Shown here piece after piece: positions 1 to 64,000 of a stretch of 64,000 nucleotides of DNA. Position 1 is the first letter of the stretch. Each line of letters opens with the position of its first letter. Source of the DNA: Bdellovibrionales bacterium (GTDB taxonomy: Bacteria; Bdellovibrionota; Bdellovibrionia; Bdellovibrionales; UBA1609); assembly GCA_019695175.1 (NCBI GenBank), contig JAIBAM010000001.1:149689-213688 (forward strand). The letters run 5' to 3'. Below the pieces are notes generated by a model, which worked only from the letters and a program-made list of their open reading frames with translations, had not been told where the DNA came from and made no database searches. The translations under genes were made by a program, and so were the position numbers.

Positions 1-1
1 A

Positions 2-1381
2 CTCATAGTAGAAGATGATGCCGCTTTAAGAACAGCCTTATTTCGTATTTTGGAAAAAAATGGTTGGAATGTCCTTACCTCAAGCCGTCTCAAAGAAGCC
101 GAATTACTCTCTCAAGGGGAACGACCCATTGATGTAGCACTTATTGATTTATTCTTACCTGACGGCTCCGCCATTGACTTGATGCATATCTTGAAAAAAA
201 AATATAAACATATTAAATTTATAATTTTATCTGAAAATCATTATGCAGAAAAAGCAGCTGAAATTCTCCAACAAGGGGCCTCTCGATTTTTAATTAAACC
301 CTTTAATTTAAATTCACTTAGCGAGATGATAAAGCAAGTGCTCAACCCTCAGATTGAAAACAAAGGAAGTCTTCCAACCACTTCTTGCTTCAACAAAAGA
401 TATCACTTTGAAAACATTATTGGTCAAAGTGAACTTCACCAGCAGGTGCTGCATTTAGTAGAAAAGGTTTCCGACGTAGATTCAACAGTGCTTATAACTG
501 GTGAAAGTGGGACCGGAAAAGAACTTGTAGCAAAGGCAATTCATTATAATTCCAATCGTGCCCAAGGACCTTTTATCCCTATAAATTGCGGCGCAATTCC
601 CAATGATTTACTTGAAAGTGAGCTCTTCGGACATGTGAAGGGCGCCTTTACCGGGGCCATTTCAAATCGAATGGGACGTTTTGAAATGGCTCACGGTGGA
701 TCGCTTTTTTTAGATGAAGTGGGTGATATGAACCCTTCGATACAAGTCAAACTCTTGCGAGTTCTTCAAGAAAAAAAATTTGAGCCCGTAGGAAGCGGAA
801 AAACGATTCACACCGAGGTTCGTATTATTGCAGCCACAAATGTCGATTTAGAGCAAGCTGTGGCCGAGGGAAAATTTCGCGAGGATCTTTACTATCGTTT
901 GAATGTGATCCCGATTCATATACCCTCTCTCCGGGAAAGAAAAGCAGACATCCCGCTTTTGCTTCACCATTTTATTACCCTATTTAATCGTCTCAGAAAC
1001 AGATCCATTTCAGGTGTCACACCCGAAGCTATGGATTTACTCCATCACTACAATTGGCCTGGAAACATTAGAGAATTGGAAAATTTAATAGAGCGAATGG
1101 CCATACTAAAAGGAAATGGGTTGATCGACATAAAAGATCTACCTGAAAGATATTTAAAAACTAGCCCTACCACTACTGGAGTTCCACAAACAACCACGCT
1201 CGAGCCAGGAATGGATTTTAACACGGCAGTGGACGCCTATGAAAATGCCCTCATAATTCAGGCTTTAGAAAAAACAGGCTGGAACAGAAACCAAGCCGCC
1301 CTATTACTGCGCCTGAATCGAACCACATTAGTGGAAAAAATTAAAAAGAAGGGACTAAGACCCCCAGAGGTCGATGCCTAA
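2..1381 (+). CDS. sigma-54-dependent response regulator (NtrC/AtoC family), 5'-truncated by window edge
   Basis: The frame stays open up to nt 2, upstream of the track's TTG at 50. LIVEDDAALRTALFRILEKNGWNV is the start of a receiver domain, with the acceptor Asp in ALIDLFLPDG. AAA+ core: Walker A GESGTGKE, GAFTGA loop (GHVKGAFTGA), Walker B FLDEVGDM. C-terminal Fis-type HTH NRNQAALLLRLNRTTLVEKIKK. Confidence 0.9.
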   Translation, partial: LIVEDDAALRTALFRILEKNGWNVLTSSRLKEAELLSQGERPIDVALIDLFLPDGSAIDLMHILKKKYKHIKFIILSENHYAEKAAEILQQGASRFLIKPFNLNSLSEMIKQVLNPQIENKGSLPTTSCFNKRYHFENIIGQSELHQQVLHLVEKVSDVDSTVLITGESGTGKELVAKAIHYNSNRAQGPFIPINCGAIPNDLLESELFGHVKGAFTGAISNRMGRFEMAHGGSLFLDEVGDMNPSIQVKLLRVLQEKKFEPVGSGKTIHTEVRIIAATNVDLEQAVAEGKFREDLYYRLNVIPIHIPSLRERKADIPLLLHHFITLFNRLRNRSISGVTPEAMDLLHHYNWPGNIRELENLIERMAILKGNGLIDIKDLPERYLKTSPTTTGVPQTTTLEPGMDFNTAVDAYENALIIQALEKTGWNRNQAALLLRLNRTTLVEKIKKKGLRPPEVDA

Positions 1382-1463
1382 ATTCTTTTTGCTGTCTTAT
1401 GATTTTTTTGTTTTTTATTCTTATTTTTTTAGTTTTTTATATTTAGTTTTTTATATATTGATT

Positions 1464-3377
1464 TTATTTAATTTTAACTGGAAGAAAAATAATAAACTCC
1501 GTTCCCTTCCCCGGTTCAGAGTAAACTTCTATATCCCCTCCATGCTTCTCAATGACGCTGTAAGAAATACTTAGCCCCAGTCCGGTGCCTTGTCCACTCG
1601 ACTTAGTGGTAAAAAACGGATCAAAAATCTTATCTTTATGCTCTAAGTTAATTCCTTGACCAGTATCTCGTATGGAAATCTTAATTTTATTATTTTTTAC
1701 TTTTTGGGTTTTAATAAAAATGTCCCCCAAACCTTCTATGGCTTGGGTTGCATTGGACAAGATATTCATAAAAACTTGATTAATTTGACTGGCATAACAA
1801 TAAATTTTTGGAAGAGACCCATAATCCTTGTGCACCGTAATTCGATTTTTTAACTCACCTGACAATATTTGCAAAGTGCTCTCAAGTCCCTCATGAAGAT
1901 CCACTTCCTTAAGTTGGGCTTCATCCAATCTAGAAAAATTTCTTAAACCAATTACAATATCTCGAGTGCGACGCGCCCCTTCTTCGCATGAAGCAATCAG
2001 TTTGGGAACATCACTGACTAAATAATCGAAGTCAGCCTCTTGCTTAGCTTTTTCAAGTTTTGAAGGATTTTTTTCCGCAATATCAACCAGAACAATCAAT
2101 TTTTCGACATTTTCCTTTAAGACACCTAAATTACTATAAATAAATCCTATGGGATTATTAAGTTCATGGGCCACACCCGCAACCAATTGTCCTAAACTTG
2201 CCATTTTGGCTGCATGAACCAGTTTAGCCTGGGTTTCCTTAATTTCTTGATTGGCAATTTCCAGTTCATTTATTTTGCTTTTGAGGTTTTTTTTCGATTC
2301 AAAAGTCCTTTTAGCCATTTCATTAAAACTGGAAGCTAGCAAGCCAAGTTCTGTTTCATTTTTTACTTCAAGAGCCACCAATTCTTTTTCCAAATCGTGA
2401 TTTTGAATTCCTTCCAGAATGGCATAAAGTGGTCGAAGTAAAAACCGGGAAGAGACCACAGACAATACAATTAAAAGACCGATAATTCCGAGCACAACCG
2501 AAAAAAATGCAACATTCACTTTTCGTAAAACATCCTTCGACATCTGCTTAGAAACACCAATAGTCATATTTAAAAGCGCTGTCCCCCACTTTAATTGATG
2601 GGAAATAAAACGAAAAGTTTCGTTCCTTAAAGTTAAATCAAAATAAGGGCTCTGCTTGGCTTTAGTAAGAAAAAATGAGACCGGGTAGGAAAAAAGGTCC
2701 ACTTGAGTGGACACCACCTTTTCTTGTTCGGGCCTAAAGAAAACCAACTCCACACCCAGTCGATTTTTTATCGTTTGCAGAAAATATTCATCTAACTGAA
2801 CCAGTTGTTGCAAATATGCAATGACCTGCCCCTTATCAGTTTTTATGGTATTGAAAACCATAAGCTCTACCACGCCATTTTCATTTTTGGCCCGCACATC
2901 CACATCTAAAAAAGTATCTTTATTTTGAAGACTCTTCAGATCCGATAAATAAACGTTACCAACCTCCATCTTATCTAAACGTTGAATCACACCTTCACGA
3001 TTGCGATGGAAAGCAATTTGGAGTTGGCCCGCAGAATCCCACACCCAAAGATGATGGGTGTAATGAGTTTTCATCCAAGAACGAATGAAATCTCGCGCCC
3101 CATTGATTTGTTGTAATTTTAAGTATGACTGCAATGACTTTTCTTGAGCTAATTTACGGCCATCAGTCATTAAAGCCTTCTGATATTCTTTGATAAGAGT
3201 GTCCACTTCTCGCCAGTGGGCACTCAAACGGCGACTTAACTCCTGATCTAGCGACTGTTCATATTTGACTAAAGAATACCCCGTCAGAAAAGCTAACGGA
3301 GCAATTGAAAACAATAAAAACCATCCCATTAACATGAATCGAAGGGATTTTTTGGGCGCTACTTTATTCATATACAT
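1464..3377 (-). CDS. sensor histidine kinase (extracytoplasmic sensor - HAMP - HisKA - HATPase_c)
   Basis: N-terminal TM (LMGWFLLFSIAPLAFLTGY), about 270-aa extracytoplasmic region, second TM (FFSVVLGIIGLLIVLSVV), HAMP-like linker. H-box LVAGVAHELNNPI, N-box NILSNATQA, G-boxes DTGQGI and GTGLGLS. Convergent with the regulator at 2-1381. Confidence 0.9.
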   Translation of the reverse strand: MYMNKVAPKKSLRFMLMGWFLLFSIAPLAFLTGYSLVKYEQSLDQELSRRLSAHWREVDTLIKEYQKALMTDGRKLAQEKSLQSYLKLQQINGARDFIRSWMKTHYTHHLWVWDSAGQLQIAFHRNREGVIQRLDKMEVGNVYLSDLKSLQNKDTFLDVDVRAKNENGVVELMVFNTIKTDKGQVIAYLQQLVQLDEYFLQTIKNRLGVELVFFRPEQEKVVSTQVDLFSYPVSFFLTKAKQSPYFDLTLRNETFRFISHQLKWGTALLNMTIGVSKQMSKDVLRKVNVAFFSVVLGIIGLLIVLSVVSSRFLLRPLYAILEGIQNHDLEKELVALEVKNETELGLLASSFNEMAKRTFESKKNLKSKINELEIANQEIKETQAKLVHAAKMASLGQLVAGVAHELNNPIGFIYSNLGVLKENVEKLIVLVDIAEKNPSKLEKAKQEADFDYLVSDVPKLIASCEEGARRTRDIVIGLRNFSRLDEAQLKEVDLHEGLESTLQILSGELKNRITVHKDYGSLPKIYCYASQINQVFMNILSNATQAIEGLGDIFIKTQKVKNNKIKISIRDTGQGINLEHKDKIFDPFFTTKSSGQGTGLGLSISYSVIEKHGGDIEVYSEPGKGTEFIIFLPVKIK

Positions 3378-3409
3378 GATCTAGCTACGTTAAGAGTGGG
3401 TTATAAAAT

Positions 3410-4351
3410 CTATTCTTTTTGTTTTTCTTCCAATACAAGAATAAATCGAATTTGCCCGACAGGCATCACTCTCTTATGGGGATCTTTGTAGATCCGGACT
3501 GGACCTATTTCCCTTAAAGCGGCAAGAAGTTTTTCATAATTAATTTCTGGCATTGAAAAGTGAAAATAAGAACCGTTATCCTTGTGCCATCCCAATTCAA
3601 CTTGTCCGGCCTTTTTTCCTTCTAGACTTGAAACTTGTTGTTTGATTTTTTCCGTGACAGCTTCTAAATCACTAGTTTGCATGAAAACGCGATATACAAA
3701 TTTATTTCCTTTACCACTTTCTGGTTCAGAACCCTTCTCTTGTTCTCTTTGAATAGGAACCTCTGACTTAGTTGACCTAAATTGCTTTTCTATGGGGTCA
3801 TCAAAAGGTTTTTGTGCATGGCCCTGTGCTTCGATCTCCTCAAAGTGAGTTTGGGAAAGTTGTACCGCAACAGAGTCCCCTTCACTTTTTTGACCCAAAT
3901 CCACTTTTGGTCTTTGAATCTCTGCTAAAATAATTTCCTGCACGGGATTGGGCAACCAGCGACTTATTTTTTTTAATGGCAACAACGGTAGTAAAATCGC
4001 TACAGTAAGTGCTACAACTAAAGCTTCCACAGACCAACGCGCCATTTCTGGCCAATGACTCCAGGTTAGTTTCTCCGCAACCAGGGCCCATCCGATTTTA
4101 GCTTGGGAAATTCGATTTAAATATTCCTTAGAGGGCTGAATCTGGGATAAAACTTCACAATATTTCCGCCCCTTTTCAATAGCCACAAGTCTATCTTGCA
4201 ACAAAGGTGAATTTTTTAAATACTCTGTAAAGACTTCCTGATCCTCTGAATTCAAAAGATTCTCTACATAATCAAGAGTTAATTCGTTTGCCATAAAAGA
4301 AGTCAATTTTCTTTGAAACCGGTTTAAACTCCGATCAAAATCTTCATTCAT
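3410..4351 (-). CDS. single-pass membrane protein, anti-sigma-factor-like by position and topology (hypothetical)
   Basis: 313-aa ORF whose ATG overlaps the stop of the upstream sigma-like ORF (ATGA at 4348-4351). About 95 cytoplasmic residues, one TM (WSVEALVVALTVAILLPLLPL), about 190-aa extracytoplasmic C-terminus. No recognisable zinc motif. The functional call rests on architecture only. Confidence 0.6.
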   Translation of the reverse strand: MNEDFDRSLNRFQRKLTSFMANELTLDYVENLLNSEDQEVFTEYLKNSPLLQDRLVAIEKGRKYCEVLSQIQPSKEYLNRISQAKIGWALVAEKLTWSHWPEMARWSVEALVVALTVAILLPLLPLKKISRWLPNPVQEIILAEIQRPKVDLGQKSEGDSVAVQLSQTHFEEIEAQGHAQKPFDDPIEKQFRSTKSEVPIQREQEKGSEPESGKGNKFVYRVFMQTSDLEAVTEKIKQQVSSLEGKKAGQVELGWHKDNGSYFHFSMPEINYEKLLAALREIGPVRIYKDPHKRVMPVGQIRFILVLEEKQKE

Positions 4352-4896
4352 AAGGAAGCATCCCCTACCGAGACCAGGGTTTGACTCAATCGCTCTAAAC
4401 CTAATGACAAGCGAGTTCGGACCGTTCCTTGGCTTACCTTTAAACCGCGGGCCACATATTCAATGGGTATTTTTAAAATCAAAACCGAAAGGACTGAAAT
4501 AAACTCTTCCTGGGATGCATTTTTACGAAAATCCATCCATGGACCCAAGTCGAAATTTAAATATTTTTTGCTTGAAGAAATCTCAAAGTTCCAATTCTTT
4601 TTATTAAATAAAACAGGTTGAACTAAATTTTTACTCTGTGAAGGTGAGGAAAAACGATCTTGTCGATCTAAAAATTCGCCAACCCCCCAGCTTCCAGGAA
4701 AGTTAAATCGTGATAAATATTGATTCAAAATACTCACAATAAGTTGTTCCGCCACCCCTGGGCTGTGGGGAATCTTAGCCCGTCGCTGTTTAAAATCATG
4801 AAAAGCCCGGGAGGTCTCCCTTTCCGCATTCTTTTCATCAACAACGATAAATAAAAAAGCAAGGCAAAGGGACTGAAGAGCCCCATCCTCTGACAT
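4348..4896 (-). CDS. sigma-70 region-4-like DNA-binding protein (degenerate ECF-sigma-like)
   Basis: 182-aa ORF. The C-terminus SVLSVLILKIPIEYVARGLKVSQGTVRTRLSLGLERL resembles the ECF sigma region 4.2 HTH (xGTVKSRLxRAxxxL). I found no convincing region 2 (-10 recognition) motif. Its ATG lies 1 nt after the mreB stop (TAG-A-ATG at 4896-4900). Confidence 0.6.
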   Translation of the reverse strand: MSEDGALQSLCLAFLFIVVDEKNAERETSRAFHDFKQRRAKIPHSPGVAEQLIVSILNQYLSRFNFPGSWGVGEFLDRQDRFSSPSQSKNLVQPVLFNKKNWNFEISSSKKYLNFDLGPWMDFRKNASQEEFISVLSVLILKIPIEYVARGLKVSQGTVRTRLSLGLERLSQTLVSVGDASL

Positions 4897-4897
4897 T

Positions 4898-6067
<1,170 letters not shown>

Positions 6068-6280
6068 TTAAATATTTCTAGATCCCTTAGTCTACTTTAG
6101 GCTCACGTTAAAATGAGAGTCAATGCGAGAAGTTAACTCCAGTTCGGATTTTTCGCTCTCCCCTTAAAGTAACAAAACTGTGGAATAGACTTCTAAGAAG
6201 TCATCCCCTATATCCAAAGAAGCGAAAGTGTTTTTTAAGGTCTTTTTAAAGAAATCACGGTAATCATTCACTCATTTAGT

Positions 6281-6757
6281 ATGAACCCTAAAACAAAAGG
6301 AGTCGTTTTGGCGCACCTTGAAACGTTAGAATTTCTCAACCTTTTGGTGAAAAAACCTGTTTTTCCACTCGCATTCAAATATTTGAGACCAAAAACTGAA
6401 TTGGCCATTATTTATGATCATCGCACTGAGTTTGCCTTGTTTGAAAATGATCATACCGTTCTTGTAGAAGAGCGAAAAGCTCTTGCTGATGTTGTTTTCC
6501 TGGTAAACGCTGAAGCGCTTAGAATGTTGAGCCAACATCCAGGGGATCATTTAGCTGGGTTTGGAATTGCCGTCATTGATCAAATTATTGCTGGAGGAAT
6601 TAAAATAAAAGTAACCGGAAGTTTTTTAAGTTTAACCACTGGAGGTTACATAAAATTAATTTTAGCAGCTGGACCCGACTTTTTAGGCCACTTAGCTCGC
6701 CATGGAGTCCAAGGCACTAAAAAAATCATTGAAATCATGCGTTCACTGAAGAGTTAG
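6281..6757 (+). CDS. hypothetical protein, weak SCP2/sterol-carrier-like resemblance
   Basis: 158-aa ORF. The C-terminal half (ADVVFLVNAEALRMLSQ...IIAGGIKIKVTG) looks like an SCP2-fold signature by eye. Its 3' end overlaps the glpD 3' end by 23 nt (convergent). Confidence 0.5.
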   Translation: MNPKTKGVVLAHLETLEFLNLLVKKPVFPLAFKYLRPKTELAIIYDHRTEFALFENDHTVLVEERKALADVVFLVNAEALRMLSQHPGDHLAGFGIAVIDQIIAGGIKIKVTGSFLSLTTGGYIKLILAAGPDFLGHLARHGVQGTKKIIEIMRSLKS

Positions 6758-8405
6758 AACCTATTTCCAGGGCCTCCCTCCACCCCATTTCATGCTCAAG
6801 ATGATGCTCCAATTGTGAGTCTTGTTCCTGGATTTGTCGATCTGTAAGCCCCAAATGGCTTTGAAAAAGCTTTTTTATGCCAGGAAGAAAATCAAAGCCA
6901 TTTTTATCATAACCCAAAAACAAAGGAGTTCGTCGTAAATAAAAATCTGCCAAGGTCATGCACATTGTGTTGTGGATGGCATGGGCGGCCTCTAAGTTCC
7001 ACAAAAGCTGCTCCCCATGGGAGGTTTCAGAAACTTGATTAAAATACAAGGATAAAATTGTTTCAGACTCACGACCATGACGAGCGAATAACTTCCGCAT
7101 CAAACTCAAAGGTAAAGCATAACTTTTAGAAATTTGGTCAACAAAATAATCTGAATTCCGCTGAATTTCTTCATCAATCAATGGATTCAATGGCAACAAA
7201 GTCTGACTTCGATTCCATTGCACTTGATCTGATAACGGGTAAAAACTCAAAATAGATTGCACGGCCTGCTCTGCAATATGGCGATAAGTCGTGTACTTCC
7301 CTCCCATAACAAAAGTTACATTTTGAGCAGTATTTAATATAAGATGTTCCCGACTTGTTTTGCTTTCACTTTGGGCTTCATCGTGGACCAAAGGTCGAAC
7401 CCCAGAATAGCTAGCTATAACATCGGATTTTTTTAGTTTTGCATGGGGGAAGTACTGCTCAATGACAGTGAACAGGTAATTCACATCTGCAATGGAGGTC
7501 GTCACTTGCGAAGGGTCCTCTAGAAAATCTGTATCTGTAGTGCCAACAATAACCATTTCATGCCGAGGTATCGCAAAGACAATTCTTTTCTCAGCCGCCA
7601 TGACCACAGCATCGCTTAAAGGAAATTTTTTTCTCGAAAATGTCAGATGCACTCCTTTTGAAGGGCGCATGCAGGGCTGCCAATTCTTGACTAAGTGGGG
7701 CGCCACTCGGTCCGTCCAGGGTCCCACTGTAGAAACAATATGTCGTGCTTTTATAACTTTACTTTCATTTTCAAGCTCATTTTTTACCAAAACACCAATG
7801 ACCTTTTCTTGTGCAAAAATGGCGTCCTGGGCCCGACAATAATTGATTAATTGAGCGCCAAAATTTTCTGCAGATCGAAGTGTCTCCAGCACCAAACGAT
7901 CATCATCCATATATGCATCCGAGTATGCATAAGAGCCAAGCAAATCACTTTCTTGCAACAGGGGAAATCGACCCTGGGTTTCTAGGACACTGAGTCGTTC
8001 ATGCCCTTCTGGAGTGTCAAATAAAGCAAGAGCATCGTAAAGCCACATCCCCAATCCCATTTTTGCCATACCCACTCTTCCGCCTTTGTAGAGAGGAATA
8101 ACAAACCGCAGAGGGTGCACTAAATGGGGAGCTATCTGAAATAGTTTTCTTCTTTCACTTAACGCCTCAAAAACCAAACCAAATTCCAAATTCTCCAAAT
8201 ATCTAATGCCACCATGAATCAATTTACTGGACCTGGAGCTAGTGCCAGAAGCAAAATCAGCTGCCTCAATTAAAACTACTTTAAGCCCACGAGAAGCTGC
8301 ATCCCTTGCAATCCCGGCCCCATTGATCCCTCCCCCAACAATGAGAAGATCGTAGGGTTCGTGGGATAAATCTTGCCATTTTTTTTTTCTAAAGGTTGCA
8401 TCCAT
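6735..8405 (-). CDS. glpD: FAD-dependent glycerol-3-phosphate dehydrogenase
   Basis: N-terminal FAD Rossmann motif DLLIVGGGINGAGIARDAASRG, then GTSSRSSKLIHGGIRYLE. 556 aa, consistent with GlpD including the C-terminal helical domain. Confidence 0.9.
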   Translation of the reverse strand: MDATFRKKKWQDLSHEPYDLLIVGGGINGAGIARDAASRGLKVVLIEAADFASGTSSRSSKLIHGGIRYLENLEFGLVFEALSERRKLFQIAPHLVHPLRFVIPLYKGGRVGMAKMGLGMWLYDALALFDTPEGHERLSVLETQGRFPLLQESDLLGSYAYSDAYMDDDRLVLETLRSAENFGAQLINYCRAQDAIFAQEKVIGVLVKNELENESKVIKARHIVSTVGPWTDRVAPHLVKNWQPCMRPSKGVHLTFSRKKFPLSDAVVMAAEKRIVFAIPRHEMVIVGTTDTDFLEDPSQVTTSIADVNYLFTVIEQYFPHAKLKKSDVIASYSGVRPLVHDEAQSESKTSREHLILNTAQNVTFVMGGKYTTYRHIAEQAVQSILSFYPLSDQVQWNRSQTLLPLNPLIDEEIQRNSDYFVDQISKSYALPLSLMRKLFARHGRESETILSLYFNQVSETSHGEQLLWNLEAAHAIHNTMCMTLADFYLRRTPLFLGYDKNGFDFLPGIKKLFQSHLGLTDRQIQEQDSQLEHHLEHEMGWREALEIGSNSSVNA

Positions 8406-8422
8406 GAGTCATCCTCTTTGAT

Positions 8423-9037
8423 TTAATCTTTTTTTGAAAGAAACTGCTTCGAAGTATTTTCCAAATGGGAGCGTAGGGCTTGACCCATTTTTGTGGTTTT
8501 AATTTCATATAAATTTTCAACCGACAACCTAGCATTTAGAGTTTGAATGATATCATCCCATTCTTCTCGATTGGCATCGTAAAATATATTCGCAGTTGAA
8601 AAAAGAACTCTTTGCAAATGTTTATCACGACTCCATCGCACCACAGTTTCTAATAAACTTTTTAAAATATAAGAACTAGAACCACTTACATGTTCTACCC
8701 ATAAAGTTTGAGTCTGCGTTTGGAAAAACAAAAGGGGTTGAGCTAAAATATACCCTTGGAGCGACAATTTTTTTCCCTCAACATCCTCAGAAAATGCCCC
8801 AAAAGACCACCCTAAAGGCAAATAGTGTCTTAAAGCTTCTTGGCGCCAAGGGGCCGTCCATTTTGCCATTTCCCATTCCATTTGGATCCTTGCCAAACAC
8901 AAAGGGTCTTGTTGGGCTGGCAAAGGACTTGCGGTTTTTGTTTCAAGACCCCGCTGGAACTTTAAGCTTTTTGCTTCCTCAAATTGACAAATTAAATCTA
9001 AATCCTGAATTTGGAGAATTCTCATTTCCTGTTTCAT
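8423..9037 (-). CDS. hypothetical protein (weak GNAT-acetyltransferase-like pattern)
   Basis: 204-aa ORF. IRILQIQDLDLICQFE and LWVEHVSG...LLETVVRWSRDKHLQRVLF resemble a GNAT layout. The usual R/Q-x-x-G-x-G/A acetyl-CoA loop is not evident (reads SGSSSY). Confidence 0.45.
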   Translation of the reverse strand: MKQEMRILQIQDLDLICQFEEAKSLKFQRGLETKTASPLPAQQDPLCLARIQMEWEMAKWTAPWRQEALRHYLPLGWSFGAFSEDVEGKKLSLQGYILAQPLLFFQTQTQTLWVEHVSGSSSYILKSLLETVVRWSRDKHLQRVLFSTANIFYDANREEWDDIIQTLNARLSVENLYEIKTTKMGQALRSHLENTSKQFLSKKD

Positions 9038-9295
9038 TTTTATAACATTCTTTTTATTGCGTGTTTCGTACGATTCAAGTTTATTCTAATCGAGTTTCAT
9101 TCTAAATGATTTACCCGATTCTAATTTAATTAAGCAACTGCATTTCTTTTCTACCGAGGGAGTCCTAAGCACTGGTTCGAAGCGGTCACACCAAACAAGT
9201 CATCAATAAAAACAAATAGACATTGTCCCCCATAGTTAATTCAGTTATTTTTCAAGCTCGTTTGAGGTCTATATTTTAAACTAAGGAACAAATCC

Positions 9296-10042
9296 ATGGT
9301 GCCGGGCTCCCCCACTTATGTCGCAAAACAATTGCATCAAAACCTCCGCGAATATTGCGATCAACATGGCCCAGCCCCTGCGGCCTTTGATGCCGATGGC
9401 ACCCTTTGGGGAACTGATTTGGGGGAAGCTTTATTTCTCTATCAAATTAAGAACCATTTGCTTCCCCAACTTCCTAAAAAGCCTTGGGAGCACTATGAAT
9501 ACTTAAAAGAAAACGTTTCCCACGAAGTGGCTTATCTTTGGCTCGCTCAAATTAATAAAGGACTTCCATTAGAACAAATTCGTCAATGGGCAGAAAAAGC
9601 TGTTGCTGAATTGGACCCCTTACCTATTTACCAAGAAATCCAGGAGACCATAGATTTGCTTCATCAACTTAAATGTCCCGTTTATATTGTCACCGCCTCC
9701 ATAAAATGGGCTGTGGAACCAGGAGCCAGGCGGGTCGGTGTACCGGTGGAAAATGTAATTGGTGTCCAAACCCAAGTAGACCAGGGTATCATAAGCGACA
9801 AGGCCTTCGGAGCCATGACCTATAAACAAGGTAAAGTTATTGGACTTAAAACGGCCACTAAGGGTATACCCGCTTTCTTTTGTGCAGGGAATACTGAAGG
9901 GGATTTGCCACTCCTTGAAAGTGCCACGCACTTTCGCTTGGTAGTCACAGGATCTCCTCCGAAAAACTCCAATTATCAAACGGAACAAAAAATGATCCAA
10001 ATAGCGCAAAAAAACAATTGGCATCATTGTAAATATTATTAA
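9296..10042 (+). CDS. HAD-superfamily hydrolase (subfamily IB-like)
   Basis: Motif I FDADGTLW (DxDxT), motif II IVTAS, and a C-terminal GNTEGDLPLL Asp-containing motif. 248 aa. Confidence 0.75.
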   Translation: MVPGSPTYVAKQLHQNLREYCDQHGPAPAAFDADGTLWGTDLGEALFLYQIKNHLLPQLPKKPWEHYEYLKENVSHEVAYLWLAQINKGLPLEQIRQWAEKAVAELDPLPIYQEIQETIDLLHQLKCPVYIVTASIKWAVEPGARRVGVPVENVIGVQTQVDQGIISDKAFGAMTYKQGKVIGLKTATKGIPAFFCAGNTEGDLPLLESATHFRLVVTGSPPKNSNYQTEQKMIQIAQKNNWHHCKYY

Positions 10043-10083
10043 TTTAGTTTTTATTTTTTTATTCTACAAAAACAACTTACAGA

Positions 10084-11403
10084 TTATGGTTTACCGACAA
10101 TTTTTTCCAAATCAACGATCTCTTTAGGGGCTCCCTGGGATAAATTCTCTGGTCCACTTTCTGTGACTAAAATGTCATCTTCAATACGTAAACCTAAGCC
10201 TCGTAATTCTTCTGGTGCAGACAAGTCATCCTGAGGAATATAAATCCCTGGTTCAATAGTTAACACCATGCCCACTTCCAATCGACGACTTTCCCCATCC
10301 ACTTCGCTTCTTCCCGCATCGTGGACATCAGAACCTAAAAAATGGCTCACTCCGTGGGGATAGTATTTACGCCATTTTTGATCCATGCGTAGAGCTTCAC
10401 TAGATCCCTTTAATAAATTAATTTCTCTCATCAACTCTATCAATCCGTGGATTGTAAGCTCTTGAAGTTTACTAAAAACAACTCCTATTTTGACCGATTG
10501 AATAATGGATTTCTGCAAATCTAAAAGCATCTGATAAACCTTCGCTTGAATAGGATTAAAGCGACCTGAAACAGGGAAGGTTCGGGTAATATCCCCTGTA
10601 TAATAATCCACTTCGGCTCCGGCATCCACCAGAAGAAGATCCCCCCCCTTCAAATCCTGATCATTAAAGACATAATGAAGAGTTGTACTGTTAGATCCAC
10701 CGGCCACAATAGAACCATAACCTTCCCTAGCAGCTCCGCGAGCCATAATTTCTTTTAAAAAAATCCCATGGAGATGCCGTTCATTCACACCCGGTCGAGT
10801 GGCCTTCATAACTTCAACATGGGCTTCAGCTGAGACTTGAGCCGCTTTCTTCAAAGTAGCTATTTCGTAAGGAGACTTAATAACACGCAACTCACCAATC
10901 AAAGGGTAACTATCATAGATGGGCAAAATCCCACGACCGCTTCTTCTTCTTAAAGCTGCGGTCCCCAACAAGGTTTTAGCGATTTTACGATCAAACATCT
11001 CATCGGTAAATAAATTGTAATAAATCTTATCCACAGCAACCAACCATTCACTAGTTAACTTTTCAAACTCTTCGATGGGGTAAGCTGCATCCACTCCAAA
11101 ATTTTTCAAAGCCCCTTCCGGGCCATAACGAAAACCATCCCAGGTTTCCCGTTCTTGATCTTTAACTCTTACAAAAAGAACTGATTCAGGTGTCAATCCA
11201 GGACGATACAACAAAACAGTTCCAGGCTCATCAAATCCAGTGAGGTAAAATAAATTTGTATCCTGCCGATAGGAGTGATGCACATCGTGATTTCGGATCT
11301 GTTCTGGGTGAGCCCGTAAAATCAATGCGGATCCAGGAATCATTTGTTTCAATTGATCACGACGCTCACGAAAGACGTTTATGGGGACTCTTGGTTTTCT
11401 CAC
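10084..11403 (-). CDS. pepP: Xaa-Pro aminopeptidase (M24B family)
   Basis: N-terminal AMP_N-type region plus the pita-bread catalytic domain. Metal-ligand contexts VDAGAEVDYYTGDITRT, HGVSHFLGSDVHD, TIEPGIY and RIEDDILV. Confidence 0.9.
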   Translation of the reverse strand: MRKPRVPINVFRERRDQLKQMIPGSALILRAHPEQIRNHDVHHSYRQDTNLFYLTGFDEPGTVLLYRPGLTPESVLFVRVKDQERETWDGFRYGPEGALKNFGVDAAYPIEEFEKLTSEWLVAVDKIYYNLFTDEMFDRKIAKTLLGTAALRRRSGRGILPIYDSYPLIGELRVIKSPYEIATLKKAAQVSAEAHVEVMKATRPGVNERHLHGIFLKEIMARGAAREGYGSIVAGGSNSTTLHYVFNDQDLKGGDLLLVDAGAEVDYYTGDITRTFPVSGRFNPIQAKVYQMLLDLQKSIIQSVKIGVVFSKLQELTIHGLIELMREINLLKGSSEALRMDQKWRKYYPHGVSHFLGSDVHDAGRSEVDGESRRLEVGMVLTIEPGIYIPQDDLSAPEELRGLGLRIEDDILVTESGPENLSQGAPKEIVDLEKIVGKP

Positions 11404-11436
11404 AAAAACTCCTTCTTTATCTTAACTAAATAATAA

Positions 11437-12387
11437 TTATAGACCAAATCGTTCTGAAATTTTTCGCACCACTTCTTGTCCGGCCTTTTCGCCCGCTGAT
11501 ATCCAGTTTTGCCGCGAACCAAACTCTAACATTGAAATCCCTTGTGTATCGACCTCAACCCACTCATCAACAAGGGGAGCCGCTTGTCGACTCATCTTAC
11601 GGATCTCATTCCAGAGCATAATAGAAGCATCTCCTTGAGGCAGCACACGTGCGTCCAATAAATTTCCATTATTTAAAACATTTACATAAACAATAATATC
11701 AATCCCTTCTCGACGCAAAAATTGGACAGCGGATGGGGCTGATGCGGCAGCTCCAGAAGCCTTTGAATCCACAGTAAATAAGGGTGGATAGGTCATGCAT
11801 CGACCCACATGCGCCGACAAATCACCCCACTTTGGCCATGACAATTCACCCGTCAATAAAGATTGCGTGGGGCAATTAAATGAGATGGCGGTACGACGAA
11901 CCTGGGACCGGGAAAACCCATCCGCCAAAAAATCGCTGAGTCGTTTTATGTTTTCTGGGTTTAATTGATTTGAGAGAAAGGATTTTTTAGGAAAATCCTG
12001 CTTTTCCAACTTATAAATCTTCCACTCTAAATCATGTACTTGTCCCTTAAAAGCATAAAGACCTGCAATAAGGGCTCCCCACTCCAATCCAACAATATAA
12101 TCAACAGGTAGACGAGCTTTTTCCATTTCTTTTAAAACACCCACGTGAGCTAAGGTTTTAAAACCACCTGGCCCTAAAATAACCCCTAACCGTTTGCGTC
12201 TATGATTGGAAGGATGAGGATTTAGAACTGTGGACCCCTTTCCGTTATCCACCTCTTTTATTTCAATATTTTTCACTGGCCGTAGGGGGGGATTTTTTTC
12301 TTCTAAAGCTTTTTTAGGTTCGTGAGTGCACCCGACCACAACAAGCATGTTTATTAAAACATAAAGAAAATATTTTTTATTTACCAT
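11437..12387 (-). CDS. patatin-like lipoprotein, probably catalytically degenerate
   Basis: Lipoprotein signal with lipobox VVG-C (MLVVVGCTHE). The patatin N-terminal block is RLGVILGPGGFKTLAHVGVLKEMEKARLPVDYIVGLEWGALIAGLYA. At the nucleophile elbow G-x-S-x-G it reads G-L-E-W-G. Confidence 0.7.
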   Translation of the reverse strand: MVNKKYFLYVLINMLVVVGCTHEPKKALEEKNPPLRPVKNIEIKEVDNGKGSTVLNPHPSNHRRKRLGVILGPGGFKTLAHVGVLKEMEKARLPVDYIVGLEWGALIAGLYAFKGQVHDLEWKIYKLEKQDFPKKSFLSNQLNPENIKRLSDFLADGFSRSQVRRTAISFNCPTQSLLTGELSWPKWGDLSAHVGRCMTYPPLFTVDSKASGAAASAPSAVQFLRREGIDIIVYVNVLNNGNLLDARVLPQGDASIMLWNEIRKMSRQAAPLVDEWVEVDTQGISMLEFGSRQNWISAGEKAGQEVVRKISERFGL

Positions 12388-12423
12388 GACTCACTTCCTC
12401 ACAATTTTTCAATCATTTTTTAA

Positions 12424-13308
12424 TCAATCGTTGTCTTTTAAAAGAGACTCCGATGAAACTCGATTCAAATTAAATTCAACCAGTTGATAAAGTTCAAAGA
12501 AGGACCCCCCTATTTCTTGCAAAGAATCACAAGCATTCTTACTGACTTTTTTTAATAAATCATGGGTGGCTTTTTTCCCCAACAGCTTCACATAATTTTT
12601 ACTATCGAGATCTTTGTGATCTTCCAAATCATCCGCAATTTGAAAAGCCAAGCCCAGATTTAATCCATAGTCTTTGAAGCCATTCATGACTTTTTTATTT
12701 GCTCCAGCGATCCAAGCTCCCCCCACAACACTGGCTTGAATCAAAGCTCCAGTTTTCAATCGATGAATGCAATTAAGATCTTCTTTACGATTTATCATTT
12801 GAGGATCCATATCTAAGGCTTGACCCGCAATCATACCTGCAAATCCAGCGGCTTGACCTAAAGTCAAAAGCAACTGTGCTAACAAATCACTCTTTTCTTT
12901 GTAGGAGTTGGCAATGTGACAAAAGGCTTCAGTCAATAAAGCATCCCCTGCCAATAAAGCCACCGCTTCACCAAAAATAATATGATTCGTAGGTTGACCT
13001 CTTCTTTCTTTATCATCATCCATTAAAGGTAGATCATCGTGAATAAGAGAGTAAGTATGAATCATTTCCACAGCTAAAGCGTAAGGAAGTGCTTCTTCAA
13101 TAGAGCCCTTCAGACTTTTCACCGTTTGCAAAACTAAAAGGGGACGGAATCTTTTACCCCCATTTTGCAAAGAATATTTCATAGATTCTTTGAGCTTTTG
13201 AAAAGCCTTACGATCCTTTAAATCAGCTTCGGAATCAAGCTCCTCAAGCCAACGGATGAGATATTCTTCGAATTGCAACTTAATGTTTGGCAAAATCAAT
13301 TTCATCAC
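12424..13308 (-). CDS. ispA: polyprenyl diphosphate synthase (farnesyl/geranylgeranyl diphosphate synthase, IspA family)
   Basis: First Asp-rich motif LIHDDLPLMDDDKERRG and second Asp-rich motif FQIADDLED. 4-nt overlap with xseB. xseB-ispA synteny is widely conserved. Confidence 0.9.
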   Translation of the reverse strand: MMKLILPNIKLQFEEYLIRWLEELDSEADLKDRKAFQKLKESMKYSLQNGGKRFRPLLVLQTVKSLKGSIEEALPYALAVEMIHTYSLIHDDLPLMDDDKERRGQPTNHIIFGEAVALLAGDALLTEAFCHIANSYKEKSDLLAQLLLTLGQAAGFAGMIAGQALDMDPQMINRKEDLNCIHRLKTGALIQASVVGGAWIAGANKKVMNGFKDYGLNLGLAFQIADDLEDHKDLDSKNYVKLLGKKATHDLLKKVSKNACDSLQEIGGSFFELYQLVEFNLNRVSSESLLKDND

Positions 13309-13520
13309 ACCGTAAAGTCAGTGGTTTCAGTATTTCCATTGGCATCCACACTCAGTAGCACCTTTACTTTTTGTTCCGCTTCATTAAGCTTGACCTGACA
13401 TTCCCTGACCAACTTCACCCCTTCTTCAAAAATTTTAAGGGATTCTTCCAAAGGTAATTCCCCGCCCTCCATTTTGTTTACGATTTCTTCGAGTCGATTG
13501 AGTTTATTTTCAAAATCCAT
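13305..13520 (-). CDS. xseB: exodeoxyribonuclease VII small subunit
   Basis: 71 aa. LEEIVNKMEGGELPLEESLKIFEEGVKLVRECQ is the typical XseB helical-hairpin sequence. It lies between xseA and ispA. Confidence 0.9.
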   Translation of the reverse strand: MDFENKLNRLEEIVNKMEGGELPLEESLKIFEEGVKLVRECQVKLNEAEQKVKVLLSVDANGNTETTDFTV

Positions 13521-13534
13521 AACTTTTCCCTTCG

Positions 13535-14968
13535 TTAATTTATGATTTTTTTTGTTACCACGACGACTTCACCGCGATGGAACTTAACGGTGAGTTCACT
13601 TAGCAATTCCACTTCATTCGCATCACGAACAACCTGATTCCCATTATGTACAATCGCATAACCTCGTTCTAAAACGCGCAAAGGGCTCAGGCTATCTAAT
13701 AAAGCCATGGCTTGGCCCCATCGTGCACTTTTTCTTTCATGCAAAACCTTCATCCCACTTGTTAAACGCAATTGCATCTCACCTAACTGTTGACGACGCT
13801 GTGAAACCTGCTCGAGTGGCGAACCCATGCGATATTTTAACAAAACAATTCTTTGTTGACTGGTTTTGAGTTGGAATTGCATAGCCAGTGTCATACGATT
13901 TTGCAACTCATCACACCTTAACGCCAAGTCCATCAAACGCCTTTTGGGATCCACCAATCTTTGACTGATCCCTTGAATTTGGCGATTAAATAATTCTAGT
14001 TTATGCCTGAGCAAGCGACATAAATGTTGAAACTGTAACCGCAATTTTTCTTGAAGTTCGAAAGCACTTTTAACAATCATTTCTGCGGCAGCAGATGGCG
14101 TTGGAGCGCGCACATCAGCCACAAAGTCAGCAATGGTAAAATCAATTTCATGCCCAACTGCAGAAACAATGGGTAAAGAAGAAGCCGCAATGGCACGGGC
14201 CACACCTTCATCATTAAAGCACCACATATCTTCGGCAGACCCTCCTCCTCGACCTAAAATGACAACGTCCACATCTTTCATCTTTTGAGTCTGAGCCAAC
14301 CCCTTCACAATTGAATTCGCCGCCTGTTCACCCTGAACTAAAACCGGTACAATTGTCACTTTAAGGCCTTTAAATCTACGATTTAGAACTTGCAAAATAT
14401 CTCGAATCGCGGCCCCCGTAGGTGAAGTCACAACCGCCACATGTTGGGGCAAAAGGGGTAATGGTTTCTTTTTGTTTTGAGAAAAAAGCCCTTCACTTTC
14501 CAGTTTGATTTTTAATTTTTCAAAAGCGGCTTGCATGGCCCCTGCGCCCACTGACTCCATCAATTCACAAAAAATTTGATAAGTTCCTCGGGGTTCGTAA
14601 ACAGTGATTTTGCCTCGCACAATCACTTCTAAACCATCCAAAGGTTTAATTTTAACTGATTGATTAAAACCTCTAAACATGATGGCGTTGATTTGTGCTT
14701 TATTATCCTTAAGGCTAAAGTACCAGTGCCCCGAGCTATGGGCTTTAAAATTTGATAATTCCCCCTTCAGCCAAACTAAGGCGAAACCATTTTCTAAATG
14801 ACCGCGGATGGCTTTATTAAGGTTTGAAACTGTCAAAATCTGTGGTGATGTATTCTTTGTGGGACTAGATTTGCCATGTTCAGGCAGGTTTTCTTCAAAA
14901 TTATCATCTAACAATGGTAACGGAATTTGTTTTTGATCTGTGAAAGCCAAAGGATTTTTCCTGCTCAA
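13535..14968 (-). CDS. xseA: exodeoxyribonuclease VII large subunit
   Basis: OB-fold region VWLKGELSNFKAHSSGHWYFSLKD. Core motifs VVTSPTGAAIRDI, RGGGSAEDMWCFNDE and VSAVGHEIDFTIADFVAD. C-terminal coiled-coil tail. There is an N-terminal extension of about 45 aa with no internal Met. Confidence 0.9.
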   Translation of the reverse strand: MSRKNPLAFTDQKQIPLPLLDDNFEENLPEHGKSSPTKNTSPQILTVSNLNKAIRGHLENGFALVWLKGELSNFKAHSSGHWYFSLKDNKAQINAIMFRGFNQSVKIKPLDGLEVIVRGKITVYEPRGTYQIFCELMESVGAGAMQAAFEKLKIKLESEGLFSQNKKKPLPLLPQHVAVVTSPTGAAIRDILQVLNRRFKGLKVTIVPVLVQGEQAANSIVKGLAQTQKMKDVDVVILGRGGGSAEDMWCFNDEGVARAIAASSLPIVSAVGHEIDFTIADFVADVRAPTPSAAAEMIVKSAFELQEKLRLQFQHLCRLLRHKLELFNRQIQGISQRLVDPKRRLMDLALRCDELQNRMTLAMQFQLKTSQQRIVLLKYRMGSPLEQVSQRRQQLGEMQLRLTSGMKVLHERKSARWGQAMALLDSLSPLRVLERGYAIVHNGNQVVRDANEVELLSELTVKFHRGEVVVVTKKIIN

Positions 14969-15426
14969 AAAAAGTTTAAATTGCTACTTAAAATCAAAGC
15001 TTGTCATATAATTGAAACAAAAATCAATCTACCTAATTCTTAGAGCCCATTCGAATTTGCCGTGTCTACGAACTTATTCAGAGATACTGCGTCAGCTGTT
15101 TACAGTTGGCACATCTTTTTTAAAATTAAATTCTTTCCTGTCCTTGAAATAAAAAATTGTCTTTGCAACTTGGCTGAGCCCAGCACTGAATGTAAAACAA
15201 TGAGCCATCCCAACAGACGGTTATTGCTCACACCCAATGTGTCTGCTAGTATTGTTATTAAGTTCTTGTGGGCTTAAGGACAAAATAAACCCTACAAGTG
15301 ATAGTACGGGGGCTGTCCCTGACAATGGTGTGCAAGCTCATTTCGATTGAGAAGCCTAAAGTTGTTATATGGCCTACCACGTTAACAAAAACGGGTTTAA
15401 TTTTTGCCTTCATGCTCCACAAGGAT

Positions 15427-15480
15427 GGTTTTTTAAAAAAATTCTTTAGAATTTAATCAAAAGGATTTTTTTAAAAAACC
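15427..15480. repeat. 21-bp near-perfect inverted repeat (hairpin-capable) in a long divergent intergenic region
   Basis: GGTTTTTTAAAAAAATTCTTT (15427-15447) pairs with AAAGGATTTTTTTAAAAAACC (15460-15480). One position is G:T and the loop is 12 nt (AGAATTTAATCA). It lies about 150 nt upstream of the ATG at 15633. Confidence 0.8.
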
Positions 15481-15632
15481 CTCGTTTCCAATCCAAATAA
15501 ATCTTGTGACACGTCTTTTTTAAATTCATTATCAATTCACTGTCTCAATCTAATACAATTCTCCAACAAATTTTTAATAAAAACTATTTAATCTCAATTT
15601 AATATTTTCTCAAAACCTTCCGAAGAAGTGAC

Positions 15633-17438
15633 ATGGACTCTTTTAAAAAAAATCCTCACCCTATTAAAAATTGCCTTTATTTTTTGGGCATTTTTATTGC
15701 TTTTTACCTATCCCGTGGGAGGATCATCAAAATAAATATCAATCCAGCGAAAAAGTTATTGGCAACTATTCTTACCGCTTGCTCTTGGTTTTTGTTTTCC
15801 TTTGGCTTTTTTGCCTCAGCCGATTCACGATCAGGAGCCAGCCCTCTGTCAACCCCCGTCTATCCCTTTCCCCTCTCCTTTAATAGCAACGGTGGGACAG
15901 AAAGTGCTATTTGTGCTCAAAAGGAAAATCAAAATTCGGCTCGTTGTCTAAAGCTACAGTGCACTCAAAGCTTCGATTCTTTTAATAACTCTTCCAGAGA
16001 ACTTGGAACAGCTTGTGGAACGGCTGGACTTGCAGTCAACGGCAAAGGATTTATGTGTGAAGAAGCTGTTCTCCGTTGTCAATACTGTTCCAATGATGAT
16101 GACGACAACTCTTATGGTGATGCGGCCCCAATTCAAGTGACATGCAAAGATTCTGTTTCTGATTCCGATGAGGATGATGAGGACGCATTAGATACAACAG
16201 CTTCCACACAAAATGTGATGGACTTTCTCTCTGGGAGTGGGGTGAGTTCTTTCAGTACTGGAAAAAAAGATCTTTCCAAAGCCCGAAAGGCCTTTGCCAA
16301 TTGTCGCCCATTTGCAGCAGAGTATGTCCGTGACAATAAGGGGGAGCTAAGAGACAGCAGAGAAAACTTCCGAGAGTCCCAAAGAAATGTTGATGATCTC
16401 AGTGAAAAAAGTGCTCAGGCCGAACAAGAATATTCGGACAGCCAAAGTAGTATCGATCAAGAAGCTGCGGACTTACAAAAAAACGCCACCGACGACACTG
16501 ACAAAATCATGAATCGACTTAAAAATAACCAGGAGAAATTGGAAGGTCAAATTAGCGAACTTCAACGTAGATACAAAGCATTGATCACCCAAATTGCTCT
16601 CTTTGATTTATCCAAAGGACAACTTCAAAATGAATATTTAGAAAAAAGAGATCTGGAATATAAAAGATGCTACGCCTTTGCATTGGAACAAGCGGATCGA
16701 ACCCGGATCGAAACTCTCAATAAAGCCAATAAAAGTGTTCTGAAAGGGAATCCCCTTTCCTCAGTTAAAGTATCCTTAAGCACGCGATTTCAAGGTTATG
16801 CCAAAAAAATATATCAAAAATGTATCGGCAGCGAAAACACAACGTTGTCTCTCAAATCTGCCCAAAGGGATCGATCTGCCAAACTTCAAGCTACAGAGCT
16901 GAATATATCTAAAGCTAAAGAAGAGATGGAGTCTATCATCGAAGAAATCACTAATTTGAAAACCAATAAAATGACCCAGATTAGAAATGATGCCGTTGAA
17001 GATCTGCAAAGAGTGAAGTCCAATCTTCTTACCAACTTTCAACTTCTCGATAAAAAACGCACGAATTTATACAATAAATATTCCCAGAATAAATTTCGAC
17101 TGGGCAGTCAGCTCAGCCGAGCTTCTTTAGAATTAAATGATGACAAATCAGAGTACCAGTACCAACGAAGTCTTTATAATTTGGCTCTCACTTCTCAGGG
17201 GTCTACGGGAGGAATTAGACCCGGTTCTTTTGATGCCGTTACAGCCGCCATGGCTAATGTCAAACAAAATGCCTACGCAGTAAAATCCGCCTGCTGCACC
17301 CCTGGAACATCTGGTGATTCAAATTCCTGCAAAATGGGCTGTGCGGCTCTTTATTCATCAGGAAGTAGCCAATATAATGAATGTATACAAAGTATAGGTA
17401 CCCCCGCAGTAAGAGAACCAGCAACAAGGGCTCAATAA
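15633..17438 (+). CDS. hypothetical secreted/membrane-anchored protein: Cys-rich N- and C-terminal modules, acidic tract, central coiled coil
   Basis: 601-aa ORF. Hydrophobic segments at the N-terminus (LYFLGIFIAFYL; LLATILTACSWFLFSFGFFASA). Cys-rich block (CAQKEN...CLKLQCTQ...CGTAG...CEEAVLRCQYC). Asp/Glu/Ser tract (NDDDDNSYGD...SDSDEDDEDALD). About 300 aa of heptad-like sequence. C-terminal Cys cluster (ACCTPGTSGDSNSCKMGCAAL...NECIQ). No family recognised. Confidence 0.7.
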   Translation: MDSFKKNPHPIKNCLYFLGIFIAFYLSRGRIIKININPAKKLLATILTACSWFLFSFGFFASADSRSGASPLSTPVYPFPLSFNSNGGTESAICAQKENQNSARCLKLQCTQSFDSFNNSSRELGTACGTAGLAVNGKGFMCEEAVLRCQYCSNDDDDNSYGDAAPIQVTCKDSVSDSDEDDEDALDTTASTQNVMDFLSGSGVSSFSTGKKDLSKARKAFANCRPFAAEYVRDNKGELRDSRENFRESQRNVDDLSEKSAQAEQEYSDSQSSIDQEAADLQKNATDDTDKIMNRLKNNQEKLEGQISELQRRYKALITQIALFDLSKGQLQNEYLEKRDLEYKRCYAFALEQADRTRIETLNKANKSVLKGNPLSSVKVSLSTRFQGYAKKIYQKCIGSENTTLSLKSAQRDRSAKLQATELNISKAKEEMESIIEEITNLKTNKMTQIRNDAVEDLQRVKSNLLTNFQLLDKKRTNLYNKYSQNKFRLGSQLSRASLELNDDKSEYQYQRSLYNLALTSQGSTGGIRPGSFDAVTAAMANVKQNAYAVKSACCTPGTSGDSNSCKMGCAALYSSGSSQYNECIQSIGTPAVREPATRAQ

Positions 17439-17506
17439 ATATAAACATAAATTTCAGTGTTGGGTCGGGGATATTGGATCAACTCCTTCTTGACGTAACC
17501 GACAAA

Positions 17507-18517
17507 TCATTCATCATCTAGAATATAATTTTGCGGATCCACCGGAATCCCGTTGACGCGAACCTCATAATGAACATGAGGCCCAGAAGATCGACCTGTA
17601 GTCCCCACGGCCGCAATAATATCCCTTCGCGATACTTTTTTACCCTGTTCGGTAACAACTCTAGAGTTATGGGCAAATCGCGTCACCACGCCATAGCCGT
17701 GATCAATGGAAACAATCTTTCCATATCCTGGCTCAAATCCCACATAAGAAACCACCCCATCCGCTGGAGCGTACACCGGTGTTCCAGGAGGGGCCGCAAT
17801 ATCCAAACCGGCATGCATTTCAGGTCTTCCATTAAATGGGTCTACCCTATAGCCAAACCGAGAAGTGTACCACCCTCTGGCTGGCTTAATATTGGGTGTG
17901 GCATTTATTAAACTCTGACGTTCAGACAAACTCTCCCAAAGCTGCAAGACACCTTGTTCCCTTAGTTGGGTTTGCTGAATGGCTCGATCAATTCGAACCG
18001 AAAGAGAGGCATAATTTCGTTGATCATCCCTTGAAAGTTCACCTCCTTGCTCATCCAGAGGTAATTTTTCAGAAAAAGGGGCCTCTTTTGCCAAGAAAAA
18101 CTCCGAGGAAGGTTGTCGGTCCATTTTGATATTTTCCTCTTCACCTAAATCCTGACCCGGTTTTGCTATTGTTCCCATGGCTAAGTGCAGAGGTCGACTT
18201 TCATCCTCCACATTGGTAATGACCTTTAATTTTTTAGTGAAATTCTGAACCCGGTCTAAGTTTGACTCCAAAGAACTTAATTTGCTCTCCACCACTTGAA
18301 ACTGACGTTTCAAATGTTCATTCTCAGCTTTGAAAATTTTATTTTGATTTTCACTTTGCAGCAATCCAAAGTAGTCCACCGCGGCAGCCGTAAAAATAAC
18401 CAGAAAGGTAAAGCTCAAAATAATCGCAGCCTTTAACCAAGAAGAAGAAACGGTAAACGAAACTGTAGCTCCCCTTCGATTGCTCGCAATAATCAAGGTA
18501 TAAGTTTTACGATCCAT
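17507..18517 (-). CDS. M23 (LytM-domain) peptidoglycan endopeptidase/activator with N-terminal TM and coiled coil (EnvC-like layout)
   Basis: C-terminal M23 motifs HAGLDIAAPPGTPVYAPADGVV, GYGKIVSIDHGYGVVTRFAHNS and GTTGRSSGPHVHYEVRVNG. N-terminal TM (AAIILSFTFLVIFTAAAV) followed by a coiled coil. Confidence 0.9.
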   Translation of the reverse strand: MDRKTYTLIIASNRRGATVSFTVSSSWLKAAIILSFTFLVIFTAAAVDYFGLLQSENQNKIFKAENEHLKRQFQVVESKLSSLESNLDRVQNFTKKLKVITNVEDESRPLHLAMGTIAKPGQDLGEEENIKMDRQPSSEFFLAKEAPFSEKLPLDEQGGELSRDDQRNYASLSVRIDRAIQQTQLREQGVLQLWESLSERQSLINATPNIKPARGWYTSRFGYRVDPFNGRPEMHAGLDIAAPPGTPVYAPADGVVSYVGFEPGYGKIVSIDHGYGVVTRFAHNSRVVTEQGKKVSRRDIIAAVGTTGRSSGPHVHYEVRVNGIPVDPQNYILDDE

Positions 18518-18591
18518 GGTTAACCTTCCCCCCAGGGAATAGTTCTATTTTTTATTATCGATGAGGCGACAGTATCCCCCCGAACAAGAGC

Positions 18592-19314
18592 TTAGCCCAC
18601 TTTAATTACAATGACAGAGACATTGTCGTCTCCCCCTGCCTTCTTGGCCTCGGCGATGCACCTTTGCCCAATTTCTTTCACATGACCTTTCTGACAACAT
18701 TCTGCAATCTTTTTATTGGGAATTAAACTGGAAAGACCATCTGAACATATAATGTAAAGATCTTCCGACTGTAGATGACGTTCAATCACATCAGCAACCA
18801 CTTCTCTTTCAAATCCAACGCTTCGTGTAATTACATTTCTTCCCACCAAATTGTTAGATTCCTCTTCCACCATTCCAGCTTTTATCTGCTCATTGATTAG
18901 GGAATGATCCTCGGTCAATTGCCACAAGTTCCCTTCTCGACTCAAGTATACTCTAGAATCCCCCACGTTTGCTATATACGCCTTATTATCTAAAATCAAA
19001 AACACCACCATAGTTGTTCCCATACCCATGAGCTCAGGGGAGTCCACTGTGCTTTTGTGGTGGATGCGGGCACTGGCCTCGCGGTAGGCCTCAACTAATA
19101 TTCGCTTAGGTGATTTTTTTAATTGTCCCCAGTGCCTTTTTAAAAAATCCTGCAAAGTTTCCACGGCGAGCGCAGAGGCCACTTCTCCCCCGCGATGTCC
19201 CCCCATTCCATCTGCCACAATAAATAAACCCAATTCATAATCTACCAAGATTGAGTCCTGATTGATTTCACGTTTGAGTCCCACATCGGTCAAGGCCGCC
19301 ACTTCAAATTTCAT
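18592..19314 (-). CDS. PP2C-family Ser/Thr protein phosphatase
   Basis: Motifs ALTDVGLKREINQDS, FIVADGMGGHRGGEVAS, ICSDGL and GGDDNVSVIV. 240 aa. There is no adjacent kinase gene. Confidence 0.9.
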   Translation of the reverse strand: MKFEVAALTDVGLKREINQDSILVDYELGLFIVADGMGGHRGGEVASALAVETLQDFLKRHWGQLKKSPKRILVEAYREASARIHHKSTVDSPELMGMGTTMVVFLILDNKAYIANVGDSRVYLSREGNLWQLTEDHSLINEQIKAGMVEEESNNLVGRNVITRSVGFEREVVADVIERHLQSEDLYIICSDGLSSLIPNKKIAECCQKGHVKEIGQRCIAEAKKAGGDDNVSVIVIKVG

Positions 19315-19444
19315 TACTCACCCCTACCTTCAGAACCCAACAGAAAGTCAGGGCCTGATTGATTTATCCTCTCCAAACAGTTTACGGCGGGTCGGACCGA
19401 GGTTGAAGTGAAAATTTCAAGATTTCTCAGGGCCGGTTCAATTG

Positions 19445-19488
19445 GACTCATTTAATCCCCACTCTTGTGACTCATTTAATCCCCACTC
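19445..19488. repeat. perfect 20-bp tandem direct repeat (period 24 bp) in a divergent promoter region
   Basis: GACTCATTTAATCCCCACTC occurs at 19445-19464 and again at 19469-19488, separated by TTGT. This is 30-73 nt upstream of the probable ATG at 19518. Confidence 0.9.
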
Positions 19489-19517
19489 CTGCCGATAGGT
19501 TCCTTGAAGAGGTGTTC

Positions 19518-20573
19518 ATGCGACGACATTTACGCAGTTCCACGATTCTTTTTTTAATTGGATCTGCATTGTTACATCTATTATCCGGTGTAACGCTTTA
19601 CTTTAGTCCGGATCCATCACTAACCCAACAAGTCGCTACCCCGGTTGAAGTGGATTACCGAACCGAACCTGAGTCAAAAACAAAAAACAAAAAGTCCCAG
19701 CAAATTGTAGAACAGAAGAAACAAATTAATTCTGAAGAAGATCCCAACGCAAAATATTTAAGTGCTTTTAATCAGAAGATTCTCCAACAAACTCGCTCGG
19801 CACAGGCTGGAAAATTTAATAACAATCCCCAAAGTGAAAGTTCAACTCAACACCAAAGAAAGGTAAAGCCAACAAAGCGAATCCAAAAAAATGATTCCCT
19901 AGCAGAAATAAATGAAAAATCTCTTTCCCCAAAGTTTTCGGACATTAAACCCCAGTTTAATCCAGCCGCTCATCTAGGAACCTCCCAACCCAGTCCAACC
20001 CAAAATCAAGAGACTTCGGCAACAGATGATTACTTAAAAGATTTGAGTCTAGGCCCTCAAACTCTACTTTCTACCAGAGAATATATCTACTATTCATATT
20101 ACAATCGAATAAAAGAAAAAATAAAACTTCATTGGGAAACGCAAGTAAAAGAAAAAATCAGTATTGTTTTTCGACACGGAAGAACCATTGCCTCCAATAA
20201 AGATCACATCACACAGGTTGTGATTGTTCTCAACAAAGAAGGTCGTCTTATACGAGTTGAAATTTTGAGTCCCAGCGGGGTCCAAGATCTAGATCAAGCC
20301 GCCATTGATGCCTTCCAATCCGCGGAACCTTTTCCCAACCCACCCAAAGGTCTAGTCGAAAAGGACGGATTGATTCGAATCCGATGGGACTTTGTGTTGG
20401 AGGCTAGTCATTTCCACTCACCTGCTTTCCAAGACACTTACAGTTATGGATCGCAAAAGATAAAACTAATACCTTCCAATTTACCCTTGGCATTAAGACC
20501 TGAGTCAGGATATTCATATAAAGATTTAAATACGCTATTGAACAACAACCCTTCCAGTGAGTCGGTGTCTTGA
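19518..20573 (+). CDS. TonB C-terminal-domain protein (energy-transducer-like)
   Basis: N-terminal anchor MRRHLRSSTILFLIGSALLHLLSGVTLYF, a long K/Q/S/P-rich linker, and a TonB_C-like block (VVIVLNKEGRLIRVEILSPSGVQDLDQAAIDAFQSAEPFPNPP). The track ORF starts at GTG 19467. ATG 19518 is preferred because it follows GAAGAGGTG and gives a typical TonB N-terminus. Confidence 0.75.
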   Translation: MRRHLRSSTILFLIGSALLHLLSGVTLYFSPDPSLTQQVATPVEVDYRTEPESKTKNKKSQQIVEQKKQINSEEDPNAKYLSAFNQKILQQTRSAQAGKFNNNPQSESSTQHQRKVKPTKRIQKNDSLAEINEKSLSPKFSDIKPQFNPAAHLGTSQPSPTQNQETSATDDYLKDLSLGPQTLLSTREYIYYSYYNRIKEKIKLHWETQVKEKISIVFRHGRTIASNKDHITQVVIVLNKEGRLIRVEILSPSGVQDLDQAAIDAFQSAEPFPNPPKGLVEKDGLIRIRWDFVLEASHFHSPAFQDTYSYGSQKIKLIPSNLPLALRPESGYSYKDLNTLLNNNPSSESVS

Positions 20574-20665
20574 GTTTTTAAAGAAAACTTAAGGTCGACC
20601 CATCACTGTGTTAACAAGTAAATAAAAACAAATTTACACCCACGGAGACACCCAGAAGGTAAAAT

Positions 20666-23467
20666 ATGAAGATTTCATCAGCACTGGAAAAAACCCTTAA
20701 TACCATTATCAGCCGAGCCCATTACTTCGCCAATCAAATGATTTATGTGGCCAACCATAGGGAAAACATTGAAAAAGGAGACCCCAAGGTCGGAGGACAC
20801 AGTTCTGCTAGTTCTAGCTCCATTCATATTTTAGGAGCTCTGCATCTTGTGGTTAAAACCGGTTTTGACCACATGGCAATTAAACCCCATGCTTCTCCAG
20901 CAGACCACGCCTTTAATTATCTACTAGATTTATTTATAAATAAAAATGGAACAAGACTCGCTCCCGAACAAAGCGAAAACGCCATGCACAATTTACGTAG
21001 TTTTCCCCTAAATGAAGAGTTTGTTTTCCAATCCTACCATTCCAGTTATGATCCAGATCATCATAATTATCTTCCTTCGGGCACGGTAGGAATCCCCCCT
21101 GTAAATGCAGGTTATTTAGCTCTCGCCTACCGTTATGCCGAAAAACATGGGTACAAAGTCCCCAAAGCACACTTTTGGTCATTAATTGGTGATTCCGAAT
21201 TCCGAGAAGGATCCCTTCATGAAGCCATTCCTGATTTTGCTGAAAGGGAGTTGGGGAATCTAACTTGGATCATCGATTACAACCGGCAAAGCCTCGATGG
21301 CCACAGAATTACTAATAAAGGTGCTATGCACGGTACAGATGATCAAAGAATTGAAAGATCCATGATTGCCAATGGCTGGGAAGTTCTACAAGTACGACAT
21401 GGAAAACACCGTCTTGAGTTGTTTAAAAAAACGGACGGAGATAAATTTCAGCAACTTTTAGAAAAAGAATTAACAGATTATGAGTTGCAAGTTTTACTCC
21501 AATTTAAAACTGGCTTAGAAGTTCGTCAGGAGCTCCTCAGCAAGCACGCCCAGCTTAAAAATTTTCTAAAAAAAGTTTCAGACCAGGAACTATGGCAAGG
21601 TTTAAGAGACTTTGGCGGTCACGATATTTCCCAATTAGTGGCAGCTCTAGAACAGAGCCAATTGAATCAAAAAAAACCCACTCTTATCATTGCGCATACT
21701 CTGAAAGGATGGAATTTAAATATGGCGGCCTCACCTGGCAACCATTCGAGCCTTCCAGACAAAGAAGAAATGGAACATCTGCGCAAGACCCAAGGGATCA
21801 CTAATTTATTTGAAAAATTTAAATCTAGCAGCGAAGAAAGCCTCTACTTAAAAAAACGCGGTGACAAATTATTTGCCGACATTCAACAACAAAAAAACAT
21901 CCGAGAAGAGAATCTGACCCTTTTCTCTGAAATTTTTGCATCTCCTGGTGAATTTCCCAGTTCAATGGAAATCAATCTTAAATTGGCAAGTTACCCTCAC
22001 ACCCAATGGATGCTAGGTCAATTGACTGCAAAGCTCACTCGAATTGCAAACACTCTTGTAGATTCACACAAATCTAAAAACGAAAATCAAAAAACCCTCA
22101 ACCCTTTAGAGAAATCTTTTAAACTTCCTGCAGAGATGTTTATATCTATGGCACCCGATGTCGGAACCAGTACTAATCTGAATCCAGCAATGGATGGAAA
22201 GATTTATGGCTCTGCTGTAGTTGAGGATTTGGAAAAAGAATTTGGCGTTAAAGATAAAGGAACCCCTGATCTTGTTCCAGGCGAAGAAGTTTCGGATCGC
22301 TTTCTACGTTTTGAAATTGCCGAAGCCAACGTCATGTCCTGCGTCGGCTCTTTTGGACGCATGCTTGATTTATTGGGCTTACCACTTTTGCCTTTAATGA
22401 CCGTTTATGATTTTTTTGTCAAAAGAGCCCATGACCAGTATTTTTATAATCTTTATTGGAAATCCAGTTTCATTCTAGTGGGAACGCCTTCAGGTGTGAC
22501 TTTATCTCCAGAAGGGGCTCAACACGGATGGAAATCAGATTTCCAAATTCCAAATCAAATCACTTGGGAACCTTTTTTCTGTCAAGAATTGGACTGGATT
22601 TTTGTAGATGCCATTCGACGTCATTTTACCCAGAATAATGTCGGAAGAACTGGCGTTTTTATTAGAGGATCTACCCGAGGTGTGGAACAAAAAGATTTTC
22701 TCTATCACTTGCGTACTCAAAAAAGATTTAAATCCGATGAAAGTCAAATCCCTCTTCTGCCTAAAGGTATGACTTACGAAGGCTGTGTTGATGAATCCAC
22801 TCTGACTTGTCAGAGTGATAACGAAATACTCACCCAAATTCGTATGGAAGTTCTTGAAGGGGCGTACTCCCTCATCAACTACCAAGGTTATTCTGGCTAT
22901 GAACCCGGGGACAATGTGGTTCATATTTTCGCCATGGGCAGTTTGGGAACAGAAGCCATCAAAGCATCAAAAACCCTATTAGAAAAAGGGATTTACGCCA
23001 ATGTTATCATAGTAACAAGCCCAGATTTATTGGTCGGAAATCTGGGATATGAAAACAACTATAAACACTTATTGTTAGGCTTAGGAGTCAACTCGCAAAT
23101 GTACTTTAATCCTCACATGAATGGCACTACAAATGTAGGAGAAGTTATAACATTGGCAGGAAGAAGAATTCCCATAGTCAGCGTCCATGATGGAGAAGCA
23201 GGTTTATTAGACAATATTGGTTCCATTGTTGGTGTTAAACAAATCTCTCTTGCGGTCAGAAAACACTCCCGATGCGGTCGCCCTAGTGATATCTACAGCT
23301 ATCACCACATTGATGCCCTTTCTATCATCGAAGCTTGCGGTCAAGTGTTGGCCCAAACCTCATTAGAAAAAGTCACCTTCAGTCGAAAGCTGATAAATGA
23401 GGTTCTAGAGAAACCCCAGCAAAACCTAAATTGGCAGGAGTTATGGCCGAAAAACACCAGCCACTAA
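20666..23467 (+). CDS. homodimeric-type 2-oxoacid (pyruvate) dehydrogenase E1-like thiamine-diphosphate enzyme, divergent and orphan
   Basis: 933 aa. VGGHSSASSSSIHILGALHLV and KPHASPADHAFNYL align by eye to E. coli AceE GGHMASFQSSATIYDVCFNHF and QGHISPGVYARAFL. The ThDP-binding block LIGDSEFREGSLHEAIPDFAERELGNLTWIIDYNRQSLDG aligns to AceE [40 protein letters not shown]. Confidence 0.75.
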   Translation: MKISSALEKTLNTIISRAHYFANQMIYVANHRENIEKGDPKVGGHSSASSSSIHILGALHLVVKTGFDHMAIKPHASPADHAFNYLLDLFINKNGTRLAPEQSENAMHNLRSFPLNEEFVFQSYHSSYDPDHHNYLPSGTVGIPPVNAGYLALAYRYAEKHGYKVPKAHFWSLIGDSEFREGSLHEAIPDFAERELGNLTWIIDYNRQSLDGHRITNKGAMHGTDDQRIERSMIANGWEVLQVRHGKHRLELFKKTDGDKFQQLLEKELTDYELQVLLQFKTGLEVRQELLSKHAQLKNFLKKVSDQELWQGLRDFGGHDISQLVAALEQSQLNQKKPTLIIAHTLKGWNLNMAASPGNHSSLPDKEEMEHLRKTQGITNLFEKFKSSSEESLYLKKRGDKLFADIQQQKNIREENLTLFSEIFASPGEFPSSMEINLKLASYPHTQWMLGQLTAKLTRIANTLVDSHKSKNENQKTLNPLEKSFKLPAEMFISMAPDVGTSTNLNPAMDGKIYGSAVVEDLEKEFGVKDKGTPDLVPGEEVSDRFLRFEIAEANVMSCVGSFGRMLDLLGLPLLPLMTVYDFFVKRAHDQYFYNLYWKSSFILVGTPSGVTLSPEGAQHGWKSDFQIPNQITWEPFFCQELDWIFVDAIRRHFTQNNVGRTGVFIRGSTRGVEQKDFLYHLRTQKRFKSDESQIPLLPKGMTYEGCVDESTLTCQSDNEILTQIRMEVLEGAYSLINYQGYSGYEPGDNVVHIFAMGSLGTEAIKASKTLLEKGIYANVIIVTSPDLLVGNLGYENNYKHLLLGLGVNSQMYFNPHMNGTTNVGEVITLAGRRIPIVSVHDGEAGLLDNIGSIVGVKQISLAVRKHSRCGRPSDIYSYHHIDALSIIEACGQVLAQTSLEKVTFSRKLINEVLEKPQQNLNWQELWPKNTSH

Positions 23468-23469
23468 AA

Positions 23470-24270
23470 ATGGTTCCAGCAATCGAAAATATTCCGAACC
23501 ACGGTTTTACACTCATTCCGGAAAAACAGAATTATGATCCCACCATTGTTTTCGTTCATCATTTTGGAGGCTCTCGCACCCATGTGAAAAAACATCAACA
23601 ATTTGTGGCCCAACTGGGTTTTAAATCCGTGGCCTTTGATTTAAGCTTTCCCAACTCAAGACAAATACTGACCTCGCTATTTAAATCTGAAAATTCCGCA
23701 CCCTTATTGCTCCGTTCAAGATGGAGTTATGAAATCTCACAAGTTCTTGATTGTATTGAAGGTGATAAAATACTTTTTTCCTTTTCTTTTCCCTCCAATG
23801 CAACCGCCCATTCAATCGCAAATCGCAAAGAAAAAGACATCCTGAGTTGGATTTGCGACGGTGGACCATTTTTAAAACCTTGGCAATGCGGCTGGAATCT
23901 CTGCACTTTTCAATATCCTGAAAGGAGCCCACTCTACAAATCAATGCAGCTCCTAAAGCGATGGTTTGCCATGGAAATGTGGTCATTTAAGTCGGAACTT
24001 TATAGTGACTTACAAAAATTTCCTGAAAATTTTCCCATCTTAAGTATAAGATCCTGGCAAGACCCGTTAGTTCCAATTTCAGCCATTGACGAAGCCTTTT
24101 CGGGAAACAATAAAATTCATTTAGAAACATTAACTTTAACAGAATCCGGACATCTCAATGGCCTTCGAACCACGCCACAAGTATACAAACCGAGGGTTGA
24201 AGATTTTTTAAAGCGTTTTTCAAAAAAAACTCCTCTCGACGAAACAAAAATACAACATTTATTGACCTAG
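23470..24270 (+). CDS. hypothetical protein, alpha/beta-hydrolase-fold-like
   Basis: IVFVHHFGGSRTHVKKHQQFVAQLGFKSVAFD resembles the strand-loop start of alpha/beta hydrolases. I saw no clean GxSxG elbow. The track ORF starts at 23431, inside the E1-like gene. ATG 23470 begins 2 nt after that gene's TAA and is preferred. Confidence 0.55.
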   Translation: MVPAIENIPNHGFTLIPEKQNYDPTIVFVHHFGGSRTHVKKHQQFVAQLGFKSVAFDLSFPNSRQILTSLFKSENSAPLLLRSRWSYEISQVLDCIEGDKILFSFSFPSNATAHSIANRKEKDILSWICDGGPFLKPWQCGWNLCTFQYPERSPLYKSMQLLKRWFAMEMWSFKSELYSDLQKFPENFPILSIRSWQDPLVPISAIDEAFSGNNKIHLETLTLTESGHLNGLRTTPQVYKPRVEDFLKRFSKKTPLDETKIQHLLT

Positions 24271-26769
24271 ATCTTGAATCGCTTTCAACCAATATAATTT
24301 GGTTTCATTTTGAAAGATCATAAAATTTTTATTTGTCTTGAGAGTTTCTTTTAGTTTCTGCAATCCAAGTTCCTCAAGTTCTCGCATTTTTTTGACTCCC
24401 ATGTCAACAAAATCCACATGAATTTGCTTACTTTCTTCATCTAACTGACTGATGAGAGTTCTCTCTATTGCAACCGCCTTGGATAAATCCTCATCATCCA
24501 AAAGCAGTCTATCCACAAATGTTTTGTGTAAATGTTTTATCCATTCCTTTTCCAATTGGGTGTCTTTTTGAACCTCTGAAAAGTGCAATGTGTGCAAAAT
24601 ATTGTCCGTATATGTTTCTTTCCACTCTCCATCTTTCTTGGGTTGATATTTATTGTTTTGCGACTCCCTTTGTTCTCTTCCATAAAGTTGACCCGCTGTT
24701 TCCCCACGATCATTCATAATTGAGAACCACTTCAATAAGGGATCATATCCCCAAATTTTGGCTCCACAGAAAACCAAAACTAAAGCAGCACCAAGCGACA
24801 AGCCCACCTTTTGTACGAGTGATTTTCTTTTCTTTTCAATAAACTGTATCTCTTTACTCACATCTTCATTGGGGTACGAAGGTAAATCTAAAAATTTTTC
24901 ATCCAATGACTTTAGAATTGTATCTGAAACAATGGTTTGAATTGTTTCCTTAGACAAAGCTTTAGTAGACCCCGATGTGGTCCACTCCACGTACTGAAAG
25001 GTCAGGGATTCAACAATACTTGATATAATTCTATCTTTCTTTTGGTAAAAAGCATCCACAGAATTTTTTATTTCTTTTCGAAGTAAATCCTCTTGCTTCA
25101 TTCTTGAATGGTAAATTTCATCTTCTGATTTTTTCTTACTCATCTCGATTTGTTGTGAAATTTTATTTTTGTTATTTTGTAGTTCTAGATCGAAATTTTG
25201 TTGTTCACTTTTTCTTAAAAGTTCTAATTTTTTTATTTCTTCCGTTAAGCCAAGTTCTTGACGTTTATAGTCCGAAATCAACTGTTGAGTGTTTTTTAAT
25301 TCAGCTTCAGTGTCTTTAATTTTTTTGGACAACAATTCCCATTCATTTTTCGACTGGACCAATTGTTGTGATAGTTTTTCGTTTTCTGCACTCACTTTGA
25401 TTGATTCCTGTTTATATTGAGTGCACAGAGTCTTAAGTTCTTCTAGTGACTTATTTTCGTCTTGGATTTTTAACACAATTTTCTGCAAATTTTCTTTTTC
25501 TAAGGCTTGTCGATTTGTTAATTCTATCTTTTCTTTTTCAAAAATTTTATTCTGTTCATTTATTTTTTCATCAAGGAGCTTTGCACGAATTTCCCGTTCT
25601 GCATACCATTGTTCCCGTTCCATTTTCAGCTCAGTTTCCACATTTTTCTTCCACAAATCCATTTCCCTATTTTTATCTTGATACTCCATTTCTAATTTTT
25701 GTTTGGTAGATTCAAATAAATTATGTACTTCTTTCTGAGCTTGAGAGGTAATTTGTTCCGCTTGCGATTGAGCTAATTTCCGTGTCGATTCCATTGTATC
25801 TGTTGCCAAAAGTTGAGCCTTTTTTGAAATTTCATCAGCTCTTACCTTTGCATTTTCAACAATTCGATCCGCTTCTTTTTGTGCTTCCTCATTTCGACTC
25901 TTCAGTAATTGTTCAGCGGTTCGATTCGCTTCACGCCAAATTTCATCCGATTTTGCAGCAATTTCAATTTCTTTTCTTTTTGCTAAATCTAATAACCTTT
26001 GCGTTTCAAACTGCATCGACTCAGCTTCTACTTTTGCCTTTTCAATGAGTTTCGCAGCTTTTGTTTCCGCTTCTAACAAATGAGATTGTGCAATTTCTTT
26101 TGATTCCTTCAAATTTTTTTCTGCCGCCGAGTGAATTTCCATAACCACGGCATCCGCCTTGCTCTTTGCAGATTGAAAGGTATTTTTATGGAATAAATTG
26201 GCCTCATCAATTAATTTTTTTGCCAATTGCTCAGATTCATTTTTAATTTTTTGAGCTTCCGTCTGAGCCTCTTGTAACAAAAAATCAGCATCACTTTTCT
26301 TTTGATCAAAAATTCTTTGTGATAATTCAAAGGCCTTTTTTTCAGCTTCTTGAACTTGTTCCTTCACTGACAACATTAAATTTTCAATTTGCCCCAAATG
26401 CTCTTCATCAAGACCCAACTGAGTCAGTTTTTTAGGGTCAATTTTTTTTGGCAACAGCTTAAATTGAATGGATACATCAACATCACCCAATTGAATCCAC
26501 TCATCTGTTTTGTAGGATGTCATTTCATTTTTTACTAAAACAAAATCCCCCATTGAAGTGCCAATACTACTTCCCAAATCCTTTAACCAAATCTTCCCTT
26601 GTTCTACTGAAACTTCCAAATGACGACGAGAAACACGTGGATCCGGTATGACCAATTCATTTTCGACAGAGCGCCCTAAACCAAATTTTTCTTCATCTAA
26701 AATAATTTGTTCAACTTTTCCCTGACCCCATTTCAAAGTCACGAGTATGGCATATCCTTTCATTCTCAT
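24259..26769 (-). CDS. FHA-domain protein with very long repetitive coiled coil, one TM and a C-terminal extracytoplasmic domain
   Basis: The N-terminal FHA signature is FGLGRSVENELVIPDPRVSRRHLEVSVEQGKIWLKDLGSSIGT. From about aa 120 to 600 the sequence is K/E/Q/A-rich heptad-like repeats, such as EAQTEAQKIKNESEQLAKKLIDEA, EAETKAAKLIEKAKVEAES and EEAQKEADRIVENAKVRADEISKKA. The TM segment is VGLSLGAALVLVFCGAKIW. A tail of about 160 aa follows. Confidence 0.85.
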   Translation of the reverse strand: MRMKGYAILVTLKWGQGKVEQIILDEEKFGLGRSVENELVIPDPRVSRRHLEVSVEQGKIWLKDLGSSIGTSMGDFVLVKNEMTSYKTDEWIQLGDVDVSIQFKLLPKKIDPKKLTQLGLDEEHLGQIENLMLSVKEQVQEAEKKAFELSQRIFDQKKSDADFLLQEAQTEAQKIKNESEQLAKKLIDEANLFHKNTFQSAKSKADAVVMEIHSAAEKNLKESKEIAQSHLLEAETKAAKLIEKAKVEAESMQFETQRLLDLAKRKEIEIAAKSDEIWREANRTAEQLLKSRNEEAQKEADRIVENAKVRADEISKKAQLLATDTMESTRKLAQSQAEQITSQAQKEVHNLFESTKQKLEMEYQDKNREMDLWKKNVETELKMEREQWYAEREIRAKLLDEKINEQNKIFEKEKIELTNRQALEKENLQKIVLKIQDENKSLEELKTLCTQYKQESIKVSAENEKLSQQLVQSKNEWELLSKKIKDTEAELKNTQQLISDYKRQELGLTEEIKKLELLRKSEQQNFDLELQNNKNKISQQIEMSKKKSEDEIYHSRMKQEDLLRKEIKNSVDAFYQKKDRIISSIVESLTFQYVEWTTSGSTKALSKETIQTIVSDTILKSLDEKFLDLPSYPNEDVSKEIQFIEKKRKSLVQKVGLSLGAALVLVFCGAKIWGYDPLLKWFSIMNDRGETAGQLYGREQRESQNNKYQPKKDGEWKETYTDNILHTLHFSEVQKDTQLEKEWIKHLHKTFVDRLLLDDEDLSKAVAIERTLISQLDEESKQIHVDFVDMGVKKMRELEELGLQKLKETLKTNKNFMIFQNETKLYWLKAIQDLGQ

Positions 26770-26896
26770 ACTTCCTTAAGATCAAGTGAACACATTTATA
26801 GGATCAAATCCCCAGTCCCTACTCTCAAAATACCATCGCATCAACTGCAATAGGCTCAACACCGACTCCGTAATACAAAGTTGCTGCAATACTCGA

Positions 26897-27841
26897 TCAG
26901 GCAGATTTAATTTTATCAAAATCTCGTGATCGTTCGTTTTGTTTTAAAACCTGTGTAATAGCTTGTTCTGCGAGTGCTTCCGAAGGATCTCGATGCTCAT
27001 CAAATTTACCTTCATCTACTGGGTAAAGATTATTATTACTACGGTACCACAAAAGATCTAGCGAACTTTCAAAACGATCCACAACATCTACAAAAACCCG
27101 ATCAGGTGAATAAAGTGTGTTTATAAATGTCATGCTAACTGAAAAAAATATCCCCACAATTGAACTATTCATGGCAAATGAAATCTCTAGCAAAAATTGA
27201 TCCATAATTTGTTTAGAAATATCCATATTGGAGAGATCCATTTTGCCAAGAGCCGGTAACCCCTTCACAATTCCTAAAAAGGTACCAAAGATTCCACCAA
27301 TGACAAATAAAGAGGGTAGTATCTGTAAAATATCATGAATACGATTTACGGAGAAGAAACCAAATATATAATTAAAACAAGGATTTTTCTGAAATGTATT
27401 TTTAGTAATATTGATTAATTTTGGGTTTTGATCATTCCATCTTAAAAATTTAAGTTGACTCAATAAATCTTTAACCAGCCAGGCCATTCCTTGTTTAATT
27501 AAAAAAATTCGATCACTAAGCGTGATTATTCTATCATTACGACGGCGACTCAATCGATCTCTTACTTCAAAAATTTCGTAGTATGTTTTTTCCAACATCC
27601 GCTTAGTTAAGGAGTAAAATGAGTAAGAGCCAGATTGGCCGGGAGTTTCATCCTCTATAAACTTTTGCACGCGTTTTTCAAATTCTTTCGCAAACCAATC
27701 ATGGCGTTTTACGGTGTAGTAAGTCATGATTCTAAAAACAATTCCCAAAAAGTAAAACACAATCATAGTTGGCAAAACCAAATTCAATGCAAAATTGATC
27801 AGATGATCATTGAGAAATTTTATAATCAAATGCGACAACAT
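26897..27841 (-). CDS. MotA/TolQ/ExbB-family proton-channel protein (3-TM, ExbB/TolQ-like topology)
   Basis: TM1 is LVLPTMIVFYFLGIVFRIM, followed by a cytoplasmic loop of about 130 aa. The TM2/TM3 pair carries the family signature: LPSLFVIGGIFGTFLGIVKGL (compare PLLGLLGTVxGM) and EISFAMNSSIVGIFFSVSMTF (compare EALxTTxxGLxxAIP). Confidence 0.7.
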   Translation of the reverse strand: MLSHLIIKFLNDHLINFALNLVLPTMIVFYFLGIVFRIMTYYTVKRHDWFAKEFEKRVQKFIEDETPGQSGSYSFYSLTKRMLEKTYYEIFEVRDRLSRRRNDRIITLSDRIFLIKQGMAWLVKDLLSQLKFLRWNDQNPKLINITKNTFQKNPCFNYIFGFFSVNRIHDILQILPSLFVIGGIFGTFLGIVKGLPALGKMDLSNMDISKQIMDQFLLEISFAMNSSIVGIFFSVSMTFINTLYSPDRVFVDVVDRFESSLDLLWYRSNNNLYPVDEGKFDEHRDPSEALAEQAITQVLKQNERSRDFDKIKSA

Positions 27842-27920
27842 ATTTACCCCTTATTTCTTTCCCTTTTAAAATTCTTATCCCTTTTTAAGCCCAGTGAAAT
27901 CCAATGAAAATAAACACAAT

Positions 27921-29498
27921 CTAATTTCCCAGTTCAAATCTAACGATCACTTTTTGTGCTTTTTTACAATCCTGCTGAGCACAAAAATCATGTTTGTTTT
28001 GATTGGCTAATCTTCTTAAACTCTTTACTTCTGACAAAAAGCTCCGCCCTGAAACCTTCACTAGAGGTAAAATTTCTTCTTGATACTTAAAAGTCATTTT
28101 ATTTTTATCAAATAAATATTGAAATATCGAACGTGCACGGTTGTAACTTAAATCTAAATTGAAATCGACAGCCTTACGTTCATCCTGATTTAAAAAATCA
28201 GGATCCACCAATTTACCCTTATATGTTGGTGATGCGTATCCAATAATTTCTATTGCACTTATTTTGACTTTTGCCTTTGGATTTTCATAAAGTGAAGTTG
28301 CATAAAGTGGAAACGCTTTTCTTAAAATTTGCACCATTCCATCTTTTAAGTTGGACTTTCCCGAATCAAAGTATTGATCTCCAAAATTAATAATCACATC
28401 GCCAGTTTCTGAGTTTACATCCGCTTTAACTCCAGCCTTGGCAAATGACTTTTTAATTTCAGCAGCGATATTTTTCCTCGCATTGGCTTCTTCCAAAGCT
28501 CGATTCAAATGATTTTGTGTTGTGGCCATTTTCTCTTTGAGTTGAACAATTTTTTCAGCCATGGCTTGGGCTTTGCTGTCTCCTTTAGCTTTTTGTTCTT
28601 CAAAATTTTTATTGAGTTCTGCCAATTGAGTCTCATATTGACCTTTGTTTGCCTCTAGTTTTTGTACCAAATCTTGTTTTTGTGTTTCGACTTTTGTCAA
28701 TGCACCTTTAGCAGACTCTAACTCACTACTTAAACCCGAAAGTTCTTCTGTGGTTTTTCGCAATTGGGCTTTGTAACCCTCATTTTTCTCTTCCAGTTCT
28801 TTAAGTTCATTGTTTTTAGCTTCTTTAATTTCATTCATTTTATTTTCATAGGCTTTTTTAGTCATATGCTGAGCCTGATAAGCAGCCTTTAACTCTTGAG
28901 TTTTATGAACAAATTGACTTTTCACCTGAGCAATCATTTTCTCATTCTCAGTCAATTCATTTTGCTGAGCACTGACTTGATCTTCCAGTTGCTCAATTGT
29001 TTGTTTTGAATCTTTCAACTCTTGGTTTTTTTGTCCAATAACCAAATCCTTCCGCTTAATTTTAGCGGCTGCAAGTACGTTGGAGTTGATCATATTTCTA
29101 ACTAGTTTTTGGTATTGGTTCAGTGCATTTTCTTTATTTTCATTCTCTAGGGCCGCCTGCTTTAGCCTCTCCTTCTCAGTCTTTGCGTCTTCTTTAAGAA
29201 GAGACAGCTTATCTAATAGACCCTGGTACATTTTATTTTCTTCCACTGAAGAATCGTCTAAATAATCCTGCCGAATGGTGTTATAGGCCTTCAATTGATT
29301 TTTCAAATCTTGAACTTGTTGAACAAGTTTTTCTCTTTCGACTTGTTGTTGTAATCCTGTCGTCCCAGAGCGTAAACTTGCCGTTACATACAACAAAAGG
29401 AATACCACAGAGAGCCCCAAGAATAAGTCTGAGTAAGAAGTCCACTGACTTCCACCCTCTTCAGTTTGTTTTTTTGCACGCGAATATTGAAAACTCAA
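27921..29498 (-). CDS. MotB/OmpA-family protein with ~290-aa coiled-coil insertion between the TM helix and the peptidoglycan-binding domain
   Basis: The N-terminus WTSYSDLFLGLSVVFLLLYV matches the MotB TM helix including the conserved Asp (E. coli WKIAYADFMTAMMAFFLV). Residues ~50-345 are continuous heptad-like K/E/Q-rich sequence. The C-terminal OmpA-like domain reads IIGYASPTY...NLDLSYNRARSIFQYL...VSGRSF. The start is TTG, preceded by AGGAGG at a 7-nt spacing. Confidence 0.8.
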   Translation of the reverse strand: MSFQYSRAKKQTEEGGSQWTSYSDLFLGLSVVFLLLYVTASLRSGTTGLQQQVEREKLVQQVQDLKNQLKAYNTIRQDYLDDSSVEENKMYQGLLDKLSLLKEDAKTEKERLKQAALENENKENALNQYQKLVRNMINSNVLAAAKIKRKDLVIGQKNQELKDSKQTIEQLEDQVSAQQNELTENEKMIAQVKSQFVHKTQELKAAYQAQHMTKKAYENKMNEIKEAKNNELKELEEKNEGYKAQLRKTTEELSGLSSELESAKGALTKVETQKQDLVQKLEANKGQYETQLAELNKNFEEQKAKGDSKAQAMAEKIVQLKEKMATTQNHLNRALEEANARKNIAAEIKKSFAKAGVKADVNSETGDVIINFGDQYFDSGKSNLKDGMVQILRKAFPLYATSLYENPKAKVKISAIEIIGYASPTYKGKLVDPDFLNQDERKAVDFNLDLSYNRARSIFQYLFDKNKMTFKYQEEILPLVKVSGRSFLSEVKSLRRLANQNKHDFCAQQDCKKAQKVIVRFELGN

Positions 29499-29543
29499 AA
29501 TGCAGCCTCCTAGCTAAACTGCTATCGGAGTTTTCTTGGAAAA

Positions 29544-29585
29544 TTTTAAGCGTCGGGTTTTAAGTGTCAGATTTTAAGTTCCAGG
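29544..29585. repeat. three tandem 14-bp units each starting TTTTAAG, upstream of the MotB-like gene
   Basis: The units are TTTTAAGCGTCGGG (29544-29557), TTTTAAGTGTCAGA (29558-29571) and TTTTAAGTTCCAGG (29572-29585), at an exact 14-bp period. An inverted copy, CTTAAAA, lies at 29623-29629. The array is 46-87 nt upstream of the TTG start at 29498. Confidence 0.85.
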
Positions 29586-29895
29586 CTCAGAACGGCGCGT
29601 CCAGACCTCTTAACAGGACCGACTTAAAACTTGTCTAAAGATGCTATGAGTTAAAACTCCACAACGCATACTACAACTGTGGCAAAAAAGTTTTCAGTTT
29701 GCTCATCCATTGAATTTCATAATTAGATGGCTCTCGTTTTTTGAAATTCACTGTCTCCCGTTTTTGAGCACGGGTGGCGCCCAGTTATGAAATTTTGCAA
29801 TTTAATACAGTAGTGTCTTCAAACAGACTCTAAGCTCTTTTAATCTCGTCTTCTCGACTTTAGACCAATTATTCTCAATTAGAGTTATTTTGTTC

Positions 29896-29926
29896 AAAAA
29901 AAAAGGGAGACACTTCCATGTCTCCC
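29896..29926 (-). terminator. rho-independent terminator of groEL
   Basis: On the minus strand it reads GGGAGACA-TGGAAG-TGTCTCCC followed by TTTTTTTTT. The stems are at 29905-29912 and 29919-29926, and the A9 run on the plus strand is at 29896-29904. It lies about 75 nt after the groEL stop. Confidence 0.85.
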
Positions 29927-29999
29927 TAATATCTGAGCTACAGTTTTTTTTCTTTTTAATGAGAACTGTTCAGCACACGATAGATGTAAGTGGATTTAC

Positions 30000-31661
<1,662 letters not shown>

Positions 31662-31673
31662 TTAATCATTAAT

Positions 31674-31976
31674 TTAGTTAATTATTCCCAATACGTCTTC
31701 TTCACGCATCATCAGATATTCTTTCCCATCCAATTTGAGCTCAGTACCGGAATACTTACCAAATAGGACTTTATCTCCAATTTTAACTTCCAAGGGCATG
31801 GTTTTTCCATCCTCAGAAACTCTACCTTTTCCAGTGGCGATAATTTCTCCACGTTGTGGTTTTTCCTTTGCTGTATCAGGGATGATGATCCCTCCAGCTG
31901 TTTTCTCTTCTTCTGGTGTGCGACGGACCAATATCCTATCGTGCAAAGGACGTACTTTGACTTCTGTTGCAGGCAT
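31674..31976 (-). CDS. groS: co-chaperonin GroES (Cpn10)
   Basis: 100 aa. [39 protein letters not shown] is the canonical mobile-loop region. It lies 24 nt upstream of groEL. Confidence 0.97.
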
Positions 31977-32037
31977 ACTAAACCTCCTAAATGTTTAGAA
32001 ATATAAACCCAAACTCGGGATTTAAAGATCGCTACCA

Positions 32038-32068
32038 AGTATGGAGCGCATCGATTCGATGTCAAGAT
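32038..32068 (-). promoter_or_regulatory. candidate heat-shock (sigma-32-type) promoter of groES-groEL
   Basis: The minus strand reads CTTGAC-ATCGAATCGATGCG-CTCCATACT. The -35-like element CTTGAC is the reverse complement of 32061-32066. The -10-like element CTCCAT is the reverse complement of 32041-32046, with a 14-nt spacer. The E. coli sigma-32 consensus is CTTGAAA-N13-17-CCCCATNT. The site is about 60 nt upstream of the groES ATG. I found no CIRCE inverted repeat. Confidence 0.4.
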
Positions 32069-32474
32069 ATCCAATAAAAAACTTTTAGCTGATATAAGAA
32101 ACTCTTCACAAGACTTTTTTTAACGGTTGGGGAAAAAAACTAAAATTCTATTCGGAGGGGTTCTGAAAGCTTGTTCAGTTTTTTATTTTACCGGTATGAA
32201 TTGCCTCTTTTTCTAAAAAAAGCATCCCATGTATTTATTATGTGTCTATAAAGTAAGCAGTGGCTCCGCAAAAATGTCTCTTTGTGTCACAGAGCTTTCT
32301 AAACCAAGCCAGAACAAATCCATAGGGATTTAAATGGGGTTTGGGGGAGAAAATTGGGCATTAATCTTGAAACAGTTTTGAATAGGTTAGAAAAGAAATA
32401 TGAAAATTTTTCAAAATGTTTCATGGGATGACTGTGAAATGGGTTTTTTTCATCAAAACTTAGGGAACGCTTTT

Positions 32475-33431
32475 ATGACAAAAATTAAATCTCTGCTTCT
32501 TCCAATCACAGTTATCGTCGGTATCACTATATTCTCAGGATGCGGCAAAGATAATGAGACAAAAAAATACTCTGTAAGAAGAGCTACGAATAAGCCCCGT
32601 CAGGTCTCACTCATTGCTGATCCAAGAGGCGGCAAAGTAGGGAGTGAGGCAGGAGTGGGAGCTCCCGATCGCTTGGCTACTGGGGGGAACGGACAAAGGG
32701 AAAGCTCTGATCTAGCAACCACAGCAACCACAGCGAACACAGGAGGATCGAACCTTAAGATTCTAAATGGAACTGAAATTACTAAAGAAGCAATTCAAGA
32801 TAAATTGAACCAGATCAATAACCAGATCAATCCAGATACTCAGGCAATTCCTTTAAATGATATTGCCCAAGGGAGATATCAGCTAATCGAGCTTATCATT
32901 AGGCAAGAATTTGCAAACGATGGCGATTACAAAAACTCAACTGCTTTATTCACTATTGACAACACTGGAAAAGCTGAGGCTTTTAATACTCAAAGTATCT
33001 TAAATACTTTGCAATCGAATACGAACTCGCCGTCACCTCAATTTAGCCTTTCTTATCCACAATATTTTGCCATAACTAAAAAAAACGGATTAGCTCAGCT
33101 TCAAGACACAACTTCACAGTCCATTTTGCTTACCCTTACAGCATCCAATACTAATAATATTTTATTTAATTATCTAATAAATAATGATTCAAAAAACTTA
33201 CTCAGTAGCCTTGTCCGGCTTTTGGGGACTAGTCCTTCCCTATTTAAGGCTGACAGAAACCAGTATGAAGTCAGCGATATTCCTAGTGAGGAGCTTCTCA
33301 ACAACAGGAAAATTGCTTTTTATCAAGTGGCGGACTCCAAACGGCTGATCCTTACTGATTTTCCCACTGAGGATTCCACAGAAAATGTTGTTCAAAATTA
33401 TGTTTACCTCATTTTTAATAAAGAAAACTAA
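32475..33431 (+). CDS. hypothetical lipoprotein
   Basis: MTKIKSLLLPITVIVGITIFSGCGKD is a signal peptide with lipobox FSG-C. A Gly/Ala/Thr-rich linker is followed by an N/Q/S/T-rich domain. The track ORF starts at 32400. ATG 32475 gives the canonical lipoprotein N-terminus. Confidence 0.7.
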   Translation: MTKIKSLLLPITVIVGITIFSGCGKDNETKKYSVRRATNKPRQVSLIADPRGGKVGSEAGVGAPDRLATGGNGQRESSDLATTATTANTGGSNLKILNGTEITKEAIQDKLNQINNQINPDTQAIPLNDIAQGRYQLIELIIRQEFANDGDYKNSTALFTIDNTGKAEAFNTQSILNTLQSNTNSPSPQFSLSYPQYFAITKKNGLAQLQDTTSQSILLTLTASNTNNILFNYLINNDSKNLLSSLVRLLGTSPSLFKADRNQYEVSDIPSEELLNNRKIAFYQVADSKRLILTDFPTEDSTENVVQNYVYLIFNKEN

Positions 33432-33844
33432 ACAATGCCCCACACTTTTAAACATGCTGCAAGTTCCTAGAGTTTCTTGGGAAACACTGCTTTAACTACC
33501 TTTTAACCCTTGCAAATCTTTTTAAGAGCTAAAAAAAATCGAAAGAAAGATGGAAAAATAGCCAATTTTTGTCACTCCCTTGAAAAGATTCCCCTCTAAC
33601 CAACCTTTACTGATGATAATGATCCTTTCAAATAATATTCTAAGTGTTTAATATAACTTAAATATCTTCCTTCATAAGTCCAAATATTTCGTGGGCTTTC
33701 ACTTTGCTAATTAATCTTTTGCTGAGAAAAAAGTGAAGGCCAACCTTCATATACATATATAAGTGGATCATTTTGCAACTACTAGCGCCGGGTTTCTGAA
33801 CATGCTCCACTGGGGTTGAATTAGAAAACATAAGGAAAACGTAA

Positions 33845-35746
33845 TTGTTAAAACTGAAAGCACTTCTTAATAAAAAATCAAAAAATTGGATCCACTGGGT
33901 CGTAGGCATTCTCTTTGCTTTTATACTCAATTCTATTCTTCTCAATCTTCCCTTAGATTATTTTGAGTCTTTAACTTATGACTGGCGAGTCAGCCTACGA
34001 CCGACCCCCACTCTTTCTGGAAAAATTCAGACTGTTGCAATTGATAATAGAACCTTAAAGGAATTCGGAAATGAACCCAATATCAAAGATCATCTAGAGT
34101 TTTTAGAGCAACTGTTAAAAGCACAACCTTCTTATATAGTTTATCTAATAGATCCGTCCTCCCTTCTAGGTTCAAAAGAAGAAAAACAAAAATTAGCTGA
34201 CAAATTAAATTCAGCTCAAATTCTTATAAGCCAAGACAATTTACCTGGAGCTGAACAAACAGAACTTCCGCCTCTGCCAATTCCTTTTCAAAATTTAAAG
34301 ACTCTACCGGGGCCCACCACTCGAGATAAAATTATTTACGCTAGGGATGGGGTGACTCGAAGATTCATCATTTCAAGTAACGGTGCTCCTACTTATCAGG
34401 TGATCCTGGCAGAGAAAATGCTTTCTGAAAAATTAACCGAAATCCCTGGCGAATTCGAATTCTTAGATTCAAAACAAGCCTACATTGACTTTCATAAACC
34501 TGGAACTTATCTACCTTTGAGCTTTAGCGATCTTAAGTCTGGTCTGTTTAACGCTGAAAACATAAAAGGGAAAGTGATCCTTCTTGGCAGGGAAACCAAG
34601 GAAAAATCATTGGATTATGTTTCCACTCCCTTTTCCAAAGATGTCATCTCCATGAGCGTTCTCGAGCTCAATGCTAATATTTTAGATACTCTTTTACAAA
34701 AGCGCTCCCCACAAAAAGTAGCTCCAGCATTCAACTGGGTTGTAACTTTTATTATTTTACTGACCACCATCTATGTTGTTTTAAAAATTAGTCCTCTCAT
34801 AGGACTGATTGTACTCACCCTACTGGCAACAGTATATATAGGCATTTCATTCTCTGTGTTTGCTTTCTTTAATTATTGGATCGCTATGGCCCCTACTTTG
34901 TTAGGCTTGTTTATCTCTTATTATTTTTTCATCCCCTACCGTTTGGTTCTAGAAAATCGTCGGAGCTGGGAATATCTCCAGAAAAATAAACTGTTGGTTC
35001 AAGTTGAAGAACTGAAAAGCAACTTTCTTCGCATGATGTCCCATGACCTAAAGACTCCATTAGCTCGAATTCAAGGAATGGCTCATCTCATTATCTCTGA
35101 CCACAATCCTTTGAGTGAAAAACAAAAGACAGCTGTGGAAAATATATATTCTTCGAGTGAAGAATTGACACAGTTTGTAGGTTCTATTTTAAATCTGAGT
35201 CGAATTGAAAGCAAAGAAGTTAAACTGCAGCTAAAAAGCAGGGATATTAATTTGGTTTTAAAAGAAGTTATACAAAAATGTGAGGACTTATCACGAAAAA
35301 ATAGATTAGAAATTCGAACAGAATTAGAACCTCTTTTTAGTTTCAAAATAGATGAAAACCTGTTGCGCCAGGTTTTCACAAATCTTTTAGAAAACGCTAT
35401 TAAATATAGCCCTGTGGAAGGAAAAATTCTTGTCACATCTGAGGAGAGCAATGGGAACGTTATCATCCAAATTTCTGATCAGGGAATGGGTATTCCAGAA
35501 CCTGATCTTCCTTTTATTTTTGACCGCTTCTATCGTAGCAAAAACGCACTTCAATCTGAAGTTTCTGGATCCGGTCTTGGACTCTATTTGAGTAAATATT
35601 TTGTTGAACTCCATCATGGCCACATTGAAGTGGAAAGTTTTGTGGGAAAGGGTTCCACCTTTTCAGTCGTCCTACCCATGATTAATAAGAATTATTTAGA
35701 AAAAGGAAAAACTTCAGCAGCTAGAGAGGATTCACCTTATGTATAA
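33845..35746 (+). CDS. sensor histidine kinase with CHASE2-like extracytoplasmic domain
   Basis: N-terminal TM (WVVGILFAFILNSILL), an external region of about 270 aa, then three clustered TMs (the CHASE2 layout). H-box MMSHDLKTPLARIQG, N-box LLENAIKYSP, G-boxes DQGMGIP and GSGLGLYLS. TTG start. The stop overlaps the regulator's ATG (ATGTATAA). Confidence 0.88.
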   Translation: MLKLKALLNKKSKNWIHWVVGILFAFILNSILLNLPLDYFESLTYDWRVSLRPTPTLSGKIQTVAIDNRTLKEFGNEPNIKDHLEFLEQLLKAQPSYIVYLIDPSSLLGSKEEKQKLADKLNSAQILISQDNLPGAEQTELPPLPIPFQNLKTLPGPTTRDKIIYARDGVTRRFIISSNGAPTYQVILAEKMLSEKLTEIPGEFEFLDSKQAYIDFHKPGTYLPLSFSDLKSGLFNAENIKGKVILLGRETKEKSLDYVSTPFSKDVISMSVLELNANILDTLLQKRSPQKVAPAFNWVVTFIILLTTIYVVLKISPLIGLIVLTLLATVYIGISFSVFAFFNYWIAMAPTLLGLFISYYFFIPYRLVLENRRSWEYLQKNKLLVQVEELKSNFLRMMSHDLKTPLARIQGMAHLIISDHNPLSEKQKTAVENIYSSSEELTQFVGSILNLSRIESKEVKLQLKSRDINLVLKEVIQKCEDLSRKNRLEIRTELEPLFSFKIDENLLRQVFTNLLENAIKYSPVEGKILVTSEESNGNVIIQISDQGMGIPEPDLPFIFDRFYRSKNALQSEVSGSGLGLYLSKYFVELHHGHIEVESFVGKGSTFSVVLPMINKNYLEKGKTSAAREDSPYV

Positions 35747-37247
35747 AATATTAATTGTTGATGATGACCCTGGATTAAGGCTTTCTGTTCGAACCACTTT
35801 GTCCGCCCACCCTTCTCGTTTTTCAATCGAGGAGGCCATGGACGGTCTCGATGCCATGGAAAAAATTAAAAATTCCGGCGGATTCCGGTTGGTTATTTTA
35901 GACGTGGATATGCCACGCCTCTCAGGACTTGAGACCCTTCGATTGATTAAGGAGTATGATCCCTCGATTATTGTTGTGATCATGACAGCCTACGCTAATA
36001 TTGACGACGCGGTTCGTTCCGTTAAAGAGGGTGCTTTCGATTATTTAGCTAAACCCGTTAGGGCTGATGATTTATTCACCCTAGTGGATAAAGCCCTTAC
36101 TGCTTATAGTTTGATATCTGATGTGGCCGGATCAGCCCCGGTTTTAATGGACGCAGGTCGTGAAATTATCGGCAATACAGTTCAAATGAGAAAAGTTTTT
36201 AATATTATTTTACGCCTTTCTAAAGTGGACACTCCAGTTCTTATTAGAGGGGCTTCAGGAACAGGAAAAGAACTGGTGGCTCGGGCCATTCATGCCAATT
36301 CCTCACGAAAAGACGGCCGTTTTGTAGCCATAAATTGTTCCGCAATCCCTGAAAATTTATTCGAAAGTGAGCTTTTTGGTCATGAAAAGGGGGCTTTTAC
36401 TGGAGCGGATCAAAGAAAAATTGGAAAATTTCAATTTGCAGAAAATGGAACCCTCTTCTTAGACGAGTTGGGAGACCTTCCCGTCATGATGCAAGTAAAA
36501 CTATTACGAGTTTTACAAGAAAAATGTTTTACTCCCGTTGGAGCGAATCGAGAAATTGACAGCCACGTTCGAATCATTGGTGCCACCAACCGTAATTTAG
36601 AAGAAATGATAAAAATGGCAACATTCCGGGAAGACCTCTATTATCGCCTTAATGTTATGCCAATTTTTTTACCTTCACTCAAAGACCGCAAAGAGGACTT
36701 AACCCATCTTGTCACTCGTTTTGTAAAAAAGTTTAATCAATCCCATAATAAAAAAATTATCGGTGTTGCTCCAGAAGCACTAGCCCTTATAAAAAAATAT
36801 GATTGGCCAGGAAATATTAGAGAACTTGAAAATGTAATCGAGCATGCTTTCATCTTGGAAGAGTCCAATCAATTGACACTGCAGTCTCTTCCAGAAAATT
36901 TTTTAAGAGAGTTGGGCGTCGATATCTCATCGGATATGGATACAGTGAAAAGCACCACAAGCAGTATTAATGCATTAGATCAACCCCTGTATGTAGGGGA
37001 TGATAAAATCGATGAAGACGATCTGCTTGAATCTGATTTTGAAGACACAACAAATCCATTAAAAACAGGGGATGACTCTCTCGATTTTAATAAGCAAAAA
37101 GAACTTTTTGAAAAAGATTTTATTATAAAGGCCCTTAAGACTTTCAAAGGAAGGATTAATCAAACCGCATTACATGCAAATATTCCTAAAAAAACTCTCT
37201 TAAGAAAAATTGAAAAATATGGCCTTAATGCTAAAGACTACGCTTAG
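35739..37247 (+). CDS. sigma-54-dependent response regulator (NtrC family)
   Basis: Receiver domain (ILIVDDDPG...LVILDVDMPRLSG...MTAY...KP). AAA+ core with GASGTGKE, GHEKGAFTGA and FLDELGDL. An acidic linker. C-terminal Fis-type HTH RINQTALHANIPKKTLLRKIEKYG. Confidence 0.93.
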   Translation: MYKILIVDDDPGLRLSVRTTLSAHPSRFSIEEAMDGLDAMEKIKNSGGFRLVILDVDMPRLSGLETLRLIKEYDPSIIVVIMTAYANIDDAVRSVKEGAFDYLAKPVRADDLFTLVDKALTAYSLISDVAGSAPVLMDAGREIIGNTVQMRKVFNIILRLSKVDTPVLIRGASGTGKELVARAIHANSSRKDGRFVAINCSAIPENLFESELFGHEKGAFTGADQRKIGKFQFAENGTLFLDELGDLPVMMQVKLLRVLQEKCFTPVGANREIDSHVRIIGATNRNLEEMIKMATFREDLYYRLNVMPIFLPSLKDRKEDLTHLVTRFVKKFNQSHNKKIIGVAPEALALIKKYDWPGNIRELENVIEHAFILEESNQLTLQSLPENFLRELGVDISSDMDTVKSTTSSINALDQPLYVGDDKIDEDDLLESDFEDTTNPLKTGDDSLDFNKQKELFEKDFIIKALKTFKGRINQTALHANIPKKTLLRKIEKYGLNAKDYA

Positions 37248-37349
37248 AATTTTTTATGCACGAACCCATTTTTTGTAAGACTCCCAGTGGCAAAAATTTT
37301 TTATAAAAATTATTGCCCCCATTTCTAACCATGAGTACCCTATCTTCCC

Positions 37350-37868
37350 ATGGCTATTTCAGGAATTGTACCCCCACAAGCATACACTCGAGAAACTCTA
37401 GTGGAAGCATTCGAATGGTTGAAAGACCAGCCGGCTTCTATTCAAGAAAAAGCAACTCATGCTGAAGCATTAGTTGGACTTTATCTCACTGCAAAAAGAC
37501 GTAATTACTCCCAAGATCAAGCTAAAACACAACAAAGGAGCGTAGAGACATTTAATAATGATTTAAGAAAAATCGCCCAGAATATTGAGGCCAGCCAGGC
37601 ACTTACCAACGAAGAACCAAGCCCTGTTATTTCACTAAGACCTTCCCATTCAGTCCCCGTTAAAAACAACAAAAATACGATTGCGGAAAAAGGGAAAAAT
37701 GAAATTCAACTTCCTCTTTACGAAGGAATTGTTCATGAATTGGATGAAAAAAGTCAAAAATACATTCGTGATATCCAACAACGCATGAATCTAGAAACTG
37801 AAATTGATGCCTTAAGAGCACTGGTTGCAATTGGATATGAAAAACTTAACGGAATTCTTCCCTCATAA
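37350..37868 (+). CDS. hypothetical protein
   Basis: 172-aa ORF downstream of the HK/NtrC pair. Hydrophilic, with no signal peptide and no recognised motif. Confidence 0.5.
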   Translation: MAISGIVPPQAYTRETLVEAFEWLKDQPASIQEKATHAEALVGLYLTAKRRNYSQDQAKTQQRSVETFNNDLRKIAQNIEASQALTNEEPSPVISLRPSHSVPVKNNKNTIAEKGKNEIQLPLYEGIVHELDEKSQKYIRDIQQRMNLETEIDALRALVAIGYEKLNGILPS

Positions 37869-37874
37869 ACTGTC

Positions 37875-40250
37875 CTACTTCTTATCAAAATAAATCACAT
37901 TTGTAACCCCAGTCTCAGAGACAAAAGTTTGATGTTCTAATTCTGGTGAACTTTTTGTTGCCAAAAGAAGTCCCGACATCCCTGTGGGCACATTAAAGAT
38001 TATGAACCCTCCACCTGACACACCTTCTTCACCAAAAAGAACATTCCCAGCGGCATCAAAGTAAACAATTTCTGGTGATTGGTTTGGAGCCATCTTAGTA
38101 TCTCCACGCCAAGATCGATCTAAGTTTACGGTAAAGTCATCACCTTTTACAAACCCAACTACAGTACCTTTATCTGAACTTAAATTTATTCTTCTTCTTG
38201 ATAGTACAATAGAGATCCAATCCCTTCGAATTACCGGAAGATAAACAAAATTATTTTTATGTGAGACCACATAACGACTCATTTCATATTGATGTCCCGC
38301 ATCGACTTCAATCATTCCCAGACCTGTTCCGGCTCTGGACAATGGCAAATGGCCTTCTCTTTGTATATCCAAAGGGTCGGACTCAAGGCCCAGCAAACGA
38401 ACTCGTGCTGATAATTCCAAATTTTTATCGAAGGGATCAAAAAGCTCGAAAGGAAGTAATTCCGGATCTTGCACCTCAAAGTTTAAATATGAAACATGAT
38501 TTTCCTCCACTGGGACAACCTGCGCGGGAAATGATTTCCCTTGGTAAAACACTCTCACTGACTGGATCCCTGGTACAACTCCTATGAAGGCAAAAATTCC
38601 ATTTTCGCCCGTAGCCTCAGTTTGAAAATCCGGCAAAATTAAACTATTAAAATAAATTGGAGTCATATTCCCGTCCCCAGCTATTTCCAATTTAGCTCCT
38701 GAAACGGTCTTACCATCCTTAGTAACACGCCCCCAAACAACTCCTTGTTTTTGGTATTTTAATATTGAATGACTCTTTTTTTCTTTCTCAATAATGTTAA
38801 ATAGTGCATCCATCATTTGATTTGGAAACAATTGCGTCTCCAGGGACTCACCTGCAAAACCAACCAACAAGGTTCCCCAATGATTTTCAGCCTCAGCTCG
38901 TAAAACAAAATGACTATGTGTTGCCACACCCTCTTCATGATAAGTCGTTCCATTGGCGCGTTTTTGCAACTGAGTAGTAGTTTCATCAAGCCAAACCTTA
39001 GCATGGGGGACGGGTATTTTTTGTCCCCCATAAGAGTTCGCAGAGGAAACCTCTACTTGCACTCCATAAACCACAGGTTTTAATTTTATTTTTAAATTTT
39101 CAAGACGGTCAGTATTATCAGGTACACTAAGTTTATTTATTTGAATTTCTTCTCTTCCAATAATTTCTTCATCACTGTTTTTTAGTAAAGCGACAATTTG
39201 ACCTTCCATGGATTGAACTCTCAAATCAAATCTACCTTCCTCCAACCAAACTTTTGCTTTCTCATAAAAAACTCCATTTTTACTGCGATAAATCTCTATA
39301 TGGTCTCTTGCATCAGTTATGGCTAAACCACCAACCATCTCAATATCTCCACTCAGGTTCACTTGACGGGAGCTCAATACGGACGAAGTAAAAAATTTTG
39401 TTCTTTCTGAAGAAAGACTTGTATCAGATTTGTCGATTTGAGCCACTGTTGTGTTTTTGGATGTGTTTTTGGATCGGCTTATGTTTTTCTCTCCAAGAAC
39501 AACGGGGTTTTTTTGAGAATAGTCAGATATATTCTGACTATTTGGATCGGATGATTGCGATGAAAATAGATTTGAAATTGTTGGATTTATTGGTGTTTCT
39601 TCAGACAATTTAATAGGGGACTTCTCCACCTTTTTTTCTCCAATAGAAATCTCAGATATTGACGGAGAAATATCAGAACCTGGTTGAGCTAAAAATAAAG
39701 TTTGCGCTTTCGAAATCAACCTATTTCCACTAAAAGAACTCCCCCTTTGAGGTGTAGCTTTTTCGGATACGATGGAAGGTTCTATTTTTGAAATAATTAA
39801 ATCATTATTAAAACCATCTTTGATTAAAGGCTTAGTTCGGATCGTCAACCCTTTAAGTCGACTTGAAGGACTTCCCATATCAAAGTTTGTCGCCACAGTT
39901 TGTGTGGTTTTTTTTCTAATTGCGGTGTCCTTATCCTTGGGTACCTTTTCTAGGGGTTGAGGAATTAAATCCATCATTAGCTCTGTATTCCAGAAATCTG
40001 CTTCTGGTCCAGAGTTTAGGCTCACTCGATTTAGATCTTCAACTTCCAACTCATCAGTCTCTATACTTTTAAAACAATCTTCTGCTGCAGCATAGGCAGG
40101 CGATAAACTGGGCCACCCAATGGTAATGGTTTTATCCGAAACACCTCTTTCATCAATGGAATGAGTGGGTCGTGCAATGCAGATTATGCAAATAAAAATG
40201 CCAAAACCTTGTAACCCATAAACGGGCCTTACCATCCATTTTTTCAACAT
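37875..40250 (-). CDS. large secreted/anchored hypothetical protein with Ser/Asn/Thr-rich linker and carboxypeptidase-regulatory-like beta-sandwich region(s)
   Basis: 791 aa. N-terminal hydrophobic segment GFGIFICIICIARPTHS. Low-complexity S/N/T/K region at about aa 150-300. The C-terminal half is beta-rich, e.g. GRVTKDGKTVSGAKLEIAGDG...ATGENGIFAFIGVVPGIQSVRVFYQGKSF, which resembles a CarboxypepD_reg-type domain by eye. Confidence 0.7.
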   Translation of the reverse strand: MLKKWMVRPVYGLQGFGIFICIICIARPTHSIDERGVSDKTITIGWPSLSPAYAAAEDCFKSIETDELEVEDLNRVSLNSGPEADFWNTELMMDLIPQPLEKVPKDKDTAIRKKTTQTVATNFDMGSPSSRLKGLTIRTKPLIKDGFNNDLIISKIEPSIVSEKATPQRGSSFSGNRLISKAQTLFLAQPGSDISPSISEISIGEKKVEKSPIKLSEETPINPTISNLFSSQSSDPNSQNISDYSQKNPVVLGEKNISRSKNTSKNTTVAQIDKSDTSLSSERTKFFTSSVLSSRQVNLSGDIEMVGGLAITDARDHIEIYRSKNGVFYEKAKVWLEEGRFDLRVQSMEGQIVALLKNSDEEIIGREEIQINKLSVPDNTDRLENLKIKLKPVVYGVQVEVSSANSYGGQKIPVPHAKVWLDETTTQLQKRANGTTYHEEGVATHSHFVLRAEAENHWGTLLVGFAGESLETQLFPNQMMDALFNIIEKEKKSHSILKYQKQGVVWGRVTKDGKTVSGAKLEIAGDGNMTPIYFNSLILPDFQTEATGENGIFAFIGVVPGIQSVRVFYQGKSFPAQVVPVEENHVSYLNFEVQDPELLPFELFDPFDKNLELSARVRLLGLESDPLDIQREGHLPLSRAGTGLGMIEVDAGHQYEMSRYVVSHKNNFVYLPVIRRDWISIVLSRRRINLSSDKGTVVGFVKGDDFTVNLDRSWRGDTKMAPNQSPEIVYFDAAGNVLFGEEGVSGGGFIIFNVPTGMSGLLLATKSSPELEHQTFVSETGVTNVIYFDKK

Positions 40251-40290
40251 AAACTTTAAGTCACTCCATGACTAGTGACTTAAAGTTTAT

Positions 40291-40740
40291 TTAGAAGGCT
40301 CTAAATTCGTCAATTATGTTGGGATCTTCGCGACGTAAGGTGAGTTGCTGCCGAATCCGCCTTCGTATCACTTCGGCCACCGCGGAATCTGTGCCTATAA
40401 TTACGGTCTTTCCCCCAATTGATTTCTCAGTGGGAACAATAACTTGAATAGTGTAGGGTCTTCGATCACCCAAAACCAGAAGATGAGCGTATTTTCTTTC
40501 TACAAGTTTTTCAGCTGATTTAAATTTCCTACCAACAACAATAAAGTATTTTGAAAAATACTCTCTCCCGTTGGTTGACACTGACCTTAAACCCATCGGT
40601 AGAGATTTAGAGGCTATCCTTTGTAAATCCAGCAAGGGGCGATCCACATCGGGAACAGTTAGCCCCCCTGGAGTTGAGCAACTTAATAGAAGTTGTGTAA
40701 AGATAAAAAATATCGTCTGAAACCAAAACTTAGAATTCAT
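40291..40740 (-). CDS. hypothetical lipoprotein
   Basis: 149 aa. Signal peptide plus lipobox LLS-C (FIFTQLLLSCSTPG). It starts 5 nt after the transaldolase stop. Confidence 0.65.
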   Translation of the reverse strand: MNSKFWFQTIFFIFTQLLLSCSTPGGLTVPDVDRPLLDLQRIASKSLPMGLRSVSTNGREYFSKYFIVVGRKFKSAEKLVERKYAHLLVLGDRRPYTIQVIVPTEKSIGGKTVIIGTDSAVAEVIRRRIRQQLTLRREDPNIIDEFRAF

Positions 40741-40745
40741 CCCCT

Positions 40746-41390
40746 CTAGTTCGGCATTTTCTGTGCATCTTTTAAGAATTGCGCAATTCCTTTATCTGTT
40801 AATGGATGTTGGGCCAGTTGTTGCATAACTTTAAATGGAATCGTCACAATATCAGCCCCTATTAAAGCTGAGTCTAAAACATGAACAGGGTGGCGGATGC
40901 TCGCGACCAAGATCTGAGTCTGGTAATCATAATTATCAAAAATTTGCCGCATTTGACTTATAAGTGACATCCCATCTGTAGCGATATCATCCAGTCGCCC
41001 TACAAAAGGAGACACCAAAGTCGCCCCAGCTTTAGCAACTAACAACGCTTGCAGAGGTGAAAAAACTAAAGTTACATTTGTTTTAATGCCTTCAGCTGCG
41101 AGTTTTTTTACTGCAATCAGACCTTCTTCACACATTGGAATTTTAACCACAACGTTATCAGCAATTTTGGCCAATTCATAACCTTCTTTGAGCATGGCGT
41201 CTGTCGTCGTTGAAATCACTTCCGCAGAAACTAAACCCTTCACCTCAGCACAGATTTCTTTGATTACATCCATATGACGTTTGCCTGTTTTAGCTACCAA
41301 CGTTGGATTGGTCGTTACTCCATCGACCCAGCCCCGACTATTGGCCTGACGAATTTCCTCTATATCTGCCGAATCGATGTAAAATTGCAT
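40746..41390 (-). CDS. tal: short-type transaldolase / fructose-6-phosphate aldolase family protein
   Basis: 214 aa. [31 protein letters not shown], with the Schiff-base Lys context VVVKIP and FVGRLDD. This is typical of the ~215-aa Tal/FSA subfamily. Confidence 0.9.
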
Positions 41391-41505
41391 AAATTTCTCC
41401 TTTAATTAAATTTAAAAAATGGCTCTTAAATTATAAAAACTTAAAGTATTATGTCTAATGGTCTACTGGACTAAAAACTCCCAGGCAACCTTTCAATATT
41501 TAACT

Positions 41506-42096
41506 TCAAGTTGGTTCAAAAGTAATGCGTCTATCCGAAGAGTTGTACTCAAGCAAACTCTTTCCCTGACACACAAATTCACCCTTAAAGTAGGTTCGTT
41601 TTATTTCAGATCCACTATATTCTTGCCCCAACTCTAAAAGGGTTTTTTTTAAGATAGGATGTCTAAGGTCAGGATGAATTTCGATTGCAGGCAATAAATA
41701 AGCCGGCTGCCTGTGAAAAGTGGGATGAGGCAAAGTGAGCTGTGGAGTTAAAACAGTTTCATCACCATGCAATAAAATCTTATACTTAATGCTTCGCCGC
41801 AAAGGATCTGGATTATTTTGCGTGGAAAGAAATTGAAGTCGATCGAACAGCTCTTTTACGCTCATCTCAACATAGCTTGAAAAAGCAAATGTAAAGCCTT
41901 CAAATCTGGATTTGGCTCGCAAATCGTGAATTTGCTCATTTCGATCCTCTTCACCTCGTACTCTGTACACTGAAGAAATGGAAAAAACTTTAAGATAAGT
42001 TGACAAGGAATTTAAAATTTCTTTAATAAATCCAATGTCTTCCTGGGAATAAATTAAAAAACCGATAAGGGTTAATTTGGGTTCTGGCTTTCCCAT
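41506..42096 (-). CDS. HPPK (FolK)-like protein with substituted metal-binding residues
   Basis: LTLPHPTFHRQPAYLLPAIEIHPDLRHP aligns to E. coli HPPK LTVPHYDMKNRGFMLWPLFEIAPELVFP. SISSVYRVRG aligns to VSSFYRTPPLG. Where E. coli has LDLDIMLFG, this protein reads IKYKILLHG. The gene overlaps the dapB 3' end by 25 nt. Confidence 0.6.
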   Translation of the reverse strand: MGKPEPKLTLIGFLIYSQEDIGFIKEILNSLSTYLKVFSISSVYRVRGEEDRNEQIHDLRAKSRFEGFTFAFSSYVEMSVKELFDRLQFLSTQNNPDPLRRSIKYKILLHGDETVLTPQLTLPHPTFHRQPAYLLPAIEIHPDLRHPILKKTLLELGQEYSGSEIKRTYFKGEFVCQGKSLLEYNSSDRRITFEPT

Positions 42097-42776
42097 AAAT
42101 CCTCAACACTATAAAGACCCGAGGTCTTTTTTTGTGCGAACAACCATTTTGCTGATTTAATTGCACCCCTTGCAAAAATAGCTCGATCCAAAGCTACATG
42201 TTCAAAAGTTAAAACTTCCCCTTCGCCCATAGCCCATACACGATGAACCCCTTTAATTCCTCCTCCCCGAATTGAAATCGGAGGTGGAACTTTTTTTCCC
42301 ACAACACGAACCAGTTCTTTTTGTAAATCTATGGCAGTACCACTGGGTTGATCTACTTTATGCTTATGATGCAACTCCTCAATTTGAAAATCATATCCTT
42401 CAAGCCCAGATAAAGCTGACAGTGCTTTTTTAAAGGCGGCCACCCCTAGACTTAAGTTTGGGGCCCACAGAATAGGTGTTTTTTTTGCAGATACAGCTAG
42501 AGCCCGTTGCTGAGCCAACGATAGTCCAGTGGTACCACTCACTAAAAACTTTTTATATTGAGCACACCACTTTGATGTTTTCAAGGTAACCGTTGGAGTT
42601 GAAAAATCAATAACTCCGTCACATCTTGTGGCATCAATGTCCGTTATTTGCGCAGCCGAGGTTTTACCATTTGGATCCACCGTAGCGATAAGCTTAACCT
42701 CCCCATCCTGTTCAATTTGACTCAAAACTTCATGACCCATTCGGCCCGAAGCTCCCAAAACAACTAATCTTACCAT
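42072..42776 (-). CDS. dapB: 4-hydroxy-tetrahydrodipicolinate reductase
   Basis: NAD(P) fold MVRLVVLGASGRMGHEV. Catalytic block IEELHHKHKVDQPSGTA (ExHHxxKxDxPSGTA). Confidence 0.92.
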   Translation of the reverse strand: MVRLVVLGASGRMGHEVLSQIEQDGEVKLIATVDPNGKTSAAQITDIDATRCDGVIDFSTPTVTLKTSKWCAQYKKFLVSGTTGLSLAQQRALAVSAKKTPILWAPNLSLGVAAFKKALSALSGLEGYDFQIEELHHKHKVDQPSGTAIDLQKELVRVVGKKVPPPISIRGGGIKGVHRVWAMGEGEVLTFEHVALDRAIFARGAIKSAKWLFAQKKTSGLYSVEDLWESQNPN

Positions 42777-42797
42777 CGCCCAGACCTCTTTCCTTTT

Positions 42798-43679
42798 TTA
42801 AATTAGATCTAATTTTTGAAGCTCCTCTTGGAACTTCACACTATATTCTTCTTTTAAACTGACGAGTGGGAGTCTTAACTCTGAAGACCGAATCACTTTT
42901 TGTAAAAACAAGGCCGCTTTCACCGGAATAGGATTTGATTCAATATAAGTAAGACCCAACAATCGAGAATACTTTTCATACTTCTTTTGTGCAGTGGAAT
43001 CACCTTGCCGAGCCTGTTCCACTAAATTGACCAATTCTTTCGCCATAAGGTGTGAAATCACCGAAATAACCCCATGCCCACCTTTATTGCAAAACTCAAC
43101 ACAAGAGGCATCATCGCCACTTAATAGTATAAAATCTTTTTTTACCCCCGCTTTTATTTCATCAAAAAACTTCATATTTCCAGTGGCTTCTTTGATGCCT
43201 ACAATTCTTGGATGCTTTGCTAGTGTAACAATTGTTTCCACATCCAATGAAATGGAAGTTCGACCAGGAACATTGTAAAGGATAATTGGGATCTGAGTTT
43301 CATCAGCGACAGCTAAAAAGTGAGCCAACAAACCCCTCTGCGGAGGTTTATTGTAATAAGGGGTGACTACTAAAGCTCCATCAGCTCCCCACTCCTGGGC
43401 CAATTGAGTCATCTGAATTGTTTTTTTTGTAGAATGAGATCCCGTTCCTAAAATAACCGGAACTTTTTCTCGGCAAAGCTTTTTCGCCATATCAAAAAGG
43501 GCTTTAACCTCTTCAATCTCTAGGACAGGACTTTCCCCCGTTGTTCCATTCACAATAAAACCATTCACCCCTTCTTCTAGTTGTTTTAAAATCAACCTCT
43601 CAAAGGAAAGAAAATCAACCTCTCCATTTTTAAATGGAGTTACGAGAGCTGTTAGTACACCCGAAAATTTATTTTTCAT
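42798..43679 (-). CDS. dapA: 4-hydroxy-tetrahydrodipicolinate synthase
   Basis: GVLTALVTPF, NGTTGESPVL, YNVPGRT and the Schiff-base Lys in IVGIKEATGN. 293 aa. Confidence 0.93.
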   Translation of the reverse strand: MKNKFSGVLTALVTPFKNGEVDFLSFERLILKQLEEGVNGFIVNGTTGESPVLEIEEVKALFDMAKKLCREKVPVILGTGSHSTKKTIQMTQLAQEWGADGALVVTPYYNKPPQRGLLAHFLAVADETQIPIILYNVPGRTSISLDVETIVTLAKHPRIVGIKEATGNMKFFDEIKAGVKKDFILLSGDDASCVEFCNKGGHGVISVISHLMAKELVNLVEQARQGDSTAQKKYEKYSRLLGLTYIESNPIPVKAALFLQKVIRSSELRLPLVSLKEEYSVKFQEELQKLDLI

Positions 43680-43944
43680 TTTGATCCTTTCCTTTATCTA
43701 GATCTAACTCTTCTAAATCACTTTCACCATTTATCTCCATATCAATGGTCTGCTTTCCTTCTTCACTCTGAACTTTAATGGTTTCAGCAGCTCGCTTAAA
43801 AGTGGGACGACCCCTTCCCAATTCACTAGGCTTTAATGGAGGCAGTGGGTCACCCTTTACCCCACAACTAAGACTCATTGCAACAACGAAGGTAATAAAA
43901 AAGCCCTCAGCTATGGAAACAAATAACCTATAAAACCTCTTCAT
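43669..43944 (-). CDS. small lipoprotein, LptM (YifL)-like
   Basis: 91 aa. Hydrophobic leader ending ..MSLSC. The mature N-terminus CGVKGDPLPPLKPSE resembles E. coli LptM/YifL CGLKGPLYFPP. Its 3' end overlaps the dapA start by 11 nt. Confidence 0.55.
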   Translation of the reverse strand: MKRFYRLFVSIAEGFFITFVVAMSLSCGVKGDPLPPLKPSELGRGRPTFKRAAETIKVQSEEGKQTIDMEINGESDLEELDLDKGKDQNEK

Positions 43945-44950
43945 TTAGAACCTCAGAACCCCGATTTTTCAAATAAATTTCAACATCATTAGCGTGATAA
44001 CAAACCCCCCCTAAAGGGAGCAATCCACGATTTAGCAGACTTGTGTGAACTCGACATCTTTTTAAAAAATCTTTGGCAGATTGATCTTTTTCAAAGGAAT
44101 TTTTTTTTATTTTCCAAATCAAATAGGGTGGTGCTGGATTTTTTTTATCCAGCTGACTCGCTTCGTTTAATAAATAAAGTGCTGCAGACTCATTGTTGGA
44201 GTGATAATCCAACAATGCCAGTGCAATTTTCTGATTTGCGAGCGTAAGACCTTGATCCATTTTCTTTTCTTTTATAAAGGTAGAAATAGATTCTAAATTA
44301 TTTTTAAAAATAGCAAGTTCTAAGAGCATCTCTTTGATCTCTGCAAGAACTATGTTCTCCTTCAACGTTGTATTTAATAAATTTTCAGCAGCTTCAAAAT
44401 TTTCTTGAAACAGTAAGGCTCTTGTTTTTGCGAGAACAATCAAAAGATTATTGTCCTCTGTTTTCTGGGCTTCATCAAATTGAATTACAGCTTGTGCAGG
44501 GTTTAAAGCCAATCGAGACAAACCCGACTCATAAAGTCGCTGCCCTTTATCTGACAAAAATCTAATGGCCACTTCCTTTGATAACTCCCTCAGAATTTTT
44601 TTTTCCTGAGGGCTCAGATCCATTGCGGTTGAAAATGACTTGTGAATCCCCTGAAGAGCGGTACTTCTTTTCCCTTGATTTAATTGTTCCAAGGCCATTT
44701 TACGAATTTTCTTAACTCTTTCACTGATTCCAGAAGACTGTTCCGCAGAGTTTTTGGACTGACTTTTGATTACTTTCTTGGTTGGCTTTATCAACGACTT
44801 AAAAGAAGATGGTGTCGAAGCTTTAGTAAAGTGAGGCATCATAAAAGATAAGGTGGCCGAACATAAAAAATATCCCGCCACCCTTTGAATCAAAAATGCA
44901 ATATTCTTATCTTTTTTCGAATGATTTAAGCTCAATAACAACAGGTCCAA
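43928..44950 (-). CDS. hypothetical secreted protein with TPR-like helical repeats
   Basis: 340-aa ORF. N-terminal hydrophobic segment (IAFLIQRVAGYFLCSATLSF). Helical-repeat-like segments (e.g. LLFQENFEAAENLLNTTLK, ALALLDYHSNNESAALYLLNEASQLD). The start is uncertain because the ORF overlaps the upstream gene by 44 nt. Confidence 0.55.
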   Translation of the reverse strand: MDLLLLSLNHSKKDKNIAFLIQRVAGYFLCSATLSFMMPHFTKASTPSSFKSLIKPTKKVIKSQSKNSAEQSSGISERVKKIRKMALEQLNQGKRSTALQGIHKSFSTAMDLSPQEKKILRELSKEVAIRFLSDKGQRLYESGLSRLALNPAQAVIQFDEAQKTEDNNLLIVLAKTRALLFQENFEAAENLLNTTLKENIVLAEIKEMLLELAIFKNNLESISTFIKEKKMDQGLTLANQKIALALLDYHSNNESAALYLLNEASQLDKKNPAPPYLIWKIKKNSFEKDQSAKDFLKRCRVHTSLLNRGLLPLGGVCYHANDVEIYLKNRGSEVLNEEVL

Positions 44951-45554
44951 ATTGTGATTGGGCTACTTGTTTAATTAAACCCAACATAGGAATAATCTCA
45001 GCATTCACCCAAAACTCTAAATCTGAGTTCTGCTTTTTATCATGTAATTTTAAGTAGGAACATTCAAATTTACCGGCAGGAACTTCGACTGTATCGGGCT
45101 TAGATTCTACAATTTCAGGTGGCTCTCCACCAGTTTCTAAAGACTGTTCTTTTCCATCCACAAGCACTTTTTTAACTTGACCCGTGTTTTTGTCGAACAA
45201 TGTCTCAACTTTTTGCTTTTGAATCATAAGGTCAATATCCTGAACCAGCCAAATACCATCAGCTGTTTCTTGACCCACATACATATCCATGGTGCCATTG
45301 AGAAAGCCTGCAAAGTTAATCACATAGTTAGCCCTATCCCCAGGATTAAATGGAATTCGGGAAGGTGACTCTGAGCTCAACTTAACATTGAGAGAAGAGT
45401 AAGATCGAGCCAAAGACTGACCTAAACTCATTATAGTAGACCCAACCACAACCGCCTTCTGAGCAGTTAAAACATTTTTGACCTTTTCTTTCGCTGCGTT
45501 TGCCATTGGAAAAATCGAGACCACAGCAAGTAACAGCATTAGTTTTTTGAACAT
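44907..45554 (-). CDS. hypothetical secreted protein
   Basis: 215 aa. Classical signal peptide MFKKLMLLLAVVSIFPMANA-AKE. No recognised domain. Confidence 0.6.
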   Translation of the reverse strand: MFKKLMLLLAVVSIFPMANAAKEKVKNVLTAQKAVVVGSTIMSLGQSLARSYSSLNVKLSSESPSRIPFNPGDRANYVINFAGFLNGTMDMYVGQETADGIWLVQDIDLMIQKQKVETLFDKNTGQVKKVLVDGKEQSLETGGEPPEIVESKPDTVEVPAGKFECSYLKLHDKKQNSDLEFWVNAEIIPMLGLIKQVAQSQFGPVVIELKSFEKR

Positions 45555-45773
45555 ATTACCCCCTTAATATGAAGTTTTTATAATTAATATCCGAACACAG
45601 AGGTAATTAATGAGCAAGGATGTATATATTATTTTTAATAATCTATAAAATTTACAATAATGATCTTTCATATTCAGTTTGGTTTAAGTGACTGGTTGAT
45701 GAAAATAAAGTGTGCTTTGCTGCTAACCCCGTTTAAGGGGACACCTTTTCTGGAGGAATAAGATCAAAACGCG

Positions 45774-48137
45774 TTACAACTCCTGAGGCAAGGTGGAAAT
45801 AAGAACAGTTCGGGGCTTACTGCCATTGGCCGGCCCTACCACACCCTCGGCTTCAAAAATTTCAATCATGCGTGCTGCACGGGGATAACCCAATCGAAAT
45901 TTTCGCTGCAACAAAGAAGCACTGACTTCTTTTAGGGTGGCCACATGCTGCAGAACTTCATCATATTTTTCATCTTTGATGTCTTCATCACTTGAAAAAT
46001 CTGTTGAACCATCCTCCTCAAAAAAATTCTTTTCACCATTTTTATTTTGTAGAGCCCGCAAGGCCGAAGCTTCATAATTTGGCTCCCCTTGATCTTTCCA
46101 AAACTTAACAACTTGGTTCATTTCAGACTCTGCCAAGTAGGGCCCATGGTGACGATCTGGCTTTGCAACTCCAGGGGCTAAGAATAACATGTCCCCTCTC
46201 GCCAAGAGTCTTTCTGCCCCTGATTCATCAAGAATAATTCTGGAATCCATCTTGCTGGCAACCTTAAAACTAATTCTTCCCGGAATATTCGTTTTAATCA
46301 AACCTGTCACCACATCACGCCTTGGACTTTGCATAGCCAAAATAAGATGTATTCCACAAGCTCGAGCCATTTGAGCCAGGCGAACGACAGATTGCTCCAC
46401 ATTAACTTTGTCCACTGCCATTAAATCACCAAACTCTTCAACAACAATTACGATGTAAGGAAGAAAAGAAAAATAATAGCTTTCTAAGAGAGCTTCCTTT
46501 TCTAAAAATACATTTTTATCTTCGTGGTTCTGCTTTTCTTCTGCACTTAAGCCTCCTACAATTTCATTAAAAGATTCGAGCCCTCTGGCTCCAAACTTTG
46601 CCATAGACCGATATCGTTTTTCCATTTCACGAATCGCCCAACGCAAAACCCCCACAGCCTGCTGAGCCTCTCTCACTGGTGGTGTTATTAAATGGGGTAT
46701 TTTTTCAAAAACAGCCAGATCCACCTGTTTGGGATCAACAAGAATAAGCCTTAGCGTTTGTGGCGAATGTCTAAACAACAATCCTGTAATTATGGACACA
46801 ACAAAAACGGATTTTCCAGAACCTGTTGTCCCAGCCACGAGTAAATGGGGCATTTTTCGTAAGTCAACAACCTTAGGTTCGCCGTCAGCTCTCCTACCCA
46901 GAGTCAATGGGAGCCTACATTCATTTTCCCAAAAATCCCCATGATTTAAAATATCTTTTAAATAAACCGATTCACGTTGCGAATTAGAGGTTTCAATTCC
47001 AACCACATCCCTTCCTGGAATGGGGGCTATAATACGAACCGATTCACTGCTCAAAGCTAAAGACAAATCATCCGCCAAGTCCGTAATTCGACTTATTTTA
47101 ACATCTGCGGCAGGTTTGAACTCGAACAAAGTCACAGCAGGTCCTGGTTTGATATTCACCACCTCACCATGAACAGAAAATTGAGCCAATTTTTCTACTA
47201 AAAGTTTTGCTTTATTTTTGATTTCTTTTTCATCCCAGCGCAGTCTTTTTTGAGGTGGGTCTTCCAAAAGAGATAGTTTGGGCAAAGTCCAATTTGTAGC
47301 TACTTCTTTTGAAACTGAAAGTGAATGAGATCCTCTTATACTTTTCTTTACCTCCATTGAAGGCATTGTCTGTATAGGAATTAATTTATTTTGCTTTATT
47401 TCCGGCGCAAGAGTTGCTTTGGGAACTGAAGAGAGACGTTCATTCATGGGAAAAAAATGTTTTTTCCCATTGGAAATACCCTCGTTTGAAATTGAGAGAA
47501 CTCTCTTTTTGATGTTGTGAGGCCAGAATTTGTTTTTAAAAAATTGGGTGGTACTAAAAAGTTTAGTCATTTTTTGCCACAACAATTGAGCGGACCAAAA
47601 CAACCTGTGCCTTACTTGAAAAAGTTCCCACATCGTTTTTTCGGAGTAAAAAAGTAAACAGATAATTGCAAAAGAAAATAACAAAATCCCTGTTCCCATA
47701 AAGCTTAGGAGTGGCACCAATGGCAGACAAACCAACCATCCCAAAAATCCACCGGAACGATAAAGTCCGCCCATTGAAAAGTAATGCGGTAAATACAATT
47801 CTAAAAGACCACCGGTTGCTGATATAATAAGTCCACCTAAAATGAATCTAAACCTAAAGGTCTTAGGTTCTTTACTGTGGAAGAAGGAATCCCAGGAATC
47901 ATGAATTAAACCCAAACAGATAAGCCATGCACTCACACCAAAAATTTGAAATAGAAAATCCGCCGTTAGAGCCCCTATATATCCGCAAAAATTATGAATA
48001 ACTCCGCTTCTACTTAAGAAGCTAAAGGAAGGATCTAATCCGGAATGGCTGTAAAGTGAGAACCCTACAAAGGCACCTATTGCCAACCCTAGTATTCCCC
48101 TGATATCACTTCGATGTTTTATAAATATATGACTCAT
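45774..48137 (-). CDS. ftsK: DNA translocase FtsK/SpoIIIE
   Basis: N-terminal polytopic membrane domain. Motor domain with Walker A GTTGSGKS and Walker B-region YIVIVVEEFGDLM, plus RGDMLF. C-terminal gamma winged helix LLQRKFRLGYPRAARMIEIFEAEGVVGP. Confidence 0.95.
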   Translation of the reverse strand: MSHIFIKHRSDIRGILGLAIGAFVGFSLYSHSGLDPSFSFLSRSGVIHNFCGYIGALTADFLFQIFGVSAWLICLGLIHDSWDSFFHSKEPKTFRFRFILGGLIISATGGLLELYLPHYFSMGGLYRSGGFLGWLVCLPLVPLLSFMGTGILLFSFAIICLLFYSEKTMWELFQVRHRLFWSAQLLWQKMTKLFSTTQFFKNKFWPHNIKKRVLSISNEGISNGKKHFFPMNERLSSVPKATLAPEIKQNKLIPIQTMPSMEVKKSIRGSHSLSVSKEVATNWTLPKLSLLEDPPQKRLRWDEKEIKNKAKLLVEKLAQFSVHGEVVNIKPGPAVTLFEFKPAADVKISRITDLADDLSLALSSESVRIIAPIPGRDVVGIETSNSQRESVYLKDILNHGDFWENECRLPLTLGRRADGEPKVVDLRKMPHLLVAGTTGSGKSVFVVSIITGLLFRHSPQTLRLILVDPKQVDLAVFEKIPHLITPPVREAQQAVGVLRWAIREMEKRYRSMAKFGARGLESFNEIVGGLSAEEKQNHEDKNVFLEKEALLESYYFSFLPYIVIVVEEFGDLMAVDKVNVEQSVVRLAQMARACGIHLILAMQSPRRDVVTGLIKTNIPGRISFKVASKMDSRIILDESGAERLLARGDMLFLAPGVAKPDRHHGPYLAESEMNQVVKFWKDQGEPNYEASALRALQNKNGEKNFFEEDGSTDFSSDEDIKDEKYDEVLQHVATLKEVSASLLQRKFRLGYPRAARMIEIFEAEGVVGPANGSKPRTVLISTLPQEL

Positions 48138-48267
48138 TACAACAGTTTAAGTTTCTTCACGGGTGATGAAAAGTCTGGATTTACTGAATTAATGTTTAGC
48201 AGCTAGGGTTGGCCACAACAGGTTATGAAAAATCGAATGTAATTTAAAAAAAAGGAACTAAAACCAT

Positions 48268-48900
48268 ATGCTAAAAATTAATGAAATATTTTTCAGTATA
48301 CAGGGTGAATCCACAAGAGCTGGACTTCCCACCTTATTTATACGTACGTCGGGTTGTCATCTTCGTTGCACTTATTGTGACACGACTTACGCCTACCATG
48401 AAGGTGAAAAAAAAAACCATAATGAAATTTTTAAATCAATAGAAAGCTATCCCACTAAATTTGTCTGTGTTACGGGGGGAGAACCCTTACTGCAACCAGG
48501 GATATTTTCATTTTTAACTGAACTTTGTAATAGGGGATACGATGTTTCTCTTGAAACGAGTGGTGATATCTCCTGTAAGCCAGTGGACTCCAGAGTTTTG
48601 AAAATTATAGATATTAAAACCCCTGACAGTGGGGAGTTTGGCAAATTTCATGAGGATAATTTAAATATTCCCGGACCCACTGAATACAAATTTGTGATTT
48701 GCTCTGAGAAAGACTTCACATGGTCAGAGGATTTTTGCAAAAAAAACCATTTGGAAAGATTTACAGTTTTGTACAGTCCGTCATATTTACAAGTTGAACC
48801 AAAATGGTTGGCAGAAAAGATTCTTCATGGAAAATCTTATGCAAGATTGCAACTTCAATTGCATAAGTACATTTGGAATCCTAATAAACGCGGTGTATAG
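48268..48900 (+). CDS. queE: 7-carboxy-7-deazaguanine synthase (radical SAM)
   Basis: IFFSIQGEST, radical-SAM cluster motif CHLRCTYCDT (CX3CX2C), and VCVTGGEPLLQ. 210 aa. Confidence 0.85.
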   Translation: MLKINEIFFSIQGESTRAGLPTLFIRTSGCHLRCTYCDTTYAYHEGEKKNHNEIFKSIESYPTKFVCVTGGEPLLQPGIFSFLTELCNRGYDVSLETSGDISCKPVDSRVLKIIDIKTPDSGEFGKFHEDNLNIPGPTEYKFVICSEKDFTWSEDFCKKNHLERFTVLYSPSYLQVEPKWLAEKILHGKSYARLQLQLHKYIWNPNKRGV

Positions 48901-48930
48901 GTTGTATCGTTATAGGGAGGGATAAAACAC

Positions 48931-49236
48931 ATGCAAAGCTTCAATGAAAGTGATCTCATACAGTCAAACAATATTAAAAATCTCAGTTTGGAAACATTAG
49001 TTAAGAGTAAGTTGGAACTTTTTTTTCAACAACGAGAAGCCGCACAGGTCGAACTGGAAAATTTACATCAAATGGTCATTGAGCAAGTGGAGAAACCGTT
49101 AATAGAACTAGCACTTAAGGTATTTAAAGGAAATCAAGTCCAGACAGCAAAAATGCTAGGCATAAATCGTAATACTCTTAAGAAAAAGATAGATAATTAT
49201 AAAATCAAACCCAAAATAAATCTAAATCAATTATGA
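48931..49236 (+). CDS. Fis-family (HTH_8) small DNA-binding protein
   Basis: 101 aa. C-terminal HTH GNQVQTAKMLGINRNTLKKKIDNYKI, typical of Fis-type proteins. Confidence 0.75.
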   Translation: MQSFNESDLIQSNNIKNLSLETLVKSKLELFFQQREAAQVELENLHQMVIEQVEKPLIELALKVFKGNQVQTAKMLGINRNTLKKKIDNYKIKPKINLNQL

Positions 49237-49452
49237 CACTGACGCTAGGGTTTGGATTTTACTTTTAATCCAAAAGAAAAGTATTTATAAAGCTCCGTGG
49301 AACATTAAGTTCAAATTGTGATTTATTCAATTGAATACTAAGTTCCATTTTCAAACCAAATTGGCTTCCTTATCAGATTTATTTTTGAAGTTGTCTTTGA
49401 TTTTAAGCCAATCCTGCTTAAAAATTTTTCTTTTCCCAATAAGAGGTTCAAG

Positions 49453-50889
49453 TTGAGTTCGATCGAGCAACGTATACCCCCACAAAATATTGAAGCCGAA
49501 CAGGCTGTGATTGGTGGCTTACTCATTGAACCAGAAAAATGGGACGATGTGAGAGAACTTATTTCCCCTGAAGACTTCTATAAACCAGCACACAAAAAAA
49601 TTTTTTTGGCTTTACAAGCTTTAAATAAGAGGAACCACCCTACCGACCTCGTCACAGTGAGCAATTACCTTCGAGAACATAATGAATTGGAATCCATTGG
49701 TGGCCCCAGTTATTTAGCAGAAATTATGGAGCAAATCCCCTCCACAGCCCACTTAACCTCCCACGCCCAAATCATTCATGATAAATCAGTTTTGAGAAAA
49801 ATTGTCCACGTCAGTCAAAGCTTTATCGAAAAAGCTTTTAACCCAGATTATGATTCATTAGATAATTTTCTAGATGGAATAGAACAACAAATTTTTCAAG
49901 TCAGTCAGGCCCGGGGAACACAAGGACTAGTTGATGCCAGCGAACTTGTTCGTCTCAGTTTACAAAAAATTGAAGAGCTTTATGCCAAAAAGTTAAAAGT
50001 TACTGGAGTCCCCACTGGATTTATAGAACTAGATGAGTTAACCGCTGGGTTTCAACCTGGTGAATTTATTATCATTGCCGCACGTCCATCCATGGGAAAG
50101 ACCGCTTTCAGTCTTAACTTTACACTTCATGCCGCCCTCAAGGAAAAGAAAAAAGTCGCCTACTTTTCCGTGGAGATGGCAAAAGAACAAGTAATGATTC
50201 GTCTTTTAGCAAGCACCGCCAAAGTAAGATTGGGTGATTTACGTATTGGTCAAATAGATGATCTCGCCTGGCCCCGTTTGATTAATACCGCTGCAACTAT
50301 TAGTGAAACAAATTTGTTTATAGATGATACCGCTGGGATTAGTCCCTTTGAAATCAGAGCTAAAGCACGAAGGCTCAAAGCTACCCATGGCATTGATATG
50401 ATTATTATTGATTACTTACAATTAATGAGCTTGAAGCAGAAAGTTGAAAATCGACAACAGGAAGTTTCAGAGATTTCCAAATTACTAAAGTCCATAGCCA
50501 AAGAACTTCAAATTCCTGTAGTGGCACTCGCTCAGCTGAACCGTGCTGTGGAAGGACGCTCTGATAGAAGACCCATGCTTTCAGACTTAAGAGAGTCTGG
50601 ATCCATTGAACAAGATGCTGACGTTATCATGATGCTTTATCGTGAAGACTATTACGATAGAGAAAATCCCGAAATTAAAGGTATGGCTGAGGTTATTGTT
50701 GGCAAGCAAAGAAACGGTCCCACTGACACAATAAAACTCCGTTGGCTGCCAGAGTATGGTTTGTTTGAAAACAATATCCCAGGTCCTATGGCGCCCTTAC
50801 CAGAAGGACCCTCAAATCAAAATATTCGCAAAATTGAAAGTGGTGGCTTTAAAAATAAGAAACCTTTGAACTTTGCCCCTTCCACATAG
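49453..50889 (+). CDS. dnaB: replicative DNA helicase DnaB
   Basis: PPQNIEAEQAVIGGLL N-terminal signature. Walker A AARPSMGKTAF. Walker B IIIDYLQLM. RESGSIEQDADV. VGKQRNGPT. TTG start preceded by AAGAGG. Confidence 0.95.
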   Translation: MSSIEQRIPPQNIEAEQAVIGGLLIEPEKWDDVRELISPEDFYKPAHKKIFLALQALNKRNHPTDLVTVSNYLREHNELESIGGPSYLAEIMEQIPSTAHLTSHAQIIHDKSVLRKIVHVSQSFIEKAFNPDYDSLDNFLDGIEQQIFQVSQARGTQGLVDASELVRLSLQKIEELYAKKLKVTGVPTGFIELDELTAGFQPGEFIIIAARPSMGKTAFSLNFTLHAALKEKKKVAYFSVEMAKEQVMIRLLASTAKVRLGDLRIGQIDDLAWPRLINTAATISETNLFIDDTAGISPFEIRAKARRLKATHGIDMIIIDYLQLMSLKQKVENRQQEVSEISKLLKSIAKELQIPVVALAQLNRAVEGRSDRRPMLSDLRESGSIEQDADVIMMLYREDYYDRENPEIKGMAEVIVGKQRNGPTDTIKLRWLPEYGLFENNIPGPMAPLPEGPSNQNIRKIESGGFKNKKPLNFAPST

Positions 50890-50950
50890 CAAATTTATTT
50901 TAACAATAAAATTATCAACCCCCCCCCTGCCTTCCCCTTATTTGTCTATA

Positions 50951-50981
50951 AATTTTATTTTATTTATAATAAAATAAAATT
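50951..50981. repeat. 31-bp perfect AT-only palindrome downstream of dnaB
   Basis: AATTTTATTTTATT (50951-50964), then TAT, then AATAAAATAAAATT (50968-50981). That is 14/14 complementary arms. A C9 run lies just upstream at 50919-50927. Confidence 0.9.
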
Positions 50982-51198
50982 ATCTAACCAATAAATTATC
51001 CTCATTTTTGTCTCAATTTAAGTCGTAAAAATGTATGTTTTTAATACAAAAACCATATTTTTTCTGTCATTTATGCTGAATTAAAAAAAATTTGATAAAA
51101 TGGATATGGTTAAGGGAGATTTAAGAAAATCCCAGATTAGCGAAAGCCCTTTCTTTTCGCACAAAAAACTTTAACCATGAGAGAGGTCACTGAAAAAA

Positions 51199-51849
51199 AT
51201 GGGACGGGATCACAAAGACAAAAATAATTTACACCAAACAATACCAGATAATGCTTGCCACCCTGAAATCATCAGTTCTCCGCGCCCATTTTTCACAGAA
51301 GTGATTAGTACTTCTTTACAAAAAAGAAAAATCGAGACATCCAATCAAACTAAATTTTATTTAGTCGATTTACTCGAACACTATATGTTTGCAGCTAATT
51401 TGTTTTTAAATAATGAAGCCCCTCAACGCAATCAAACCCTTGCTGAAACTTACTTACAAAGTTTTTCAGCAGAACCTAGTATGCGTATGGAATTGCTTAA
51501 GAAGTTAGGAGATACAGCATTGTATGTGAGTGGGTTTTTTGGTGACTCTTTACAAAAAAAAATCATAGATATTGATTATTATGTGGATATTGGGGGGTCG
51601 GCTTATAATTTACTTTCCCGAGCAACGGAAAATCATCTTACTGCACAGGTTTTTAATGATTTATCCTCCCGATTTTTAGATTATATGGATTTATTAACTC
51701 ATATAAGCCAACAGCTCCTGATTCAGAGCAATCAGGATATACTAAGACTTTATGACAGATTTTTAAGTACGGGCTCTAAATTAGCCCAAGAGCAACTGAT
51801 TGAAAGGGGAGTTTTAACTACGAAGTCAGCTAATAAAACTCATCAATAA
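51199..51849 (+). CDS. hypothetical protein
   Basis: 216-aa ORF, predicted soluble and helical. No recognised motif. GAGAGG lies upstream of the ATG. Confidence 0.55.
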   Translation: MGRDHKDKNNLHQTIPDNACHPEIISSPRPFFTEVISTSLQKRKIETSNQTKFYLVDLLEHYMFAANLFLNNEAPQRNQTLAETYLQSFSAEPSMRMELLKKLGDTALYVSGFFGDSLQKKIIDIDYYVDIGGSAYNLLSRATENHLTAQVFNDLSSRFLDYMDLLTHISQQLLIQSNQDILRLYDRFLSTGSKLAQEQLIERGVLTTKSANKTHQ

Positions 51850-51886
51850 TTGCCTAATTTAATCCCTTCATCTAGACTCCTATACT

Positions 51887-52135
51887 ATGTTCAATTTGAG
51901 TCTATCAGAAATGCTCCTCTTGGGAGTTATTATATTAATTTTTATTGGCCCCAAAGAATTGCCAGAAATTGCAAGAGTGATAGGTCGCTTTCTTAATGAT
52001 TTGAAGCGAACCTCAGGAGATCTCTCACAAACCATTATCAACTCTAAATGGGAAGAAGATAACAAGAATCAAGCCCTACCTCCGGTTCAGAATACTGAAA
52101 AAATTCCTCCATCTAATGAAGATGAGAAAAAATAA
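51887..52135 (+). CDS. twin-arginine translocase TatA/TatB-family subunit
   Basis: 82 aa. N-terminal TM plus hinge LSEMLLLGVIILIFIGPKELPEIARVIGRFLNDLKR (FGPxxLP signature). Its stop overlaps the tatC ATG. Confidence 0.88.
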   Translation: MFNLSLSEMLLLGVIILIFIGPKELPEIARVIGRFLNDLKRTSGDLSQTIINSKWEEDNKNQALPPVQNTEKIPPSNEDEKK

Positions 52136-52881
52136 TGCATAAAACTTCCACAGACCACCACCAAACTCTTGTTGAACACCTGGTTGATTTACGAAAATGT
52201 ATTGTTAGAATTTTATGGGTTCTTGTGGGTGGTTTTGCCATTTGCTGGACCTTTAGCGAACAACTCATGGACATCATAAGACAGCCTATTCAACCTTTTT
52301 TATCGCAAACTTCTGGGGGCGGTTTAGTTTTTTTAGGTGTCATGGATAAGTTTTTAGCTCATCTTAAAATTTCTTTTTTAGCGAGTGTTATCCTCACTTG
52401 TCCGCTTTGGCTCTTTCAAGTATGGAAGTTTGTCGTCCCAGCTCTTTATGATTCTGAAAAAAAATTTGCTTACGGATTTATCTCTTTTGGAACTTTTTTA
52501 TTCTTAACTGGAACTCTCTTTGCGTATTTTTTAGTCCTTCCTATGGCCTTTAAATTTTTACTCAACTTTGGTGGCTCCATAGATAAACCAATGATCACCT
52601 TGGCAGAGTATTTATCATTTTTTACTACAACAACTTTAGTATTTGGCGCCGCATTTGAATTACCATTAATTCTCACCTTGCTTGGAATATTAGGCGTTAT
52701 AGATTCTTCTTTTTTAAGAAAAAATCGCCGCTATGCTGTTGTCGTGCTCTCTATTATTTCAGCAATTATCACTCCACCGGATGCCCTTAGTATGTTTATG
52801 TTACTAATCCCTTTACTGGGACTATATGAACTTTCTATTTGGCTTGTGCAAGTAATGGCAAAATCAAAGTCCAGCGTATAA
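52135..52881 (+). CDS. tatC: twin-arginine translocase subunit TatC
   Basis: 248 aa with six predicted TMs. LVEHLVDLRKCI N-terminal helix, PALYDSEKK loop, ITPPDALS motif. Confidence 0.93.
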   Translation: MHKTSTDHHQTLVEHLVDLRKCIVRILWVLVGGFAICWTFSEQLMDIIRQPIQPFLSQTSGGGLVFLGVMDKFLAHLKISFLASVILTCPLWLFQVWKFVVPALYDSEKKFAYGFISFGTFLFLTGTLFAYFLVLPMAFKFLLNFGGSIDKPMITLAEYLSFFTTTTLVFGAAFELPLILTLLGILGVIDSSFLRKNRRYAVVVLSIISAIITPPDALSMFMLLIPLLGLYELSIWLVQVMAKSKSSV

Positions 52882-52910
52882 ATAGAGTACAAAAAACCAA
52901 TGACTTTATT

Positions 52911-53402
52911 TTATCCCGATTCAATCCACTGGTTCAGACTCACATTACGAAGTCGCTCATTTTCTGTTTCCAGGACCTTAGTAAGAGTCCTTAAATCCAC
53001 AAGTTCTTCCTTAAGTTGTTGAACCAACTTTTCCTTTTCTTGTAAAGCTTCGTTGTAGGCTTGTTTCAGTTCGCTCAAAATACGATTTGTCGTAGACAAA
53101 ATTGGCTCGGGATCTAAATCAAGAAGGAGCGATGGGGTCGTTTTACTCTTGATTTTTGAATGCTCATGAATAACTCCGCCACCGTTTTTGTTTTGTGGGG
53201 GGGCTGTAACGGTGGCAGAGATTTTTCCCATTGAAGGGGAGACTCGCTTTTCTTTAACTAATTGTTGATCACAAAGAAGGTATTTGCCCTCTATAAATTC
53301 ATATTCAATTTCACCTGACTTAATTTTTCGTCTTAGTGTGGAGATGCTCACTCCATATTTTCCTGAATACTCAGTAAGGGGCAACCAACTCTTTTGGCTC
53401 AT
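52911..53402 (-). CDS. HTH (MerR/excisionase-type) DNA-binding protein with C-terminal coiled coil
   Basis: The N-terminus LTEYSGKYGVSISTLRRKIKSGEIEYEFIEGKYLL resembles an HTH_17/MerR-type wing. The C-terminus EKEKLVQQLKEELVDLRTLTKVLETENERLR is a leucine-zipper-like coil. Confidence 0.6.
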   Translation of the reverse strand: MSQKSWLPLTEYSGKYGVSISTLRRKIKSGEIEYEFIEGKYLLCDQQLVKEKRVSPSMGKISATVTAPPQNKNGGGVIHEHSKIKSKTTPSLLLDLDPEPILSTTNRILSELKQAYNEALQEKEKLVQQLKEELVDLRTLTKVLETENERLRNVSLNQWIESG

Positions 53403-53576
53403 GACTACTCTCCTTGCTTATTAAAAATTAACACAGACTATTCAGATACAACTAATATTGAATAGCCATTACACTAAAATCCGGACTTCAGACTGGAGTG
53501 GCTATTCACTTGCCTACTCAAATTATTTTTTTGCGTACTCATATTAAAATACTCAAACTGGAGAATAAATGATCTA

Positions 53577-54791
53577 ATGAGAGACAGCATGCGATTGAGT
53601 GAAAGAAAAAAAATTGCGTTAGTTCTCAGTGGTGGAGGTATTAAAGCTGCGGCTTTCCATATTGGGGTTTGTCTTGCGCTGAGGGAAAAAGGTTTCCACT
53701 TTAGCCCTGAATCTCCAGCGGAAAATAAAGAAGCCAACCATCCTTTAACTTTTAAGATTTACGTTGGATCCAGTGCTGGCTCTGTAATTAGTACTTTTTT
53801 AGCAGCAGGATACTCCATAGATTCTATCATTAGTGCTTTTATGCAAGGTTCAGGAGAGGATGTTCCAATTACTAAGAATTCCCAAAAACAATCTTACCTA
53901 AAGCCCATTAGTTACAGAGATATTTTTGGCCTCAATGTTCAACTTGGTTATCCTACACGACTCCTTTCTAGTTTTTTTAAAAAGAAACCCGTAATTACTG
54001 GTGGTCTTGAGGTTTTGCTTAAACGCGGTTTTAAAGTAAACGGATTATTTACTACAAAAAATATTGAAAAATATCTTCGCCAACACGTTCTTCCTGAAAA
54101 CTCCTTTAAATCTTTGGCATCCGAACTCTACATTGTGGCCACACAACTGAACCACAGTCGAAAAGTAGTCTTTGGCAACTTTACCGAAACTAACAAACTG
54201 AAGGATATCCAATATGCCAATTATGCCCCTGTAAGTGAAGCTGTAGCCGCCTCAGCAAGTTTACCCCCATTTTTTTCTCCTTACCCAATTACGGACCGAT
54301 CAGGAAAAGAAATCTATTTTTTTGATGGGGAAATTCGTGACACACTATCAACCCATGTCGCAGCAGACCATGGAGCAGATTTAGTTATTTCATCTTACTC
54401 TATTCAACCCTACCATTATAATAAAGATATGGGTTCACTTCATGAATATGGAATCCCGCTTATCTTCAACCAAGCACTCTACCAAACTGTACAACAAAAA
54501 ATTGAGAAGCATATCCGACATCAACAAAATACTAAATCTATGATCAAAGCCGCTGAAGGTTACTTAAGACAATCTGGTGTGGCTGAAGAACATATTGAAA
54601 AGTTGACTGAAATTTTAGTTCAAAGATCTGGTTTTAACCCAAACGTTGAATACATTTACATTCATCCCAGCCCTCAAGATCATGAGTTCTTTTTCTATGA
54701 CCACTTTAGTCTCAATGCAAAGGTTTTAAGTGCCGTGGTAAAAACAGGCTTTAAATCAGCCATCAACATCTTAAGAAAATATCGTATTTAA
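53577..54791 (+). CDS. patatin-like phospholipase (intact catalytic motifs)
   Basis: Oxyanion loop LVLSGGGIKAAAFHIGV, nucleophile elbow GSSAGS, Asp motif FFDGEIRD. 404 aa. Confidence 0.85.
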   Translation: MRDSMRLSERKKIALVLSGGGIKAAAFHIGVCLALREKGFHFSPESPAENKEANHPLTFKIYVGSSAGSVISTFLAAGYSIDSIISAFMQGSGEDVPITKNSQKQSYLKPISYRDIFGLNVQLGYPTRLLSSFFKKKPVITGGLEVLLKRGFKVNGLFTTKNIEKYLRQHVLPENSFKSLASELYIVATQLNHSRKVVFGNFTETNKLKDIQYANYAPVSEAVAASASLPPFFSPYPITDRSGKEIYFFDGEIRDTLSTHVAADHGADLVISSYSIQPYHYNKDMGSLHEYGIPLIFNQALYQTVQQKIEKHIRHQQNTKSMIKAAEGYLRQSGVAEEHIEKLTEILVQRSGFNPNVEYIYIHPSPQDHEFFFYDHFSLNAKVLSAVVKTGFKSAINILRKYRI

Positions 54792-54854
54792 TGGATTCGT
54801 GTTTGGAAATACGATTTTAACTATGGCTGACTCTACTTAAAAAAGATTCAACTC

Positions 54855-56333
54855 CTAATGGACACCTAAAGCAGAAATGATCCATTGGAACAAGGGTTGG
54901 CTCATGACTCCAAAAACTAAAATAAGAACCATGGAAGCACTGATGACACCAAAACTCAGAGTTTTTTCTTTGGGAAGCACAGCTCCCTCTTCATTTTTCA
55001 TATACATAAAAACAATGGGACGAAGGTAGTAATAAATACTTATTATTGAACTCAATACACCCCAGATAGCCAACCAAATTAACTGATATTTAAGGGCCGC
55101 TGAAAAAATATAAAACTTCGCAAAAAAACCTACAGTGGGAGGAATGCCACCTAAACTTAACAAAACAAGAGTAAAACAACCCGCAAGCCAGGGACTTCTT
55201 TTTCCCAAACCACTTAAATCTTGTACTTGTAACTGCATATCATAATTTTTTTCTAAAATACTCACTATACCGAAGGCCCCAAGAGTCATAATCGAATAAC
55301 TAGCCAGATAAAAAAGGATACTGGCCGAACCGAAAAAATCATCTCCACTCACTCCACTCACTATTAAACCAATCAAAATATACCCCGAATGGGAAATGCT
55401 GGAATAAGCTAGCATTCTCTTCACATTGTTTTGCACAAGAGCGGCTATGTTACCTAAAAGCATAGTTAAGGCTGCAATCCATTGTAGCACCTCAATCAAC
55501 TTGTGAGAGCTGTCCAATCCAACCACCAGTATTTTGAGCGTCTTTAAGAAAACCACAAAGCAGACCGTTTTTACTCCCGTTGCCATAAATGCTGTCACGG
55601 GACTAGGCGAACCTTGGTAGACATCAGGTGTCCAAGCCTGGAATGGAAACAGTGAAACCTTAAAACAAAGTCCTAAAATTACAAAAACCACGCCAAATAA
55701 ATAAATTCTACTGGTTAAAATAAGTTCCCTTGCCGATTCTAAAATTTGGGAAAACTGTGTGCTTCCAACCATTCCATAAATAAGCGCCACGCCGTAAAGT
55801 AAAATTGCAGAAGCAAAGCTTCCTAAAATAAAATATTTAAGAGAAGCTTCCTTTGACAATTTACCCTCAGAACTTAAAGCGATAAGGATGTACAAACAAA
55901 GAGACATCAACTCCATCCCAATAAAGAAAACCATTAAATCGTTAGCCCAAAGTACCGTGAGCATCCCAACAGCACTGTTGAGCAACAAAAATACAAATTC
56001 TGAAAACTGATGATTATTCGAAGAGGTGTTTTCTTTCGCAAAAATAAGCGATGCCCCTGTTATGAGGAGAATCAGAATAGAAACAAAAAAACTCACCCCA
56101 TCAAATTGAAGCATCCCATCAAAAGCAGGTTTGTGGGTTGAACCCAAAGTCACTGTCAGCCCTAGAGCTGTCACCACTCCCGCAAGTGCGCTTGCCAATA
56201 CTGAAAAAGAATTTGTTTCTCTGTTGCCATTAAAAATCTTACTTAAAAGAGGAATTAGACTTGAAAAAAAAAGTACGAGGGCTGGGGAAACAAGAAGTAC
56301 ATCTAGCCAAGAAAAGTGATTGATCGATTCCAT
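54855..56333 (-). CDS. nuoN: NADH-quinone oxidoreductase subunit N
   Basis: 492-aa polytopic antiporter-like subunit. It is the last gene of the nuo block and abuts nuoM (stop at 56334, start at 56333). LAYSSISHSGYIL motif. Confidence 0.88.
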   Translation of the reverse strand: MESINHFSWLDVLLVSPALVLFFSSLIPLLSKIFNGNRETNSFSVLASALAGVVTALGLTVTLGSTHKPAFDGMLQFDGVSFFVSILILLITGASLIFAKENTSSNNHQFSEFVFLLLNSAVGMLTVLWANDLMVFFIGMELMSLCLYILIALSSEGKLSKEASLKYFILGSFASAILLYGVALIYGMVGSTQFSQILESARELILTSRIYLFGVVFVILGLCFKVSLFPFQAWTPDVYQGSPSPVTAFMATGVKTVCFVVFLKTLKILVVGLDSSHKLIEVLQWIAALTMLLGNIAALVQNNVKRMLAYSSISHSGYILIGLIVSGVSGDDFFGSASILFYLASYSIMTLGAFGIVSILEKNYDMQLQVQDLSGLGKRSPWLAGCFTLVLLSLGGIPPTVGFFAKFYIFSAALKYQLIWLAIWGVLSSIISIYYYLRPIVFMYMKNEEGAVLPKEKTLSFGVISASMVLILVFGVMSQPLFQWIISALGVH

Positions 56334-57911
56334 TTATTTACCTTGATAATTGTTTTCGACTACTTTTGAGTCGTTTTCAGATGCAAATAGAACCTGTAGT
56401 TCATAGTGACCTTTACTTTGAGTCAAGTGCTGCAGGCTCGCTGTGGAGTAACTTAGAAAATGACCTGGGAATATTCCCATCCAGAAAATCAATCCTAAAA
56501 ATGGAGTCAAGTAAGCGACTTCACGCCATCTGAGATCAAATTTCTCTCCCTTTTCTTTCAAATGTAATTTCTCCGATTTTACCAAATCACTTTCCACACC
56601 GAAGAAAACTTTCTTTGTCATCCAAAGCATATAGGCAGCACCCAAAACCACACCCGTCGACGCTGCCACAGCGAAAGGTTTTTTAGTGGAAAATGACCCA
56701 AGCAGAATTAAAAACTCACCAACAAATCCATTGGTCATAGGAACAGCGATACTCGAAAAAGTCACAATTAGAAAACAAATCCCAATCCAAGGGGCTGCAG
56801 AAGCAAGTCCGCCATATTTTGAAATTTCTCTAGAGTGAGTTCTTTCGTAGATCAACCCAACCAGTAAAAACAGAGCCCCCGTACTAATCCCATGGTTTAA
56901 CATTTGATACAGAGCCCCAGTCACACTGTAATTATTAAAAACAAACAACCCTAAAACAATGTATCCCATATGCGAAACAGAAGAATAAGCGACCAACTTT
57001 TTAACATCGGGCTGAACCATAGCAACAAGTGCTCCGTAAATAATTCCAACGACTGCCAACAAAAGAAAAACCCAAGACCAGTAGTCCACTGCTCCCGGAA
57101 ATAGGGGAATTACAAAACGTAAAAACCCATAGGTCCCCATTTTTAACATGACAGCAGCAAGAACAACAGAACCAGAGGTGGGCGCTTCCACGTGGGCGTC
57201 AGGCAACCAAGTATGAAGAGGAAACAAAGGAACTTTGATCGCAAAGGCTAAGGAAAAAGCGATCATCAATAAAGTTTGTGTATTAATGAATTCACCCGCC
57301 ACGAAAGGTATTTCCAACTTATACCAGTCCAGAATACTTGCACTCATTTGTCCAAACTGAACTTGAGTTAGTTTCATCAAATAAATGATGGCTAATAACA
57401 TGAAGAGTGAACCCAACATGGTATAAATAAAAAATTTAACTGTTGCATAGAGACGCCTTTGTCCGCCCCAAATTCCGATAATAAAATACATTGGAATTAG
57501 AGAGGCTTCAAAAAATACATAAAATAAAACTCCGTCTATTGCTAAGAATGAACCCAGCATAAAACTTGTCAATGCGAACAGGCTTATATGAAATCCCCTC
57601 ACATTTTCCTTAATAGACTCCCAACTTGCTAAAATAACAATAGGAGTAAGAAACGTTGACAGCAATACGAGCCAAAAAGAAATACCATCAACTCCGACAA
57701 AGTAAGTTATCCCCAAACTTGGCAACCAAGGAATCTTTTGAGCCAATTGAATGGCGTGGGAACTGGAATCAAAAAATCGGAGAAGATTCAGGCTGTAGAA
57801 AAAATGGCCCAGAGCCAAGCCAAAACTAACCGAACGAATATATTTCGATGGTACGAACAAAACAATCAGCGCAAAAACAAACGGCATAAAAATGAGTGTT
57901 GAAAGAAACAT
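56334..57911 (-). CDS. nuoM: NADH-quinone oxidoreductase subunit M
   Basis: 525-aa antiporter-like subunit. FPLHTWLPDAHVEAPTSGSVVLAAVMLKMGTYG and VAYSSVSHMGYIVLG motifs. Confidence 0.9.
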   Translation of the reverse strand: MFLSTLIFMPFVFALIVLFVPSKYIRSVSFGLALGHFFYSLNLLRFFDSSSHAIQLAQKIPWLPSLGITYFVGVDGISFWLVLLSTFLTPIVILASWESIKENVRGFHISLFALTSFMLGSFLAIDGVLFYVFFEASLIPMYFIIGIWGGQRRLYATVKFFIYTMLGSLFMLLAIIYLMKLTQVQFGQMSASILDWYKLEIPFVAGEFINTQTLLMIAFSLAFAIKVPLFPLHTWLPDAHVEAPTSGSVVLAAVMLKMGTYGFLRFVIPLFPGAVDYWSWVFLLLAVVGIIYGALVAMVQPDVKKLVAYSSVSHMGYIVLGLFVFNNYSVTGALYQMLNHGISTGALFLLVGLIYERTHSREISKYGGLASAAPWIGICFLIVTFSSIAVPMTNGFVGEFLILLGSFSTKKPFAVAASTGVVLGAAYMLWMTKKVFFGVESDLVKSEKLHLKEKGEKFDLRWREVAYLTPFLGLIFWMGIFPGHFLSYSTASLQHLTQSKGHYELQVLFASENDSKVVENNYQGK

Positions 57912-57912
57912 T

Positions 57913-59844
57913 TTAACCTACCAAAATCCAAGTAATAGTGGTTACCAGACCAAGCAAAATATAAAGCGCATACTGTTGGGTTTGACCATTCTGTATTGAT
58001 TTTAATCCCGCCCCTGCTGAAACAGTAAAATCAGCTATGAAATAAGTAAGCCTGTCAATAAAATTGACATCCACATAGGCCCACAGGGCCGTTGATCCCT
58101 CGATAAGAGGGTCTAAAATTCTTTGCTTATAGAATTCATCCACATAAAATTTATGGGAAACAAATTGATAAAGTTTTCCCATTTTTAGAACAAAAGATTT
58201 TGGTCTTTCTTTGTGAACAATATAAAAATCAAAGGCGAGCCAGGCACACAATCCAGCCACACTTACAGATATACCCATGAGAGCCCACTCTAACAAACTT
58301 GATTTTCCAATGAATGAGAGTTTAGGAACTACTGGTTCTAACCAATGCTCAAAAACATTTGGAATGTGGCCAGGTAATACACTCGCTAGAATGTGAGGAA
58401 CACCCACCCAGCCAATAGTAAGAGCAAAAAATGCGAGAATGATTAAGGGAAACGTCATGACCAAAGGAGATTCATGGGGATGAATTTCCTTTGGAACTCG
58501 CGATTTCCCCCAAAAAGTAAGTGCCATCAAGCGCGTCATATAAAACGCAGTACATCCTGCTCCACAAACACCAATAAACCAAAGCAAGGGATGGCCATTG
58601 GGACTGGCATAAACGCTCCACAAAATCTCATCCTTACTAAAGAAGCCTGACAAGAACGGAAAACCAATAATTGCTAGCCAACCCACAAGAAATGTCGCGT
58701 GGGTCATAGGCAGCTTTTTAGCAAGACCACCCATTTTGCGAATATCTTGCTCTTCATGCATTGCGTGTATCACACTCCCTGACCCTAAAAACATAAGTGC
58801 TTTAAAAAATGCGTGGGTCATAAGGTGAAACATAGCTCCACCAAAGGCACCGACACCAACAGCCAAAAACATATATCCCAACTGTGAAACAGTAGAGTAG
58901 GCTAACACTTTTTTTATATCCCACTGGGTGAGTCCAATAAGAGCCGCAAATAACGCTGTGGCTGCACCAACAACGGCAATAAGCATCATCACATTTGGCG
59001 CCAACACAAAGAGTCCACTCAATCGAACAATCATATAAACCCCTGCTGTAACCATTGTCGCAGCGTGAATCAATGCGGAGACAGGCGTTGGGCCGGCCAT
59101 GGCATCAGGGAGCCAAACATAAAGCGGGATTTGAGCGGACTTGCCTGTGGCACCAATGAATAAGGCAAGACAAGAGAGAGTGATTGGACCTGTCCAACCT
59201 AACTCAGCCACAGCGGGAAGCCTTGATAAAATCTCTACAAAATTAAGCGTACCAAACTGGAAAAAAAGAATAAACATTCCGATTAAAAAACCCACATCAC
59301 CAATTCTATTGGTAATAAATGCCTTCATACCTGCTGAAGCTTTGGCAGGATCACTAAACCAAAATCCAATAAGCAAATAAGAACAAAGTCCGACTCCTTC
59401 CCAACCGACAAACATAAGTAGAAGGTTATCGGATAGAACAAGCAGGAGCATGTTGAAAAGGAACAGGTTCAAGTAGGCAAAATACTTTGCTGGTCTCAGA
59501 TCATGAGACATATATCCCACACTAAATAAATGAATCAAAGTTCCAATGCCCGTAATAATCAAAATCATTACGGCACTTATTTGATCCACAATAAAGGAGA
59601 AACCAATTTTCAAATCTGCAACTTGCAACCAGTTAAAAAACTCCACTGTCAATCGCCTCTGATCTTCCGGAAGTCCACCCAACTTTAAAACAAGTCCCAA
59701 AGAGCAAATAAAAGAAATAAATGAACACAAGGTGCCTAAAGTTCCAACAGCAATAGCTTTTGTACTGGAAAAATTAAAACCATTAATAAAAAAACCCAAA
59801 ACAGGAGCTAGCAATAATAAAGAAAGAAGCAATTGATGTGACAT
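57913..59844 (-). CDS. nuoL: NADH-quinone oxidoreductase subunit L
   Basis: 643 aa. FVGWEGVGLCSYLLIGFW, LYVWLPDAMAGPTPVSALIHAATMVTAGVY, and the long C-terminal extension characteristic of NuoL. Confidence 0.92.
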   Translation of the reverse strand: MSHQLLLSLLLLAPVLGFFINGFNFSSTKAIAVGTLGTLCSFISFICSLGLVLKLGGLPEDQRRLTVEFFNWLQVADLKIGFSFIVDQISAVMILIITGIGTLIHLFSVGYMSHDLRPAKYFAYLNLFLFNMLLLVLSDNLLLMFVGWEGVGLCSYLLIGFWFSDPAKASAGMKAFITNRIGDVGFLIGMFILFFQFGTLNFVEILSRLPAVAELGWTGPITLSCLALFIGATGKSAQIPLYVWLPDAMAGPTPVSALIHAATMVTAGVYMIVRLSGLFVLAPNVMMLIAVVGAATALFAALIGLTQWDIKKVLAYSTVSQLGYMFLAVGVGAFGGAMFHLMTHAFFKALMFLGSGSVIHAMHEEQDIRKMGGLAKKLPMTHATFLVGWLAIIGFPFLSGFFSKDEILWSVYASPNGHPLLWFIGVCGAGCTAFYMTRLMALTFWGKSRVPKEIHPHESPLVMTFPLIILAFFALTIGWVGVPHILASVLPGHIPNVFEHWLEPVVPKLSFIGKSSLLEWALMGISVSVAGLCAWLAFDFYIVHKERPKSFVLKMGKLYQFVSHKFYVDEFYKQRILDPLIEGSTALWAYVDVNFIDRLTYFIADFTVSAGAGLKSIQNGQTQQYALYILLGLVTTITWILVG

Positions 59845-59853
59845 GTTTATTTT

Positions 59854-60177
59854 TTAACCCTTCATCTGTTCGAAATATCTGATGTTAACCTCATTAAACT
59901 TTCTATAAATCATAACAGCGATAGCTAATCCAATGGCCGCTTCTGCCGCAGCTAAAGTCATGACAAAAAACACCATAATTTGACCATTAAGATTCCCGTT
60001 AAAATAACCAAATGCAATAAATGTTAAATTTATGGCATTTAACATAAGCTCCAAACTCATCAGCATCATAATAATATTTTTGCGAAACAAAACGCCCATT
60101 ATACCAATGGAAAATATTATCGCAGAAAGAATCAAATAATGATTTTGCCCAATTCCAATGGCCTCAATGTTTTGCAT
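59854..60177 (-). CDS. nuoK: NADH-quinone oxidoreductase subunit K
   Basis: About 107 aa starting at ATG 60177, which is preceded by AAGGAGG. The track's longer ORF to 60225 runs into nuoJ. SLELMLNAINLTFIAF and AAAEAAIGLAIAV motifs. Confidence 0.9.
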   Translation of the reverse strand: MQNIEAIGIGQNHYLILSAIIFSIGIMGVLFRKNIIMMLMSLELMLNAINLTFIAFGYFNGNLNGQIMVFFVMTLAAAEAAIGLAIAVMIYRKFNEVNIRYFEQMKG

Positions 60178-60718
60178 GGGTTCCTCCTTGAATTCTGGAG
60201 ATGGCAACGGCTCCAATAGCAACAACTAACAACAAAACACCCAAGACTTCGAAAACAAGAACGTATTTTGTATAAAGTAATTGGGCCAAATCCCTGGTTA
60301 CCTGGAGTTGTGTCGAAGTTTGATCCCCTGATGTTGTTAAGGAAGCTTTAACTCCTTTAGACTCTCCAGACTCTAAAAAAACTCCAACTAAATATCCAAC
60401 AACAAGAGCGACACTCATAAGTTTTAGGAATCCACTAACCAGTCCTTTTGCGAAAGCATTAAACTCATGTTTTAGATCAAATAACATCAGAACCATAACA
60501 AAAAGAACCATGACAGCACCGGCATAAACAATCACCTGCACCCCAGCAATAAACTGCGCATTCAGATGAAAAAACAAGCCTGCTACGCCCATCATCGTAA
60601 GAACTAAATGAAGGGCACTATGTATCGGATTTGCAGAAGTAACGACTTTAAAAGCAAAAAAAATTAACGAAAGTGCAAGGACATAGAACCATAAATTTGA
60701 TATAATAAAAGTCGACAT
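60164..60718 (-). CDS. nuoJ: NADH-quinone oxidoreductase subunit J
   Basis: About 184 aa starting at ATG 60718 (MSTFIISNLWFYVLAL), which lies 4 nt after the nuoH stop. NPIHSALHLVLTMMGVAGLF is typical of NuoJ TM2-3. Confidence 0.88.
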   Translation of the reverse strand: MSTFIISNLWFYVLALSLIFFAFKVVTSANPIHSALHLVLTMMGVAGLFFHLNAQFIAGVQVIVYAGAVMVLFVMVLMLFDLKHEFNAFAKGLVSGFLKLMSVALVVGYLVGVFLESGESKGVKASLTTSGDQTSTQLQVTRDLAQLLYTKYVLVFEVLGVLLLVVAIGAVAISRIQGGTHAKH

Positions 60719-60722
60719 AAAA

Positions 60723-61880
60723 TTAACTCCAATGAGAGCGCATAAGCACAATGATAACCGCAGTCACTATGGCGTTAACAAGAGACCAGGGCAACATTGT
60801 TTTCCAACCCAAATCCATCAACTGGTCGTAACGAAATCGGGGTAAAGTCCATCGAACGTGAATAAATATCCAAAGGAAAAATAAGACTTTCACTAAAAAA
60901 ACCAGATGCAGCGAAAATGCTGTTATGAGACTCGCCTGTGTGGGTGAAAAGGAACTCAAAGCCTGATTCAGTGATTCTGGTGTCAACCATGGATAAAGAG
61001 TGTAACCACCAAAGAAAAATGTGGTCATAAGAGCCGAGGCCACTAACATATGGCCGTACTCACCAATGTAGAACATATTCATTTTAAATCCACCATACTC
61101 AGTATGATAACCTGCAACCAACTCCCCCTCTGCCTCTGGTAGATCAAAGGGAAGCCTATTGGTTTCAGCAAAAAAAGCGGCGAATAATAAAATGGCCCCT
61201 AAAGGTTGGTAAAAAATTCCCCAGTTAGGAAGCCAAGAAATTAACAAATCATTTCCCAAAAATTTAAACGCCAAAGGGCCTGACTGTTGGGCTACCATTT
61301 CTGTAAAATTAAAGGTGTTGTAAACTAATAAAACACCAACAATGGAAAGCCCCATTGATAATTCATAGGAAATCGTTTGAGCGCTCGCCCTAAGAGCCCC
61401 AAAAAGGGAGTACTTATTATTGGATCCATAACCAGCCAGTAGTAAAGCGTAGGCAGCTAGAGATGAAGCCCCTAATACAAAAACAACTCCCAAACCCAAT
61501 TCAAAACTTTGGAATGGAAAAGTATATGGCCCCCAATTTCGACCCATCATTGTGAAAGCCTCGACCTGAATGGGAATAGAAAGAGGTATGGCACCAAACG
61601 CAAGAGCCGCGGGTATTAAAGCCACAACAGGAGCCAAATAAAAGAAAAACTTGTAGCTTCCCTGGGGAACAAACTCTTCTTTTGTTAAAAACTTAACTGC
61701 ATCCGCTAATAACTGGGTCAAACCCAATGGACCCACACGGTTAGGCCCAAAACGATTTTGAATGTAAGCAGATCCACGTCTTTCAACCCAGACAAGAAGA
61801 GGTACAATCTGCACCATCATCATAAAAATAATAATAATTTTTAATCCATTAATACTAAATTCAAAAATATCAGAACCCAT
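60723..61880 (-). CDS. nuoH: NADH-quinone oxidoreductase subunit H
   Basis: VERRGSAYIQNRFGPNRVGPLGLTQLLADAVKF and ETNRLPFDLPEAEGELVAGYHTEY. ATG 61880 lies 1 nt after the nuoA stop. The track's GTG at 61901 is an alternative start. Confidence 0.93.
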   Translation of the reverse strand: MGSDIFEFSINGLKIIIIFMMMVQIVPLLVWVERRGSAYIQNRFGPNRVGPLGLTQLLADAVKFLTKEEFVPQGSYKFFFYLAPVVALIPAALAFGAIPLSIPIQVEAFTMMGRNWGPYTFPFQSFELGLGVVFVLGASSLAAYALLLAGYGSNNKYSLFGALRASAQTISYELSMGLSIVGVLLVYNTFNFTEMVAQQSGPLAFKFLGNDLLISWLPNWGIFYQPLGAILLFAAFFAETNRLPFDLPEAEGELVAGYHTEYGGFKMNMFYIGEYGHMLVASALMTTFFFGGYTLYPWLTPESLNQALSSFSPTQASLITAFSLHLVFLVKVLFFLWIFIHVRWTLPRFRYDQLMDLGWKTMLPWSLVNAIVTAVIIVLMRSHWS

Positions 61881-61881
61881 G

Positions 61882-62253
61882 CTATTCCCACTCCAGAGCA
61901 CGCGACTTTACTTCCCAGTACAGTCCAAAAATAAATATAAAAAGAAAAAAACCCATAGCTCCTAGCATATAAACACCACTACCTGAAGCGATAAAGTCAT
62001 TTAAGGACAGGGCCCATGGGTACATAAAAATAATTTCAATATCAAAAAGAATAAAGAGGATCGCGGTAAGGTAAAACTTTATCGAAACTTTAGAAGTCTT
62101 AGCTTCTGTGGCCTGAACACCACACTCATAAGCCTCCAAATGTGATTTAGACTTTGAACCTTTAGCCCCAAATAACGAAGCCAAATACATCAAGCCAACG
62201 CCAAATATAATCACAAATAGAATTAAAAAAGCCACAGGCAGTAGTTGATTCAT
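61882..62253 (-). CDS. nuoA: NADH-quinone oxidoreductase subunit A
   Basis: 123 aa with 3 TMs. The YECG motif (LEAYECGVQ) and FDIEIIFMYPWA are the NuoA/ND3 signature. Confidence 0.92.
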   Translation of the reverse strand: MNQLLPVAFLILFVIIFGVGLMYLASLFGAKGSKSKSHLEAYECGVQATEAKTSKVSIKFYLTAILFILFDIEIIFMYPWALSLNDFIASGSGVYMLGAMGFFLFIFIFGLYWEVKSRALEWE

Positions 62254-62448
62254 TTTGAAAAATTCTCCAATTCAAATGATTTGAGCATCTTATACCGATA
62301 AAGAATTAATAGTCCAAGCATTCTGTATTCAATTAAGAACCTGATTGTTGAACAAAGACGCAATAAACAATCCATTGGGTTGATGCATTGAATTAAAAAA
62401 CAAAAATATTCCCTTGCCCAACACCTGTCCTCAAGTTCATTTAACAAA

Positions 62449-64000
62449 ATGTCTGAGCTTAAAAATTTAAAGATTCATACCCAGGAATTATCCCACAGTT
62501 ATTTACCTTTGGGTTTTCAAACGTCATTAGCCCGATGGATGAAAAATCCGCAACAAAAGTTACAAATTTCAGGAACCACATCAGTCATTGTTCAAGCGCT
62601 GGCTGTACTACAACCGACAGTTGAACCTTTGGCACCAAATCTTGTGATTCTTGCAAAAGATCTAGAGGTGAAACGCTTCATTCAAGCGGTGAATTTTTTT
62701 AATCCCAAAACTCCTGTATTTGAACTGCCAGCGTTTGAGGTGGAGATTTATTCTGGGCTATTCCCAAATCGAAAAACTATTGCAAAAAGAGTTCAGTGGC
62801 TTTACCAGGCACAAAATGCACTTCCAGGACAAATATTTGTCACCACACCGGAGGCTCTTCTTCAAAAAACCATTCCTTTTCAAACTTTAAATCAAAACTG
62901 CATCCCCATCCAAACCCAAAGGAATCTCCCTCCTCGTTTTACAGAAAAACTCAGCGAATTAGGTTACACCGCAGTTCCTATAGTTGAAGACACAGGAACT
63001 TTTGCAATCAGGGGAGGTATCGTGGATATTTTTTCTCCTGCCTATGAGATGCCCCTTCGTTTAGAATTATTTGGCGATACTGTAGAGTCCATGAGATGGT
63101 TTGATCCTGAATCACAAAGAAGTGTGGAAGACATTCGAACCTCTGTTCTTATTCCTGCAACTGAAATACTAACTCATCCTGAGTTTAGAATCCGTGCAGC
63201 ACAAAAATTAAAAGAAAATTTTTCCCAACGCCAGGTTTCTAAAGAAGAATTCCAACCAATATTACAATCATTGAGCCAAGGTTTTTATTTCTCTGGAATG
63301 GAATATTTGGCCAGTTATTTTTATGAAAAACCTTCGCTCCCCTTAGAACACTTCTCCCAACCAATTCATATTTGGCAAGGGGATTCCTTTGAAATATCAA
63401 GACAATACGATGCCCTAGTTGCCTCTTTAAAAGTAGATTCTTTTTCCGAAAATCTCCCCATCTTACCAAAAATAAATGAAGTCTACGCTTTGCCTGCTTT
63501 TTCAGCTAAAGAAGTTGATTCAGTGAGCCCTGATTCCGGTGGTTTCAATTTAGCTCAACTCATAGAATCACCACCTGATTCGAAAATAATTACTTTCAAT
63601 AGATTGCTCTTTAACTCTTCAACGGAATCTATATCTGAAGAAGAATCATTAGCCATCAACACATCCGAATTAAAAGAATTCACTCAAGCAGCTCAAGCAC
63701 TCACAAACCATTCCTTTGAGTTCATTCAATTTTTGGAAACTAAGCTAAAGGATTGGAAAGATACCGGTCATGTGATTTTTATATCCTCAGCAACTCTGAG
63801 TCAGTGTCAAAGAATCCGTTTTTTATTGGAACGAACCCCTTTTCGAGCTCTCATTGTCAATGAAACCTCCGCTGACTGGGCTGAGTGGTTTCAAGACCAA
63901 GAAAATGAAAAAAATTTACTGCATATAGTTCCTCGACTTTTACCTGAAAGTCTTCGCCTACAAAGTGACAAATTGATTTTACTCAGAGACGAAGATTTTT
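62449..64000 (+). CDS. mfd: transcription-repair coupling factor Mfd, 3'-truncated by window edge (absent from the ORF track)
   Basis: Own translation from ATG 62449 stays open to nt 64000: MSELKNLKIHTQELSHSYLPLGF...FVTTPEALLQKTIPF...FAIRGGIVDIFSPAYEMPLRLELFGDTVESMRWFDPESQRSV...GMEYLASYFY. This is the UvrB-homology N-terminal module of Mfd. Confidence 0.9.
   Translation, partial: MSELKNLKIHTQELSHSYLPLGFQTSLARWMKNPQQKLQISGTTSVIVQALAVLQPTVEPLAPNLVILAKDLEVKRFIQAVNFFNPKTPVFELPAFEVEIYSGLFPNRKTIAKRVQWLYQAQNALPGQIFVTTPEALLQKTIPFQTLNQNCIPIQTQRNLPPRFTEKLSELGYTAVPIVEDTGTFAIRGGIVDIFSPAYEMPLRLELFGDTVESMRWFDPESQRSVEDIRTSVLIPATEILTHPEFRIRAAQKLKENFSQRQVSKEEFQPILQSLSQGFYFSGMEYLASYFYEKPSLPLEHFSQPIHIWQGDSFEISRQYDALVASLKVDSFSENLPILPKINEVYALPAFSAKEVDSVSPDSGGFNLAQLIESPPDSKIITFNRLLFNSSTESISEEESLAINTSELKEFTQAAQALTNHSFEFIQFLETKLKDWKDTGHVIFISSATLSQCQRIRFLLERTPFRALIVNETSADWAEWFQDQENEKNLLHIVPRLLPESLRLQSDKLILLRDEDF

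What the first reader, a model, noticed from the sequence alone, without database searches (positions are those of the whole stretch)
24259..29498. Candidate novel ion-driven envelope machine: MotB/OmpA-type subunit with a long periplasmic coiled coil, ExbB/TolQ/MotA-type channel and an FHA / coiled-coil / TM protein
Seen: three same-strand genes.
(i) 27921-29498 has a MotB-type TM helix that keeps the proton-accepting Asp (WTSYSDLFLGLSVVFLLLYV, against E. coli MotB WKIAYADFMTAMMAFFLV). It also has a C-terminal OmpA/MotB peptidoglycan-binding domain (IIGYASPTY...NLDLSYNRARSIFQYL). About 290 residues of uninterrupted heptad-like K/E/Q-rich sequence separate the two.
(ii) 26897-27841 is a 3-TM protein whose last two helices carry the MotA/TolQ/ExbB signature (LPSLFVIGGIFGTFLGIV ... 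EISFAMNSSIVGIFFSVSM).
(iii) 24259-26769 has an N-terminal FHA domain, roughly 450-500 aa of repetitive coiled coil, one TM and a tail of about 160 aa.
Established: MotAB, ExbBD, TolQR and ZorAB are related 5:2 ion-driven motors. FHA domains bind phospho-Thr.
Unusual points:
- The order is B-before-A.
- The long coil is on the B (stator-anchor) subunit rather than on the A subunit as in Zorya ZorA.
- There are no adjacent flagellar, Tol-Pal, ExbD/TonB or ZorC/D/E genes.
- Long coils are predicted on both faces of the inner membrane.
- An FHA partner is present, and a kinase-less PP2C phosphatase lies at 18592-19314.
Inference: this is a proton-motive-force-powered, phospho-regulated, envelope-spanning device of unknown output. 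Possible outputs include motility, envelope remodelling, prey or phage interaction, and signalling.
Basis: partly seen in the sequence, partly recalled or inferred. Interest (0 to 1): 0.72.

Follow-up and report, generated by a model that had tools for sequence, protein, structure and literature searches.

The report
Zorya-like envelope motor of Bdellovibrio relatives
Three neighbouring genes encode an uncharacterised, probably proton-driven membrane motor, related to the ZorAB anti-phage motor but built differently, that is conserved across predatory Bdellovibrio-type bacteria and is switched on in their hunting phase.

Summary
On the minus strand, 29498-27921 (525 aa), 27841-26897 (314 aa) and 26769-24259 (836 aa) form one operon.

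- The 525-aa protein is ZorB/MotB-like. It has an invariant TM Asp (WTSYSDLF), a ~310-residue proline-free helical spacer, and a ZorB-type peptidoglycan-binding domain with conserved PG-binding residues.
- The 314-aa protein has the ZorA/ExbB/TolQ fold and the invariant channel residues Thr187 and Ser227, but no ZorA tail.
- The 836-aa protein is FHA, long cytoplasmic coil, one TM, then a conserved ~160-aa periplasmic domain of unknown family.

The order B-A-FHA is kept in 76-77 of 80 Bdellovibrionia loci, with no other conserved neighbour; the PP2C is not linked. The B-A pair extends to Bacteriovoracaceae and Oligoflexales MAGs, where the third gene is a small cNMP-binding protein instead.

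The B. bacteriovorus HD100 orthologues are Bd1167-Bd1169. These are misannotated ("microtubule binding", "Ala/Glu-rich"). They form a published attack-phase-specific operon, induced 26-55-fold. The window carries a near-consensus FliA-type attack-phase promoter.

Most likely this is a signal-gated 5:2 ion-driven motor that is not a defence system. Its output is unknown. I rate it a new variant of a known kind.

The parts
29904..29927 (-). Intrinsic terminator after groEL. It separates groESL from the trio.
   Evidence: 10-bp stem with 5 GC pairs followed by T8; sequence read.
29523..29549 (-). Predicted FliA (sigma-28)-type attack-phase promoter, TTAAA-N16-CCGATA, 24 nt upstream of the B start codon. 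It lies inside a 14-nt x 2.6 tandem repeat (29543-29579) that triplicates the CTTAAAA box.
   Evidence: Sequence. It matches 10/11 positions, with exact spacing, of the B. bacteriovorus attack-phase consensus TTAAG-N16-CCGATA (PMC3627812). The same motif lies upstream of B in 23/69 loci, against 1.7 +/- 1.3 in shuffles. Tandem repeat. This is a prediction; no transcription start site has been mapped for this organism.
29506..29511 (-). Shine-Dalgarno AGGAGG, 7 nt before the TTG start of B.
   Evidence: Read directly from the sequence.
27921..29498 (-). B subunit (525 aa, TTG start). ZorB/MotB-type axle: short cytoplasmic N-terminus, one TM helix, long periplasmic helical spacer, PG-binding domain.
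   Evidence: PADLOC ZorB1 E 2.2e-28. Profile against PDB finds ZorB 8qyd_F at 1.7e-6 and 8vvi_A. The AF2 model's best Foldseek hit is ZorB 8vvn_A, E 2.2e-6, TM-score normalised to the target 0.63.
29376..29444 (-). TM helix of B (residues 19-41) with the ion-accepting Asp24 (codon 29427-29429).
   Evidence: WTSYSDLF is kept in 178/179 homologues. It aligns to ZorB FWISYADL, which contains Asp26. Asp26 is essential in ZorB (PMC11946911).
28434..29372 (-). Periplasmic helical spacer of B (residues 43-355). The membrane-proximal half is conserved and includes ALNQYQKLVRNMINSN. The distal part is variable, with an indel hot spot near residues 301-325.
   Evidence: AF2 helices 22-82, 85-208, 214-303 and 309-355. 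No Pro. Conservation profile. Spacer length is 281-445 aa in 179 homologues.
27924..28433 (-). ZorB-type (OmpA-like) peptidoglycan-binding domain of B (residues 356-525), with a conserved Cys506/Cys511 pair.
   Evidence: ZorB PG-binding residues Y151/N152/L155/R159 (PMC11946911) align to F446 (Tyr in most homologues) and to N447, L450 and R454, which are invariant. The Cys pair is present in 177/179. Sister-lineage B proteins give sub-threshold Pfam OmpA hits at 3e-5.
26897..27841 (-). A subunit (314 aa). 3-TM ZorA/ExbB/TolQ-fold channel protein with a 130-aa cytoplasmic domain and a 70-aa conserved cytoplasmic C-terminus. It has no ZorA tail.
   Evidence: Pfam MotA_ExbB E 0.016, below threshold. 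PADLOC ZorA 4.5e-7. Profile against PDB finds only ZorA chains, 4e-6 to 5e-4. AF2 pLDDT 78.7. Foldseek's top 43 hits are all ZorA, TolQ or ExbB. The newer Pfam family PF28082 ZorA-like_t1 hits homologues weakly. T187 and S227 are invariant and align to ZorA T147 and S184.
24259..26769 (-). Third subunit (836 aa): cytoplasmic FHA domain (26488-26679), long cytoplasmic helical region (about 24820-26442), TM helix (24745-24807), and conserved periplasmic C-terminal domain of unknown family (24262-24744).
   Evidence: FHA Pfam E 6.2e-10. The GR, SR-x-H and NG motifs are conserved in homologues; the window copy has Ile in place of the Asn. TM and tail. The C-terminal domain is conserved but has no Pfam or PDB match.

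Best explanation
The first two genes encode a 5:2-type ion-driven membrane motor of the ZorAB lineage.

**Proposed assembly**
- A pentamer of the 314-aa, ZorA-like but tail-less protein surrounds a dimer of the 525-aa ZorB-like protein.
- Proton flow through Asp24 of B, gated by Thr187 and Ser227 of A, drives rotation of A relative to B.
- B is fixed to peptidoglycan by its C-terminal domain. Unlike any described relative, B carries a 280-870-residue helical spacer in the periplasm between the membrane helix and the PG-binding domain. I read this spacer as a tether, torsion element or lateral spoke rather than a fixed-length ruler.

**Third gene**
- The third gene is a swappable cytoplasmic signal-input or coupling subunit.
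- In Bdellovibrionia, including this window, it is the FHA, coil, TM, periplasmic-domain protein. I propose that its TM helix docks on the A ring, as TolA, TonB and GltG dock on TolQ, ExbB and AglR. I propose that its periplasmic domain binds the conserved membrane-proximal part of the B spacer, and that its FHA domain reads a phospho-threonine signal.
- In Bacteriovoracaceae and Oligoflexales MAGs the slot holds a small cNMP-binding protein.

**Role**
- The machine is a vertically inherited housekeeping system of the phylum, expressed in the attack phase. It is not an anti-phage system.

**Shown versus inferred**
- Shown: homology, fold, conserved residues, synteny and expression.
- Inferred: stoichiometry, ion drive, the docking contacts, the direction of signalling (cytoplasmic signal gating the motor), and the mechanical output.
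For: **Homology and fold**
- A.
- B.

**Functional residues kept**
- B Asp24 motif in 178/179 homologues.
- A T187 and S227 invariant and aligned to ZorA T147 and S184.
- PG-binding N447, L450 and R454 invariant.
- A periplasm-type Cys pair in 177/179.

**Operon**
- B-A-FHA is kept in 76-77 of 80 genome loci, with gaps of about 12 nt and 0-30 nt and no other conserved neighbour.
- The same holds in metagenome loci.

**Swappable third gene**
- Sister subfamily: A profiles match with hhalign probability 100, E 1e-41.
- Its layout is B (484-1093 aa), then A, then a cNMP_binding protein of about 155 aa (Pfam 1.9e-21), with no FHA gene.

**Possible docking site**
- The B periplasmic motif LNxYQxx(V/I)(R/K)N is present in 92/97 loci with the FHA gene and in 0/13 cNMP-type loci.

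**Precedent**
- GltG, which has a cytosolic FHA domain, one TM helix and a periplasmic domain, binds the AglR ring through its TM helix (PMC11761067; PMC3169522).
- Small nucleotide-binding proteins that gate 5:2 motors by binding the A subunit (YcgR, MotI) are known; this rests on my own knowledge.

**Not a defence system**
- One copy in each complete Bdellovibrio genome returned.
- Housekeeping neighbours.
- No ZorC, ZorD or ZorE.
- No relatives on viral contigs.

**Expression**
- Bd1167-1169 are attack-phase specific: 26-, 55- and 36-fold induced, with a mapped transcription start site and the operon annotated as 1167-1168-1169 (PMC3627812 Tables S1 and S2).
- Bd1167 is down-regulated 30 min into predation (PMC2797640).
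- FliA-type promoter in the window and enriched upstream of B across loci.
Against: - No complex model or stoichiometry could be computed here.
- A misses the Pfam MotA_ExbB threshold (15.4 bits against 22.9), and Foldseek E-values for A are only about 3e-3.
- The TM helix of the FHA protein is poorly conserved apart from small-xxx-small spacing. It lacks the His-containing motif of TolA and TonB (own knowledge).
- The window's FHA domain has Ile where the conserved Asn of the NG motif sits.
- Some lineages have the B-A pair with no recognisable third gene, so the third subunit is not essential to the core.
- A PG-anchored axle on a long flexible spacer would be a poor torque reference. It is open which part turns.
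- Bd1167-1169 are absent from the Bd-tagged predation-defect lists of the 109J Tn-seq study, so no strong predation phenotype is on record.
Confidence: 0.55

Rival explanations
1. Outside-in sensor, as in Zorya. The long periplasmic B spacer and PG-binding domain detect an envelope event such as prey contact, wall damage or a change in periplasm geometry. That event releases ion flow and rotation of A. The FHA-coil protein, or the cNMP-binding protein, then relays the event to cytoplasmic targets.
For: - The closest solved relatives are ZorAB, which are proposed to work this way (PMC11946911).
- The long cytoplasmic coil of the FHA protein could stand in, in trans, for the missing ZorA tail.
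- Attack-phase expression fits prey sensing.
Against: - FHA and cNMP-binding domains are receivers of cytoplasmic signals, not generators. This fits inside-out control better.
- No effector gene is linked.
- Oligoflexales, not known as obligate predators (own knowledge), also carry the pair.
Confidence: 0.2
2. Flagellum-associated unit. The pair would be an accessory stator-like or scaffold component of the sheathed polar flagellar motor. The B spacer would act as a periplasmic spoke, as the TM-coil-head proteins FlbB and FlgY do. Expression would be part of the sigma-28 late flagellar regulon.
For: - Sigma-28-type promoters lie upstream of B in the window and are enriched across loci, including the sister lineage.
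- motAB are sigma-28 genes in enterobacteria (own knowledge).
- TM-anchored dimeric coiled-coil spokes exist in flagellar motors (PMC13023049).
- A fliL gene lies nearby in one locus.
Against: - In B. bacteriovorus FliA is a global attack-phase regulator that controls many non-flagellar genes (PMC3627812). The HD100 promoter of Bd1167 is scored as lacking the FliA motif.
- A has the 3-TM ExbB/ZorA layout, not the 4-TM MotA layout with a torque interface.
- No flagellar gene is a conserved neighbour.
- B. bacteriovorus already has three canonical motAB pairs (PMC13147790; own knowledge).
Confidence: 0.13
3. A divergent Zorya-type anti-phage system in which the FHA protein replaces ZorC/D as effector or regulator.
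For: The best HMM and structure matches are to ZorA and ZorB.
Against: - Scores are far below the curated ZorA and ZorB cut-offs, for example 26.9 bits against 100-750.
- A has no tail. The gene order is reversed. There are no ZorC, ZorD or ZorE genes.
- It is single-copy and vertically conserved, at 55-70% identity for A across families.
- Flanks are housekeeping genes.
- It is absent from viral contigs.
- Expression is developmentally regulated in the attack phase.
Confidence: 0.05
4. Not a working motor. The pair would be a structural tether or periplasmic skeleton element that has kept an ancestral stator fold. The earlier 'crescentin-like cytoskeletal' reading of Bd1167 belongs to this kind of idea.
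For: - Very long and variable coiled coils are typical of scaffolds.
- Bd1167 was read as a crescentin-like protein (PMC2797640).
- Weak Pfam Rod_CreS-type coil hits appear in homologues.
Against: - The ion-pathway residues are invariant over the whole family: Asp24 in B, Thr187 and Ser227 in A. That is not expected for a relic.
- The coil lies on the periplasmic side of a single TM helix, next to a PG-binding domain with a Cys pair. It therefore cannot be a cytoplasmic cytoskeleton.
Confidence: 0.07

Closest known systems
ZorAB, the membrane core of the Zorya anti-phage systems (E. coli 8qyd; Shewanella 8vvn)
   Same: - Best sequence, profile and structure match for both subunits.
- A has 3 TM helices, with Thr and Ser lining the channel.
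- B has a TM Asp and a PG-binding domain with the same Y/N/L/R PG-binding motif and stabilising cysteines.

   Different: - A has no 500-aa cytoplasmic tail.
- B has a spacer of about 300 aa (up to about 870 aa) where ZorB fuses the TM helix directly to the PG-binding domain.
- The gene order is B then A.
- There are no ZorC, ZorD or ZorE partners.
- It is vertically inherited, single-copy and regulated in the attack phase.
- HMM scores are far below the ZorA and ZorB cut-offs.
TolQR-TolA, ExbBD-TonB and AglRQS-GltG (5:2 motors with a third single-TM partner)
   Same: - The A fold is shared; TolQ and ExbB are the next-best structure hits.
- A third bitopic protein is encoded with the motor.
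- GltG has the same outline as the window's third protein: cytosolic FHA, one TM helix, periplasmic domain.
   Different: - B is OmpA/ZorB-like, not ExbD/TolR-like.
- The third protein's long element is cytoplasmic, not periplasmic.
- Its periplasmic domain is not TonB_C or TolA_C and has no family match.
- Its TM helix is near the C-terminus.
GldLM / PorLM (type IX secretion and gliding motor)
   Same: As here, the two-copy axle subunit carries the long periplasmic extension, rather than the A subunit. This comparison rests on my own knowledge and on PMC9389320 and PMC8986121 as listed.
   Different: - No sequence or fold match was found here.
- GldM has no PG-binding domain, and its periplasmic part is made of globular domains, not a coiled coil.
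- The gene order is A then B.
MotAB / PomAB flagellar stators
   Same: - Asp-bearing B helix.
- OmpA-like PG anchor.
- Sigma-28-type promoter.
   Different: - A has 3 TM helices, not 4, and lacks a torque-generating cytoplasmic domain.
- No MotB plug was detected.
- The Pfam MotA_ExbB and OmpA families are not reached at threshold.
- The order is B then A, whereas surveyed stators are always A then B (PMC12505986).

Membership tests
MotA/TolQ/ExbB/ZorA superfamily (A subunit of 5:2 motors) | Match to Pfam PF01618 at the gathering score | tested here: not met
   15.4 bits against 22.9, E 0.016, at the correct TM2-TM3 region. Homologues score similarly.
MotA/TolQ/ExbB/ZorA superfamily (A subunit of 5:2 motors) | Fold of a solved A subunit | tested here: met
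   AF2 pLDDT 78.7. The first 43 Foldseek PDB hits are all ZorA, TolQ or ExbB, mostly with probability 0.93-1.00. Against ZorA, the TM-score normalised to the target is 0.53-0.60 and E is about 3e-3.
MotA/TolQ/ExbB/ZorA superfamily (A subunit of 5:2 motors) | Polar Thr in TM2 (GxxGT) and Ser/Thr in TM3 facing the B Asp | tested here: met
   T187 and S227 are invariant in 20 homologues. They align to ZorA T147 and S184.
MotA/TolQ/ExbB/ZorA superfamily (A subunit of 5:2 motors) | A5:B2 assembly and ion-driven rotation | not testable with these tools
   No multimer prediction or experiment was available.
MotB/ZorB-type axle subunit | Single N-terminal TM helix with a conserved Asp near the cytoplasmic end | tested here: met
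   WTSYSDLF is kept in 178/179 homologues. It aligns to the ZorB Asp26 region.
MotB/ZorB-type axle subunit | C-terminal OmpA-like PG-binding domain with PG-contact residues | tested here: met
   PADLOC ZorB1 2.2e-28. Foldseek ZorB 8vvn_A 2.2e-6. N447, L450 and R454 are invariant and correspond to ZorB N152, L155 and R159. Pfam OmpA is not reached for the window protein. Actual PG binding was not tested.
Zorya defence system (ZorAB plus effectors) | ZorA and ZorB HMMs at curated cut-offs | tested here: not met
   NCBIfam ZorA models score 13-27 bits against cut-offs of 100-750. ZorB2 scores 28 bits against 400.
Zorya defence system (ZorAB plus effectors) | Long C-terminal cytoplasmic tail on ZorA | tested here: not met
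   A ends about 70 residues after TM3. Longer relatives carry disordered acidic or Pro-rich tails, not coils.
Zorya defence system (ZorAB plus effectors) | Linked ZorC/ZorD, ZorE or ZorF/G genes | tested here: not met
   There is no conserved neighbour other than the FHA gene in 80 loci. The window's neighbours are groESL, a dehydrogenase-like gene and similar housekeeping genes.
Zorya defence system (ZorAB plus effectors) | PG-binding domain fused to the TM helix without a linker | tested here: not met
   281-445 helical residues are inserted in the main family and more in sister lineages. The ZorB arrangement is described in PMC11946911.
Flagellar stator MotAB | 4-TM MotA with a large TM2-TM3 cytoplasmic torque domain, a MotB plug, and A-then-B order | tested here: not met
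   A has the 3-TM ExbB/ZorA layout. No MotB_plug hit was found. The order is B then A in every locus, against A then B in all surveyed stators.
FHA domain proteins | Pfam PF00498 at threshold and phospho-Thr-binding Arg/Ser/His/Asn | tested here: met
   39.8 bits against 20.7. R33, S47, R48 and H50 are present. The NG Asn is Ile in the window copy and Asn in at least 90% of homologues. Binding was not tested.
GltG / TolA / TonB-type transducers | TonB_C or TolA C-terminal domain | tested here: not met
   The C-terminal domain has no Pfam or PDB match, either as a profile or as 51 separate members.

The most novel reading that the evidence does not exclude
This would be a distinct class of 5:2 ion-driven machine, phylum-wide in Bdellovibrionota. 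In it the two-copy axle subunit carries a very long periplasmic coiled coil ending in a wall-binding domain, and cytoplasmic second-messenger or phospho-threonine readers plug into the ring. It would be a housekeeping cousin of the Zorya phage-defence motor that does mechanical work on, or measures, the cell wall during the hunting phase. If so, it would show that ZorAB-type motors were recruited from, or into, normal envelope physiology, and it would add a new way of coupling rotation to the periplasm.
Probability: 0.35. Interest if true: 0.82.

Novelty: new variant of a known kind. Interest (0 to 1): 0.7.

Why it matters
- **Few known output types.** Only a handful of output types are known for 5:2 ion-driven motors: flagellar torque, Ton uptake, Tol-Pal constriction, gliding and T9SS, and Zorya defence.
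- **An unrecognised member.** This locus is conserved and highly expressed, yet it has been annotated as "microtubule-binding", "myosin", "SMC" or "Ala/Glu-rich", and once discussed as a crescentin-like cytoskeletal protein.
- **Testable in a tractable organism.** Recognising it as a motor gives Bdellovibrio biology a concrete candidate, Bd1167-1169 in a genetically tractable strain. It is an attack-phase envelope machine with clear point mutants: D24N in B, T187A/S227A in A, and FHA Arg/Ser mutants.
- **A non-defence relative of Zorya.** Its natural domain swaps may help show how ZorAB senses the wall and how rotation is coupled to partners. The swaps are: the tail supplied in trans, a spacer inserted in B, and an FHA versus cNMP input.

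Tried and rejected
- **FHA836 homologue search.** The full-database search was swamped by coiled-coil word matches and returned only 2 weak hits. Homologues were taken from the syntenic loci instead.
- **Structure of the FHA836 C-terminal domain.** Profile searches against PDB and Pfam found nothing.
- **PP2C as partner.** Rejected: no PP2C lies near the trio in any of the 80 loci. The window holds no Hanks-kinase catalytic motif.
- **groESL co-transcription.** Rejected because of the terminator and the lack of synteny.
- **Mobile or defence origin.** No relatives were found on viral contigs. The low GC content of the region probably reflects its K/E/Q-rich coils (my inference).
- **First metagenome scan.** The scan with the broad alignment A6 failed because there was no conserved stretch. 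It was repeated with A7.
- **Geometry of the B spacer.** AF2 gives helix breaks at 83-84, 209-213 and 304-308, with high confidence around residues 170-250, which hints at a hairpin.
- **Tn-seq (PMC6561027).** Bd1167-1169 are not in the Bd-tagged predation-defect tables. The full table uses 109J locus tags and was truncated, so their fitness values could not be read.
- **Literature.** Searches for FHA/MotA/Zor terms with Bdellovibrio found no functional study.

Full report
**1. What is there**

Three ORFs lie head to tail on the minus strand:
- B525, 29498-27921, TTG start;
- A314, 27841-26897;
- FHA836, 26769-24259.

groES and groEL lie upstream on the same strand. A strong intrinsic terminator at 29927-29904 follows groEL. 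The trio also has its own AGGAGG ribosome-binding site and promoter-like elements. It is therefore a separate transcription unit.

**2. The B subunit**

Pfam finds nothing in B525. Other searches place it clearly:
- The PADLOC ZorB1 model matches at E 2.2e-28 in two stretches, the N-terminal helix and residues 317-494.
- A profile of 25 homologues finds E. coli ZorB (8qyd_F, 1.7e-6) through the N-terminal helix. It finds a type II ZorB (8vvi_A) through the C-terminal domain.
- An AlphaFold2 model (pLDDT 73.7) has helices at 22-82, 85-208, 214-303 and 309-355, followed by an alpha/beta domain at 359-523.
- The model's only strong Foldseek hit is Shewanella ZorB (8vvn_A): E 2.2e-6, probability 1.0, TM-score normalised to the target 0.63.

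Functional residues are conserved:
- The motif WTSYSDLF, with Asp24, is present in 178 of 179 homologues. It aligns to ZorB FWISYADL, whose Asp26 is essential.
- The ZorB PG-binding residues Y151, N152, L155 and R159 (PMC11946911) correspond to F446 (Tyr in most homologues), N447, L450 and R454. The last three are invariant.
- A Cys-x4-Cys pair is kept in 177 of 179 homologues. This fits a periplasmic, disulfide-stabilised domain, as in ZorB.

The new feature is the spacer. ZorB fuses its PG-binding domain to the TM helix without a linker. Here 281-445 proline-free helical residues intervene (median 354; about 310 in the window). Residues 26-150 are well conserved, residues 226-325 are variable, and there is an indel hot spot near 301-325.

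**3. The A subunit**

A314 reaches Pfam MotA_ExbB only below threshold (E 0.016). Other evidence is stronger:
- All PADLOC and NCBIfam hits are ZorA models, down to 4.5e-7 and far below the curated cut-offs.
- A profile of 20 homologues finds only ZorA chains in the PDB, at 4e-6 to 5e-4.
- The newer Pfam family PF28082, "ZorA-like_t1", hits homologues weakly.
- The AF2 model (pLDDT 78.7) retrieves ZorA first (E about 3e-3, probability 1.0, TM-score normalised to the target 0.53-0.60). TolQ and ExbB follow. The first 43 hits are all A subunits of 5:2 motors.

The layout is ExbB/ZorA-like:
- TM1;
- a 130-residue cytoplasmic domain;
- TM2 and TM3;
- a conserved cytoplasmic C-terminus of about 70 residues.

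Thr187 (GGIFGTF, TM2) and Ser227 (TM3) are invariant. They align with ZorA Thr147 and Ser184, which gate access to the Asp. There is no ZorA-type tail.

**4. The third protein**

FHA836 has these parts:
- A bona fide FHA domain (Pfam 39.8 bits). The GR and SR-x-H motifs are intact. The NG Asn, present in at least 90% of homologues, is Ile in this copy.
- A helical region at residues about 110-650. It is 29% Glu plus Lys and has only 3 prolines, all within a few residues of its ends.
- A hydrophobic helix at residues 655-675, preceded by KKRK.
- A C-terminal domain of 161 residues. It is the second most conserved part of the protein.

The topology is therefore FHA domain and coil in the cytoplasm, with the C-terminal domain in the periplasm.

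In homologues the coil length varies widely (whole proteins of 700-1180 aa). The tail stays at 150-175 residues. The tail has no Pfam or PDB relative.

**5. Synteny and distribution**

A314 has 883 database relatives, all unnamed or "hypothetical", from Bdellovibrionota. A scan of species-representative genomes found 133 loci.

In the best 80 loci:
- B lies directly upstream in 77 and the FHA gene directly downstream in 76. The exceptions are at contig ends.
- Intergenic gaps are about 12 nt (B to A) and 0-30 nt (A to FHA).
- No other gene is conserved around the trio.
- groESL and the PP2C are never neighbours.
- Each complete Bdellovibrio genome appears once.
- No relative is on viral contigs.

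An exhaustive profile search finds only 444 cluster representatives at 50% identity, so the family is compact.

A sister subfamily was also found. Its A profiles match the main family with hhalign probability 100, E 1e-41. Its sources are named Oligoflexales and Bacteriovoracaceae. It has:
- the same B-then-A order;
- B proteins of 484-1093 aa, with an even longer spacer and a more canonical OmpA-like end (GHASP...RRVEI; Pfam OmpA 3e-5);
- as third gene, a cNMP-binding protein of about 155 aa (Pfam 1.9e-21) instead of the FHA protein.

A few intermediate lineages have the pair with no recognisable third gene.

The core is therefore the B-A pair. The third position is a swappable module that reads a cytoplasmic signal.

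A conserved motif in the periplasmic spacer of B, LNxYQxx(V/I)(R/K)N, is found in 92 of 97 loci that carry the FHA gene and in 0 of 13 cNMP-type loci. I take this as a candidate docking site for the periplasmic domain of the FHA protein. That is an inference.

**6. Link to published data**

The B. bacteriovorus orthologues carry uninformative or misleading names: "microtubule-binding protein" for B, "hypothetical protein" for A, and "FHA domain-containing protein" for the third gene.

In strain HD100 they are:
- Bd1167, "microtubule binding protein";
- Bd1168, hypothetical, 301 aa, 12-nt gap after Bd1167;

The match rests on gene sizes, spacing and the near-identical upstream sequence.

Karunker et al. 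(PMC3627812) report the following:
- All three genes are attack-phase specific.
- Induction is 26-, 55- and 36-fold.
- RPKM is 932, 1354 and 527 in attack phase, against 35, 23 and 14 in growth phase.
- A transcription start site was mapped.
- The operon is annotated as 1167-1168-1169.

Lambert et al. (PMC2797640) found Bd1167 down-regulated 30 min into predation. They read it as a crescentin-like cytoskeletal protein.

No paper in the library treats these genes as a motor. They are absent from the Bd-tagged predation-defect tables of the 109J Tn-seq study.

**7. Promoter**

The window carries TTAAA-N16-CCGATA at 29549-29523, 24 nt upstream of the start codon. The published attack-phase (FliA) consensus is TTAAG-N16-CCGATA.

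Allowing one mismatch per box, the motif occurs:
- upstream of B in 23 of 69 loci, against 1.7 +/- 1.3 in shuffles and 1 on the opposite strand;
- in 5 of 7 sister-lineage loci, against 0.2 expected.

CGAT[AG] alone occurs in 41 of 69 upstream regions, against 13.6 expected. HD100 itself was scored as lacking the motif.

The promoter in the window is a prediction.

**8. Interpretation**

Several facts argue for a working ion-driven 5:2 motor of the ZorAB lineage:
- the invariant ion-pathway residues;
- the ZorA and ZorB folds;
- tight operon coupling;
- strong purifying selection on the whole of A.

Several facts argue against a defence role:
- vertical, single-copy inheritance;
- housekeeping flanks;
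- the absence of effector genes;
- developmental regulation.

The third-gene swap, between FHA (a phospho-threonine reader) and cNMP-binding (a cyclic-nucleotide reader), points to control of the motor by cytoplasmic signals. This resembles YcgR or MotI acting on MotA (own knowledge). GltG of the Myxococcus gliding machine has a cytosolic FHA domain, one TM helix bound to the AglR ring, and a periplasmic domain. It is the nearest architectural precedent for the third protein.

The spacer on B varies three-fold in length between lineages. A fixed periplasm-spanning ruler is therefore unlikely. A tether, a torsion element or a lateral spoke fits better. TM-anchored dimeric coiled-coil spokes are known in flagellar motors.

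What the machine moves or senses is not known.

**9. Rivals**

Four rival readings are scored in the rival section:
- an outside-in Zorya-like sensor;
- a flagellum-associated unit, favoured by the sigma-28 promoters;
- a true defence system;
- a non-motor scaffold.

**10. Verdict**

- The family assignment should be ZorAB-like rather than MotAB-like.
- The PP2C should be dropped.
- The FHA partner is one of at least two interchangeable input modules.

This is a new variant of a known kind of machine. It has an experimentally tractable orthologue set, Bd1167-1169.

Noticed in passing
window 15259-15430 (+): 6S RNA (SsrS). Rfam RF00013 scores 46.6 bits, just above the gathering score of 46.4.
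   Followed up: no
window 29543-29579 (minus-strand reading CTGACACTTAAAAT x 2.6): A 14-nt tandem repeat triplicates the CTTAAAA box just upstream of the B gene. Only the third copy has the right spacing to CCGATA. The extra copies could be regulator sites or promoter slippage variants.
   Followed up: partly
C-termini of A314 homologues (A1, A6) and of the cNMP-binding proteins in L083-L123: Many A proteins and nearly all the linked cNMP-binding proteins end in a similar basic-Ala/Ser tail...KKAS...KSA...KKAA...EKAA. This shared C-terminal tag is unexplained. It could be a docking or degradation signal.
   Followed up: no
window 24259-26769, residue 69 of FHA836: The Asn of the FHA 'NG' motif, present in at least 90% of homologues, is Ile in this genome's copy (SSIGT instead of SSNGT). 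This may alter phosphopeptide binding.
   Followed up: no
window 29570-29904: About 330 nt of non-coding sequence lies between the groEL terminator and the predicted promoter of the trio. It has no Rfam match at gathering score.
   Followed up: no
window 17507-20573: A cluster of envelope and signalling genes lies near the trio but is not syntenic with it: an M23 peptidase (17507-18517, -), a PP2C phosphatase (18592-19314, -) and a TonB-C-domain protein (19467-20573, +). No Hanks-type kinase catalytic motif occurs anywhere in the 64-kb window.
   Followed up: partly
P0262, P0284, P0289, P0335, P0336 (distant A-family relatives): Some relatives of A carry 200-330-residue C-terminal extensions. 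These are acidic or proline-rich and look disordered, not coiled-coil tails as in ZorA.
   Followed up: no
PMC6561027 Data Sets S4-S6: Other FHA-domain proteins of B. bacteriovorus, Bd0472 and Bd0473, and the kinase Bd3148 show strong predation-fitness defects in Tn-seq. They are candidates for the phospho-signalling network that the FHA836/Bd1169 domain might read.
   Followed up: no
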